This document shows, in pieces, positions 1 to 64,000 of a DNA stretch of 64,000 nucleotides. The stretch's first letter is position 1; each line of letters opens with the position of its first letter. Below the pieces are notes generated by a model. That model was given only the letters and a program-made list of their open reading frames with translations. It ran no database searches and had not been told where the DNA came from. The DNA is taken from contig NC_135251.1 of the NCBI RefSeq assembly GCF_964204865.1, positions 14,322,001-14,386,000 of the forward strand, read 5' to 3'. A program made the translations under genes and the position numbers. Source of the DNA: Styela clava (lineage: Eukaryota).

Positions 1-286
1 ATACCGAACATTGTAATGTAAATAGTCGTGTAAAATATTTATTTTGTTAGTCTTTTTCTGCATTTCTTATATTATTTTCATCCTTATTTTGAGCAATACA
101 ATTTTGTCTAATGTGACAGCCTTTAACTTTGCCCAACTCACGGTCTTTTGACCGAAGATAGAGTTGATTGTTGCATCCGTGTACCAAAATTTCAGAGTAC
201 AACATTTTATCGTCCTCGATACGTGAAAATTGCAAAATAAATATTTTTATATCATCTTTCCAATACTACTCTGAATGCAGCAGACC

Positions 287-551
287 AGCGGTTGCAAGCC
301 GGGGACCACAGATCACTTTGGGGGGCACAATGCTCGGCGCAAAACTGATTTTACTTTTCACTTTACAAGAAAAACCGCTCTTCCTAGTTACATTGCTTGA
401 TAAGGTTATTTCACAGTTTTCACTTTTTTGAGCAGGAATTGTTCGAGCACAATGGGATTTAGAATCTACCAATCAAAATAGCACTGGAACGATAAACAAG
501 GGGGCCATGAGTGCTAAAAGCCCCCGGGCCATGGAAGGTTGGGAACCACTG
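287..551. mobile_element. hAT (Charlie-like) MITE
   Basis: Termini cagcggttgcaa ... ggttgggaaccactg, the CAGTGGTTCCCAA-type TIR that recurs across the window. Confidence 0.55.
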
Positions 552-1043
552 CAATAAACAATGTCGTGTCGGAAGGAATGACGGACCGGGTATCCCGGAA
601 GTAAACCAGGTTGAAATACTATCAACGTATTGAAGTATAAAAATCTCACATCTCGGATGTATGAGAGGGACGTTTTAACAAATCCAGATTGTATCAGAGT
701 CTATTTAGCCTACACAATCAGCCAATCCAATTATTATACGCGGATGAAATTTGCTTCCTAGATGGCTCTGGCATCGTAATATCAATTTTGACTTACTCGC
801 TGGATCAACGGCATATCCGCGAAAATCGTGGCACATAAAATATCTTGCGGAAGCTGTTTAGTTAAAAGCTTGAATAGCGTGCTTATAACTGTAACTGCTA
901 AAAACAAACAAATCTGTCTCAAAGCTATACATTTCTTTTAAAAACTAACATGGATTCATATAATTGCATTTGAAACTCAACTATAAATAAATAAAATCAT
1001 AATTTATTAAATCGCAGTGTTATTTGATCCCATAAAATTTCTG

Positions 1044-7499
<6,456 letters not shown>

Positions 7500-10400
7500 T
7501 TTAAACAATAATTATAATAATATCTGAAAACATGACAATATAAAACAATTTTAATTTCAAAATGAACAACAAACATGATCTGAACTAGTGCAACGCAAAC
7601 AATAATATAATCTATAATCAACATATTACATTTATTGGTTGTCAAAAGAGAACAATTCCCAGTAATCTGAAGGTGCTTTATTAGATTTGGCAAAAAAAAA
7701 CAATAAAATACAACACAGATCAATAATAATATATGATAAATTCACATCCCAAACTAAAAATGGCCAAAGCTATCCAATGTATCGCTATTTCGGGTGTATT
7801 CTAGAATAATAATTTTATATATTGAATATCAAATTTTATCACATTTCAAACGGGTCATGTTCAAGAGAGAAAATACTACTATTACATTACAACCTCCGTA
7901 AATTCACAGAAATTAAAACTCACTAATACAGAATGTTTAGAAATGATAATTGTTTTGTTTAATATTCTCATATCAAAGTGCGCAATGTAGAAAAAAAAAT
8001 TTTTTTTTCCGACCATCGAAACATTCTAATTTATTCAAGAAGTCTATTCAGCTTGACTTGGACGATGAGCAAATTGTTCTGTATGACATTAGGGATATTG
8101 ACAAGGATGATATAAAAATATACATGTTGAACGAATTACAAAAGAGATAGAAAAACAGGTCATGGATAGATGGGAAATAATTATTACTAGAACAAGTTTT
8201 AACGAAGTGAAACAAAATCTACAATTGGGCATCAAAACTAACTCAAAGTTACAAATTACAATTTTAACGCAAAATACTTATAATACAATAATCTTGATTT
8301 CTTCTCAGACATACGTTTGAATCAGTTACATAAAATCATGATAATATTCAAGAGGCAAATGTTGGTTTTAAAATACAAGTGGTCTTTGAGTATCACTCAT
8401 CCTTTCATATTCAACATAAAATCATATAAAGATAAAATTTTGGCAATTGTTCCAGTCTTTTATGACAGAGGTGTGCAACCTTTAATAAGGGGGAGGGGGG
8501 GGGCTTGGGAGCAGACACAAACGACTGAGTGAAACCCCAGGCCGCACCTTTATTTAACATACACATTTTAGATACTTTTAACATACAAAAAATTTTGGTT
8601 ATAGATCTTGTGACATACGTTGTTTGTTTCGCACAAGCTTGCTTTAAAGGCATTGTAACATAGGCATAGATGAGAAATTAGTCCAGATTAAATCAAATTA
8701 AAAACTCGTTTCATGTGACGCATACCATTAAAAATTGACACTCCTCTGTGGGTCGCACAATTTTTCCTCGTAGGCCGCAGTTTGCACACCCGTTTTTATT
8801 TTGCACTGCCAGAACAGATGGTAATCTTTGTATATGTGCCTGTCAACTACTGACTGATTTATCTTTACCCCAGACTATAATTGCACCATATGTCATAATT
8901 CATAGTAATTTGAAAATCATGTGTTGGCTTATATATCGCACCAAGAGCAGCTCATGCATTTATATAGCCCCAATAGACCAGAAGCCTTGCTTTAACATAG
9001 GCACCAAAAATTATTCATTTTCATTAGATATCACAGTATCATTGAACATTCGGCAAGATAGAATAATTATTTTTCAATCGCTTGTTAAAAAGACGAAACA
9101 GGAAATCGTATACCTGATTTAAAAGTAAATTAATGTGAAGCATAGAAAATGAGAAAATACATTGAAAAACATGAAAATGACTAAATTTTAAAACATTTGG
9201 GCATCTATATACATATAGCCTATGGTACTAATAAGGACATAGAGACAGGTGGAAATTATATTATTGTGACTTAATAATGTCTAAACTTCCATACCCATGT
9301 CAAATTATAAAATTTGATTTGTTAAAAACCCAATAATGAAAATTCGACTTGACAGTGTCACAGGAACTGGGAATTTCGTTTTCAGAAACCAGTAACTACT
9401 GTTTGATTTTGTTATAGCATTTTCGCTTTATGGCTTCATTTTCATTATTTTCCCCGATTTGTTACTCGTATAGAAAGTTGATGACATAATAATGAGAATA
9501 CTTATATGAATATTTACTACAATGAACGAATACTAGATTTCACTAAATAATCATGTTTATCTTAATACACAGAGCAGCTATGGCACTAGGTTTCTAACAC
9601 AAATATTGGCGAAGCGCAGTATGGGCAAATTCTACTCAATGTAGCTACATGCTAAGCTAGCTTTGAACAATTATTCAAATCAAGAATTGAACAATCGGCA
9701 TTCCACCTTTCATTCAAAATAATATATTACAAATAAATTTATCCCTATAATTTAAAAATTTTAACTGTTTGATAATTCTTTTTCTAGTTGCTGAGTAGAA
9801 ATGTAAACATTTGAACAGTTTGTCAAAAATGTAATTAGAGCTGAGCAAACTTTCTAGTTAAACATGGAAACTGAAAGTGGTTTCCCTTCTATGGCAATTT
9901 CTAGAACAATACCAGTGATGTATTATTCCTAGAACATTGAACCAAATTAGTTATCTTCTATACAAGCATGTATATAGAAAACCTAGGTACAACATGTATT
10001 AGACTCAAATAAAACTTGAAATGGATAGATCATAGATGTTGCATAATCAAGTGAAAATGGACCATTTGGCTAGAGTTTTGTATACTAGCTCCCCCATCCA
10101 AAGTTATATGAAACATCAACATTTTCTATGTTTAGTAGATAACCATTTTATCCTATTTCTTTTTAAACTATTATGATAAACGATGAATAAAAATAAATTG
10201 ATAACAGGGCATCACAAAATAAATGAAACTTGTTAATTTGATTAACAATTTTTGTGTTTCATTTATTTTGGGACACCCAGTATTTTTAATTTAAACTCAG
10301 GTTTAAAAAATTCAGTCATACATAATATTTTAACAAAAAATGAACAACCAGTTATCAACACAGTATTACAATAGGATAGAACGATTACTATGAAGTAAAA

Positions 10401-10507
10401 ATTATTTTTAATAAAAGAAGATAAATCAGATATGACTGTGGGATTGTGCAGCACAAATATTTAAACTTTAAGTGAAACAAAACTTATGTAAACCAATTAC
10501 ATATACA

Positions 10508-12922
10508 TTATTTAAAATAGTAAGCAAGAATGGCAAATATTGCAACCAGTATAATTAAATACAAATTATTGAACAAATAAGATTGATTGCTGCGTTCGTG
10601 CTTCTCCAATGATTTTTGAATTTGTGACAATTTCAACAAAATATGTTGTTGTTGCTCTTGTAGTGACAGTAACGTTTGTTTAGCATCCTCGTCCGCTTGT
10701 AATTTGACTTGCAAAGCTTCGTCATTACTTCTATTGGTCGATTCTTCCATAATTTTAACGCTCTGTATCATGTTTTCATTGTCAACAATCATTCGAGATT
10801 TGCCTGGTGATCTTAGTATAACCCCATTTTTAGTCACAGTAGATATACACCCGTCAGATTCATATTGCACAATGTCATTAACAGTGTCCCAAGGTCGTTT
10901 GTCCAAAAACTTGTACGTCCAATTCTCATTTATTGGATTGTATTCAAAAAGTTTTGGCAGCCAAAGTGTGTCTGTTTTTGCTCTTTCTCGAGCTCCCTTT
11001 CTTTGGTTTTCTTCCAGAATACATTTATATTTTGTGGCTTCATTTTGATCACCAACTTCAATTGCTTTCGTAACATGGCACCAAAGTTTTTGAGATTCAT
11101 TCGGTAGCTGCTGGTTCATGGCAATGACTTGCCTTTGCAACCTAGCTGCACGGATTTCAGGAGTAGGTTTCCAGAATATTGATGTTGTGGCACGCTTCAA
11201 ATCAGTGAGATATATTTCTCTATCCCAAAATCCTTGAATAGTAGCAAGATTCTTTTTCCCATGTAATATACGTCCGTTTATTCTATTGGATGAATCACTT
11301 CCACCAAAGAATGGTTTCAATTTATATTCTATTTCAGTGGTGTAGCCTGTCTTCTGACAAGTAATATCAACTTTTCCTCCAAACTCCATCGTCATAGAAC
11401 CATATAAAAATCCTTTGCAATGTGCATATGGCATTGTCAAAATGTATTCTTCCCTTTTATTTAGAAGAGTGAGGCTTACAGTACCATCAAGAAAAGCAGA
11501 TAAAGAGTTGCCATAAAATTTAGATTTTGCTAATATGCTTCCATGCACAACGAAGCCGTCTTTTTTATTCACAGCTGCAAATGCCGAAATGGGTGGATGA
11601 TGACTCACTTGTTCAGCAATATAATGTGTGAAACTTTCAGTTTCAGGATGTTGCCATTTGCAACGAAAAATTTCACCAATTATGGGGTTATATGGTTTTT
11701 TTATGCCATCAGGTTTTTTGTAGAAACCTGAAAGATACCATTTTGCAACAGCTTTCATTCGTTCATAAGGGTCGTCGACCCTGGCAGCTTTTGATAACAA
11801 ATCAGCATGAAAGTAGTAATCTGACAATTTATCAAGGAAGGAACGAGGTTCTAAAATGAAAGTAGGAAGAACAACTTTAGAAAGATCCATTCCAGGTCGT
11901 AATTGTTTCAAGATTGTCCAAATTAGCCCTTTATTTTCACTAGCTATGTCTTCAGCTGCCTCACCAGCAGATCCTAACTCTTCCATGTCAGTCTTTTCAA
12001 GCACATATTCAGACTCTGGAACTTTGGGTAAAGATTTGTTGCTTTCAGCATCAGATGACACCCTTGAACTGAAGGAGCCAGTTTCCTCACCAGATGTTAC
12101 AAGAGCTTCGTTTTGACCTACAGTGAGATGATTACCATGGCTTTTAGATGGATCTTCACTAGACTGATCTCCAGCATCCAATTGACTACCATCATCAGTT
12201 GATTTTTCACTGTGTGCTTTACTTGGCTTACGTTTCAGTAAAGCTAATTCAAGTCCCTCATCATATGAGTCCCGATCGTCCCCCATGACACTATCAATCT
12301 CTTTCATGCTGACGTCACCTACTGAAAGGGTGTTTTGAGAATCAAGAGTTGGCATAGCTTTTTTCAATAGATTGGAACATTTACGGGCCAGCTCTAATGC
12401 ATCCATCCAGCATTGGCCATCAGATTGAGTTGTTGATCTCAAAATTAGGTGATTTGATGGCAAAGAATGTGTCAATAAACTCATGCTTTCGCCCGAGGGC
12501 CCTTTGGCAGTCCAAATCACTTGGTCAAGAGGATGATAAATTTTGAAACAAAACCCTTCCTTTTTTGATGGTCTTTGAATAATTTCACTCGACGTTAAAA
12601 GAACTGTTCCGATCCATTGCTTCAGTTTTTGAGTTTTGTATAATATTAGCACTCCTGGTTTTAAAACACACCATATTCGACTCCAGTTCTTTAATGTACT
12701 TCGTATTTTCAACCAATCAGAGCGAATTACAACGGTTGGATCTTGTATTGTATTTTTCAACTCATTGTGAACTTTCTTTTTCTCCACCTTATACGACTGT
12801 TTCTGAATTCTCAATGATTCTTTTTTAGTGAGATTAGACCTAATGCTTGCATGACTGGAATCCTGCTCCCAGCTGTTGCTGCTGAACGAGTTGTTGTACG
12901 ATGGAAGATTTTTGTCAGTCAT
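10508..12922 (-). CDS. OSBPL8: Oxysterol-binding protein-related protein 5/8 (PH domain, ORD, C-terminal transmembrane anchor), single coding exon, 804 aa
   Basis: Uninterrupted ORF with KKESLRIQKQSY, a PH domain (WLKIRSTLKNWSRIWCVLKPG), ORD motifs (GMDLSKVVLPTFILEPRSFL, KKPYNPIIGE, EQVSHHPP), a coiled coil and a hydrophobic C-terminus (LYLIILVAIFAILAYYFK). Confidence 0.95.
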   Translation of the reverse strand: MTDKNLPSYNNSFSSNSWEQDSSHASIRSNLTKKESLRIQKQSYKVEKKKVHNELKNTIQDPTVVIRSDWLKIRSTLKNWSRIWCVLKPGVLILYKTQKLKQWIGTVLLTSSEIIQRPSKKEGFCFKIYHPLDQVIWTAKGPSGESMSLLTHSLPSNHLILRSTTQSDGQCWMDALELARKCSNLLKKAMPTLDSQNTLSVGDVSMKEIDSVMGDDRDSYDEGLELALLKRKPSKAHSEKSTDDGSQLDAGDQSSEDPSKSHGNHLTVGQNEALVTSGEETGSFSSRVSSDAESNKSLPKVPESEYVLEKTDMEELGSAGEAAEDIASENKGLIWTILKQLRPGMDLSKVVLPTFILEPRSFLDKLSDYYFHADLLSKAARVDDPYERMKAVAKWYLSGFYKKPDGIKKPYNPIIGEIFRCKWQHPETESFTHYIAEQVSHHPPISAFAAVNKKDGFVVHGSILAKSKFYGNSLSAFLDGTVSLTLLNKREEYILTMPYAHCKGFLYGSMTMEFGGKVDITCQKTGYTTEIEYKLKPFFGGSDSSNRINGRILHGKKNLATIQGFWDREIYLTDLKRATTSIFWKPTPEIRAARLQRQVIAMNQQLPNESQKLWCHVTKAIEVGDQNEATKYKCILEENQRKGARERAKTDTLWLPKLFEYNPINENWTYKFLDKRPWDTVNDIVQYESDGCISTVTKNGVILRSPGKSRMIVDNENMIQSVKIMEESTNRSNDEALQVKLQADEDAKQTLLSLQEQQQHILLKLSQIQKSLEKHERSNQSYLFNNLYLIILVAIFAILAYYFK

Positions 12923-12998
12923 ATTGTTTTGTCATGGCTTAGTCAATTAATTATTTAGACAATCTAAATCAGATATTCAAAATGTAGGGTTTATAGAG

Positions 12999-13881
12999 TA
13001 GGTTTACTACACGCGGTTTAGCTGGGACAGTCCCAATTTTGATGAGCTGTCCCAGCATCTCACCCAGTAGACTTAGATGTACCGGTAAAGCAGTATGGCA
13101 GTCGGAAATATTTTTATTAGTTAATATCAAAACAAAATTGTTTTCATTTTCTGTTAATGGAAGCAGTTCATTGATCACTGATTTGCGACTCACTTCACTA
13201 GTTCAGTGAGAGAGAGAACCACTATATTGTGATAATTATTATATTTAATGCGTCAATTTCCCATGTTATGTCAGTACGGCACACTTTACAGAGCGAGCAA
13301 CATTGTCTCGTTTCAGAGAATCCCATTTTACCGTTGAACAGACATCCCTCCTTTCGCGAACGTATGTTGTTCCTCAATATCGGTAAAAATATAGTAAACT
13401 GAAGAACTGCGCAATAAACTAAATAGAAGTGCAATTTAAAAACATCATCATTGAATTCCTCCAGAAAAAATAATCGGATTTATCTGAAGGAAAAAATTTT
13501 TACCATGGCATTCGAGAGTTTATAGTAAAGAACGACAATTTTGGTCACATGACGACCACGATTAATTTAGATAAATATCGAGACAAGCAGGACACGATAT
13601 GATGCATCTGCCGTAGTGCCCCTCGATTGTGAGACACATGAAGTGTTTGTTTTAATGAACTAAATGACGGGGCATTCTTTGAATTTGGAAACTGTGTCCT
13701 ATTGTATGTTAAATTATTCTAAATGCCGAAAAGAAAGTGCACACTTTTCAATGATTTGAATACCGGAATTACTAAAATTCATACGAGATGAATATTGATA
13801 AGCCTCGGAACCGAACCGAGGTTTGTCCAATCCCCAATCTGTCAATGTCCCAGTTTTTTGTCTCATATAAGTTATAGTCTA
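12999..13881. mobile_element. Degenerate non-autonomous hAT (Blackjack-like) element in the putative OSBPL8 first intron
   Basis: Starts taggtttacta...GGGACAGTCCC...TGTCCC and ends GTCCC...gttatagtcta. The subterminal GTCCC motifs resemble those of the element at 43082-43490. Confidence 0.4.
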
Positions 13882-14667
13882 TGGCAGTGCTTCCCAATCT
13901 TTTCCAGTTCGCGACCCACAATGAAATGTTGATATATGGCAAAAAAACAATTTATCCCCATATAATTTACTCTTAATGCAAAACTTGGGCTTGCATATCG
14001 GATATAATCCAAAAAAGTGGAAGCTTGATAGGAGACAAGCTCACACGGAATGTAGAATTAACTGGTCTCGTGTAGTTTCTTACCTAAATAACTTCTAGTA
14101 GGCATGGCGTAACAATTTTTGGATATGTTATTCCTGACTTCCTGCTTTTGGCCCAATGCCTGCCCTAATGCTGTAATGAAACCACATTTAATCAGAGGCA
14201 TATTTTCTCACTTCAACTTTCCAAACTTTGCTTTTTTTTTATTTCGTTACTCTTATTTTAAATATAATTATCCATTTTGTGGCTTACAAGATAAATAAAA
14301 TACATTAACCCTGTTTAGCCAGTATTCAAAATGTACGAAACTCATTGGACATAATAGGTATTACCGTACCAACTACATAAACCTGCCTTTGCCACTAGCC
14401 TATCTCTGTATCTACACGAATTAAGCAAATTACTAATCTGCCTAGTACTGTAGTACTAGTAGCCCACCTACAGTTTCCGATATCAGAATACATGGAATAT
14501 GTAGCGGTTGGGACAATTGAAATTATTATTGTAAGTAGACAACGAATAATTCTAATTGTTATCGCCCTTCTGCCCTTACAGACTTGATACAGTAATGATA
14601 ATGCCACAAATTCCCAATCGAAAACTATATGTAAAATTCTGACATTTGAAAATACTTCGTGACCCAC

Positions 14668-14880
14668 CTTGAAGAATAGCGACTGGTCTATGGTAGGCCT
14701 AGTTTAGAGGTCCTTTGACTCCTTTCTCCGATATCTCTCCGCAGAGCTATTATTCGAATGGTGCGTTGTCTGCCTTTCAAACATCGACATCGTATCTTCG
14801 CAGAGCGATTGCTCTGTAAACGAGTTGGGACTCACGCGACCGTCGGCCACGAAACTCACGTTCCGTAGTAGTATATATTT
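14668..14880 (-). promoter_or_regulatory. Putative promoter and non-coding first exon of OSBPL8
   Basis: CpG-rich stretch ending in a donor AAG|GTGGGT at 14668/14667. A matching acceptor (atttag|) lies at 12965-12964, 41 nt before the OSBPL8 ATG. A second acceptor-like tttacag lies at about 14815. Confidence 0.5.
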
Positions 14881-15011
14881 ACGCTTATACACATAGAAAT
14901 ATCAAATTGAGAATATGGATGTGTTTTCTCAGCCATTAGAGCTCTTAAAAATCGAAATTACCGTACATCGTAAACTTCAACGTATGGCGCATCGTGCTAA
15001 ACGTTATGAAT

Positions 15012-18000
15012 TAGAGATGTACCGAATACCGTGACCATTTTTGTCGCCGATACCGATACCGACTAAAAACGCCAATACTCATATTCAAAAAAGCCGATAT
15101 TGCCGATACTATGTCATTATTACCTCAAGTGTGCAAGACAGACGGGTCAAGTTAAAACAATAGTCTTTTATTTACAGTGCTCAACATTTCAGATTTAAAA
15201 AGAGATATATCACATATAATCAATGTTTGGGACCAGATGCATTGTGTACTGACGCTAGTAATCTCGGTGTCCAATTAGAAAAACTCGTGGGGTTTGACTA
15301 CGGTGGGCGGTGAAATGAATGAATTTTCACCTATCATATTAAACTGATACATCGAGTTACTTGCGCAGGATTTTGTGCTAATATAACGCCGAAGATATTC
15401 AAATTAGTTGAGCTTGTTTGGTTGATAAATAGCTTAAAACAGGTCAGAATCCCATTCCCGGTTTAGTCAGGCAGAATCATGGCCGGAGGTTGTTTTGAGA
15501 CATAAAGTTTTTTATTGTTTAGATATAATGTCGATACCAAAGTGACCAAACTAAATTTGTGTTGTCGCGGGCATTTCGTTTTCCTGCTTAAAGCTTCGGG
15601 AAATGGATTGGAATATTCAATCTCGTCTTTCTCCCCGAACAAAGCCATGTAAAACCACTGAGATCTAATGACGTGTAACGTGTTTTCTTTTGGAAGAACC
15701 GGAATCTTCCAGGTTCAGCATTGAGTCTAGGGCTGGGCATTTTCGAAACACTGGTGTTTCGAAATCGAAACGAAATTTCGCCTTCGAAACGAAATCGAAA
15801 CGAAACGAAACACGTTTGTCAAAAACAATAAAACCATCATTACCCATCGAATTTAATGTATAATTGCACATATTTTCAAGAATTAAAACCACAAAAACAA
15901 AGCACTGGAGGCTAATTCGTGAGCATGAAACGATAATGATAATTCAATGAAGGTTTTTGCTAATGACAAAGCAGTGACCAAATGGCATCAGAATAATTTT
16001 TACGGATTACGTCATTGTTAGAGATGGGGCTCACAAGCAGCATATATAGCATGGGGCCTCTCAACGTATCAATGCGACCCTGCCCTCATCTTATGTAATA
16101 ATTGGGATCATTTTCTATATTATCCGATGTCACAGAGCCTTGTGATCCAGTGGGGTGATAATACCAAGGAGAGCCATAATACCAAGCCACAACCGAATAC
16201 TTGACTAATACATTTAAAAAAATATCTTTGAATCTGAATTCCAAATACATTCTTAACTCCATGAACACAGGAAATGGGCTTTCATGATATTATCGTTGAT
16301 TGAAATTAGCTATAACTAGGCGCCCAGAGAAATGATTTAAATTAAACAGTAAAATTAATATAAATTCGGATTTTTGTCGCGGCTAACTTTTGTTGTGGCT
16401 GTTTATCGTCAGCGTGACATCGACATCGTTAAGCTAAATTCCGCCACAATTATCCCTCCCCCCACAAATTTTGACTGTTTGTTTTGCTTATAACGCGATT
16501 ATCGTCGTAATCAAATGAGTCGATCCAATTCACAAATTTCCATCCGCCAATGACGGAGAGTTAAGACTGAAAATCGTGTTTCATTTTTCTTCAAGTCAGT
16601 TCTGATTTGAATATTTCACGTCGACTGTTATGCTTTTATTATTGCTTATAAATTAATACCGCAAACTTGCACTGAACTATATTAATATTAACGACGGCAG
16701 TGTAAATCTGCGATAGATACTAAATGATATTTCAAGAGATAGTTCATACGGGGCAAATGCAGGAAATGCTCGGTCACTATAGAAACTAAGGCTGAAAAAG
16801 ATTAATTACGACAAAATTTGATTTTAGATTTATTGCCGCAGTAACCCAGACTATCTCGACTACGTTGAAATATATTCAATATTCTTATAAACACTAAAAA
16901 CGATATTTGAGAGTCGCGATATTCGAATAAATTCGGATATGAAATTCGACTTGGACATCGCTGAATGATATTTTGACTGATTTCAGATTGTTATTGCTAT
17001 GACGTCATAATGTCCGTTTCGGAAGTCGAAACAGCGCCGTTTCGACATATCCGTGTTTCGAAACGTATGCGTTCGCGAAACCGAGATTTGCACCTGTTAT
17101 GCCAACATAGTTGAGTCAAACATTTTGATCACTAGTACATCACACACACTGCTTCGGTTGTACGTGGTAACGCGTACATTTTTGCGCACATGCATCAAAT
17201 TCCACTTGTTTATTGACCTACAGGTTTTTGACGAGCTTCTGTGTATGATTTCATCCCATTGAATTTGTATGCTGTTCTAAAGAATAATAGTTTCAGCTTT
17301 TTCAATCATTCAAACCGCGTGTTGGAAGTAAGTTTTGTAATATTGCGAGTTTGTTTTCAACTGGTTTATTGATATCCATCATTTGACATCCCTAAATCGG
17401 TGATGCCAGTAAATCTTCAATACAAAAGATCAGTATTATCTGCAATAAAAACAGCAGTACCCACTCAAATGACAGCTGTGGGATAAATACTCATATTATC
17501 TGCTCCATCCCGTGGCGTTTCAATATGAAACCTGCCTCTTACCAGTTTACATGAGTATCTTAGCTCAGCCAGAGACAAAAAGTTTCAATCTGCTGTTGGC
17601 GTGACGAAAAGTTTTTAAATATATTTTCTGCAATAAAATTATTGGATTGCATATTACTGAAAGTTACGCCTTATATGTTTTTTCCCCATTGCACGATTCC
17701 TTTACTGATATTATATTCGATAATATGACGCTCATCTGGCATAGTTTTTCAAGTGTGTATAAAGGTATATATAATCTTTTCCACGCAGTTTAGATGGGAA
17801 TGCGCGAATATATCTAAAAAACGCAAATATTGGTTTGCAATGCGATGAAATTCCATCTTGGCATTTCTGCCTCTCGCAATTGCTGCGTATATATTTAACG
17901 GAGAAGTTCTGTGGCGTGGTTATCAAATAAAGAAAACATGGGAGCATTTTTTCCACTTCTCTACTACTCTCAAACCTTGACATTTTGTGAAAACTTTTTT

Positions 18001-18779
18001 CCATTCAGCCTTTTTTTGAAACATCCCCAACAACCACAATTGATTCTGTCATTAAACTTCACTGTGATCTGACGGTACGGTAAACCGTACTGTACTGCGA
18101 ACAGACGTGTCCATATATTTGGGCGTAGCTCTCTTGTATTGTCAATTGTAACGATAGGGTATTTTGAAATAGTACTCCTTATTTTACGCGTATGTTTCAA
18201 CAGTGTTTCCCTATCTATGGGTCGCAACAATTTTTTTCAACAAATACCTAAAAGTTATTGATTTTATTTTCTAGTAAATTTGGTGCTTTCGTAGTATGTG
18301 CACCAAGATGGCGCACAACCTGAACATAGTATGTGTACTAGGTTGAGGTTCAGGTTATGCGCCATTATGGTGCACAGCTTTAACGAAAAACACAAATACA
18401 AATATCAAGCCATAAAAAAAATTGCTCAAGGCTACAAACTCCACATCCATGTAGAAATGATGGGCAATGACCCCAAGATGATTATTCACAAATAAAAAAA
18501 AATTTATGTCTGAAAACAAGGTTGGGGCCCAAAAAGCCCCTTATCTGCCGGACTATTTCTACTTGCGGGGGTGGGGACAGCCATGGCTCATAGTTCACGA
18601 TTTATCCAAGAAAAAAAAATTCAACATCAGTATTCCAAATTATTTTTTAAAACATTTTGGATCATATTAAAAAGCTAAATATATCGGAAATATCGGTCTA
18701 CATTTAGCCAATATCGATATACTACCGATACCGAAAATTTGGCCGATATTGCCGATACGGATATATCGGTACATCTCTA
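15012..18779. mobile_element. Non-autonomous hAT element (TAGAGATG termini) carrying nested insertions
   Basis: TIRs TAGAGATGTACCGA / TCGGTACATCTCTA, subterminal CCGATA repeats, and a perfect 8-bp TSD TTATGAAT at 15004-15011 and 18780-18787. No transposase ORF. Confidence 0.9.
15728..17109. mobile_element. Nested non-autonomous hAT element
   Basis: Termini tagggctgggca ... tgccaacata, subterminal CGAAAC/GTTTCG arrays, and TSD attgagtc / gttgagtc (7/8). Confidence 0.7.
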
Positions 18780-19371
18780 TTATGAATGCGCTCTTCGCCG
18801 CCGTAGGTTGGTTCACATAGCTGCTGGCCGGTTACGGCTTCCTCTACCATAAAGTCCATGCTTCCGAAAACCGGCTAACACATCAAATCCCCATGGACAA
18901 TGCGAGTATTAACAGAGGTGTCCCATAATAATTTAGTTATTTTCGAAGTAACTTGCCCGTTGCCTATTCTTACAATAAAAAAAAAGTATTATTGTTCTGA
19001 AATACTACAATTTGCGTATACATAAAAATGAATGGTATACTGCCCGATTATATTTAGAATTGATTCGTATTTTTGCGATCTTGGTAATTTGAGCCGCTAA
19101 AGATTATTTTCAAAATATCGCCGTTGCAAAATCCCCAACTCGATGATTAAAATTTACATAAATCAGTTTTATATCATCATCACAATAAGGAAGAAATCAA
19201 GGGCGACCCGGCGGTAATTTAGTAATGGATATGAATTAACTACAGGTGACTTCGGTATAGTTTTCGATCGAAAATTCTGAAATTTTGCCATTCAACCACG
19301 CTTAAAATATAGTTTTTTTTTATCTGTCGCGGCACTCCTAAAATAAAATTTCTGGTTTTCCGTTATATTTT

Positions 19372-19373
<2 letters not shown>

Positions 19374-19403
<30 letters not shown>
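19374..19403. repeat. (TA)n microsatellite
   Basis: Pure TA run; shorter runs occur at about 41175-41208 and 58795-58814. Confidence 0.9.
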
Positions 19404-19406
<3 letters not shown>

Positions 19407-19702
19407 GCCACCGCTTCTCATTCTTGATATTAACTCCTTTATTTTCAGTGAAAATTGGATTTGCTTATCCAATCCTTCAGTTGTATTTGACTCTGGTCTC
19501 TAGTGATCTTATAAAAATGAGTTTACCCCATTTTACGCAAATCTCCGGGCGAGAAAAAAATGTTTAGCGAAGTCCTCGGACACATTTTCAGGGGAATACT
19601 TGTGAGATCGCGAAAATATAGTTTACTGATAATTGATATAGTATCGATGTTTAGGCTACGGCCTGAATAGAGAAAACATTCGACGATTTTAACTATTTAA
19701 CT

Positions 19703-20609
19703 CAGAGTGGTCCAAACTGCGGCCGGCCGACACATTCCGTGCAGCCCGCAGAACAATTTTTGCGTTCACTACAAAACCATTGGCAGATATTTGTTTTTAT
19801 TAGCAGAACAATTGTGATTTATTTTTAAACTATTCCAACTGGGAATAGTCCTTCTCCTGATCCCGATGTCGGGATTGATGTTGGTTAAAATCACGGAATT
19901 TCATTGTTGTATCTATAAACGCCAAGACGGTGGCTATATGGGACTGACGTCCTGTGATCGGTAAAAGGAGAATAAATTGCCTTGTGCAGACAAGACCAAG
20001 CCGATGACACGAGCTCGCGTTAAGTAACTCCTCATATGAAAAGACGTTTTGTGCCTTTATTTCGGTCGAAACACTCCTTTATTTTCAAGCGTTGGTCATT
20101 TAACAGCAGTGACAAACCGCGGAGCTGACTTAGCGCCGCGCGATCCAGTTTTTTTTTTTTTATCCTAGTCCGAGGTCCCAACTTAGACGAACTTGGTTGT
20201 TTTTTGACGGTAGCACTTGGCCTGCTCACGCTACTAGTAATAAATTCATCATACAATAGGTGTAGAAAAAAGTGACCGAAGTAAACTCAGGGTAAACGTA
20301 TTTCCTTACGCACAACAACGTTAAACCACAGTGTCTGATGTGTTTTTAAGTAATATCTGTCTATAATTTTATGCGACATTGCAAAACCAAATACGAGAAA
20401 AGATCTCAAAAATACCATGGTATTTCTCGGGAAGCAATTTTAAACTAACTAACTTTATCTTTCTTATAAAACTAATTAGAACTGTAAACTCTCGTTCTTA
20501 AATATATTTAAAGTGAGTAAACTCGCGATGTTTTGATTACTTTTGGGTTTTCTTCGACTGCGGCCCGCAAGACCTCCCCAAAAGTTCTTGCGGCCCTTCA
20601 ACCACCCTG
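19703..20609. mobile_element. hAT (Charlie-like) non-autonomous element
   Basis: Termini cagagtggtccaaactgcggcc ... gcggccc...caaccaccctg; TSD atttaact / ttttaact (7/8). Confidence 0.7.
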
Positions 20610-21176
20610 TTTTAACTATTCAAAAGAGCGCAATCGCCCCCTATCTCTTTTTCGTTATCGCCCACTTTGAGGATAGCTGAGTTAGAATATGGATGTTGAA
20701 AGTATTTTTAGCGTGGAAGAATTATGTACGCGATATTAGCCTCGTTAACTAGGGGCCATGCTCGTCCCCACCCGCACGAGTAGAAACGGGAACAGGATTT
20801 TGACCTGTTTTAGCTATTTATCAACCTAACTAGCTCAACTACTTTGGCTATTTTCGCTGGCATTTTTTTTATAATGATAAGTTTAATATTAGATTGTAAT
20901 TATAAATAAAGATATCAATTGAATATTTGTGGATTTTCAAATGTGTAAAATACAAAATACGACGTTATATTGACAAAAAATCCTGCGCATTGCGCACGGT
21001 ACTTTATGTATCAGTTTAATAAGATAAGTAAACATTTATTTTACCGTTCATACCGTGTTTCTCGGAAAATAAAACAGGGTCTTATTCCAATTTTCTTTCG
21101 AACGATAACACTAGGGCTTAATTTGGGGGATGTCTTTTATTTTCATTTATAATTACAAAATGCTGCTAGACTAGAC

Positions 21177-22563
21177 CAGTGGTTTTCAACCTTTTCTACC
21201 CTGGCGTACCGTAAGATTAAATTAAATGTACTTGCAGACCGGCAAAAAATTTAAATGACCGGAACAAAAAATAATATATAATAACATATATTTACGTAAT
21301 ATAATCAAATTTAATGCAATGTCGGGCACTCAATATGCTTCTAGACAAAAAAGGCACCCTCAAAAACATTTCACACGGAGCGAATCTATCAAATAACACC
21401 ATATATTTACGTAATGAAATGCAGTGCTGGGCACCCATTATGCGTAAGAACGGCACACATGAAACATCTCCCATAAAAACATGTACATGCCAAATCATGT
21501 ACAAACCAAATTAACTCTAGTGGGAATTTTGCTGCTGTTTTGTTTCCAATGTGGGATTGCAAACAAAGCCTTAGAAAAGTTTCTGCAACACGTTGCTCTG
21601 CAGCGGCGTGCAGCCGATTTCTTTCCTTCGTTTTATTTAAAGCTCAACGTTTTTTCGCATAATGCATGTGACAGGTTGGAAATACGGACTACAGTTTGAT
21701 TGTTCGATTACATAGCGATGGGTATTTGTTATCAAGAGATATCCAAAATTGTGACAGTTATTCTTTTTTTTTTAAATCTGGACTGTAAAGTAGAATCACA
21801 ATTTTAATCATTTCTTTTTCATCCGGTTTATTATATTAATTCCTCTGCAGTTGATCGACGCCCCAAACGAATTGAATTTACATTACAATGACAAAGTCGT
21901 TGGCAACTTGGCACCAGGCTCGAAATCCAGCTGTGCCTACTCAAAATACTGGAAAAGATCTCTGCGGCCCATGCTTTTTTGCGCGTCTCATGACCACCTG
22001 CGGGGTGGCAACAAGTTCATATATTACTCAAAAAACAGTCAAGGGCAATATAATATTCCAGTAGCTTACGGAATATGCATGAAGTTTTATATGGATGGTC
22101 ATATCAGGCAGGAAAAACACGCAGAATAGAAAAAGCATGTGTGCCGATTTTTAAGTTTCTGATTCTTGCGAGATTTGATGGAGCGTATTCGCGAGGAATC
22201 GGAGCCGAAAAAGCGGAAAGTCTGATTACTCGGCCCAAGTATCGCGAAAGACGTCGCCAAGATGTCGCCATATGACGGCGAAAGAGAAATGCGTAATAAA
22301 CCAACGCAACCGCGTCTTTGGTAAATCGATTCCATTACATTTGAACCCATGTACATTTGAACCCACGACGATTGCACCGGCATACTATTGCACCTATGGA
22401 AATTTTTTTGTTTTACGGTATTTGAACCCATACCAACCATATAGATTGAACCCGCGGATATACACATGAGTTCAAATGTACGGTCACCTGGTAAATCAAT
22501 TGAGACGGCATAAAAACAATAAAATACCGAAATTTTTCGCGGACCGGCGGTTGGGAACCACTG
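21177..22563. mobile_element. hAT (Charlie-like) non-autonomous element with an internal nested insertion
   Basis: TIRs CAGTGGTTTTCAACC / GGTTGGGAACCACTG; flanks gactagac / ggttagac. An internal segment carries TTGAACCC repeats at about 22340-22490. Confidence 0.7.
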
Positions 22564-22883
22564 GGTTAGACTAGTCAATCACGGTGAATTTGAGAGAGAC
22601 TTCACTGTCTTTTCTTCCTTGCGGTGGTTCCCAAACTGTGGGTCGCGACCTTTGGTTGGGTCGCGTCAGGATTTTCCGGGGTCGCCTAACTTCTGTTGAA
22701 CATGCACACACAAGTCACTAGAACTTGAAAGTGGAAACTTGAAATTAGCTGGGTAATGAATAAATGCAATTGAGTGATAGTGACATAGTGTTACGACTTA
22801 CGATCGTCAACATTACTCCCCTGTTTATAGCTTTTTGATCATGTTACGTCCGAATAAGTCGTTGACCATCTTGCAGGCTGAAC

Positions 22884-23835
22884 CAGTGGTCCCAACCGCT
22901 GGTCCGCAAACCGGATTTTTACTGTTTTGCGGAAAATTATGTTGTTTTATTATTTTGTTACCAATCTTTAGTGGTCAAATATACACAGCAACGTTCCCTC
23001 ATTGGGTGATTGGGATTTTGACAAGTATGACATTGATTGCCCGGCGCTGTCTTGGCCATGTAGTTATACTTTTCAGGTTTTCCATTCGTTGCGAAAACAC
23101 CTTTTTTATTTCCCGCTCGTGTCCAAAATGAACTCGTATGTGTTTTTGTCTACATCGCCTCCCTATAAAAGGGAAAATTTTAGTATTGCAATATGATCGT
23201 ATTTATACATCTAAATAATCCTCATAAAACAAAAATATGATGTAAGGGCTTCACGCAGTCAAAAACAAAACGACGACAAATCAAACAAAATAAATGCATT
23301 CAATAAGACGAGATCCCGAACACGTTTCTACCTATTTTACTTTCATGATCTGTTGTGATTTCGAATTAATTATGGAGCAATCTGCAATATTTTAACATGG
23401 GACTGTACAAAACACTGTTGGAATATACAGAATAAGATTTTAAATTTATCCATATTTAGAAGCATTTTTCTTTTCCCCAAAGTATCGCACGCTTCCTCAC
23501 AACCTACTGCGTTTCATCAGCCTGTCTTTATTTTGCCAAAGAACTCAGCGTTCCGTTAATATTCTGAAACTCAGAGATTTCTACATCGTGGTTATCACAC
23601 AGTGCCATGTGTTATCAAATTTTCTGATGGTTCCCCGTTTCTCCGGAGCATCGTCGGACGTGTTCAATAATTTTCAACTTTTGTTCAGCCGTTTGTCCAA
23701 ACTCTAAACTGTTTTTGGTGTTTTGTAACCTGACACAGGTTATTTTTTTATGTTTCGTTCATTTGAACATTTTGTTTCCGTCTCGCTAGCTCATTTTAAT
23801 TGATTTGCTTGCCCGCAGGGGTAAAAAGGTTGGAG
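22884..23835. mobile_element. hAT (Charlie-like) element related to 21177-22563, inverted orientation
   Basis: The start cagtggtcccaaccgctggtccgc matches the reverse complement of 22540-22563. The end ...ggggtaaaaaggttgg matches the reverse complement of 21177-21210. Confidence 0.6.
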
Positions 23836-24355
23836 CTGAAGAGTTACGTACAACAACTACACAATAACGCCCCTAACTTACAGTCCATATACAGGCACAT
23901 TGTTCTCATTAGTGACATGTCACACAATCGGGCATTAATTACTTCTTAGCCAGAAATCGAACTATTGCACCAAAAGTGCAATTCACGACGACGTAGTGCG
24001 TTTAATAAACAAAAACGTGTGTTTGGTGGATATTTTGCAAGTCTTATTTCAAACATCGACCATTAATCCGTAGTCAGCGAGTACCCGCATTTAGAAATAA
24101 AACAGAACTATAACTCCCAGATGTCAGTAGCGTCATAATGGTTTATATGTACAAAAACACGCTCGCGTGTAGCGCCGATCAAATGCATGAAATGTGAAGT
24201 ATTACTTGGATTTTATTGTTAATGAAGTTGTTTATTGTTGCCATTCAATGATTATTTACATGCGCCGTAATTAGTGACGGGCAAAATCGTATTTTTCAAT
24301 CGAGTTATTCGAATATTTTTAACGAACTCCGAATAATGAGTATTGTCATTTTATC

Positions 24356-24546
24356 CAACATTAATTGGGATGTCGGCCGCCGAAGCTATCGCCGTGACAA
24401 TAAGTTTTTTTTCTGGATTTTACCAGAATATTGAAAACTCCGTAACAATGCGGCGTGTTTATTTCATAATTTTGTCATAATTGCAGGCTGCAGTAAATTT
24501 TTCGTCACCGCGATCGTTTCGGCGGCCGACATTCCAATTAATGTTG
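24356..24546. mobile_element. Small foldback element/MITE with about 48-bp inverted repeats
   Basis: caacattaattgggatgtcggccgccgaa...gtgac pairs with gtcac...ttcggcggccgacattccaattaatgttg. Confidence 0.75.
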
Positions 24547-25172
24547 TTAAACTATATTAAAGCATTTTTTTATTCACTAGCAAATATTAATTCGCACGCA
24601 ACGGTGGATATCCTAGTTTGGTTTTTATATTTCGGACAGAATTGTGAGTTCCCATCGGCGAAGATGTTAAAGACAACTAACTATTAAGGAGTGCATTCAC
24701 AACACAAATTGATTTTATTCTGATTTTTATCTTCTATGTAGGATTTGTATCACAGTTTGTAAATTGCGGTCCCAATTTTAAGCGAACACTATTATCACTA
24801 CTGACCCCGGGATGCTATATTTGTAAAGCAGATAGTTGACATTTCTATGCTTTCAATTTTAGATCGTGTCCGTGTTACTTTCGTACTAAATAATATTTAA
24901 AAAACTCCGCAATAATTGGTAACCTCTTAAATACTCAGTGTTGAGTATTCACGTAACTCAGCTTAAGGTTAAGACGCTCATACTAAACACGTGAATAAAT
25001 CGGCAATAAAGGCATTTCTACGTGGTCAAAAAAATATTTCTCCTTAATATCTCGACAAATTTCCATAAAATACATTATTTACCTAAGTCCTTAAATTAGC
25101 TTATAACCCTTCTCTCCCTTTGAGCGCCCATAACGGCGGTGAAATTCGTTTCATGGAGAGAAAGGAAATTAC

Positions 25173-25467
25173 GTCTTCCGAAATTGCAATCAACAATTAA
25201 ACATTCTTATTCATCATTATAATTATCAGCGTCGAATAAAAAGGATAACATATCGTGGAGACGAAAAAAGTTTGGCGGTGTTAATTGCGTTACGGTGATA
25301 ACGCACAGAATAATATCTTCCGGTCTTCCGGAATTGCAATCAACAATTAAACATTCTTATTCATCATTATAATTATCAGTGTCGAATAAAAAGGATAACA
25401 TATCGTGGAGACGAAAAAAGTTTGGCGGTGTTTATTGCGTTACGGTGATAACGCACAGAATAATATC
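25173..25467. repeat. Tandem duplication, 2 x 150 bp
   Basis: gtcttccg.aattgcaatcaacaattaaac...gcacagaataatatc at 25173 and 25323, nearly identical. Confidence 0.92.
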
Positions 25468-26400
25468 GTTTTGACCGCGAAACCATGATGCCGGATCGTA
25501 AAACTACACTATTTTTTTTTTTGTAAGGTATTGTCGATATCGGGTATTTTTAATACATATACAACGGGCATTATTAACGCTAGACATTCTAATGTTGGTG
25601 AGCTACATTTCCGCCCGCCCACCCGCCCTGTTTTTTCACAAGCACCAATACTTACGTAACGGCGAACGTCGAAGTTTGGTTTTATATTGCTGGGAGAACT
25701 ACGCTATCATATCGGCGACATATGTTAAAGACGACTATTAGGTCTTGAATTCCAGTTTTTATTCCGATTTTTATCTTTTGCGCCGGCTCTGATCTTTCTC
25801 GTCATCATTTGCAAATTAACAACTGTTCCAATTTTAAGTAAACAATGTTATTATTTCTGACACCGGAATGCGGATATTTATGAAGACGATGGTTAACCTT
25901 CTTATGATTTTACTATTCTATTGTGCCTGTTTATTTACGTATTAAATAACAAATAAAAAAGTCTTTGCGTCAATCCTGAATGTTATTTTGAATTCAAATG
26001 ACGATTTAATAACTCGACAATAATGGCAATTCTACTGGTTAAATATTAATTCCTTGGAAAGATTTCGCACAATAATTTACCTTGTTTGACATTTATAATT
26101 TTACGAAACGGCATTTGGTGCGCTTTATGCAAAACTGAGAATTAAAACAATAATCAAATACGACTCCTCAGGCTTTTCGTTTCTGTTTCTTAGCAAGAGC
26201 CGTGAAGTAATTCTCGCAAAATTCAAGGGATCGGTTTAGTGACGCGCAAGTTCCGTGTCCAAGCAAATCGGCCTAGGTACTCGATATATATATAAGTACA
26301 GTAGTGAAATGGCATTCTGTAATATGCAAGAGAATGACATCGACAGGTTATTGTTAATTAACGATACACGGCGCGTTTTTTTGCTAGCTATCCAAGTTCG

Positions 26401-26426
<26 letters not shown>
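26401..26426. repeat. Poly-C/poly-G tract (26 nt), G-quadruplex-capable
   Basis: Run of 26 C on the + strand, followed by a short A run. Confidence 0.9.
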
Positions 26427-26431
<5 letters not shown>

Positions 26432-26434
26432 AAA

Positions 26435-27529
26435 ATTATGAAAAGTGTCCGCCCCTGGTCTCAAGGCAATTATGTCTATGTTGTTGGATTCCTTGCAGAG
26501 AATCGAAATAATTGACTTACCAATGTTAACGGGAGCAACTTGACCCTGAAGTTTCCAAATGCACCTCGCATACCTGTTTAAAGCACGTCAGCTCCAGAAC
26601 GCGACAACATTTTATTGATTCTGCCAACAAGGAAAAGATGGGACAAGTATGACATTGATTGCCCGGCGCTGTCTTGGCCATGTAGTTATACTTTTCAGGT
26701 TTTCCATTCGTTGCGAAAACATCTTTTTTATTTCCCGCGCGTGTCCAAAATGAACTCGTATGTGTTTTTGTCTACATCGCCTCCCTATAGAAGGGAAAAT
26801 TTTAGTATTGCAATATGATCGTATTTATACATCTAAATAATCCTCATAAAACAAAAATATGATGTAAGGGCTTCACGCAGTCAAAAACAAAACGATGACA
26901 AATCAAACAAAATAAATGCATTCAATAAGACGAGATCCCGAACACGTTTCTACCTATTTTACTTTCATGATCTGTTGTGATTTCGAATTAATTATGGAGC
27001 AATCTGCAATATTTTAACATGGGACTAAACAAAACACTGTTGGAATATACAGAATAAGATTTTGAATTTATCCATATTTAGAAGCATTTCTCTTTTCCCC
27101 AAAGTATCGCACGCTTCCTCACAACCTACTGCGTTTCATCAGCCTGTCTTTATTTTGTCAAAGAACTCAGCGTTCTGTTAATAATCTGAAACTCAGAGAT
27201 TTCTACATCGTGGTTATCACACAGTACCATGTGTTATCAAATTTTCTGATGGTTCCCCGTTTCTCCGTAGCATCGTCGGACGTGTTCAATAATTTTCAAC
27301 TCTTGTTCAGCCGTTTGTCCATTATGAAAAGTGTCCGCCCCTGGTCTCAAGGCAATTATGTCTATGTTGTTGGATTCCTTGCAGAGAATCGAAATAATTG
27401 ACTTACCAATGTTAACGGGAGCAACTTGACCCTGAAGTTTTCCAAATGCACCTCGCATACCTGTTTAAAGCACGTCAGCTCCAGAACGCGACAACATTTT
27501 ATTGATTCTGCCAACAAGGAAAAGATGGG
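26435..27529. repeat. Complex duplication A-B-A'; B is a copy of 23020-23699
   Basis: A (26435-26642) equals A' (27321-27529) except for one T indel. B (26642-27321) matches 23020-23699 with roughly 14 substitutions by eye. Confidence 0.9.
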
Positions 27530-27787
27530 CACGAATTATCCTGTGCCACACAATTTCACCATATATTGGTAAGCACAGATTCGAGCTGCTTTTAAGGCTT
27601 CAGCACTCAGCTGTTCATATTCATCAGAAAACATATGAATGCGTAATGGAAAATTTTGTACATTCGCCTTCTTTCTTCCTAAATCGTAGATCCTAATTTT
27701 TATATCTGGTACACCACGATAAAAACGAGACTTCGGGTGAGGCTTTGTCTTGCAATGACGATAGCAACGAGCTGGACGTCGACTCAT
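27345..27787 (-). pseudogene. RPL10: Processed, 3'-truncated pseudogene of 60S ribosomal protein L10 (uL16); the 3' part is duplicated at about 26459-26642
   Basis: [41 protein letters not shown]...[19 protein letters not shown], then a deletion/frameshift, then RINKMLSRSGADVL*TGMRGAFGKLQGQVA. No introns, one in-frame TAA, and similarity ends near IIALR. Confidence 0.9.
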
Positions 27788-28249
27788 CCCGAAATCTCCT
27801 CCTCTCATCCACAGATGAGGTATTATTTTGAGTGGAGGCTTATATTAAAATCATTTTAAAAATTCAGGCTAGGTCTTATTTTCAGGGAAACACGGTAGTA
27901 GCGGAATATCGGTATCGTCGTTTTTTCGTTGGTATCGGTGTCGGCGACAAAAGTGGTATCGGTACATCTCTTCATGGAAATGGTCAAATATCTAATATGA
28001 AAGTGTATCCGTGAATTATAAATAAAAATTTAAAAAAACTGTGATAGATTTTTGCGATTTCTTCCATCTCCAAGTTCCAAATCGATTGATTCCTTTTTTG
28101 CGGAAATCAGCAGTCTTTCCACAACGGTATAAAGAACAACAACAACTAAGTAGCAAAACGACTCTATATGTCTACCAGGGATGTATTTGTTTTATATAAC
28201 TTACTTGCCAACAAACAAGTTGACTTTCAGACACGCCGACCAAATAACT

Positions 28250-28620
28250 TTTCGTGAGTCGCATTCGCAACAAGCGACGCAACGCGTCGTTGTGCGTGAT
28301 GGACTCTGCAGCACGTAAATAAATTCGACGCTTCATTTATGACGTCACACTTGCCGAATATACTATAATATGTATCAGCGTTTTGTTTGCTTCGGTTGTG
28401 CTGTGCCTCCGTCAGTCCTTAGGGGAGGGGTTCCGTTTGGCATTGGAGTCTATTCGGCCAAAAAAGTCCGTAGGGACTACAGGCTACAGTGGGAATTACT
28501 GAATTAGTTAGCTTGTGATATGGTAAATATTGCTGCACAGCTCATTGTACTACAGTACTATTAGCAAGCCGTCTTAAATCTGTACCGGTACCGGTACCGG
28601 TACGGTACCCGGTACCGGTA
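28250..28620 (+). promoter_or_regulatory. Putative promoter/5' region of the SAMD12-like gene
   Basis: CpG-rich region with a perfect CRE TGACGTCA at about 28340, a candidate donor atg|gtaaat at about 28522 and a GGTACC array at 28582-28620. An acceptor (accgtag|) lies just before ATG 29002. Confidence 0.4.
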
Positions 28621-29001
28621 TTGAGGCGAGAGAGTTCATTTCATCTGCCAAGTCACAGAGCCATGAAACATACAACTGAACCTGTGATATATACGATATG
28701 AGTTACATACATTATAAATAAACTGATGTTTTTGGTATACTGGTATATGCTGGTATAGACATACAGATACCGGTACGCGGGTACGGTATATCGCAGTATC
28801 TGCATATTGCAGTATTGCATTTCTACTGCATAAAACTCTGCAGAATAGCCTATTCCAGTATTCAACTATTACTGTATTGGTATCTAAATAAATTACTTTT
28901 ATTTATTCAATCAAGTTATCAGTAGATAAGATGCTGCTACTGGAATATGTATAGATTTATTTGAACATAACTACCGTAGCCTACTATTTATTGATAATAT
29001 C

Positions 29002-29517
29002 ATGGATTCAACATCGAGACATAGACGACATCACAGTACTGAAAATGTTACTCACAAATCAAAAAATAAAGGCATTTTAGTATCTGGAGGCCAATCTCGT
29101 AAACGGCCAGGTTCTGAATCAGACATATTAGAAATGCCTCATGAATCTTCTTTACAGCACCAAGACTCTATTCAACTAGCTTACCACCACAGGCCAACAT
29201 TTGCTGCTTTAAAAGGCAGCACAACAGGTGCAGGACGACACATAAAACCAGTTTATATTTGGACAAAGGATGAAGTCCAGAAATGGGTTAAACGACATGC
29301 GCCAAGATCTTATGAGAAATATTCGAGCAAAATGATTGAACATGAAATCACTGGGCGGGCTTTAATTTCACTCAATGATGCTAAACTAACAAGAATGGGA
29401 ATGGTAGAGCCTGAGATTCGAAATGAACTTGTTACAGAAATACTAAAACTAAGATTGAAAAGTTATATGCAATGCTTCAAAGGCTTAGAAGGTGCCGGCA
29501 TGTTCGAAGTTATGTGA
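29002..29517 (+). CDS. SAMD12: SAM-domain protein of the SAMD12/SAMD10/aveugle family, single coding exon, 171 aa
   Basis: C-terminal SAM domain KPVYIWTKDEVQKWVKRH...HEITGRALISLNDAKLTRMGM...RNELVTEILKLRLK, typical of aveugle/SAMD12. Confidence 0.85.
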   Translation: MDSTSRHRRHHSTENVTHKSKNKGILVSGGQSRKRPGSESDILEMPHESSLQHQDSIQLAYHHRPTFAALKGSTTGAGRHIKPVYIWTKDEVQKWVKRHAPRSYEKYSSKMIEHEITGRALISLNDAKLTRMGMVEPEIRNELVTEILKLRLKSYMQCFKGLEGAGMFEVM

Positions 29518-29664
29518 CACATATGTTTTTTATATTAAACAAGGGGTCACTTTGTATAGAAGCATTCTTGAATATGCCTTCATTTGCATTCCTATTTTTA
29601 TTATGAAATATTGGCAATCATGGAATATTTTTGATGTTCTATATTCGGGTCTAGTATAGTTTAG

Positions 29665-30210
29665 TACCACAAGTACTTTCGGTGGGCGTAGAATAACGAT
29701 TTTTGCATATGTTATTCCTAACCCCCACCTGACTATGCCCTACAAAAATTACGTCACTACGACGTCACCATCACGCCATAGGGATTGCCAGAGTATAATT
29801 GTTTTTTTTGCTAAAAACTTTCGAATGGTACGACCAAAATTTTTTCCCTTTGGAAAATCGTAAGATTTTTTTTCTGAGGAATCTAATGGTGACGATTTTA
29901 GATTGTGCCTCCTTTTAGTTTATTACTTATCGATTTTAATCGGTAAGTATGTTGATAGGTATTTGTATGTCTGTCAGATGCACGCGATATCTCACGAAAG
30001 CGGGATTGAATCTCCAGATTTTGCATGTGCATTCATCTTATTTCGGACCAGAAGCCTATTGATTTTGGGCGAATTATGTCGAATAATTAGCGAGTTATTA
30101 ATTAATTAGTGATGGGACACAAGGTGTCACTATGGAGTAAGAGCGCTGTTTTGGGGGATACCCTAACTTTCGATCGATAAGTCTTCGCTCTCTGACCAAT
30201 ATTCCCGTTG
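29665..30210. repeat. Dispersed repeat family, unclassified transposon (related copies at about 14065-14170 and 63645-63800)
   Basis: The core gtgggcgt...aac.atttt...atatg.tattcct.ac... is shared by all three loci. The extension aaaaattacgtcact.cgacgtcac is shared with the 63.7-kb copy. Confidence 0.65.
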
Positions 30211-31113
30211 TTGTGTTTTGTCAATTTATGCTGATATATAGGCCCAGACTGTCTTGTAAAGGAGCGATTTTCACTTACTGTTATAATTGATGTGGGAGCA
30301 ATTCTCGGAATCGAAGAACTGTGCCATACTAATATTATTTGATTTTTTAATCATGGTCTCTTAAATTTCAAAACACCTGTTTAGTTATAATATTTTTGAT
30401 ATTTCTTGCATGCTACATAATTTAAACATGCCAAGATACTGTGATTCTATTACAGACAATCACTTTATTTGCTAAGGTAATCTAATTGCGCCACATTGAG
30501 TTTGGTGTCCACATATTAGGAAGAGGTGACTGGTCACAGTCCTGGGTATATGTCAAGTCAAGTTTATTTTTTCTGTATGCCTAAATGAATTCCTGCTTTG
30601 ATTTAATTATAGTTTATGCATATCAACATGTGGCAATGCTTGGAGACCTCAGTAGATTAAGTGTTAAGAATTATTTACAAGAAATTTTTGACTTGTATGT
30701 AGAAATCAAATATTTTGTTGTAACATTCTCAGTGACACTTTGTAATTTGTATGTACCAATTTGTGACTTGTACTATCCTACTTTTAAAATTATCTCTTAC
30801 AAGTTTTGAAGTACCGGTAGCTATTTTTATGTAAGAATACGTGAGAGGTTTCTATTTTATAATATTTGAATTTAATGGTACTTATATGGCCAATACATTT
30901 ATTTTTGTAGACATGCAATTTGTTTACTCCGAAATATATATTTAAATATAAAGTTTTGACAAATTTGCACAATTATTTGGATACATTTTTGTCATATAAA
31001 TCCGTCCACTGCACTGGCATGTTTATAATTTACTACTAACTTCATATATCTTTATAATCCTGTTTTTGTTGATTTTCACAGACCAATATCATATAAAAAT
31101 CTTCAACATATAT

Positions 31114-31959
31114 ATGGATTTATCTGGTGGTCAGGAACATACAGCAGTCACAATAAATCCTGATGTTTTCTATCATTTGAAAGAAGAAGGCTTTAAATAC
31201 ACTTTGTTTAATGTGGAAGGTCCAGGTTGTGATGAAAATCCGGCTCTGATTAAGTTTGAAGGATGTGGCTGTACTGTTTTAAGTTGTTCTGAAGAAAACT
31301 GCCAATGCAATTTAAAAAATTATGAAAACTCAAAACTTAGACAATCGAACCCATTCACTTCACCTCCGATTTATGAATGTAACTCAATGTGTAAATGCAG
31401 TGATGCATGTGAAAATAGACTCGTGCAACATGGTGTTAAAACAAGACTTGAAGTATGTAATATTCAATATAAAGGAAAGGGTGTTAAATGTTTGGAGAAC
31501 ATTGAAAAAGGAAGATTCGTTTGTGAATATGCTGGAGAGGTATTGGGATATGAAGAGGCAGTAAAAAGGACTAAGAATCAGTGTTCAAAAATTGGTGTAA
31601 TGAATTACATTATATCAGTATGTGAATATAACTCAAATCCAAATGAAAAACCGCACAAAGTAACTTTTGTAGATCCAAAATATATTGGAAACGTTGGGAG
31701 ATTTATTAACCATAGCTGTGACCCAAATCTTGTAATGGTTCCAGTACGGGTAGACTCCGATGTTCCACATCTTGCACTTTTTGCCTGCAAAGACATTGAA
31801 GTCAATTCGGAGATCACATTCAACTATGCGGGAAACTGCAAATCTGATTTTATTGACAATTCAAATGCAAATCAACAAAACCAAAAGCCATGTTATTGCG
31901 GTGCAATATCTTGTCAAAAATATCTTCCCTTCGACAGCACTTCATTAAGAACCGAATAA
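31114..31959 (+). CDS. SETMAR: SETMAR-type histone lysine methyltransferase (pre-SET/SET/post-SET) with no mariner transposase domain; single coding exon
   Basis: MDLSGGQE start, pre-SET Cys cluster (GCGC...CQC...IYECNSMCKCSDACENRLVQHG), KGKGV, FVCEYAGEV, GNVGRFINHSCDPNL, EITFNY and post-SET CYCGAISC. Acceptor ttttcacag| at 31081 precedes ATG 31114. Confidence 0.88.
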   Translation: MDLSGGQEHTAVTINPDVFYHLKEEGFKYTLFNVEGPGCDENPALIKFEGCGCTVLSCSEENCQCNLKNYENSKLRQSNPFTSPPIYECNSMCKCSDACENRLVQHGVKTRLEVCNIQYKGKGVKCLENIEKGRFVCEYAGEVLGYEEAVKRTKNQCSKIGVMNYIISVCEYNSNPNEKPHKVTFVDPKYIGNVGRFINHSCDPNLVMVPVRVDSDVPHLALFACKDIEVNSEITFNYAGNCKSDFIDNSNANQQNQKPCYCGAISCQKYLPFDSTSLRTE

Positions 31960-32027
31960 ATATTTTACATTCATTTCAGTTTCAGATATAGGTTAATAGT
32001 TATAATTATTTATGCGCCGCTGAAGAG

Positions 32028-35000
32028 ATGGGTTTGTGTAAATGCCCAAAGAGAAAAGTAACAAATTTGTTTTGTTTCGAACACAGAGTCAATGTTTGTG
32101 AACATTGTCTTGTAGAAAATCATGCCAGGGTAAGGATTATATTATATTTGCCAGAATTAGTTTCCCTTCCCTATTATTGCTTCTCACAACCATCCGTTTT
32201 CCATCTTAAAAAATCAAAATCACAACCAGAGCACATTTGCGATATATTATAGTGCAGGATACATATACAAGTTCATGTAATACAGAAAATCTTTATACAA
32301 AACCCATTATATACAAAAAGGGATTTATGACTCATAATTTTAAATTTTCAGTGTGTTGTGCAATCTTATCTCAATTGGTTGAAAGACAGTGACTACAACC
32401 CAGATTGTCAACTTTGCAGTAAACCTCTTGCCTCTGGAAATGTCGTCAGATTACTCTGTTATGGTAAGTTGTTTTTTAATCTTTGCCTTAGACCTAAGGT
32501 CACTTCCCATTAGCATTATTGGCAGTTTCATCAAGCATTATCTTACAAATTCTTTCAGATGTGTTTCATGAAGCCTGCCTAGATAGACATTACAAAAAAC
32601 TGCCATCAAACACTGCTCCAGCTGGTTATAAATGTCGATTATGTGAGACCAATGTTTTTCCTGCACCAAACCAAGCTGGAAAAGTCATTGACCAATTGAA
32701 AGAATGTCTTTCAAAATTTAACTGGGCAAGAATTGGACTTGGGTTGCCTTTGGTGAGTTGTTAGATCGGGAATTATAATTTAAATGCACCAAATGCGGGG
32801 CAGTGAGTTCTACATAGTCAAACTTGTGGTATCTTGAAAATTGGAACTGGAATACATTTTTTTCTAGTTTGGTATGGACTTTGGAGCCTGTTTGAACAGC
32901 TTCGAATAGTATGAAAAAGCCATGATTAAATAATGACTGGGTGTGACATATTTTGGGCCCTTGACAATGAATGATTGGCATAATTTTAAGTTAAATCAGA
33001 AATATAAATTTTTAATATTCCCTCAGGTCATTTTCATTAGACTTAGCATATTAGAATATGTGTGTCATTCCTTCGTGATTGCTTCCATTCAAACCTGCAC
33101 AGGGCTGGGGGCTGGTTCGAAATCACAATGACTCCGACTCCCCAGTCCTGCACCCGCGTTTCAAAACTTTGTGATAAAAGCTTATCCAATAATATGTACC
33201 ATGTTCAGATAGATGAGTCAGAGGTTATCGAAGTACCAGAAAGTGATTTACCAGAAGATGAAATGTCTGGAGTAAATACATTTGTTAAAGATGAAGGACA
33301 AAGTCGAGAGCATGAAAATCTACACGGATCATCAATACTCAAACCTGATTTTAATCTTTCATCAAGCACAAATGTATCAGACACATCTTGGATGAAGGTA
33401 TTTCTCTTTCAATATACATTATGAACATTTTAGTTTGATATGCTATTGAATTGATTAATTCATTTGCTATTCTTTTAGATCAGGGGTGGGCAAGGTTTTT
33501 GGACGAGGGGCCAAAAATTTTGCCACCCTGACTGGCGGGCTATGTAAGTGTGAAATAGAAAGTTGACTGTCTTGAAAGTTTTTAAATTACGAATAGAATT
33601 TACCGATACCAATACCATATTTAGTTTGTACGTGTTATAGATGTATATTAAATAGAGTGAAAGAAAACTTAAACAAACACTTATAAAAACAAAGCAAACC
33701 TGGTTAAATATATTGAGAACAGACTTTATGCGAAATTGTAAGAGGCTTTATGATCACTCCAGCTGTCTTTTTCAGTAGCTATACAGTATGTGCAGTGAGG
33801 GTTTTATATATTGCACGCCAATACTCCTATTATTATATAAAAAATCAATACGGATAATCCAATGACATCTGATTAATGGCTCTGCATCGACTCCCTTTGT
33901 TTGGTTGTATTATGCCTCAATACGATATGTTCTTTATTTAAGAATTCATCTCTATTTGCTGACTACAGTCCTCCAAACAACAAATCACACAGTACAGTTT
34001 TAACAATGGACGACTTCCCAGCCACTGGAGGTAGGTTTTCTAATCAATTTTAGGTAAATGATATTTTCTATAATCAAAGAGCAAAAGGGAGTATAGGTTA
34101 CCAAGGTCAGAATGATTTTCTATTCCAAATATATCCAAAAAAAAAAAATTACTGTGGTTTTCTATCTTTTGCAATACATTCCCCCTTCACATATTTGTCT
34201 CCCTCAGTATATATGAAAATCATTTTTTATTTGTTGTTTAATTTTTGGTCGCGATATGCACAACTCTTGCTCTGACTTTTCTACAATTTTAATTGTTTTC
34301 AATGTGTTCATAAATATCACAAAATAAGAGTAATACTACAAGCAAGAACAAAGTAAAAGTTCCTCTGCTTAAACAATTAAACTCCACCTTCGAGGGAAAT
34401 TCCTCTCTAGCTGTGAAACCCCTGAATATTGCATATAATGTATTCTATGTTGGGTTTTGTTCAATAGAGGAACAGCAATCCTATTCATTTGTCAATTGCA
34501 CAAAATTACAATTCATCAGATAAAATGTTTTAAATTGTTCCTGATATCGTGAATATGTTTGAATGTTTTCGAGTACCAGTATTCGACTCATTTTGGGCAT
34601 CCCTGTTTATTACTTTTTCAAAATATATTTCTAGATCAAAATGACTGATGAAATAGTGGTTTCAACAAGTATTTTTTAATCAAGACGCTATCAATTTGAT
34701 AGTTTGCAAATCTTGCAGCCTCCGAACCTGCAGTAGTTTCTGAATAGTACCAGATTGAAGCGTGCTATTCCAGTTCAAACCTTGTCAGATCAAAATAAAT
34801 GAATATGATTTTATGAAAGTGTTTGTGTACTGAAAATATCGTTATGGCTGTTAGCAATTCACTCATTTTCAATCCTGGAAATCGTGCTCTACAGGTTCTA
34901 AAGTAGCAGATGAGCTGGGAGCAGTATCTAGAAAACTTCTTGGGGGCAATTTACCAGATTCATTGAGACAGACAGTCGCTGGAAATGATCCAGATTCCGA

Positions 35001-35889
35001 AGATAAATATAAACGAAGACCTGCGTGGACATGGTTAATGAGGTGGTTGAGGTAAAAAACATTTCTATTTTATTGATAGCAAACAGTCTGGTCAAAATTT
35101 TTTTTCGATGTGGAAGCCAGGGTCATAAATAGGAAGTAGTGTTCCATCACAATAAGGAGTGCTTTATTGCAGGGGCCAGTTATCATTGACATCAACTTTT
35201 TTAAAAGAACAGCTGGCTGAAAAAAGTTGAATAACAGTTGGTCGTGATTGGCAGACGTTTGGTGACAAGTACATTATGAAATGTATCAACCCAGAGATAG
35301 TTATGCTTGAAGGATTTTGTGAAAAAATGAGCCAACCCCAGAAGAAAGAAAATAGGCTTAGCCGCCCAATAACACAACCCCAGAAAATTATGTAAAAAAA
35401 TTGGGTCCAAAAAATCGTCTTATTAGCCTGAAAATGTGGTACTTGAATTTATCTGTCATCTTTGTATCTCGAGTGTTGAAGAATAAGGAAACAATTAACT
35501 GTACTGATATTTGAGAATTTAAGCCCTTTCTCTTTCTCTTAAATGCTCTCACTTTAATTGACAACTTTATTTCATTCAGGTCACGCATGTTGAGAGCAAG
35601 AGGCAGAGGCTATCACGATATGAATGTTATTCCAAAAAAAGTCGCAATATTAATTTTGGTGGCAATCATAGCCTTTTTCACAATTGTTATTTTTGCAACA
35701 CAAGTAGGACGAAAAAGAGCAGAAGAAAATCCATTTCTAGACCCGATGGCTAATCCTAATATCCACGTTGCTCATCATGGTGACGCTGGTTTAGACTATG
35801 GTGGGGGAAAGATAAGACAAGGGCAGGCTTTTTTGAGTGATGATAAAGAAGAGAACATTGGTTTTGTAGGTAGAAGACAAAAATTATAG
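32028..35889 (+). CDS. ZFPL1: Zinc finger protein-like 1 (B-box/RING-like fingers, C-terminal transmembrane segment)
   Basis: Exons 32028-32129, 32352-32463, 32559-32752, 33209-33397, 34635-34668 (inferred microexon), 34895-35051 and 35580-35889. Motifs: [73 protein letters not shown], a TM segment and [14 protein letters not shown]. Confidence 0.93.
33481..34028. mobile_element. hAT-like MITE in a ZFPL1 intron
   Basis: Termini caggggtgggcaagg ... cttcccagccactg. Confidence 0.5.
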
Positions 35890-37486
35890 TATTATTCTAC
35901 AACTAAAATCTATGGTGCCAGTTACACAGTGTGAATTCTTGCACACCGGGTACTAGCTTTTGCTGTATTAACCATGTGTTATTATTATATGCACAGCGCA
36001 CATTTTTGCCGATACTGCTCTTTTTTTATGTGGGTGTTATGGGGAACAATATTTTATAAGAAGAATGATTGCCTGATGGGCAGTGTGCTTCAGCAACAGT
36101 TATTATGTGATTTGTATATTTTAAATATATTACATGATATATATGATCATCTGTATTATTATATGGTATTATTATATGAAAAGGCATTTGTGGGACCAAA
36201 CGACAGTGTGAAATTGCGATCATAGTACATACACCACACCAACATCTGTTGCAATGCCTCTCTCTACTGACAAAAATCATTTAGTCAACATTGCTGTTGT
36301 AACATGTTTTATTGAATCAGTAACAGAGATCAGATTTTAAAATTTCATTGCAATTTTAAGTTTGACAATGTGATTCGTTACACAAGAGAAATTTAATTGA
36401 ATGTTACAATAACTTTGATCGCATAATATCAGCAGTTTAAGAAAGAAATGTATGGATGGCGCAAAAGGTATACAAAATCGTCCCTCAGATTTTCAATCAC
36501 ATTTACACAATATAAACCTCCCGAGGGTGGGCAATTTTCTTTAAATTGGACAACGTTTCTCGGTAGGGCATAAATAAATTCATTTTGAGATTTGATGGAT
36601 TACTGAAAATAAACAAAAAAGTTTGTTTGCTCGTATATAGACAGAAATAAATAAAATCATTATGTTTTCAGCCATTAGATATTGCATAAAAGCTATGAGC
36701 AAGAACTTCTGAGTATATGAGTAATATTAATTTCATTTGCTGATTTCTACAAGTGCTAACTAAAAATAAGTTGGCACTTGAAGTTGATTGGATTGGCTAA
36801 GTCTTGGCCTGTTTTAACAGTCCCACAAGTTTTAGTCATAGGAAACTTGTATATTAATAATGAGCGGTGGCAAACAAATATTCTGTGGCGAATTATCACA
36901 GCAGTAAAATAGGTTAGATAATATGGTCGCGCCAGTAAAGAACTTCATCTCCTAGCGGAATGGATTTAAACAGAAATAACACAGAGAAACAAGAATATGT
37001 CCGATCTCAGCAGAAGAAAGAATCACATAATAAAACGGGGTCAAGATGGTCGGAGTCGAGCAAAAATGGTCAGTCCACAAAGAAACCTACGGGTTGGCCA
37101 CAAATCTATTGATTATAAATTGCTGAAGTTATTGATAGATTAGTTAAAACTTTGATTGTAGTAACAATGAATGATGATGCTGTTTCTGCTACTGGATGGA
37201 ATTCTTATTTTAATTATAAAAGTGTCTGTCTATATTTGCAACCTTGATATCACCGAATTTTTTGTGCAACAAAAGTGCGCCACAAAAGAAAAAAGGTTGA
37301 GAACCACTGGATCATTAGTCAAAATAATAGCTCCGACTCCGCAAACACTAAGACAAAATAAATAAATCAAAGAAAAGCGCTAAAAATTTTCACAGTTATC
37401 TTTACATAGTGGAATATAATATCTATATATGCCTTTGTTAAAGTCAGAATGTTATGCCATCTGTGTTTGTACATGAAATGTGAAAC

Positions 37487-38218
37487 TCAGGGCATCAACC
37501 TTTCATATACCCAACCATTTTCACCTTCTCTTAGACAAGGATTTGTAGTTACATTTTCATTAGATTCCCTTTTTCGAAATCTTAGTCGATCATGCATTCG
37601 ATTTGATTGCCCTTGCCAAAATTCGATACTTTCTGGCTTTACAATGTATCCTCCCCAATATTCCGGCTTTGGTACATCAACACCTTTATATCGTTTTTCA
37701 ATATCCTTTTCCACCTCAAGCAGTTTGTCTCTACTTTCAATTGGATAGCTCTGCTTGATGCTCACATGTGCAGCAATTTGGCTTTTTCTAGGTCTTGTGG
37801 AAAAATATTCAGTACTATTTGATGTTTCTATTTTCGTTGCTTTACCTTCAATCCTAACAGATCGATGCATTGTGTTCCAATAAAACATTAAAGCAACATT
37901 TGCATTTGTTGCCATCTCATTGGCTTTTCGGCTATTATAGTTTGTGTAAAATTTAAAACCATCATTATTAAATCCTTTCAATAAAACCATTCTGGAACTA
38001 GGTTTTCCATCACTACTTACAGTAGATAATGACATGGCATTAGCTTCTATTACTCCTTTGTGGGCAATAGCTTCGTTCATCCAAACTGCAAACTGTTTTA
38101 TGGGATCCGACGATTCCAAATGGTGTTCTAAAAATGTATCATCTGTCCCACGATAAGGGTGGCGCAAATGTGTGAGATTATTCTCTTCAACGCCATCGTT
38201 GTCCCCATAGCACGCCAT
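37487..38218 (-). CDS. PNPO: Pyridoxine/pyridoxamine 5'-phosphate oxidase, single coding exon (an in-frame upstream ATG lies at 38254)
   Basis: DPIKQFAVW, EANAMSLSTVSSDGKPSSRMVLLKG, FYTNYNSRK, RSVRIEG, YFSTRPRKSQI, EFWQGQSNRMHDRLRF and WVYERLMP. An acceptor (tttacag|) lies 5 nt before ATG 38218. Confidence 0.94.
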   Translation of the reverse strand: MACYGDNDGVEENNLTHLRHPYRGTDDTFLEHHLESSDPIKQFAVWMNEAIAHKGVIEANAMSLSTVSSDGKPSSRMVLLKGFNNDGFKFYTNYNSRKANEMATNANVALMFYWNTMHRSVRIEGKATKIETSNSTEYFSTRPRKSQIAAHVSIKQSYPIESRDKLLEVEKDIEKRYKGVDVPKPEYWGGYIVKPESIEFWQGQSNRMHDRLRFRKRESNENVTTNPCLREGENGWVYERLMP

Positions 38219-39137
38219 TCCAACTGTAAATTTTCTTATTGTCGTTTCGGGCATGTGGAAGGCCGCGAATAATTGTCGGCATCCGCCAAGCAGTAACTGG
38301 ACACGACAGGTCGCCAGCGCCAGTTTTATATTCAACAAAATCAATAATTAACAAAGGATAAACTCACAACGGACGGGGAATCACCAACTATCTACGAAGG
38401 CACCAATGGCATGGCATTGGAGGAGGCGCGTACATTGAGGGCACTCGTGACGCGGACGAGTCCCGCTGAACCCCAGTAAACTATGGCTGAACCAATACAC
38501 CTCAATGCGCTGAACCCAAAAAGGGTGTTATATACACCTCGATGGCTGAACCACAGTTCAGTGCACTGAACTAGAAATATTCACAGCTCTGTGACGAGTT
38601 CCAACGTAACCTGGAGGACAACGTAACGTAACTATTTTGCATTTCGATAACCCCTATCATATTTTCGAACGCGAAATGTACATATGGATCGTTTTCAAAT
38701 TTGTTGTTATTGTTAGTCTTTTTGGGATGCTTGCGGTTGTTATTTTTTAACTATTTATTATATTATATTATATACCTATTAATTATTTTAACTACCAGAC
38801 CAATCGATTATATAAACGGCCATTGAAGGATATTACATTTTTCAATTTTGTTTCCTAGTCCCGATATTTTCACCCATGATTTATTGAAATTCGGGTCACG
38901 TTTTTGGAACATTGAAATATGTCCAGATTTCCGCAAAGCAAAATTTTCCGAAACAAGAATAATTTGAACCAGAGTCAACAAACACTGGCATTCCCAGGAT
39001 TTCGTTAAGGTGTGGGTAATTGAATATTGAAATATCGTGACGTTAAATTTGAATTATTGAACACTAAATATTTATATGAAACGTTTTGCTAAATCGTTGT
39101 TGTTAGTCTTGTTGTTGGAGCGACTATTTGTTGACCC

Positions 39138-39381
39138 TACTAAAAGAGTAGGTATCAGTATAGTAAATGACTAAAAAGATAGGAATCGGTGACTAAAACG
39201 GTAGGTATCAGTAGTAAATGACTAAAAAGGTATAGATGACTAAAAAGGTAGGATTAGGGTTACTATTGATACCTAGGTACCAGTAGTAAATGACGAAAGA
39301 GGTAGGTATCAGTACTTTCAGTAGTAGTACTTTTTTTAGTCATCTACTGCTGATACCTTTAGTCATTTTCTACTACTACCC
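39138..39381. repeat. Internally repetitive foldback element (GACTAAAAAGGTAGGTATCAGTAGTAAAT-like units, inverted at the 3' end)
   Basis: Several direct copies of the unit, followed by reverse-complement copies (tttagtcatctactgctgatacc). Confidence 0.65.
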
Positions 39382-40669
39382 TTTTTGTTCCCTAGTCCTA
39401 TGAGTTGGGATTTCTCTGTTTTATTTTCATTTATGGAAACACCTTTTAATTTCGCGACGACCTCTGCCCCGAACTTCTTGGTGGACTCGTTGCTACCCTT
39501 TTGCAATTTTTGGTATTGGTGTGGAAAAATCATGCCCGTCAGCTTCATTTGTCAAAGTTTATATAGAATTAAAGCGAATCAATGCGATAAACTGTATATT
39601 AACAAGCACAAATATGACAGCAGAGAAGGAAGACGTAAGCAATTTTGCCTCATCTTAGCGTTAAGTCGAATAGTGCAGAATGTTCCTAACCATGTGTGGT
39701 AGTTTCAAGTCGATTTTGCCTGGCATGTATTTATTAATGCATTACCCAATTGCATTCCTTGCCCAGACAGGTAAGCAAATGGAACGGTTTTTTAGAAAGC
39801 GATTTTTCAAGCGAAACGGTTTTTTCAAGCGATTTAGAAAGCGATATATTGAGATAGTTATTTGAATATTGTATTTATGTATGATTGAGCAATGCTGTCG
39901 TGTATTTTGTATATAACACAACGAAAAATATCTACCGCAGGGACGTGACACCGATCAAGAATTTATAAAGTTAGGAAGTTCAAACCAATAACAAAAACAG
40001 ATGTCAATATAGGCTACCGAATAATAGGACCATGGCGAATGTCCCATATTTCAGTACGATAGTGTGGAAAAATACCTTGTCACTTTAAAAACTTCAAATG
40101 AGGCCACTCCGAACAGAGACAAAAGAAGATTGCTATTGACAACCTAGCTGATATTTACCAACCTAGATTAAGTCAGGCTCGAAATATTGAATCCCATGAA
40201 ACATAATTATGTTTATTGCTGGACTTATTGTCTTCTCGTTGTTGTACGCGTAGCGATCAGTCGTTTCCCCGCCACCAATTGATTGCATATGGAGCAATTA
40301 GCTACGTGGCATATGATATGATCCTTAAGGCCGGTATACACGACAGCATTATAACTCACCGCACCGCGACTCTGCGCACTGTGCGGTATGCGCGGAACCG
40401 TGACGTCAGACCTGTCCTCCGTACGTACCGGCACCGTACCCTATGAAACCATAATTTGATATTCAATGTTCAGTTGAAATCTGGTAAAAAAAATCGAATA
40501 GGTGAAAGCTGAACAGTTTGGAATACCCGTCAACGATAAGAACACACTTGCCAACAGAAAGTATCCCGCATATCATACCGTTACCGTACCAATGTACCGT
40601 TACCATACCGGTACATGTGATATTACAAACCGCACGGTAACCGGTAGCCCTAGTGAGACTGAACTTCTA

Positions 40670-40910
40670 TCGTTATAAAAGCAACTCGAAAACGATAATA
40701 ATAGTATAAAACTTTCGCTTGTCACATGAAATACAACCAGTTGTCTCAGAAAACCACCAGAACAAGCAGAGCAAGACTGGCAGTACGGTGAACTGCGGTC
40801 AGAAAACGCTACTCAAGCGTTCGCCAACTCAGACAAACGCAGCGCAACGAAACGCAGTCCACCGCAGACGATTAAAATAGAACAAACCGAAAAAATACGC
40901 TGCGGTGAGT
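40670..40910 (+). promoter_or_regulatory. Candidate TATA/Inr core promoter and non-coding first exon, probably of CPEB1
   Basis: CRE TGACGTCA at 40401, TATAAAA at 40674 and 40705, Inr-like CCAGTT at 40737, and a strong donor GCG|GTGAGT at 40904/40905. Confidence 0.4.
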
Positions 40911-41626
40911 TCGCACACTGTCGTGTATACCGGCCTTTACCCGGCCTGTGTTGGTAATCGGACAAGAGACCGCACATTGTCATGTTATTCACACCTCGTC
41001 TTTCCTGTCCTCTCGATAAAAATCCCATTTTATCTTATGTTTCATTGAAAAAATCAACAATAAAGGTCTCGAGCATGTGTGTCCAGATTAATGCTCATCC
41101 AGGTTAATAGTGCACCAGTAGGTGTAGCACCATTTTATGCATAAAAAGTGGTAATATGAATTAAGGCCAATCGTATATATATATGTATGAATATATATAT
41201 ATATATATGTCTTGCTAAATGCCATATCCCAGTAAACATATACTAAATCCTATGCATTACGCAAAACCACATTACAATTGCCTCTATTACTAGTTTGTTT
41301 TAGTGTTGTTTTAAAAAACTAATTTGAGTCAACTGCAAGGCTTGCAGTAATAGAATGGCAAGAATGTAGTAGAGATTTTTTATGTGGAGTTACTATTCAC
41401 ATAAAGATTCTACCACTACTATTTTGAAAATTGCTCCAACAATAATCGACTGCAGTTGGAAAACGGCCTTTTGTGACGTGGTACTGAGAACACATTTTTG
41501 AACTTGTATTCACGCTATATACCCGAGTAAGGTTTTATACCACAGTTTGCTGTCTTCAATTTTAGATCCTCGTCGCGTAGTTGATAACGAGTAAAACAAT
41601 AGTGTATTGTGACACAGAAACGTATA

Positions 41627-41891
41627 CAGTGGCGTATCTACATAAAATTGCGCCCACGGAAAAATTTGAAAATGCACCCCCCTTGATAGTTAGTTCACAA
41701 TTTATAATGACACTCATGGGAATGAGTTAATTGTACGATAATATTTGAGTAAAACTACGAGTTTGAGATATTACCAATTCGAAATTATTTTATTGAAACA
41801 TTAAGATTAAAACTTTTCGCCTTTTTTGCGCTCCTGTCCAAACGGCGCCCATGGCACGAGCCATGGATGACACACCCTAGATACGCCACTG
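41627..41891. mobile_element. hAT (Tip100-like) MITE
   Basis: Perfect TIRs CAGTGGCGTATCTA / TAGATACGCCACTG; TSD aacgtata / aacgtaca (7/8). Confidence 0.85.
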
Positions 41892-42312
41892 AACGTACAG
41901 TCAGGAGACCAAGCAATGACGTTAATTCTACAATCAGTTTTTATCACTTATTTCTTTTCCGTGTCAGTTTGATATAATATTCTTTCAATGTACGATTTCA
42001 TCAAGTAACACTGTTATTTAAATCAACTTGGTCCAGTTTCACACTTTTCACGTGTTCATCAATCATAGAATCAGGAACGATAAATATTCGAGTATTGAAG
42101 TGTAGGGAACGGATGCTTGGCAGCGAATATGAAGGAAATAACAAAAAATATTGTTGGCAGTATCACCCTGAATATAACACTGAAAATCTTGCTAGAGATC
42201 AGTAACACTTAATAGGAGTACTTAATGCTGAAGTACAATGGAGAAGAAGATTCCCAATCCTGTATAGTTTCCATGATGAGGGAAACGTTTGGATTCCGCC
42301 ATAGGCTAGACC

Positions 42313-42655
42313 CAGTGCCGGATTAACCATTAAACAGTATAAGCATTTGCTTAGGGTACCAAGCAAAGTGAGCCACCACAGAAATTTTAGAGCAGAATTT
42401 TTATATAGTTTATCGGTGTTTATTAAAATATTACAAGTTCACCAGACGACTTAAACTTCAAAATGTTAGTTTATTGTTCGTCTTCAAGTATCATATTAAC
42501 CTTCTTTATTAAAAATAAACACTAAAACTTTTTTTTGGACACGAAATGGTCCTATGAGTCGTTTTCCTAAATTGTTGTTGTTTTTTCTTTCTAGTATTCT
42601 CCTTGTTAACCTAAAAAAAGTGCTTAGGACACCAAAGGGGCTTAATCCGCCCCTG
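42313..42655. mobile_element. hAT (Tip100-like) MITE
   Basis: TIRs cagtgccggattaa / ttaatccgccctg, with an internal gcttagg motif near both ends. Confidence 0.6.
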
Positions 42656-43081
42656 GCCTCTCCCTCCATCACTGTAGCCAAACCATTTCGTTCTATCCAA
42701 AAGTTGCCGCTTGCATATCAGTGACTACCCATACGGAATAACTGTCACGTGGAATGCCTTAACCCTTTAACAGTCAACGCATTATATATAGCACACGGCA
42801 TCTATCTAACAATGGAGATTCGCAAGGAACTATTTATTGACATGAATGAATTATACATAAAAAAAAACTTACGTGCCCGATAAAACACCATAAATATAAA
42901 CAAAACTTGATTCGATAAACTGTGCCAGGCATTGTTCGTTAAGGCTGTAGAGCAGGTGTTTGGATGGACTTTAACATACTTTTCCAGGCTGGAAAGTACT
43001 GTACTTCCGTGGGGAAGTACAGAAGTTGCGGTAACCACTAAATAGGCGTCGGAGAATGATATTTCACAGTACGGATATGTT

Positions 43082-43490
43082 TAAGCTTACCATATTTCCC
43101 GCTTTAGGCGAGACAGTCCCGCTTTTTAGCGTTTTGTCCCGCCGTCCCGACAAGTCAGCCAAAAGTCCCGCGCCTAAAGAATGCGTTTGTTTCCCCGCTA
43201 ACATTGTTAGAAAACGTATCTCACATGTACAACCAATACTAATTAGTCTAAATTCGAATTATTTGTACCGGTATCGTTAACGCCAATTCCTTTCTATTTT
43301 TCCAACTGAACCCGATATTTGGCCAGAGAATATGCGCATTAGTTTTCGATGGCAATATGGCCAATGAAGACAGCCTCAAATGTAGGCCCATGTAGTAAAA
43401 TCGGAAAATGTAAAGTTACAAAATCACAACTAATGGGTCCTTGTCTTTAGAGGCGTCCCACTTTGAAGTCACAAAAATATGGTAACCTTA
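43082..43490. mobile_element. hAT (Blackjack-like) MITE
   Basis: TIRs TAAGCTTACCATATTT / AAATATGGTAACCTTA, GTCCCG subterminal repeats, and TSD gatatgtt / gatatgta (7/8). Confidence 0.85.
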
Positions 43491-44907
43491 GATATGTATA
43501 TATGCTAATTTTAATATACTATCAGGATAGTTACGGAATCAGGAAAGCGGACAAAAACCACTGAGTATAAATACTAGATAATTTGAGTTGAAAGAAATAG
43601 CGTAGTATGCGTTTTTTACCTGAAAATATGTTACAACAGTCCGATACAGTGATAGTTCAGCAGAGGAATCAGGTATATTTTAACTCCAGTTGTCTAAGTT
43701 TACAGTCATTTTTAACGATTAATTGATAATATTTGAATATATTGGTATATGTTTGAACCTACTGCAGCGTTTGTCAAATGCAACGCCCAATAGAACTAGC
43801 AAAACATTTAAAATAGGACCAAGGAGCGCACTGAGCGCCTTCAACCATACGCCAAATTTCGCCGATGTGTTCTCAGTACAACGTCATCGAAGGACCATGC
43901 TAATTTGCGTTCACTTTCGGAAAGGTTGAGTTTTAAAAATTGACTCTCCTAAACGAAGTCCATTTTATATGAGCTGTAATGGCTAAAAATATCAAAAAAT
44001 TACATAGAATAAAATTCATAACAAAGGTTTTTCGGTGATAATTTTTTTTCTTTCTATTGAAAAAATAAAATGAAACAATAAATCAATTTATGAGGTCCAA
44101 TTCATAACATCATAAAATGGATTCGACATCAATTTGATCTCCAGTATACCATATTCGATTAATAATATAATACCAATTATACAGTCAAAAGAATTCATAG
44201 TCCATGATGTATGAAGGTTTAATTCCAATATTTGAATAATTCCATGATCCAATTGATTTGTATTCCACCATACCAATATCGTCAGCATGATATAAAGATC
44301 CAATTTGTCCATAGAGGTTATATATAACATAGCACATATTTTGAGAAAATGAAAAAAAGAAAAAAAAATGTTAAAAAAAAATAATACGACCATAATCTTA
44401 TCTTGTAATTGATATTTGAATATAATACAATAAACATAATCAATTCAAACCATATAATTTCTAAGCCCAAAATAGACAGGTAATAAAAAATACACCAAGT
44501 TATTCTATGGGGGTTTCCCCATTCGCCACTTATGTTCACATAACTCTTTTTCTCCTTTAAAAAGTGAAGAAAAAACAGCAATACACTCGATCACAAGAGA
44601 GCTATGCTCAAAATATGAACACGTAGCGCCACATAATTTTATTGACGTCATATTAAAAAATAAAAGTAATAGCCTTCTAGAGAAATATTCCATCTTCAAC
44701 CACTGAAAATTTCAAAGCAATTGGTCTAGTAATCAAAGAGAAAAGCGATTTTTTCAAAACGATACAAAGAACAAGAACAACATAATATTGAAACGATCGT
44801 TATGTCACCTACGTGTCCAATAATACAACAACTTCATCTAGTAAATCATAATTTTCATGTTATCACAATTAACATACAATTTTATCATGTAACTATGTAA
44901 ATATTTT

Positions 44908-47640
44908 TTAGATGATGAATATAAAAAACAGCATCACAGATTTTTCTAAAAGAATTTCAATCTTTTCATCTCCTAATATTTTCTTTTTCATAAACTCATT
45001 CATAACTCTTATAGATCCTATCACCACGCATTTAAACATCGTTCGAAATACAGACTGATAGGTTTCCAAATCTTGAAATACTATGTCATTTCTGAAATTC
45101 CAAATCGCTGCTTTACCACAAGAGATAATTAGGTTCACTGATTCAATTTCAACATCTTGGGTGAAAATACTAGGTTCTGTATAATTTGATAAATTTAGCC
45201 ACTTCCAAAAATGTTTTGTATAATCACAATTAAAAAATAAATGCATACAATCTTCTATCTGTCACAAAATAAGCAATTGCCATTTGCTACATCTGACCAA
45301 TGTCTAATTCGTTATTCCATTGGAAGCCCATTTTGTAAAATCTTTCAACTTAACACTTGATTTTTTCTGGGAGTATAATTTGCCCACACTTCATTCCCAC
45401 TAAAATTAGGTCTTGAATTAAATTTAGAAATAGTCCCAAAACGTTTCTGTTTCCATTGGTCAATGTTAAACTTTTTTAATGATCTTCTATCAAACATTTT
45501 TGTTGTGGGATTTTCAGGAAAACCGTATTTAAAAGACATCAAGACGGGATTATGATCACCAGTTTTTTTCTCTCAATAAATCTTACCATTCTTGAGGAAT
45601 TGATCTTAAAATTTTCTGAACACACCAAATCACATTCCTTATTTTATTTTTTTGCTTCATTTTCAGCCAAGTTTCCTATTTTATCTTCTCCATATATTTT
45701 TTCAGTAATTAGTTTACATGATAAATTAACAATAGGCTATGCTCTATTTTCGTTATATTTGCCTTAATCCAATTACTTACATCCTCTGTATGATTTCTCA
45801 AATTAATCAATAGATTAAACCAAATATACTCTAAAATAAATTTCGGATCTTGGTTTTAAAAGAATTTCTTTGTATATATATTTAAAGCCCTGAAATAGTT
45901 GACAATATTTGTGTAAAACTGAGGTAAAGATTTTTTTAAATTATTTCTCAAACTCACATAGATAATTTCAAGATTAGAGGTTTCAAGTTTAGTGTAATAG
46001 CTATTAATATATATTTTGGCTCTGCCACTCCGTGGTGCTACCATTGATCAATTTCTACAACCATTTTAGTTGAATACTCCTGATCTGCAATTCGAGATCA
46101 ATACATCCTAAACCACTCTGCATTTTACTAGCACAGCATACACTCCTGCTTATATATTCTTGTTTCCCCCCAAAATTTCTAAGTTAATTTTTTTAAAGTT
46201 GACAAAAAATTATAAGGTACTATTCTAAAAGATGCTAAACACCAAACTTTTGACAGCAGTAATTGTTTAGTGATTATATTCTTTCCAATCATTGTTAGGT
46301 TCCTACCACGTCATAAATTTATAACATTTTGAATTCTTCATATAACTGGATTCCAATTTTTATCAAATTTAATTTTATCATTTCCTATCCAGCAACTTAA
46401 TACTGATATAAGGTCCCTGGAAACGTTAAGTTCACGAACCTAAATAATTGGCAAGTTTACTAAATTGCCACATACTAGTATTTGTGATTTATTTTTATTC
46501 ATATAGGTCCCTGTTGCTTTTTCAAAATGTTCAATAACATTCATAGATACACATAAAGAATAGTAATCCCTCAAAGTCGACAATGCGTCATCTTATATTT
46601 TTGTTCCTCATTCGCTACATTAATAAAACCTCTAATTTGTGGATTATTTCTAATATTACATGCAAATACTTCAGCATATAAAGTATCGGAGACAGTGGAC
46701 AACCTTGCCTTAAAACTGTTTCAACTATAAATTCCTTGCCAATATAACCATTGGTTATAATTTTCGAATTCATCTTTGTATAAATAAATTTTTGTAAGAG
46801 ATATCCAAAATGGCCCGAAATTGAATTTTTTTAAAACTTTAAACAAAAATTCCCTATACACACTATCATAGGCCTTCTCCCAGTCTATTGAGAACAATAA
46901 GAGATCAGTTTTTGAATAGTTTGCATGGAAAATATCATCTCGAATTGTTATCAAATTTTCATGTATATTTCTGCCATACACAAATCCCGTTTGATCTGGA
47001 TGAGTCAGTTTAGGAAGTTTATATTTAATTCGATTACACAATATTTTGGTAAAAATTTTATAATATAAATTAAGTAATGAAATAGATCTCCAATTGGTTA
47101 ATTTGTTCCTTCCAACTTTTTTATACAATAAAGTAATTATTGGCTCTGCCATAGTTTCGGTAAGTTGTCCAGAAGCTATACAACAATTATATACAACGAG
47201 TAAAATAGTTTTGACTTTGCCCCGGCATATTGTATAAAATTCCTTCGTAAGACCATCTAGGCCCTTTTTTTTTCAAATAATCTCTGCTCTTCCTGTATAT
47301 CATTAACATTTGTAAGGATTGTACCATCAACTGTCTCCAATTCTTTAGAAAGTTTAATTTGCCCTCTATGTTTCTCTAAATTGAAATAGTAAGAACTAGA
47401 TTTTTCGCCTTTTTCATGCCATCTTATTCTACTTCTTATAATATTTCCATGCACTTTTTTTTTCGATAAATTATCCAACTCCTCTTTTTTTAATTCAACC
47501 TCGTGTCTTTTTTCTATATCAAACCTATTATTTTCATAATCCATTAGAGCTTTCTGGTATTTATTTATCATCGAATTTTCTTTTGCTTCTCCCCAAGTTT
47601 TCAAGCATTTTCCACAGTATATTGCCCAATGTTTAATTTT
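44908..47640 (-). mobile_element. Degenerate 5'-truncated non-LTR retrotransposon (L1/Tx1 clade) ORF2
   Basis: Fragments IIRSRIRWHEKGEKSSSYYFNLEK, NWRSISLLNLYYKIFTKILCNRIK, HPDQTGFVYGRNI, IDWEKAYDSV, LRQGCPLSP (about 46690-46715) and C-terminal HLFFNC, broken by many stops and frameshifts. Confidence 0.88.
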
Positions 47641-48020
47641 AGCTGTGATCCCACCTCATCTTTAAACGTGTATACATGTTCAGAATGTCGTTTACACAAC
47701 AATTCAAAGTAAATTTCTGTTTTTCATAGTACGAATAATTACTCCGGCGAATAATTATCTCGGCGGGTTGCGTTAAACGAATCAGGTGGTTTCAACATAT
47801 CAAGTATGAATCATACTTGAAACACAGCAGTACGTTTGTAAAATAAGATGTAATTAAAGTAACTGCAAGTTGTGTAGAGATTGATGCTATAGTTGTAACT
47901 GAAGATCGTCATTTGCTTTCGGTGCTGACTCTGTCTGGTTTATCTGACTTATACGAGCATCAGTTTTGGCAAGCCGTGGGGGTGTTGCTGTCGTACACCT
48001 TGATTTGGAACCTATTTTAA

Positions 48021-51000
48021 ATGAATACTAACAATATGACAGCAACGGCAGGCTATCAAAGCGAAGAGCTTTTTCGTAATATGAATAATCTGCTCGGCAA
48101 TACGTTAGACCTGCGCGGCATCAATGAAGGAGCCTCCACTTCAGCAGGTTCGTTTTACAGACTGTTGTGATTCTGATTTTTTGATCGATGACTTCATATC
48201 TTTATTCATCAAAATTATATAACAGAACCAACCAGAGATAGCTCGTATGCGGCTTGGTCAGCACAGGCTGGTTCACCCAACAAGCAAACGACAGGGTCTG
48301 GCAACGCAAACAGTCAAGGTGGTGTTTTTGCTATAAATAACGTTTCATAATCCATTTGATTGTTGTCGCTTTACTCACTAACTTACAATAAAACACTACA
48401 TGAGCAAAAAAGGCTTTTATTTCACGTTTATTAGTTTTACTAAATTTTATTTTGTATAATTCGAAACCGACGATTGTGTCTAGGAAACAATGGCAGAGAA
48501 GTTTCGGATTTCATCAACAAGATCAGTGGAATGAAAAAGGAATTGACCTCTTCAAATAGCAATAATAATAACACCAACAGTAACACAGAAAATTTGGTTA
48601 ATATTATCAACCATCAGCGAGAAATGGCGGCAAAACAGATGGCAAAAAACACGGACGTACAGCAAAGACTGAAGGAACTGCAGCATCCAGGGATAAGTAT
48701 GCGTCGCACAGTGCCGGACGTTCATCAAGTCCCTGCCTTTGACTATCCGATTATTCCTGAGGGCTACGCAAACAAGTTGGATATTGACACTAGCATTCGA
48801 CAAATTATGAATCGTTCTGCTCGCCGAGGTAGAGTATGATACGTGATTGCATTTTGTTTGTCATCCATCTTTGTCTTAAATTTCCAGCGTAGACTAATAC
48901 TATGTGTAATGTACATCTGTGTTTTGCTTTTTATAAGGCGTTCAACTTGCACTTCTCATCGGCTGCGTGATTTCAAAATGTGACACGCTCAGTAATGACC
49001 CTGTGTTAGGTTGTTTGTTACCTTTTTCAGATATTAGTGTATTTTCTGGCGTACGGAGATCCTTTTTTTTAAAGAATCTTCCTGCAAGTACACAGAATCG
49101 TTTTTGTACATTAAGTAAAATTTTTGTAGTAAATAAATATAGTTTCAGGTAAGATTATATTAATTTTAAGCTGACGGACTCCGCGCAAGAACACCAGATC
49201 CTGGCGATTTCGCTTCGCTCATTGGACCGCCTCTTCTGTGTAAGTTTATGAATTTTTATTAACTGGTACTAAAAGTGTAGATATTGGAATCAATTACTAA
49301 CTTTGTTCAAAAAGATGAATTCATTTCTGAAATAAAGTAGATCATGTTCAATTTAATAGATTAATGTTAGAAAACGACTAAAACGAGGTATACCGGGTCG
49401 CCTTTACATACCTACTCCCCAGCGTTTTTCTAATATATATATACATATATTCATTGTTTCAGTTAAACATTTTCCTTTAAAATTCAAAATGGTCTCTGCT
49501 CCATTATTTTTTTTTGACATGCGATTTGGATTTCTCAGGTCATTTTTACATTATATAAGCTCCATAACATACTGACTAATGGTATCTTAATGATTAATTT
49601 AAATATGATAAATCATGACTCTCCCAGCTCCACAGGAACTCCAACAAACCCTGTCATTGAGCATGGAAGGTGCACCGCTCCATCTTAGTACATTGAACAG
49701 CGATGGGCTAAGCACACATTCATCTCATGACGCAAGTGGCTCCAGTATGAATTCCAGCATTTTGAGTTCTGGATCTGATCCGATGTCCATATCAGAATTA
49801 GTGGTAACTGTTTTTATTGTGCTTTATTAGGCATGTACGTGTACAATATAGAATAAAACTAAGACTATAACTTTCTCATAGTTGAAATAAATACAACGAA
49901 ATGATTACATTTTTAGAGTGGAATTCAAGGTCTCCATATGGGACCAAGTCGCAATTCAATATCTGGTCGATCCACTCCAATTGTGCCCAGTCCTACAGAC
50001 TGGTGCGATGCGTCCACCCCGCGACAATATTACAACCCCGATGGCGACATTGGCATGATTAACCCGTTCTCCTCAGAGCAACTGTTGGATGTTGCTTCAT
50101 TATATGGAGTCTCTGACAAAATGGAATATGACGCAAGACTTCATCGTTCCGCTGCTGGTAAAGTTTATTTTATCGATTTTCAAATCAGAAATATGAATGT
50201 TAATTTTATTGCCAGAGCAATCAAAAAGCCCAAGTCTTTTAAATTAGGTCAACAAAATTTTTCTGTAGTTTGGTATATGATGTATGTCCATCATGATATA
50301 ATATTTCAAATAAATATTATATTACATAATTATATAATTGGGAGTTTTCTTAAAGTTTGATGAGTAAAAATTGTGTGATATTTTAAATTTCATGCCACTC
50401 GCATTACAGCGTCGTGTGAGGCGACCTTTACTTGGAGCGGGCATCTTCCTATTCGCCATTACGTTGCGCCCACTTATTCACCAAAGGTGTTTCTTGGTGG
50501 AGTACCGTGGGACATCACCGAAGGTATGGAGAATATAATATTTTTGTACAAAATGCTTCCAAATCACACAATATAAAAATGGATTGCTATAAGTGTATTA
50601 TAAAATCTGCTTTTATCATCTTGCAGCGTCATTCCATCTGACTTTCAAACCATACGGACTAGTTCGGGTTGAATGGCCAGGAAAAGACACCAAAGGACCT
50701 CGCTATCCTCTACGAGGTTGGTTGGCTGAAAATTACTGAATGTATATCATTTCATATGAAAAGTATCTCCTTATTATTTATATCAGTGGTTTTCAAAGCC
50801 TTTTTTTCTAGAAACATCCCAAGAAACCCCTGTGCAGTAGTCCAACTGTCCTTTAATGTCTGAATTGTATGAACAGTAAATATGAGGCCCAATAGGTGTT
50901 TGATTATATTCAAACAATATGATTTGAATGGAAAGGCGGGAACCCCTGGACTGTATTGGCGGAAACCTAGGGTGCAGCGGCGCCACGGTTGAAAACCAAC

Positions 51001-53103
51001 GCTCTGTATACACCATATGTCCATTAATATTGCAGGCGCTAATTAAAAAGAGTGGCAACAAACATCCATGGCTATGACAGTATTTTTCATTTTTTAAATT
51101 TACTCATTGATTGAATGAAAAATTGTGTGCAGCTGGATACGTTTATCTGCTATTTGAAAGTGACAAGTCCATAAAAAGTCTCCTGCATAACTGTACTCGA
51201 GATGTCACAACCAACGAATGGTTCTTTAGGCTGTCGAGTAGACGCATGCGCAGCAAAGAAGTGCAGGTATATTTTCTTGTCTCATTGTTGTTCAACATTC
51301 TAATTAAACTGCACTTACTGTTATTGCGAGTTTCGGGGTTTTTGGACCCCATATTTTTGAAAGAACTTTTGTTCGCGCCTTTCTCTTTGCACAAGGCAAT
51401 GTATAGGTAGCCATTGATATCGAACGATATATTGAAGGAGCTCTCCACAGACTCTGCAGTCGAAGTAGTCTAGCGCACAATTTCATCCATCTCGGTTGTG
51501 GTTCGTATGGAGGATTTGTTCTTAGTGAGCCCAAAGACGTCGGGTTGTCAGTGAATCGCTGACGCATAGAGCGAAGTAGTGTTAAAATATACGAGTTTGT
51601 GTCTCATTGCTAATGCCGCAAATTCTCCTTTCAAAAAGTATACTGTTAAAATTTTGGGAACCATGGCCCCCACCTGGGTACGCCTATCATTGTTCCATAC
51701 GTTAATGATGTTTTCAGATAATACCATGGGTGATCACGGATAGCAATTATATGCGGGTTTCATCTGCTCGGTTGGATGCCAACAAGACCATCTTCGTTGG
51801 AGCTCTTCATGGAATGCTGACGTCAGAAGGTCTTGCACACGTAATGAACGATCTGTTTGGTAATGTTGTGTATGCTGGAATAGACACTGACAAATACAAG
51901 TACCCAATAGGTGAGTCACGGTTTCACCCTTAAAAGTGACTTTATTAGGTTTACATGCGCTTGGTAAAATACAGAAATTTGGTTTCGGTAATGACAACTA
52001 GCTTTATACAATAGAATGTTCGTTGATAAACATTCTCCAAACACTACATCGATCAATACCTACAATGCCTAAAGATAGTAATATTGAATTCTATAGTTTT
52101 TTTGATGATTGGGTATCAAATAATTCATTTACGTAACGACTGAACTTTTTTATTAACCCACAAGTATCGAGTGAGCACTTCCACGGCGTTCAACCATCGG
52201 CTCTGTTGTGCAATATTTGAACGCATTTTTACAATGTATTAAAGGATCTGGCCGGGTTACCTTCAATACTCACAGCAGTTACATGAAAGCAGTGAAAGCT
52301 GCATTTGTTGAAATCAAGACTCCGAAATTCTCCAAGAAGGTTCAAATCGATCCATATCTCGAGGACAACGCTATGTGCAATCTGTGCCAAGCTCAATCTG
52401 GCCCATATTTTTGCAGAGATCTTCCGGTGATTTAATATGATATTGTGCAAATATGTCGCTTTATATCGATGATAAATAAAGCACAACCGTTTTGCTAACA
52501 TCGGTGGTGCTTTATTTATCATCGATATGAATTTACCTGGTGGCAATAATGCGCTAGGTCGCTTTATGAAGAAATTTATGATTAATGTTAACATTGACCA
52601 TTCCTTATTTCTTAACTCGTCTAAGATTATTACGGGTAGTCTGCGTCAAATCAAAGCTTTCAAAATTCCGATAGCTACGTTTTTATGTGCCAATATTTCT
52701 ATAGATTGTGCATGCCAAATGTTAAAAATATTTATTTAAATACGACTAAAGGCGATAAAAAGATATTGTGTATTTTGTAAGTCAATTTATTGATATTTTA
52801 ATTTTGCAAAAATATCTTAAGATGATAGTTGTATTCCGATTAGTTGGAGTTACCAAATTACATTTTGACAAATTATTATTTCGTGTCACATCCATGTTCT
52901 TCTTACTTTTCCAAAGTATTGTTCGAATCAAATCTTTTACTAATTAAAAGTAATTCTAAATCAAATTGGCAGTTGAAATAAATTCTTGGATTTTTTAGGA
53001 TTGCTTCAAGTACTACTGTCGTCAGTGCTGGGAATGGCAGCATTCAATTGGCGATCTCCGTAATCATCGTCCACTGATGAGAAACCAGCGTAGACGATAT
53101 TGA
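48021..53103 (+). CDS. CPEB1: Cytoplasmic polyadenylation element-binding protein 1 (CPEB1/Orb subfamily; 2 RRMs and a ZZ zinc finger)
   Basis: In-phase exons 48021-48147, 48226-48318, 48484-48828, 49171-49239, 49628-49803, 49917-50157, 50410-50523, 50627-50716, 51133-51266, 51718-51910, 52245-52426 and 52999-53103. Motifs: [110 protein letters not shown]. Confidence 0.93.
50784..51001. mobile_element. hAT (Charlie-like) MITE in a CPEB1 intron
   Basis: Termini cagtggttttcaa ... ggttgaaaaccaacg. Confidence 0.6.
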
Positions 53104-56100
53104 GAAAATGTATTTGCATCACACATTTAGGTTTGATTTGGTGCTGGGATCGGTGAAACAAACTTTTTATTTTCGAATTTATTTTTTCACAAACACGTTC
53201 AATGAAATAGTGAGTTTTTTTGCCATTCATCATATATACATACACACGTACATATTTTGCTTCGAAGTCTATTGTAAAGCCTTCGCCGCCGCTTTGTGCC
53301 AAACTCCACCTATTTATCAATTTCTTAATTAATTTCTTAACCCGGGCTTTGTGCCATGTTATCGTTTGGGGGAGGATGCTGTTGTTTAATTGGTGTTATG
53401 GGGTTTATTTGCGTTTTAGTATGCCTATTGCGTGCAGTTTTACATCATATTGTCATGCTTTCGTGACATGAATTTATTATATTATTAATGTTAAATGAAT
53501 TTCAGAAAATTTGGTACCGAAAAACAGTAGCATTGGGTATATCGTCCAGAACTGCCTACAATTATCTGAAAGAGCTATAATAATTAGGAAGGACATACAG
53601 TTCTCGATGTTATTTCTAATGCTATTGACAGTTTGAAAACACTTGTGGTGGTTAAGAGTTTTAGTGCGATCAATTTTACTAATATGTTGTTCATGAGGTT
53701 ATGTATTTTATCCAATTTTGTAGTATCAGACGTGTCAAATTCTTATGATTAAATATATTAACCGTTGAAAGGGATTGTTTTATGCAATAGGTGGATACTG
53801 CAGTAGCGAGTAATAAATTGCCACCTTTGCAACATTTATGAACATTTTAACGTTGATTTTTTTGAACTTCTGTTTCAGTTACTTTCATTTCGATAAACTT
53901 TGTTCCAACCTTACTTGTTTAATTCAGATTTTAAGTCGTCTAGTCAAAATATCATCTACAATGAAATGAACCCATTTTAGCATAGACACTTTACATTTTA
54001 ATTAATCCTAATATTTCAACTTTTACTGGTTATTTTAGTGTCAAATAAATGAGTTTTAGGCATTCCTCCCCCTCTCGAATGTTGGAGTTTTTTGTTTGCG
54101 TCAATTTTTATGTTCTTGATTATTTTTTTCACAAACCCACCCGCCAGCATTGCGGGTGCTTGATAAGTTTCCTCCCAGCAAATTTATACAACCTTATTGT
54201 TCATTTTGTGACCAGCTAAATTTTTGTGCATTTGGTGTAACACAATATGCGTTATGTTCCGCTTATGAGAATGCCAATTGAATAAATGCCAAACACCACA
54301 GCTGATTCTTTGCATTGTTTGTGAGGTGAATCGGGGTTGGCAAAGTTTGCGGAGAATTTAAATACGGCTGATCGCACTGCTCGTGGCTCCACCGTGTGTG
54401 GTTGTCGGGATGGTCATTTGTGGAAGAGTTGCTTGGAGTAATAGTCGTCTTAAGGTGATTCACATGTCGACTTTTCGCATAGAAAATTAATTGGTAAATA
54501 TTTACATTCACCTTGCAATTAAGCTGTGGTGTATCTGCTCTCCTTTACAACTTTTGGACAAATATTAAAATCATGTCCTATATGAAAATAGGACTAAGGA
54601 ATCGGCACTACAATCGCTGTGATCCATTGCGTAATAATTGTAATTGCAAAACTAGATTTGTTAAAGATAAGGACAACGTATATACATAAATATATCTATT
54701 ACCGCAGTTAAACGGACCTGCCATAATTGCAGTATTTAAGCGGACGTCGTTCCTGTGTCCGTACCATTGTTTTTAAATACGTACACGGAGAGCGCGAGAG
54801 CCGTTGACAACTACGGAGAAAAAGAGTCAACAGAATCCTCTCGATAACGGACATAAAATTTTTGTCCGCTTAATTCGTCCACCTAATTCAGACCACGAAA
54901 TGTTTCAGCCTATTTCGCCACTAAGCCGGACCTCTTTTATATGTCACCCTGAATGCTACATAAATGATGTTGCTTTTGAAAATAATAACTTTTCAGTGCA
55001 TAACAAACACTTATTAATTCGCACAGCATATTGTTTATTTGACATCTATAAATGTAAACGGATATTCATTTTAGTACTACACATTTTGAAGTGTATGACC
55101 TCGCTTTAATTTCTGATGGATTCGAACCATGCAGCAATATTTATCACAGAGAATAGCGTTTCTTTTTCGATATTCAGTCTGTCGTACAAGGGAGCTGCAC
55201 TGTGTTTGGTGTTAAAAACATTCTTCCATGTCAAAAAATACTCAAAATGCAACGTGAAGGTAGAAAAACGAAACAAATTAATCCGAACGTGTTATGTATT
55301 TAAAACTGAGAAATACACAGAGCTTATCACAAATGAACAGAAAATCCCAACCAGAAATTTTGAAAAGATATATGAGATTGCTGAAAGGAATACAGGACTT
55401 CAATATTTGCTTGGATGTAGTCCACCATCAAACAATTCCAAGTTCGTAAACTAGAAAACGTATTATACCTTTCCGCTCGTGAGTCACCTTATGCCTCATC
55501 CGATCTGGAAGAATGCTTATCGCTCATCGACAAATATTTTGAACTGGAAATTTTTACACAATATCTCCTTTTCCCGTTCAGTTACGCTGTTTCTGGCAGT
55601 GTTTACGTGAAGTCTTTTGAATCTGGTATAAACTGTTAACTTCTGACATCTAATTTGAAGTAATAAATTTATATATATAAATCCTTGCGAGTGTTCGCTT
55701 TCGAGTTTTCTCAAGTTTTATGGGAGAGCAACACAATTTACTTTTATAAAACTAATAACATAATATATATATAATATATTTCTAGCATAAATGGTCAAAA
55801 AACACCTTTTATATTGGTGGAAACGACATAGCTAAAGAAGGAGATTGGAAGTGGCAGGATGGTACTGATGTAATAATGAGAGGAGAAGCGAAATATCAAA
55901 ACTGGTTTGTTTCCTAATTTTATCTAAGGAAATTGCAAAAACATAGACAATATATTTGGACACGAGTAGGTTGCAGTATTATAATTGCTATTCTCATAAC
56001 GTGAATTTGTCGGGATTTTCAATATTACAGGAGCAGTAATCAACCCAACGACGGGGCCACCAACCTCCATGATAAAGATTGCTTTTATTCAGTTGGCAGA

Positions 56101-56726
56101 AAGCGGTACCAGTGCGTTGATGTTTACTGTAATGAAAACTTCTAATACATTTGCCAGAAAGGTAATATTGATTTTTCTCTGTTCGTTTCATGAACTAACT
56201 CACCAAGATTATTATGTGTCATTTATCTTCAAATTCCGCATCGGGATTCAATGGCTCTTTCTTTAAAATACAAAGCATCAAAGGCAACCAGAGAAGGTAT
56301 TTTGCAACAAACTGCAGCACCGCGACACAAGTTGAAGGGTACAAAGCATGTAACAAAGTATCAACCGAAACTACAAGAAGAGTCCATCAATTCTTACAAA
56401 CCGGATCAGCAACATTGAATCTTCGAAACGCAAATATTGCAGATGGTGGATCTTACAGTTGTCGTTATCGAATTCGTAAAACTTAGAATTCTACATCGGT
56501 ATCACATGAAGGTAACCATAATTAATTATTTTGGTTTGTAATCTTTGCCTATTAATCTTGTGTTATTTATTTTTCTGTGGCTGGAAATCCCACAATTCAT
56601 CAAATATCGAATAACACCTGCAACTCTAACTTGATCATCTCATGGCAACCAAATAAAAAGGTATTTGGATCCCCACACAAGTGAGTTGACCATTATGCAT
56701 ATTTATGCATCAAGTACAAGATTTTG

Positions 56727-56962
56727 GGTGCTCCCGAAGTATGCGAACCAAGATGGCGGACATCGGAACGTAACACGGGTAACAGGTTAGGGTTAGGCGA
56801 TAATTTTTTTCCAATTTTCCTTATTTTAGTCCTATTATCAGTTCGAAGACTAGCCAAGAGCCTCCCGTAGTATTTATACCTAAAATTATGGCCTAACCCT
56901 AACCTAGTACACATATTACATTCCGATGTCCGCCATCTTGGTTCGCATACTTCGGGAGCCCC
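56727..56962. mobile_element. Foldback MITE with GG termini and 8-bp TSD (Merlin-like); related fragments at about 18293-18380 and 61077-61105
   Basis: Long TIRs ggtgctcccgaagtatgcgaaccaagatggcggacatcggaa / ttccgatgtccgccatcttggttcgcatacttcgggagcccc; TSD agattttg / agattatg. Confidence 0.85.
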
Positions 56963-57711
56963 AGATTATGTTTATTCTCCAACCTCTGCTCTAAATAAAG
57001 CTCTGGATAAGCCACCAATATCTGTGGTCATTTTCTGACAATATTGTAGTGAACGAGATGTTAATTACTTGTTGTCAAAATTATTACACTTTTTGCTGGG
57101 ATCATGGGTATTAAGGTTGGTCGAATCTTTTTCCTGTAACGTCAACATGAGCAATCCTATCATGCTATTACTACCCGACACCGTCGTGCATAATGATAAA
57201 CAGGGTATAAACAATTAATTCTATGTCCACGGAGACGTCAACTTTCTAATACAATTTCAATCATGAGAGGTTAAGGGTCATTAATAACAAATATATAATG
57301 ATTAATATTGTGCAAAAGTTTCTTGTATTATTATTAGTGTAAATTCTATTCTGTTTCATAGAATAGAAGTGAGTCCGACCTCAGGTAGGTCAACAAGATG
57401 AGTGGATTCGCCAACATCTGAGAAGCAGTCAACTTCAATAACCAGTTTGCCGCCTACCAAGACCGACCAAATAAAAGTACGCAATATTAGTATAATACAG
57501 TACATGCATCTCAGTCATATGCAATATATATAATACTTCTTTTTGTGATTACATTTTCTCTGGTGAGATAGCCATGGTAGCCTACATTGAGTCATTTTAT
57601 ATGCTTCAATTGTGATAAAAAAAAACTACTTTTTTCGTGAAGTTTGAAGCTACCTGGCTATTCTGCCAACTTATACACGTTGCGGTATTAAAATGTTCTC
57701 AAATTTTTTTT

Positions 57712-58134
57712 TGTCAGATAACTTCATGTGTAACGAAAGAAATTTGCCCAACAAAATATTCTACCACACGAAGCGAAAAACAGGGGAAGCAACTTTATCT
57801 GTTAAATCGTCGTCAGTTGCTCTGTACAAGAATACGCATACTTGCGTCGTTTCGTGTCAGATAACTTCATGTGTAACGAAAGAAATTTATCCAACCAAAT
57901 ATTCTACCACACGAAACAACAGGGGAAGCAACTTTATCTGTTGAATCGTCGTCTGTTGCTCTGTACAAGAATACGCATGCTTGCGTCGTTTCGTGTCAGA
58001 TAACTTCATGTGTAACGAAAGAAATTTATCCAACCAAATATTCTATCACACGAAACAACAGGGGAAGCAACTTTATCTGTTGAATCGTCGTCTGTTGCTC
58101 TGTACAAGAATACGCATACTTGCGTCATTTCGTG
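57712..58134. repeat. Tandem repeat, 3 x about 140 bp
   Basis: Unit tgtcagataacttcatgtgtaacgaaag...cttgcgtcgtttcg starts at 57712, 57855 and 57994. Confidence 0.92.
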
Positions 58135-61100
58135 GGTATTACCTAACAAGACAGAAACTGGAAATTCATATATCGTGGTCAATTGGTCAATATGTGCATT
58201 ATCGATTATTACTTGCAATCGTAGATAAACTCGAAGTCTTGGTTCTCCGCGCTTATACTACATCATCTTATCATCACCACCAATTTTTAAAGGTATTCTT
58301 GGTTAAAAGTATAACAACCGATGACACAACATGAGTGTTTTTAATGCAACTTTACCTGATGATTTATAGGAACTGAATCTAACTTCGCAAGATTCAAACT
58401 TGAAGACAAACACAAAACTCATAGATGTGACGTCATTATCCCTGTATTTATTCAAACCTGGACCAAATCGCAACTGTTCCGCTTCGATCCAAACATTCAA
58501 TTGTGTTTGACCTGTCCAAGGTTCTCGTGTGGGAAACCAACATGTATCAATTGAATTCAGTAATTGTTTGAATTTTTACAGTTACTATACTGAATTAAAA
58601 ATGATCATTGATAATTTTGTCACTCAAATAGTCCTAATGAAATTGTGATTAAGTTTAAATTCTTGCCTTTGCCACGCTTCGTTTTCAGCATGAAAGTTTG
58701 TAAATATTGTTCAAAGCCCTGATATTAGAAATTTCTAGAATGTGTTTATTTGTTATTAATTAGCCGATATTAGAAAAATATGCAACCTATTTCAATATAT
58801 ATATATATATATATGATTTTGTCTGAAACCTAAATCACTATTAAGTTTCAAAAAAGATACTAACTGCTGTTCTGAGAACTACATTTTTTGAAACGAAACT
58901 TTATTGCAGTAACTTATGACTTTAGCAGACACCAGTTGACGTGAGACATTAAACAGGTCATTTTCTTCAAAAAATTAGGAAATTTGGAAAACACTTCATG
59001 AAATATATATTGTTTAAAAAACTATTCTTTCGGTTTATGAATAACGTCATTTAAATATTCATTGAAAACGAATTGGATGGGACAAGTTCAAAAGATTTTA
59101 ACCGCCAACAATATTTCTCCTCTCTGAACAATTTTGATGCAAACAATTACAACGTAGATTAAGCAGCATTTGCCATTTTTCAGAGAATGCTCGAACACAA
59201 TACAACACCGCCCGGAGTTTTTAACTGTTTTACTGACCCATTGCATGTAAAAAAAGATTATATTCTGAAACAGGAGAAATTGTTCATTTTGTTTTTCGAA
59301 TTGAAACTCAATTAAAACTAAATATGATTCAAAATAGATGTGATTGATAGTGTATAGCAAATAATGACAAAAATTTTTTTTTATGAGTTTATCAAGTCAA
59401 ATTGATGGCTATTCAACGACAATATCCCAAATGTAATATTTTTTTACCTTGTAAATTGCTCTTACAACTTTAATAATATCTGTTATAGTGAATGATGCAT
59501 CATTATTTACCTACAATGAAAATCTAGCTATGTAACTAAATTTTTTAATGTTGTTGCTCTGTAGACGAGTTTCACATTCTGAAGTTTGCAGATAACTTAT
59601 GCTAAGCACAAAGCTCTAAAGAATTCTTTTGAAAGTCAAAATCTAATCGTATGATTTTTTTTAAAGCTTCTCAATAATTGACAAAACAAATGGTGCTGTT
59701 TTGTTTTGTTCCTTTGATACATCCCTCGTGTAATTTTGATCAATTTCGTTTTGTCTGCATGTCAACCGCAATGATACAAATATTGAACAAGATATTGAAA
59801 TGTCCACAATAGTTTTTTTAATACCTCGTTAAATGATAAGAACAGTTGAACGATATCTGCAATCCTTTGCGAGTATTTGTCAAACCCAATTTTTCGCTGA
59901 AAGGATAAACAATGGGAATTATATATTATATTGTAAAAATCATAGTTACATACCGTGTTGAGTCATGTCAAGTCATCTCAAAAGTAAAAGAGGATAATTC
60001 TTGCATTACAAAACTGAAATTTCGAAATATATATGAGGTAAAAAAGGGCGGGAGGCACGTATTTATTAGAAACAAAAACATTATAGTGCGTTATAGTTTT
60101 ATCAAAAATTATATAAGAAAATAGGCAACTTCTACCTTATTTACAAAGGCTTCTGTCACAAGTAGCCTAATAACAAAATGAAAAAAGTGTTGAAATTCAT
60201 TATGCAGATCTGTGTACAGGGTAAATAACCCCTTTGCGATTTTGCTTCAATTAAATATTGTCAAAGACTTATCTAACGTTCTAAAATTGAATGATTCGGC
60301 TAAATTTTGTAAGAAAAGAATTGAGAAAGCCTTTGGTTTTCATATTCCGCAAAAAGCTGGAAATTCTATGCTTGCATCTATAGTCAATGAGCCTGGTCAT
60401 ATAGTCACGCGGTTCGGATATCATAACATACTTCGCCATACAGACTGTGGACATTACGATATATTGATTCGGATTGGCGACTCAAAATAAACTTGACCTG
60501 TTAATTGATTCAGCTATTCAGACAAACCAAAGAAAATGAATATTTCTCGAATTGCGAACAATGAACAATGAGGAGAATATGAGGAATGTTAAATCTCTAT
60601 AAATAAATATGTTTCTAGATTTGATTTCCCCCTGTGATAATATTTTTCACTATACGCCAGCGCTCTTTCCATTTCATTATTCCTTGATTAAGTTTGTCTG
60701 CATAAAAACGTCACCTTTTTACATTTTGTTAACACCAAATTAGAAAAGCGCCAACAGACTTACTCAACGTATGAGTCGCTCGCTATACGGAGTCTAGTAG
60801 AAATTTACTACATTGTAGTATACTTTGAAAAAGTCATTTTTCTGCGATTTATATTTCGCTTTGCCTCTTTTTTCATACACAAATCATAATGCCTACAGCC
60901 CTACATCATACGTATGCGCTCTACAATGTGCCACTAGCTACCTCATTGCTTCAGCCAATACTTCCACGTCAGCAATTACTTTACTTACTTCTTTTCATCT
61001 TCAATATCAGACTAAATATTAATTAATAAGAGAACGATACTGTATAATATATGGACACGATGACCGGTGTTTCTTTAGTATGCGTACCAAGATGGCGGAT

Positions 61101-61190
61101 GCTCGTTTCTATTAATTTCCACCCTGGGACAGTGCTCGCACTCGCTGATGCTATACTCTTTTATTTTCGTGGCGCTTCGCTGGTCTATAT

Positions 61191-64000
61191 TAGGGTTACC
61201 ATATTCGAAAGAGTCAAATTCCGGACATATTTTTTTACGAGACGTTATATCGCGAATTTTTTTTTGGCTTTTATGACGTCATAACCGCATATTTGACCCA
61301 TGCGAGGTGCAGTCTGCCCAATTATAAAGTATGTAGGACTACTTGGTTGGAAGTATAATATTCGTATTTCAAACGGATTTTTCTTTTCGGTGGAACTATT
61401 CTTGAGCAGATATATTGCAGCAAGTTGCATAATGGTTGCACAATAAAAAAAAAATCGAAAGTCGGGAAGGGGGAGCAGGTTGTGCACCGTTGCCCTAAAT
61501 ATAGCTACGGACCGTCATTGAAAAAAATTTCAACTTTAATCTCAAATAATAATGACAATTAGGTTGTGCCGAACAGGGAAAACTAATTGAAGACACGCTT
61601 GTAAGTCAAGTCACTACAAATTTACTCTTCTGACCATGCATATTTTTCTGAAGATCTAATTCTCCTCAATAGGGCCTTGTCTGATTTTAAAAATGAAAAA
61701 AAATTCACTACAGCGCATATTTTTGAAATTATATTGAACAGTCAATATGCCTTTCATGGTCGCAACGCTCAGCTTGTTTCTCTCTTCAGTCCACTGACTT
61801 TGCATCAGGGAAAAGACTCTCTCTACATTGGCCTTGTGGGATGTAACAGCAAAGAAAAACTGTACAATCCTTAAAATTTCTGAGTGTCATGTGATGTTCG
61901 TAGACTGATCGAAATATTTGCACCATTTCTTATGCGTTGGCAGTTTAATAAATTCTTCGTCCTGTACGTAACTTTCCACAAACTGCCTCAAGTTACAGAT
62001 TTGGTCAAAGCACTTTGCATCGTCCACATCGACCCCTTTGCCAATCAGATATTCCAGGCAAGGCTCTACATCCTTCCAACTTGGTATCTCGTTCAAGGTC
62101 ATCCATTTGAAACAAGTAAACTCTTCCATTGGTTTCATCCATTTACACAGGTACTCCAGGCATCTCTCATAGAGGTTTGCAACTTCGGAAAGAAAATTGT
62201 TACATTCATCTTCATATCCCTCTTCTCTATTTTCATTTAAAAGCCTTTTAACCGTCAAGGACATAAAGCTTTCATTCTTCCTTTCCACAAGCACCTTATG
62301 AACCAGCTCCAAATTTTCTAGCACTTCTGCGACGGAATTGTTTTTTCTCTCAACGACTTGAATACGTCCATGAAACACGGACATCAGTGAGTGCATATGC
62401 CAAAGGTATAACACGCTCATTTCATTCTCAAAGAACCGTTTAATAACTATTGGTGGATGTTCTTGTGACAAAAAGTAGGACTTCAGGGGTGAAAACATTT
62501 CTAACAATCTTGAAATTCCAGGAAACAAGGAGAGCCAGCGAGTCTTGCTATGAGAGAGCAGTCTCTTGTATTCACAATTTGCAAATTCACAGTATTCTTT
62601 CAGTTGTTCAGTTCTAACTGTGTAAATAGAAAAATATTGATATATCTTATTGATATTATTTTCAATATCGATGTTCATTCTTTCAGCGCCATGATGAATA
62701 CAATTGTTCAAAACGTGTGCTGGGCAGCCAACCCCAATCAATGACGGGTTTAATATTTTCTTTAACTTTGCAAACACATTGTTTCCTTGGTCATTACGTC
62801 GAAGTCCTCCAAACATAGTATTGCAGTTGTCTCCTGTAAATGACACATATTTTTTCAAAAGCATCATTTTTTCTAAAGTGTCTTTTATATAAGTGGCGAT
62901 TGTGTCGGCAGTCTCGTTTGCCTTGTTTGTAAACTCAATCAATTTTGATTGCAAACCACCATTCCTCCAGTCAAAATATTGAACAATTGTAGGAAATAAT
63001 TTCAGTTCATTGTGATTGCTGCCATCTGTTGCAACGCCAAAATACGCGATATCGTTTTCTTCAAAACTTTTCAGAACGGCATCAATAGAATATTGCGCAA
63101 GAACGCTAGTAACAACTTTTTCTGTCTTTGTGCGGCCGCTACTGAACTTCTTCGCTACATTAGAATCAGGGAAAATCTTTTTAAATGAAGCAGATGTACA
63201 GTCCATGGACAAAAAGCTATGATGATGCTTAAAGACGTGGAATGCAAGCGTACCTTCTGCGGCAGTGATTTCATCTTCGCATTTGCTTCCTGCTGTAGCA
63301 AAATAATTTGTCATTTTCGTTGATGCAACAGCCCCTCTTACTGCTTTGCGATGTTTTTCCGATTGCAGATGTGTGTTTAAATCACCATTACCTTTGTGCA
63401 CGATAGATATATAGGTTCCTGATTTGCAAACCAAGCATTCTGCCTCATAAACATTCCTGCCTTTTCTAAAACATGGATGTTTTTCTTGCATCTCGTTAGT
63501 GAATGTGCACTTTCTTTTAAAATTAGCCATTTGAAATAATATCTTCTTACAATAAATACAACCCAACTAAAAATACATAATCTAAAAAACAAAGTAATTT
63601 ACCATCAGACTAACTGAACCAAAAGGCTATAGGGACTATCACGGGTCTCATGTACTTTCTTACCTGAATAACTTCTAGTGGGCGTGGCGTAACAATTTTT
63701 GGATATATGATTCCTGACCCGCACCTGATGACGTCATCCAAAAATTACGTCACTGCGACGTCACAATAACGAAATACAGCTTGCCAAAGTATAGCGACGG
63801 TCACCCGTAATGGCGCCTACGAGTATGTCAACAAACTCAATACGTCAGCGTCCTCTCTCTTATCGGGGTCGTTGTACAGAGCTCAAAATAAACAAGAATC
63901 ACAAGCGACTAAATTGTCGCCAGGGAACGTTCACGATATCCCATTCTGACCAATTTCTGTCCAGCAATAGCTCATGTATCGTGCTACAATCTAAAATAGA
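61191..64000 (-). mobile_element. Autonomous-type hAT (Blackjack-like) DNA transposon; the second end was not identified in the window
   Basis: Terminal TAGGGTTACCATATT...CCGGACA at 61191, downstream of the transposase gene. Confidence 0.7.
61622..63530 (-). pseudogene. hAT transposase (BED-type zinc finger, DDE core, C-terminal dimerisation domain) with an in-frame TGA and a terminal frameshift
   Basis: ATG 63530; CLVC...HLQSEKH, VATDGSNH, FTGDNCNTMFG, GCPAHVLNN, HSKTRWLS. After the TGA at 61889-61887 the same frame continues HSEILRIVQFFFAVTSHKANVERVFSLMQSQWTEERNKL. A +1 shift in a T-run near 61700 separates the last segment (LLRRIRSSEKYAWSEE*). Confidence 0.88.

What the first reader, a model, noticed from the sequence alone, without database searches (positions are those of the whole stretch)
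31950..32030. Near zero-spacer operon junction between SETMAR and ZFPL1
Seen: the SETMAR stop (TAA 31957-31959) is embedded in AATAAA (31955-31960). Two TTTCAG acceptors follow at 31979 and 31985, where cleavage would be expected, and the ZFPL1 ATG is at 32028. Only 68 bp separate the ORFs, leaving no room for a promoter, and no donor is evident. Known: ascidian (Ciona) operons are resolved by SL trans-splicing, with the upstream poly(A) site abutting the downstream trans-splice acceptor. Inference: a polycistronic pre-mRNA co-expresses a histone methyltransferase and a Golgi zinc-finger protein, and the SETMAR mRNA has an almost absent 3' UTR.
Basis: partly seen in the sequence, partly recalled or inferred. 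Interest (0 to 1): 0.75.

Follow-up and report, generated by a model that had tools for sequence, protein, structure and literature searches.

The report
Sea-squirt SETMAR-ZFPL1 operon junction
In the sea squirt Styela clava a histone-methyltransferase gene ends 20 bases before the splice site where the next gene's message begins, which is most likely an ordinary example of the trans-spliced gene chains already known from sea squirts.

Summary
The genes are a single-exon SETMAR orthologue and a 7-exon ZFPL1. The genome is Styela clava or a very close relative, not Ciona.

RNA contigs from 4 runs in 3 studies show:
- The ZFPL1 message reaches exactly the first TTTCAG acceptor in 2 of 4 runs, with 4-6 further letters.
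- In 0 of 4 runs is the acceptor joined to an upstream exon.
- SETMAR itself begins at an acceptor (31081|31082), and an upstream transcript ends at that same point.

The genome holds at least 1,015 tandem spliced-leader genes ending ...TATTTGATTAAG|GT.

The best reading is one junction of a Ciona-type operon with no intercistronic DNA, probably SAMD12-like, then SETMAR, then ZFPL1.

Three things were not seen: the leader's letters on these RNAs, SETMAR's poly(A) site, and any RNA bridging the junction. In 0 of 4 runs does a contig cover 31944-31973.

The pairing is absent from the other ZFPL1 loci I could fetch. The scan has already noted many such pairs elsewhere in this genome. This is a new member of a known kind, of modest interest.

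The parts
29002..29517 (+). SAMD12-like / aveugle-like gene, a 171-aa single ORF; probable first gene of the unit
   Evidence: Pfam SAM_2, 1.9e-8. Homologues are named SAMD12-like [Ciona intestinalis] and protein aveugle-like [Clavelina], 45-47% identity over 96% of the query.
30400..31081 (+). Abundant non-coding transcript, taken to be the long 3' UTR of the SAMD12-like gene; it ends at the AG of the SETMAR acceptor
   Evidence: contigs: X5 rec11 to 31037, X1 to 30991, X2 to 30973, X6 rec15 to 31082 plus 4 unaligned letters. No Rfam family.
31060..31081 (+). Pyrimidine tract and acceptor ttttcacAG of SETMAR; the exon starts at 31082
   Evidence: Sequence. X5 rec12 aligns from 31080 (the AG) with 9 more unaligned letters 5' of it. 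No AATAAA or ATTAAA lies in the 40 bases before it.
31114..31959 (+). SETMAR orthologue: SET part only, 281 aa, no intron, single copy
   Evidence: Pfam SET, 1.3e-21. Named SETMAR hits at 41-47% identity. In a 90% cluster with S. clava XP_039259512.1. One full match in the genome. RNA contigs in 4 of 4 runs.
31955..31960 (+). AATAAA poly(A) signal overlapping the SETMAR stop codon
   Evidence: It lies 19 bases before the AG at 31978-79. Its use was not observed.
31974..31979 (+). First TTTCAG, the acceptor that is used (junction 31979|31980); also the predicted SETMAR cleavage site
   Evidence: X5 rec13 aligns from 31978 with 4 unaligned letters; X6 rec17 aligns from 31974 directly behind an Illumina adapter. 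No joint from an upstream exon.
31980..31985 (+). Second TTTCAG; part of the ZFPL1 5' UTR in the contigs seen, and a possible alternative acceptor
   Evidence: The X5 and X6 contigs read through it. X5 has 0 mismatches over 31978-32128.
31980..32027 (+). ZFPL1 5' UTR (48 bases) with a 3-codon uORF at 32012-32023
32028..32129 (+). ZFPL1 exon 1 (coding part)
   Evidence: GT..AG joint in 4 of 4 runs; tblastn of P0133.
32352..32463 (+). ZFPL1 exon 2
32559..32752 (+). ZFPL1 exon 3
33209..33397 (+). ZFPL1 exon 4
33943..34030 (+). ZFPL1 exon 5
34895..35051 (+). ZFPL1 exon 6
35580..35889 (+). ZFPL1 exon 7, coding part, with stop TAG 35887-89. The exons sum to 383 codons plus the stop, equal to S. clava P0282
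35890..36142 (+). ZFPL1 3' UTR up to one observed poly(A) site; longer forms exist
   Evidence: X2 has a loose end at 36142 made of T, nine A and then adapter. The X1 and X5 contigs run on past 36399.

Best explanation
This is one junction of a Ciona-type, spliced-leader-resolved operon in Styela clava, probably SAMD12-like, then SETMAR, then ZFPL1.

The model is as follows. One promoter upstream makes a long pre-mRNA. At each junction the same 20-25 bases serve two machines. The first is cleavage and polyadenylation of the upstream message; here it would be directed by the AATAAA fused to the SETMAR stop, cutting at about 31979. The second is trans-splicing of the genome's spliced leader (...CGCTATTTGATTAAG) onto the unpaired acceptor TTTCAG|, so the ZFPL1 exon starts at 31980. 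No DNA lies between the two sites. The branch point and AG needed for trans-splicing therefore sit in the upstream message's tail, and one pre-mRNA molecule can probably yield SETMAR mRNA or ZFPL1 mRNA but not both.

Shown: the anatomy, the gene identities, spliced expression of ZFPL1, both genes' RNA starting at acceptors with no cis exon, an upstream transcript ending at the SETMAR acceptor, and the leader gene arrays.

Inferred: leader addition at these two sites, the SETMAR poly(A) site, co-transcription, and mutual exclusion (by analogy with Ciona).
For: - Anatomy.
- ZFPL1 5' ends: in 2 of 4 runs (2 studies) the ZFPL1 contig ends within 6 letters of the predicted junction. X5 rec13 aligns from 31978, the A of the AG, with 4 unaligned letters. 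X6 rec17 aligns from 31974 behind an adapter that lacks its last T.
- No cis exon: in 0 of 4 runs is there a joint into 31980 or 31986, while all 6 ZFPL1 introns are seen in 4 of 4 runs.
- Same picture at SETMAR, at an acceptor I had marked before laying reads. X5 rec12 aligns from the AG at 31080 with 9 unaligned letters. X6 rec15, from the upstream transcript, stops at 31082 with 4 unaligned letters.
- Fit to the leader: alignments that start at the A of an AG, followed by a few non-genomic letters, are what a leader ending in AAG predicts. All three leader genes in the 831-bp repeat unit end ATTAAG|GTAAG.
- Leader copy number: the 29-mer of leader plus donor has 1,013 forward and 2 reverse matches at 2 or fewer mismatches, against 0 and 0 for the control. 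They form arrays on C4, C6 and C7.
- Similarity to Ciona: the last 13 leader bases match the Ciona leader quoted in PMC7986045 at 12 of 13 positions.
- Precedent: Satou 2006 (PMC1488885; passages read) found Ciona operons with the upstream poly(A) site directly on the downstream acceptor, with no intercistronic DNA.
- No local source: no copy of the leader lies in the window (0 matches at 3 or fewer mismatches).
Against: - The leader's letters were never displayed. The loose-end table was cut (66 rows not shown), so the 4- and 9-letter overhangs could be something else, such as adapter tails.
- Depth arithmetic shows that no contig in any of 4 runs covers 31944-31973. SETMAR's 3' end and any bridging precursor are therefore unobserved.
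- All runs are Logan contigs, which cannot show starts, ends or strand. Their label as RNA is the tool's guess, although the skipped introns show they contain RNA.
- ZFPL1 contigs are far deeper (83-284) than SETMAR contigs (5-11), which an own promoter would also explain. The tool warns that contig depth cannot rank genes.
- The junction carries a canonical AATAAA, which 16 of 18 Ciona operon junctions lacked.
- The pair is not kept in the other ZFPL1 loci fetched.
Confidence: 0.65

Rival explanations
1. Overlapping but separate transcription units. ZFPL1 has its own promoter inside or just upstream of the SETMAR coding region. [quoted passage not shown] The tight spacing reflects genome compaction, not co-transcription.
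For: ZFPL1 contigs are 8- to 30-fold deeper than SETMAR contigs in all 4 runs (with the tool's caveat on depth). No bridging contig was seen. In Ciona most trans-spliced genes are monocistronic (PMC1488885). The pairing is not conserved.
Against: No transcript at ZFPL1-like depth begins inside SETMAR in any of 4 runs. The promoter would have to sit inside a conserved coding exon. The same zero-spacer picture recurs at the junction upstream. Different steady-state levels are expected anyway if processing of the two messages is mutually exclusive.
Confidence: 0.22
2. Conventional capped transcription start for ZFPL1 at about 31974-31980, with no spliced leader. The few extra letters on the contigs are adapter or library artefacts.
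For: X6 rec17 has an Illumina adapter directly before 31974, and X1 has one before 32046, so adapter-tailed contig ends do occur in these runs. The leader letters were not seen.
Against: The start would fall 14-20 bases after a poly(A) signal, exactly on a consensus acceptor, and the same would have to happen again at SETMAR (31080). The adapter overhangs seen elsewhere are 22-33 letters long, not 4 or 9. X5's 4 letters do not match the genome at 31974-77, or they would have been aligned.
Confidence: 0.06
3. Cis-splicing from a far-upstream shared first exon that lies outside the 6-kb stretch laid.
For: Overhangs at an acceptor are also what a distant exon would give. The scan has notes of shared-exon gene pairs in this genome (untested here).
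Against: A cis exon would let a contig of depth 284 run on for tens of bases, not stop after 4. No joint is listed in 4 runs.
Confidence: 0.03

Closest known systems
Ciona intestinalis SL-resolved operons without intercistronic DNA (Satou et al. 2006, PMC1488885; about 1,310 operons as cited in PMC7986045)
   Same: Same-strand neighbours less than 100 bases apart. The downstream gene starts at an unpaired acceptor. The upstream RNA ends at that acceptor's AG (seen here at the SAMD12-like/SETMAR junction). A single short leader comes from a tandem gene family of hundreds of copies. The member genes are functionally unrelated.
   Different: A different family of ascidians (a stolidobranch). The leader differs: 12 of the last 13 bases are shared, and the 5' part is different and longer. 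This junction has a canonical AATAAA, fused to the stop codon, which 16 of 18 Ciona junctions lacked. The acceptor is doubled. Direct proof (SL-tagged cDNA, dicistronic cDNA) is missing here.
Oikopleura dioica operons (as described in PMC1488885 and PMC7986045)
   Same: One leader serves both monocistronic and operon genes. Spacers are very short. The upstream cistrons lack AATAAA.
   Different: Oikopleura has 23-30 nt intercistronic spacers and a different leader. Here the spacer is predicted to be zero.
Caenorhabditis elegans SL1-type operons lacking intercistronic sequence (mentioned in PMC1488885)
   Same: The poly(A) site and the trans-splice site coincide, so the two products are thought to be mutually exclusive.
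   Different: A minor class in nematodes, which otherwise use a dedicated SL2 and spacers of about 100 nt. There is no evolutionary link.

Membership tests
Ciona-type SL-resolved operon | Neighbouring genes on one strand, less than 100 nt apart | tested here: met
   68 nt between the ORFs and 20 nt from stop to acceptor AG. Both genes are on the + strand.
Ciona-type SL-resolved operon | The downstream gene's mRNA carries the spliced leader at an acceptor on the boundary | tested here: inconclusive
   Contig 5' ends fall on the acceptor in 2 of 4 runs, with 4-6 extra letters. The alignment starts at the AG, as an AAG-ending leader predicts. The letters themselves were not shown.
Ciona-type SL-resolved operon | The acceptor is unpaired (no upstream cis donor) | tested here: met
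   None of the 8 listed joints in 4 runs enters 31980 or 31986.
Ciona-type SL-resolved operon | The upstream mRNA's poly(A) site lies on the acceptor | tested here: inconclusive
   SETMAR: no contig covers 31944-31973 in 4 of 4 runs. Junction upstream: X6 rec15 ends at 31082 plus 4 letters, on the SETMAR acceptor.
Ciona-type SL-resolved operon | An unresolved dicistronic RNA exists | tested here: inconclusive
   None found in 4 runs of contigs. Contigs drop rare forms, so this is not evidence of absence.
Ciona-type SL-resolved operon | The organism has SL RNA genes | tested here: met
   1,015 matches of leader plus donor against 0 for the control, in tandem arrays. Each gene has a donor GTAAG or GTGAG, a stem-loop and a U-run.
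SETMAR (SET-domain part) | SET domain with cysteine-rich flanks; best named relatives are SETMAR over the full length | tested here: met
   PF00856, 1.3e-21. Named hits in the top 120 are SETMAR, SETMR or unnamed proteins, at 41-47% identity and 87-100% coverage. No transposase part is present, as expected outside primates (recalled).
ZFPL1 | Full-length colinearity with named ZFPL1 proteins | tested here: met
   Seven exons align to P0133 residues 1-381. S. clava 'zinc finger protein-like 1' P0282 maps only to this locus.

The most novel reading that the evidence does not exclude
The locus may be a three-gene chain (SAMD12-like, SETMAR, ZFPL1) in which two kinds of zero-spacer junction sit side by side: one without a poly(A) signal, as in Ciona, and one with a canonical AATAAA fused to the stop codon, 19 bases before a doubled acceptor. 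If cleavage and trans-splicing truly compete for those same bases, the ratio of a chromatin enzyme to a Golgi protein is set after transcription by that competition. The pair of junctions would then be a natural experiment on how ascidian operons form upstream 3' ends, whether by CPSF cleavage or by the trans-splicing cut itself. Satou 2006 left that question open.
Probability: 0.3. Interest if true: 0.45.

Novelty: new member of a known kind. Interest (0 to 1): 0.27.

Why it matters
It adds one well-delimited junction, and probably a three-gene unit, to the evidence that a stolidobranch ascidian, Styela clava, has Ciona-style operons and its own spliced leader. My four searches of the held open literature listed no paper on operons or trans-splicing in Styela. 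The AATAAA-in-stop-codon junction next to a signal-less one gives a compact substrate for testing how upstream 3' ends are made in zero-spacer operons. It is not a new kind of system, and the gene pairing itself appears accidental.

Tried and rejected
1. The Ciona leader plus GT in the genome gave no exact hit. The large C3 array it found is a false lead: the motif is an ATTTGCAT octamer about 40 bases upstream of tandem tRNA genes.

2. TCTATTTGCAAC(G/A)AAG|GTA has 19 dispersed copies with identical flanks. It is probably a mobile element, not a leader gene.

3. I asked whether AATAAATAAA...TTTTCAG at 36646-36671 is a fourth junction. I rejected this. No + strand gene follows, and a PNPO gene converges on the minus strand. 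The motif pair is expected by chance.

4. I tried to link SETMAR and ZFPL1 in other species by equal contig lengths. SETMAR relatives lie on contigs of 3993, 3019, 16167 and 2560 nt. ZFPL1 relatives lie on contigs of 1353, 3125, 1414 and 1441 nt. None coincide, so there is no evidence either way.

5. JGI metagenome loci with ZFPL1 (6 loci) gave no SETMAR or SAMD12 match at E up to 1e-4. Nothing credible turned up in the 543 bases upstream in L023 or the 150 bases in L021 at E up to 50. In L022, L025 and L026 the upstream neighbour is a RIOX1-like gene.

6. I looked for retrocopies that might preserve a leader. There are none; both genes are single copy.

7. Rfam and a repeat search across the junction found nothing relevant.

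8. I did not build or search a joined (spliced) ZFPL1 model. Exon 3 was searched alone, and after that only full-length proteins returned by the tools were used.

9. Supplementary operon lists for Ciona (Satou 2006 Table S5; SLOPPR Additional file 3) were not opened. They could say whether the Ciona orthologues sit in operons.
Full report
**The observation.**
- The 297-codon open frame ends with TAA at 31957-31959, and that TAA lies inside AATAAA (31955-31960).
- TTTCAG stands twice in tandem (31974-31979 and 31980-31985).
- The next ATG that opens a conserved frame is at 32028, so 68 bases separate the two ORFs.

I add three details. A weak donor-like AG|GTTAAT lies at 31990-31997. A three-codon upstream ORF runs from ATG 32012 to TGA 32021-23.

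The motif pair alone is not significant. AATAAA followed within 8-30 bases by TTTCAG occurs 3 times in the window against 1.61 expected, and 21 of 100 shuffles gave at least 3. One of the three, at 36646-36671, has no + strand gene behind it. The doubled hexamer is rarer: 2 matches against 0.00 expected, and 0 of 100 shuffles reached 2.

**The genes and the organism.** The upstream ORF has a SET domain (PF00856, 1.3e-21). From its first ATG (31114) it gives 281 residues.
- Its named relatives among the best 120 hits are SETMAR/SETMR proteins of vertebrates, amphioxus and a crinoid, at 41-47% identity over 87-100% of the query.
- It sits in one 90%-identity cluster with XP_039259512.1, 'SETMAR-like [Styela clava]'.
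- That model is 18 residues longer. It starts at an ATG that reads CTG in the window, and it reads through the acceptor described below.

The downstream gene has seven exons.
- Exon 3, searched alone, found 284 relatives at E up to 0.001.
- The closest full-length one, P0133, aligns to all seven exons.
- Its relatives are named zinc finger protein-like 1, including S. clava P0282 (383 aa).
- P0282 maps only to this locus in the genome (7 of 7 matches).

SETMAR is also single copy and has no intron. The window is therefore from Styela clava or a very close relative. It lies at G000:C2:14322001-14386000. It is not from Ciona.

That ZFPL1 is a Golgi protein and that SETMAR methylates histone H3 is recalled, not tested here.

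**RNA evidence.** All are Logan contigs labelled 'RNA?' by the tool. They must contain RNA, because six GT..AG introns of ZFPL1 are skipped in 4 of 4 runs.

ZFPL1 5' end:
- X5 record 13 (depth 284) aligns from 31978, the A of the first acceptor's AG. It has 0 mismatches to 32128 and 4 further letters that fit nothing.
- X6 record 17 aligns from 31974, directly behind 22 letters of Illumina adapter that lack the adapter's final T.
- X2's contig begins at 32016, and X1's at 32046 behind an adapter.
- Among the 8 joints listed, none enters 31980 or 31986.

SETMAR:
- Contigs exist in 4 of 4 runs at low depth (4.6-10.8).
- X5 record 12 aligns from 31080, again the A of an AG (ttttcacAG, 31080-81). 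I had marked that site as a likely acceptor, before laying reads. The record has 9 further unaligned letters.

Upstream transcript:
- A more abundant transcript (depth 33-56) covers 30400 onward.
- It ends at 30973 (X2), 30991 (X1), 31037 (X5) and 31082 plus 4 unaligned letters (X6 record 15). The last of these is on the SETMAR acceptor.

**What one search does not show.** The loose-end table was truncated (66 rows not shown), so I never saw the letters of the 4- and 9-letter overhangs. I recomputed the 31800-31999 depth bin from the listed pieces, and the pieces account for all of it in every run. Hence no contig covers 31944-31973 in X1, 31880-32015 in X2, 31902-31977 in X5 or 31569-31973 in X6. 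SETMAR's stop codon, its 3' end and any RNA bridging the two genes are therefore unobserved. Contigs also cannot give strand, true ends or expression rank.

**The spliced leader.**
- The Ciona leader (quoted in PMC7986045) is absent as an exact match. Two look-alikes proved false: an octamer in front of a tRNA gene array, and a 19-copy dispersed element.
- An earlier scan note speaking of an AAG|GTA junction in leader gene arrays led me to a shorter pattern. That pattern found an array at C4:23289721-23483491.
- Its 831-bp unit holds three similar genes. Each has a conserved upstream block, a leader ending ATTAAG, a donor GTAAG, a stem-loop and a U-run.
- The 29-mer ATCATTATTCGCTATTTGATTAAGGTAAG has 1,013 forward and 2 reverse matches at 2 or fewer mismatches, against 0 and 0 for the control. 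They lie in arrays on C4, C6 (spacing about 490 bp) and C7 (about 502 bp).
- The last 13 leader bases equal the Ciona leader at 12 of 13 positions.
- A leader ending in AAG explains why both contigs align from the A of the acceptor's AG and then diverge. It also explains why X6's contig could be aligned back to 31974: the adapter's T plus TTAAG differs from the genomic TTTCAG at one base.
- The leader's 5' start was not mapped. No leader copy lies in the window.

**Interpretation.** Satou et al. 2006 (PMC1488885; passages read) showed that in Ciona operons the upstream poly(A) site sits directly on the downstream trans-splice acceptor, with no intercistronic DNA. They argued that one transcript may then give only one of the two mRNAs.

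The anatomy here matches at two successive junctions. At 31081|31082 an upstream transcript ends where SETMAR's RNA starts. At 31979|31980 ZFPL1's RNA starts 19 bases after SETMAR's AATAAA. The upstream ORF (29002-29517) is a complete SAMD12-like/aveugle-like gene.

I therefore read the locus as a probable three-gene operon, with confidence 0.65 for co-transcription. For leader addition to ZFPL1 at 31980 I put the confidence at about 0.85.

The main rival (0.22) is an internal promoter for ZFPL1 with an outron overlapping SETMAR. The much greater depth of ZFPL1 contigs fits it, but also fits competition between polyadenylation and trans-splicing. A plain transcription start (0.06) or a distant cis exon (0.03) fits poorly.

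**Differences from Ciona.** This junction has a canonical AATAAA, which 16 of 18 Ciona junctions lacked. The junction before SETMAR has none within 40 bases. The acceptor is doubled. In the contigs seen, the first copy is used.

**Conservation.** Six JGI metagenome or metatranscriptome loci encode ZFPL1 relatives, and none has SETMAR or a SAMD12-like gene.
- In L022, L025 and L026, ZFPL1 starts 65 bases after a RIOX1-like JmjC gene, with an acceptor-like cttgtttag 6 bases before the ATG.
- L022 carries four same-strand genes with tiny spacers.
- In L023 and L024 the 543 bases before ZFPL1 hold no SETMAR.

So ZFPL1 tends to be a downstream operon gene, but the SETMAR partnership is not shared. 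This argues against a functional reason for the pairing.

**Novelty.**
- Four literature searches returned no paper on operons or trans-splicing in Styela. I saw the listings only. Two of the four did not require the Styela term, and no listed paper in them held it.
- One search found no paper linking SETMAR and ZFPL1 in this sense.
- The kind of system is well known from Ciona.
- This scan already holds 115 notes mentioning operons in this genome, among them VMA21-SNX25 and PDSS2-COQ3, and notes on the leader gene arrays.

This is a new member of a known kind, of modest interest.

Noticed in passing
L022:1-4923 (JGI contig Ga0115102_10882530); also L025, L026: An intron-free contig carries four same-strand genes with spacers of 65-75 bases between the first three: a mitochondrial carrier, a RIOX1-like JmjC gene, ZFPL1 and a pelota-like gene. 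L025 and L026 show the same RIOX1-to-ZFPL1 junction with very short introns. It looks like an operon of another, possibly appendicularian-like, organism.
   Followed up: partly
window 32012-32023: A three-codon upstream ORF (ATG CGC CGC TGA) ends 4 bases before the ZFPL1 start codon. It would remain in the trans-spliced 5' UTR.
   Followed up: no
G000:C3:24847563-24961794 (L007): About 75 tandem tRNA genes, each preceded about 40 bases upstream by ATTCTATTTGCATAAG, which contains the octamer ATTTGCAT. This mimics the Ciona spliced leader and can mislead leader searches.
   Followed up: partly
G000, 19 dispersed sites (e.g. L010, L011): Identical copies of CCAATCTATTTGCAAC(G/A)AAGGTACGAAAAC with identical flanks of at least 80 bases, on 7 contigs, 8 of them clustered on C3:427596-836008. 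Probably a mobile element.
   Followed up: no
G000:C4:23289719-23483493; C6:19280203-19346437; C7:211 onward: Spliced-leader RNA gene arrays with different unit lengths (831, about 490 and about 502 bp) and donor variants (GTAAG on C4, GTGAG on C6 and C7). The C4 unit holds three diverged leader genes, and wider gaps interrupt the C4 array.
   Followed up: partly
window 37487-38344 (-): A pyridoxamine-phosphate oxidase (PNPO) gene converges on the ZFPL1 3' end. X5's ZFPL1 contig runs about 730 bases past 36399, so the two 3' UTRs may overlap.
   Followed up: no
window 36142 and 36646-36671: ZFPL1 seems to use several poly(A) sites. One is seen at 36142 in X2. X1's contig length suggests an end near 36684, just after AATAAATAAA.
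   Followed up: no
window 31060-31062: The NCBI S. clava SETMAR-like model starts 18 codons upstream, at an ATG that is CTG in this assembly, and reads through the trans-splice acceptor. It is probably an over-extended gene model.
   Followed up: partly
window 11635-11646: A second TTTCAGTTTCAG lies inside or beside an 804-codon minus-strand ORF region. It was not examined.
   Followed up: no
L021:1-160: An mRNA-like ZFPL1 contig from a metatranscriptome begins with TAAG, the last four bases shared by the Ciona and Styela leaders. This is too short to count as evidence.
   Followed up: no
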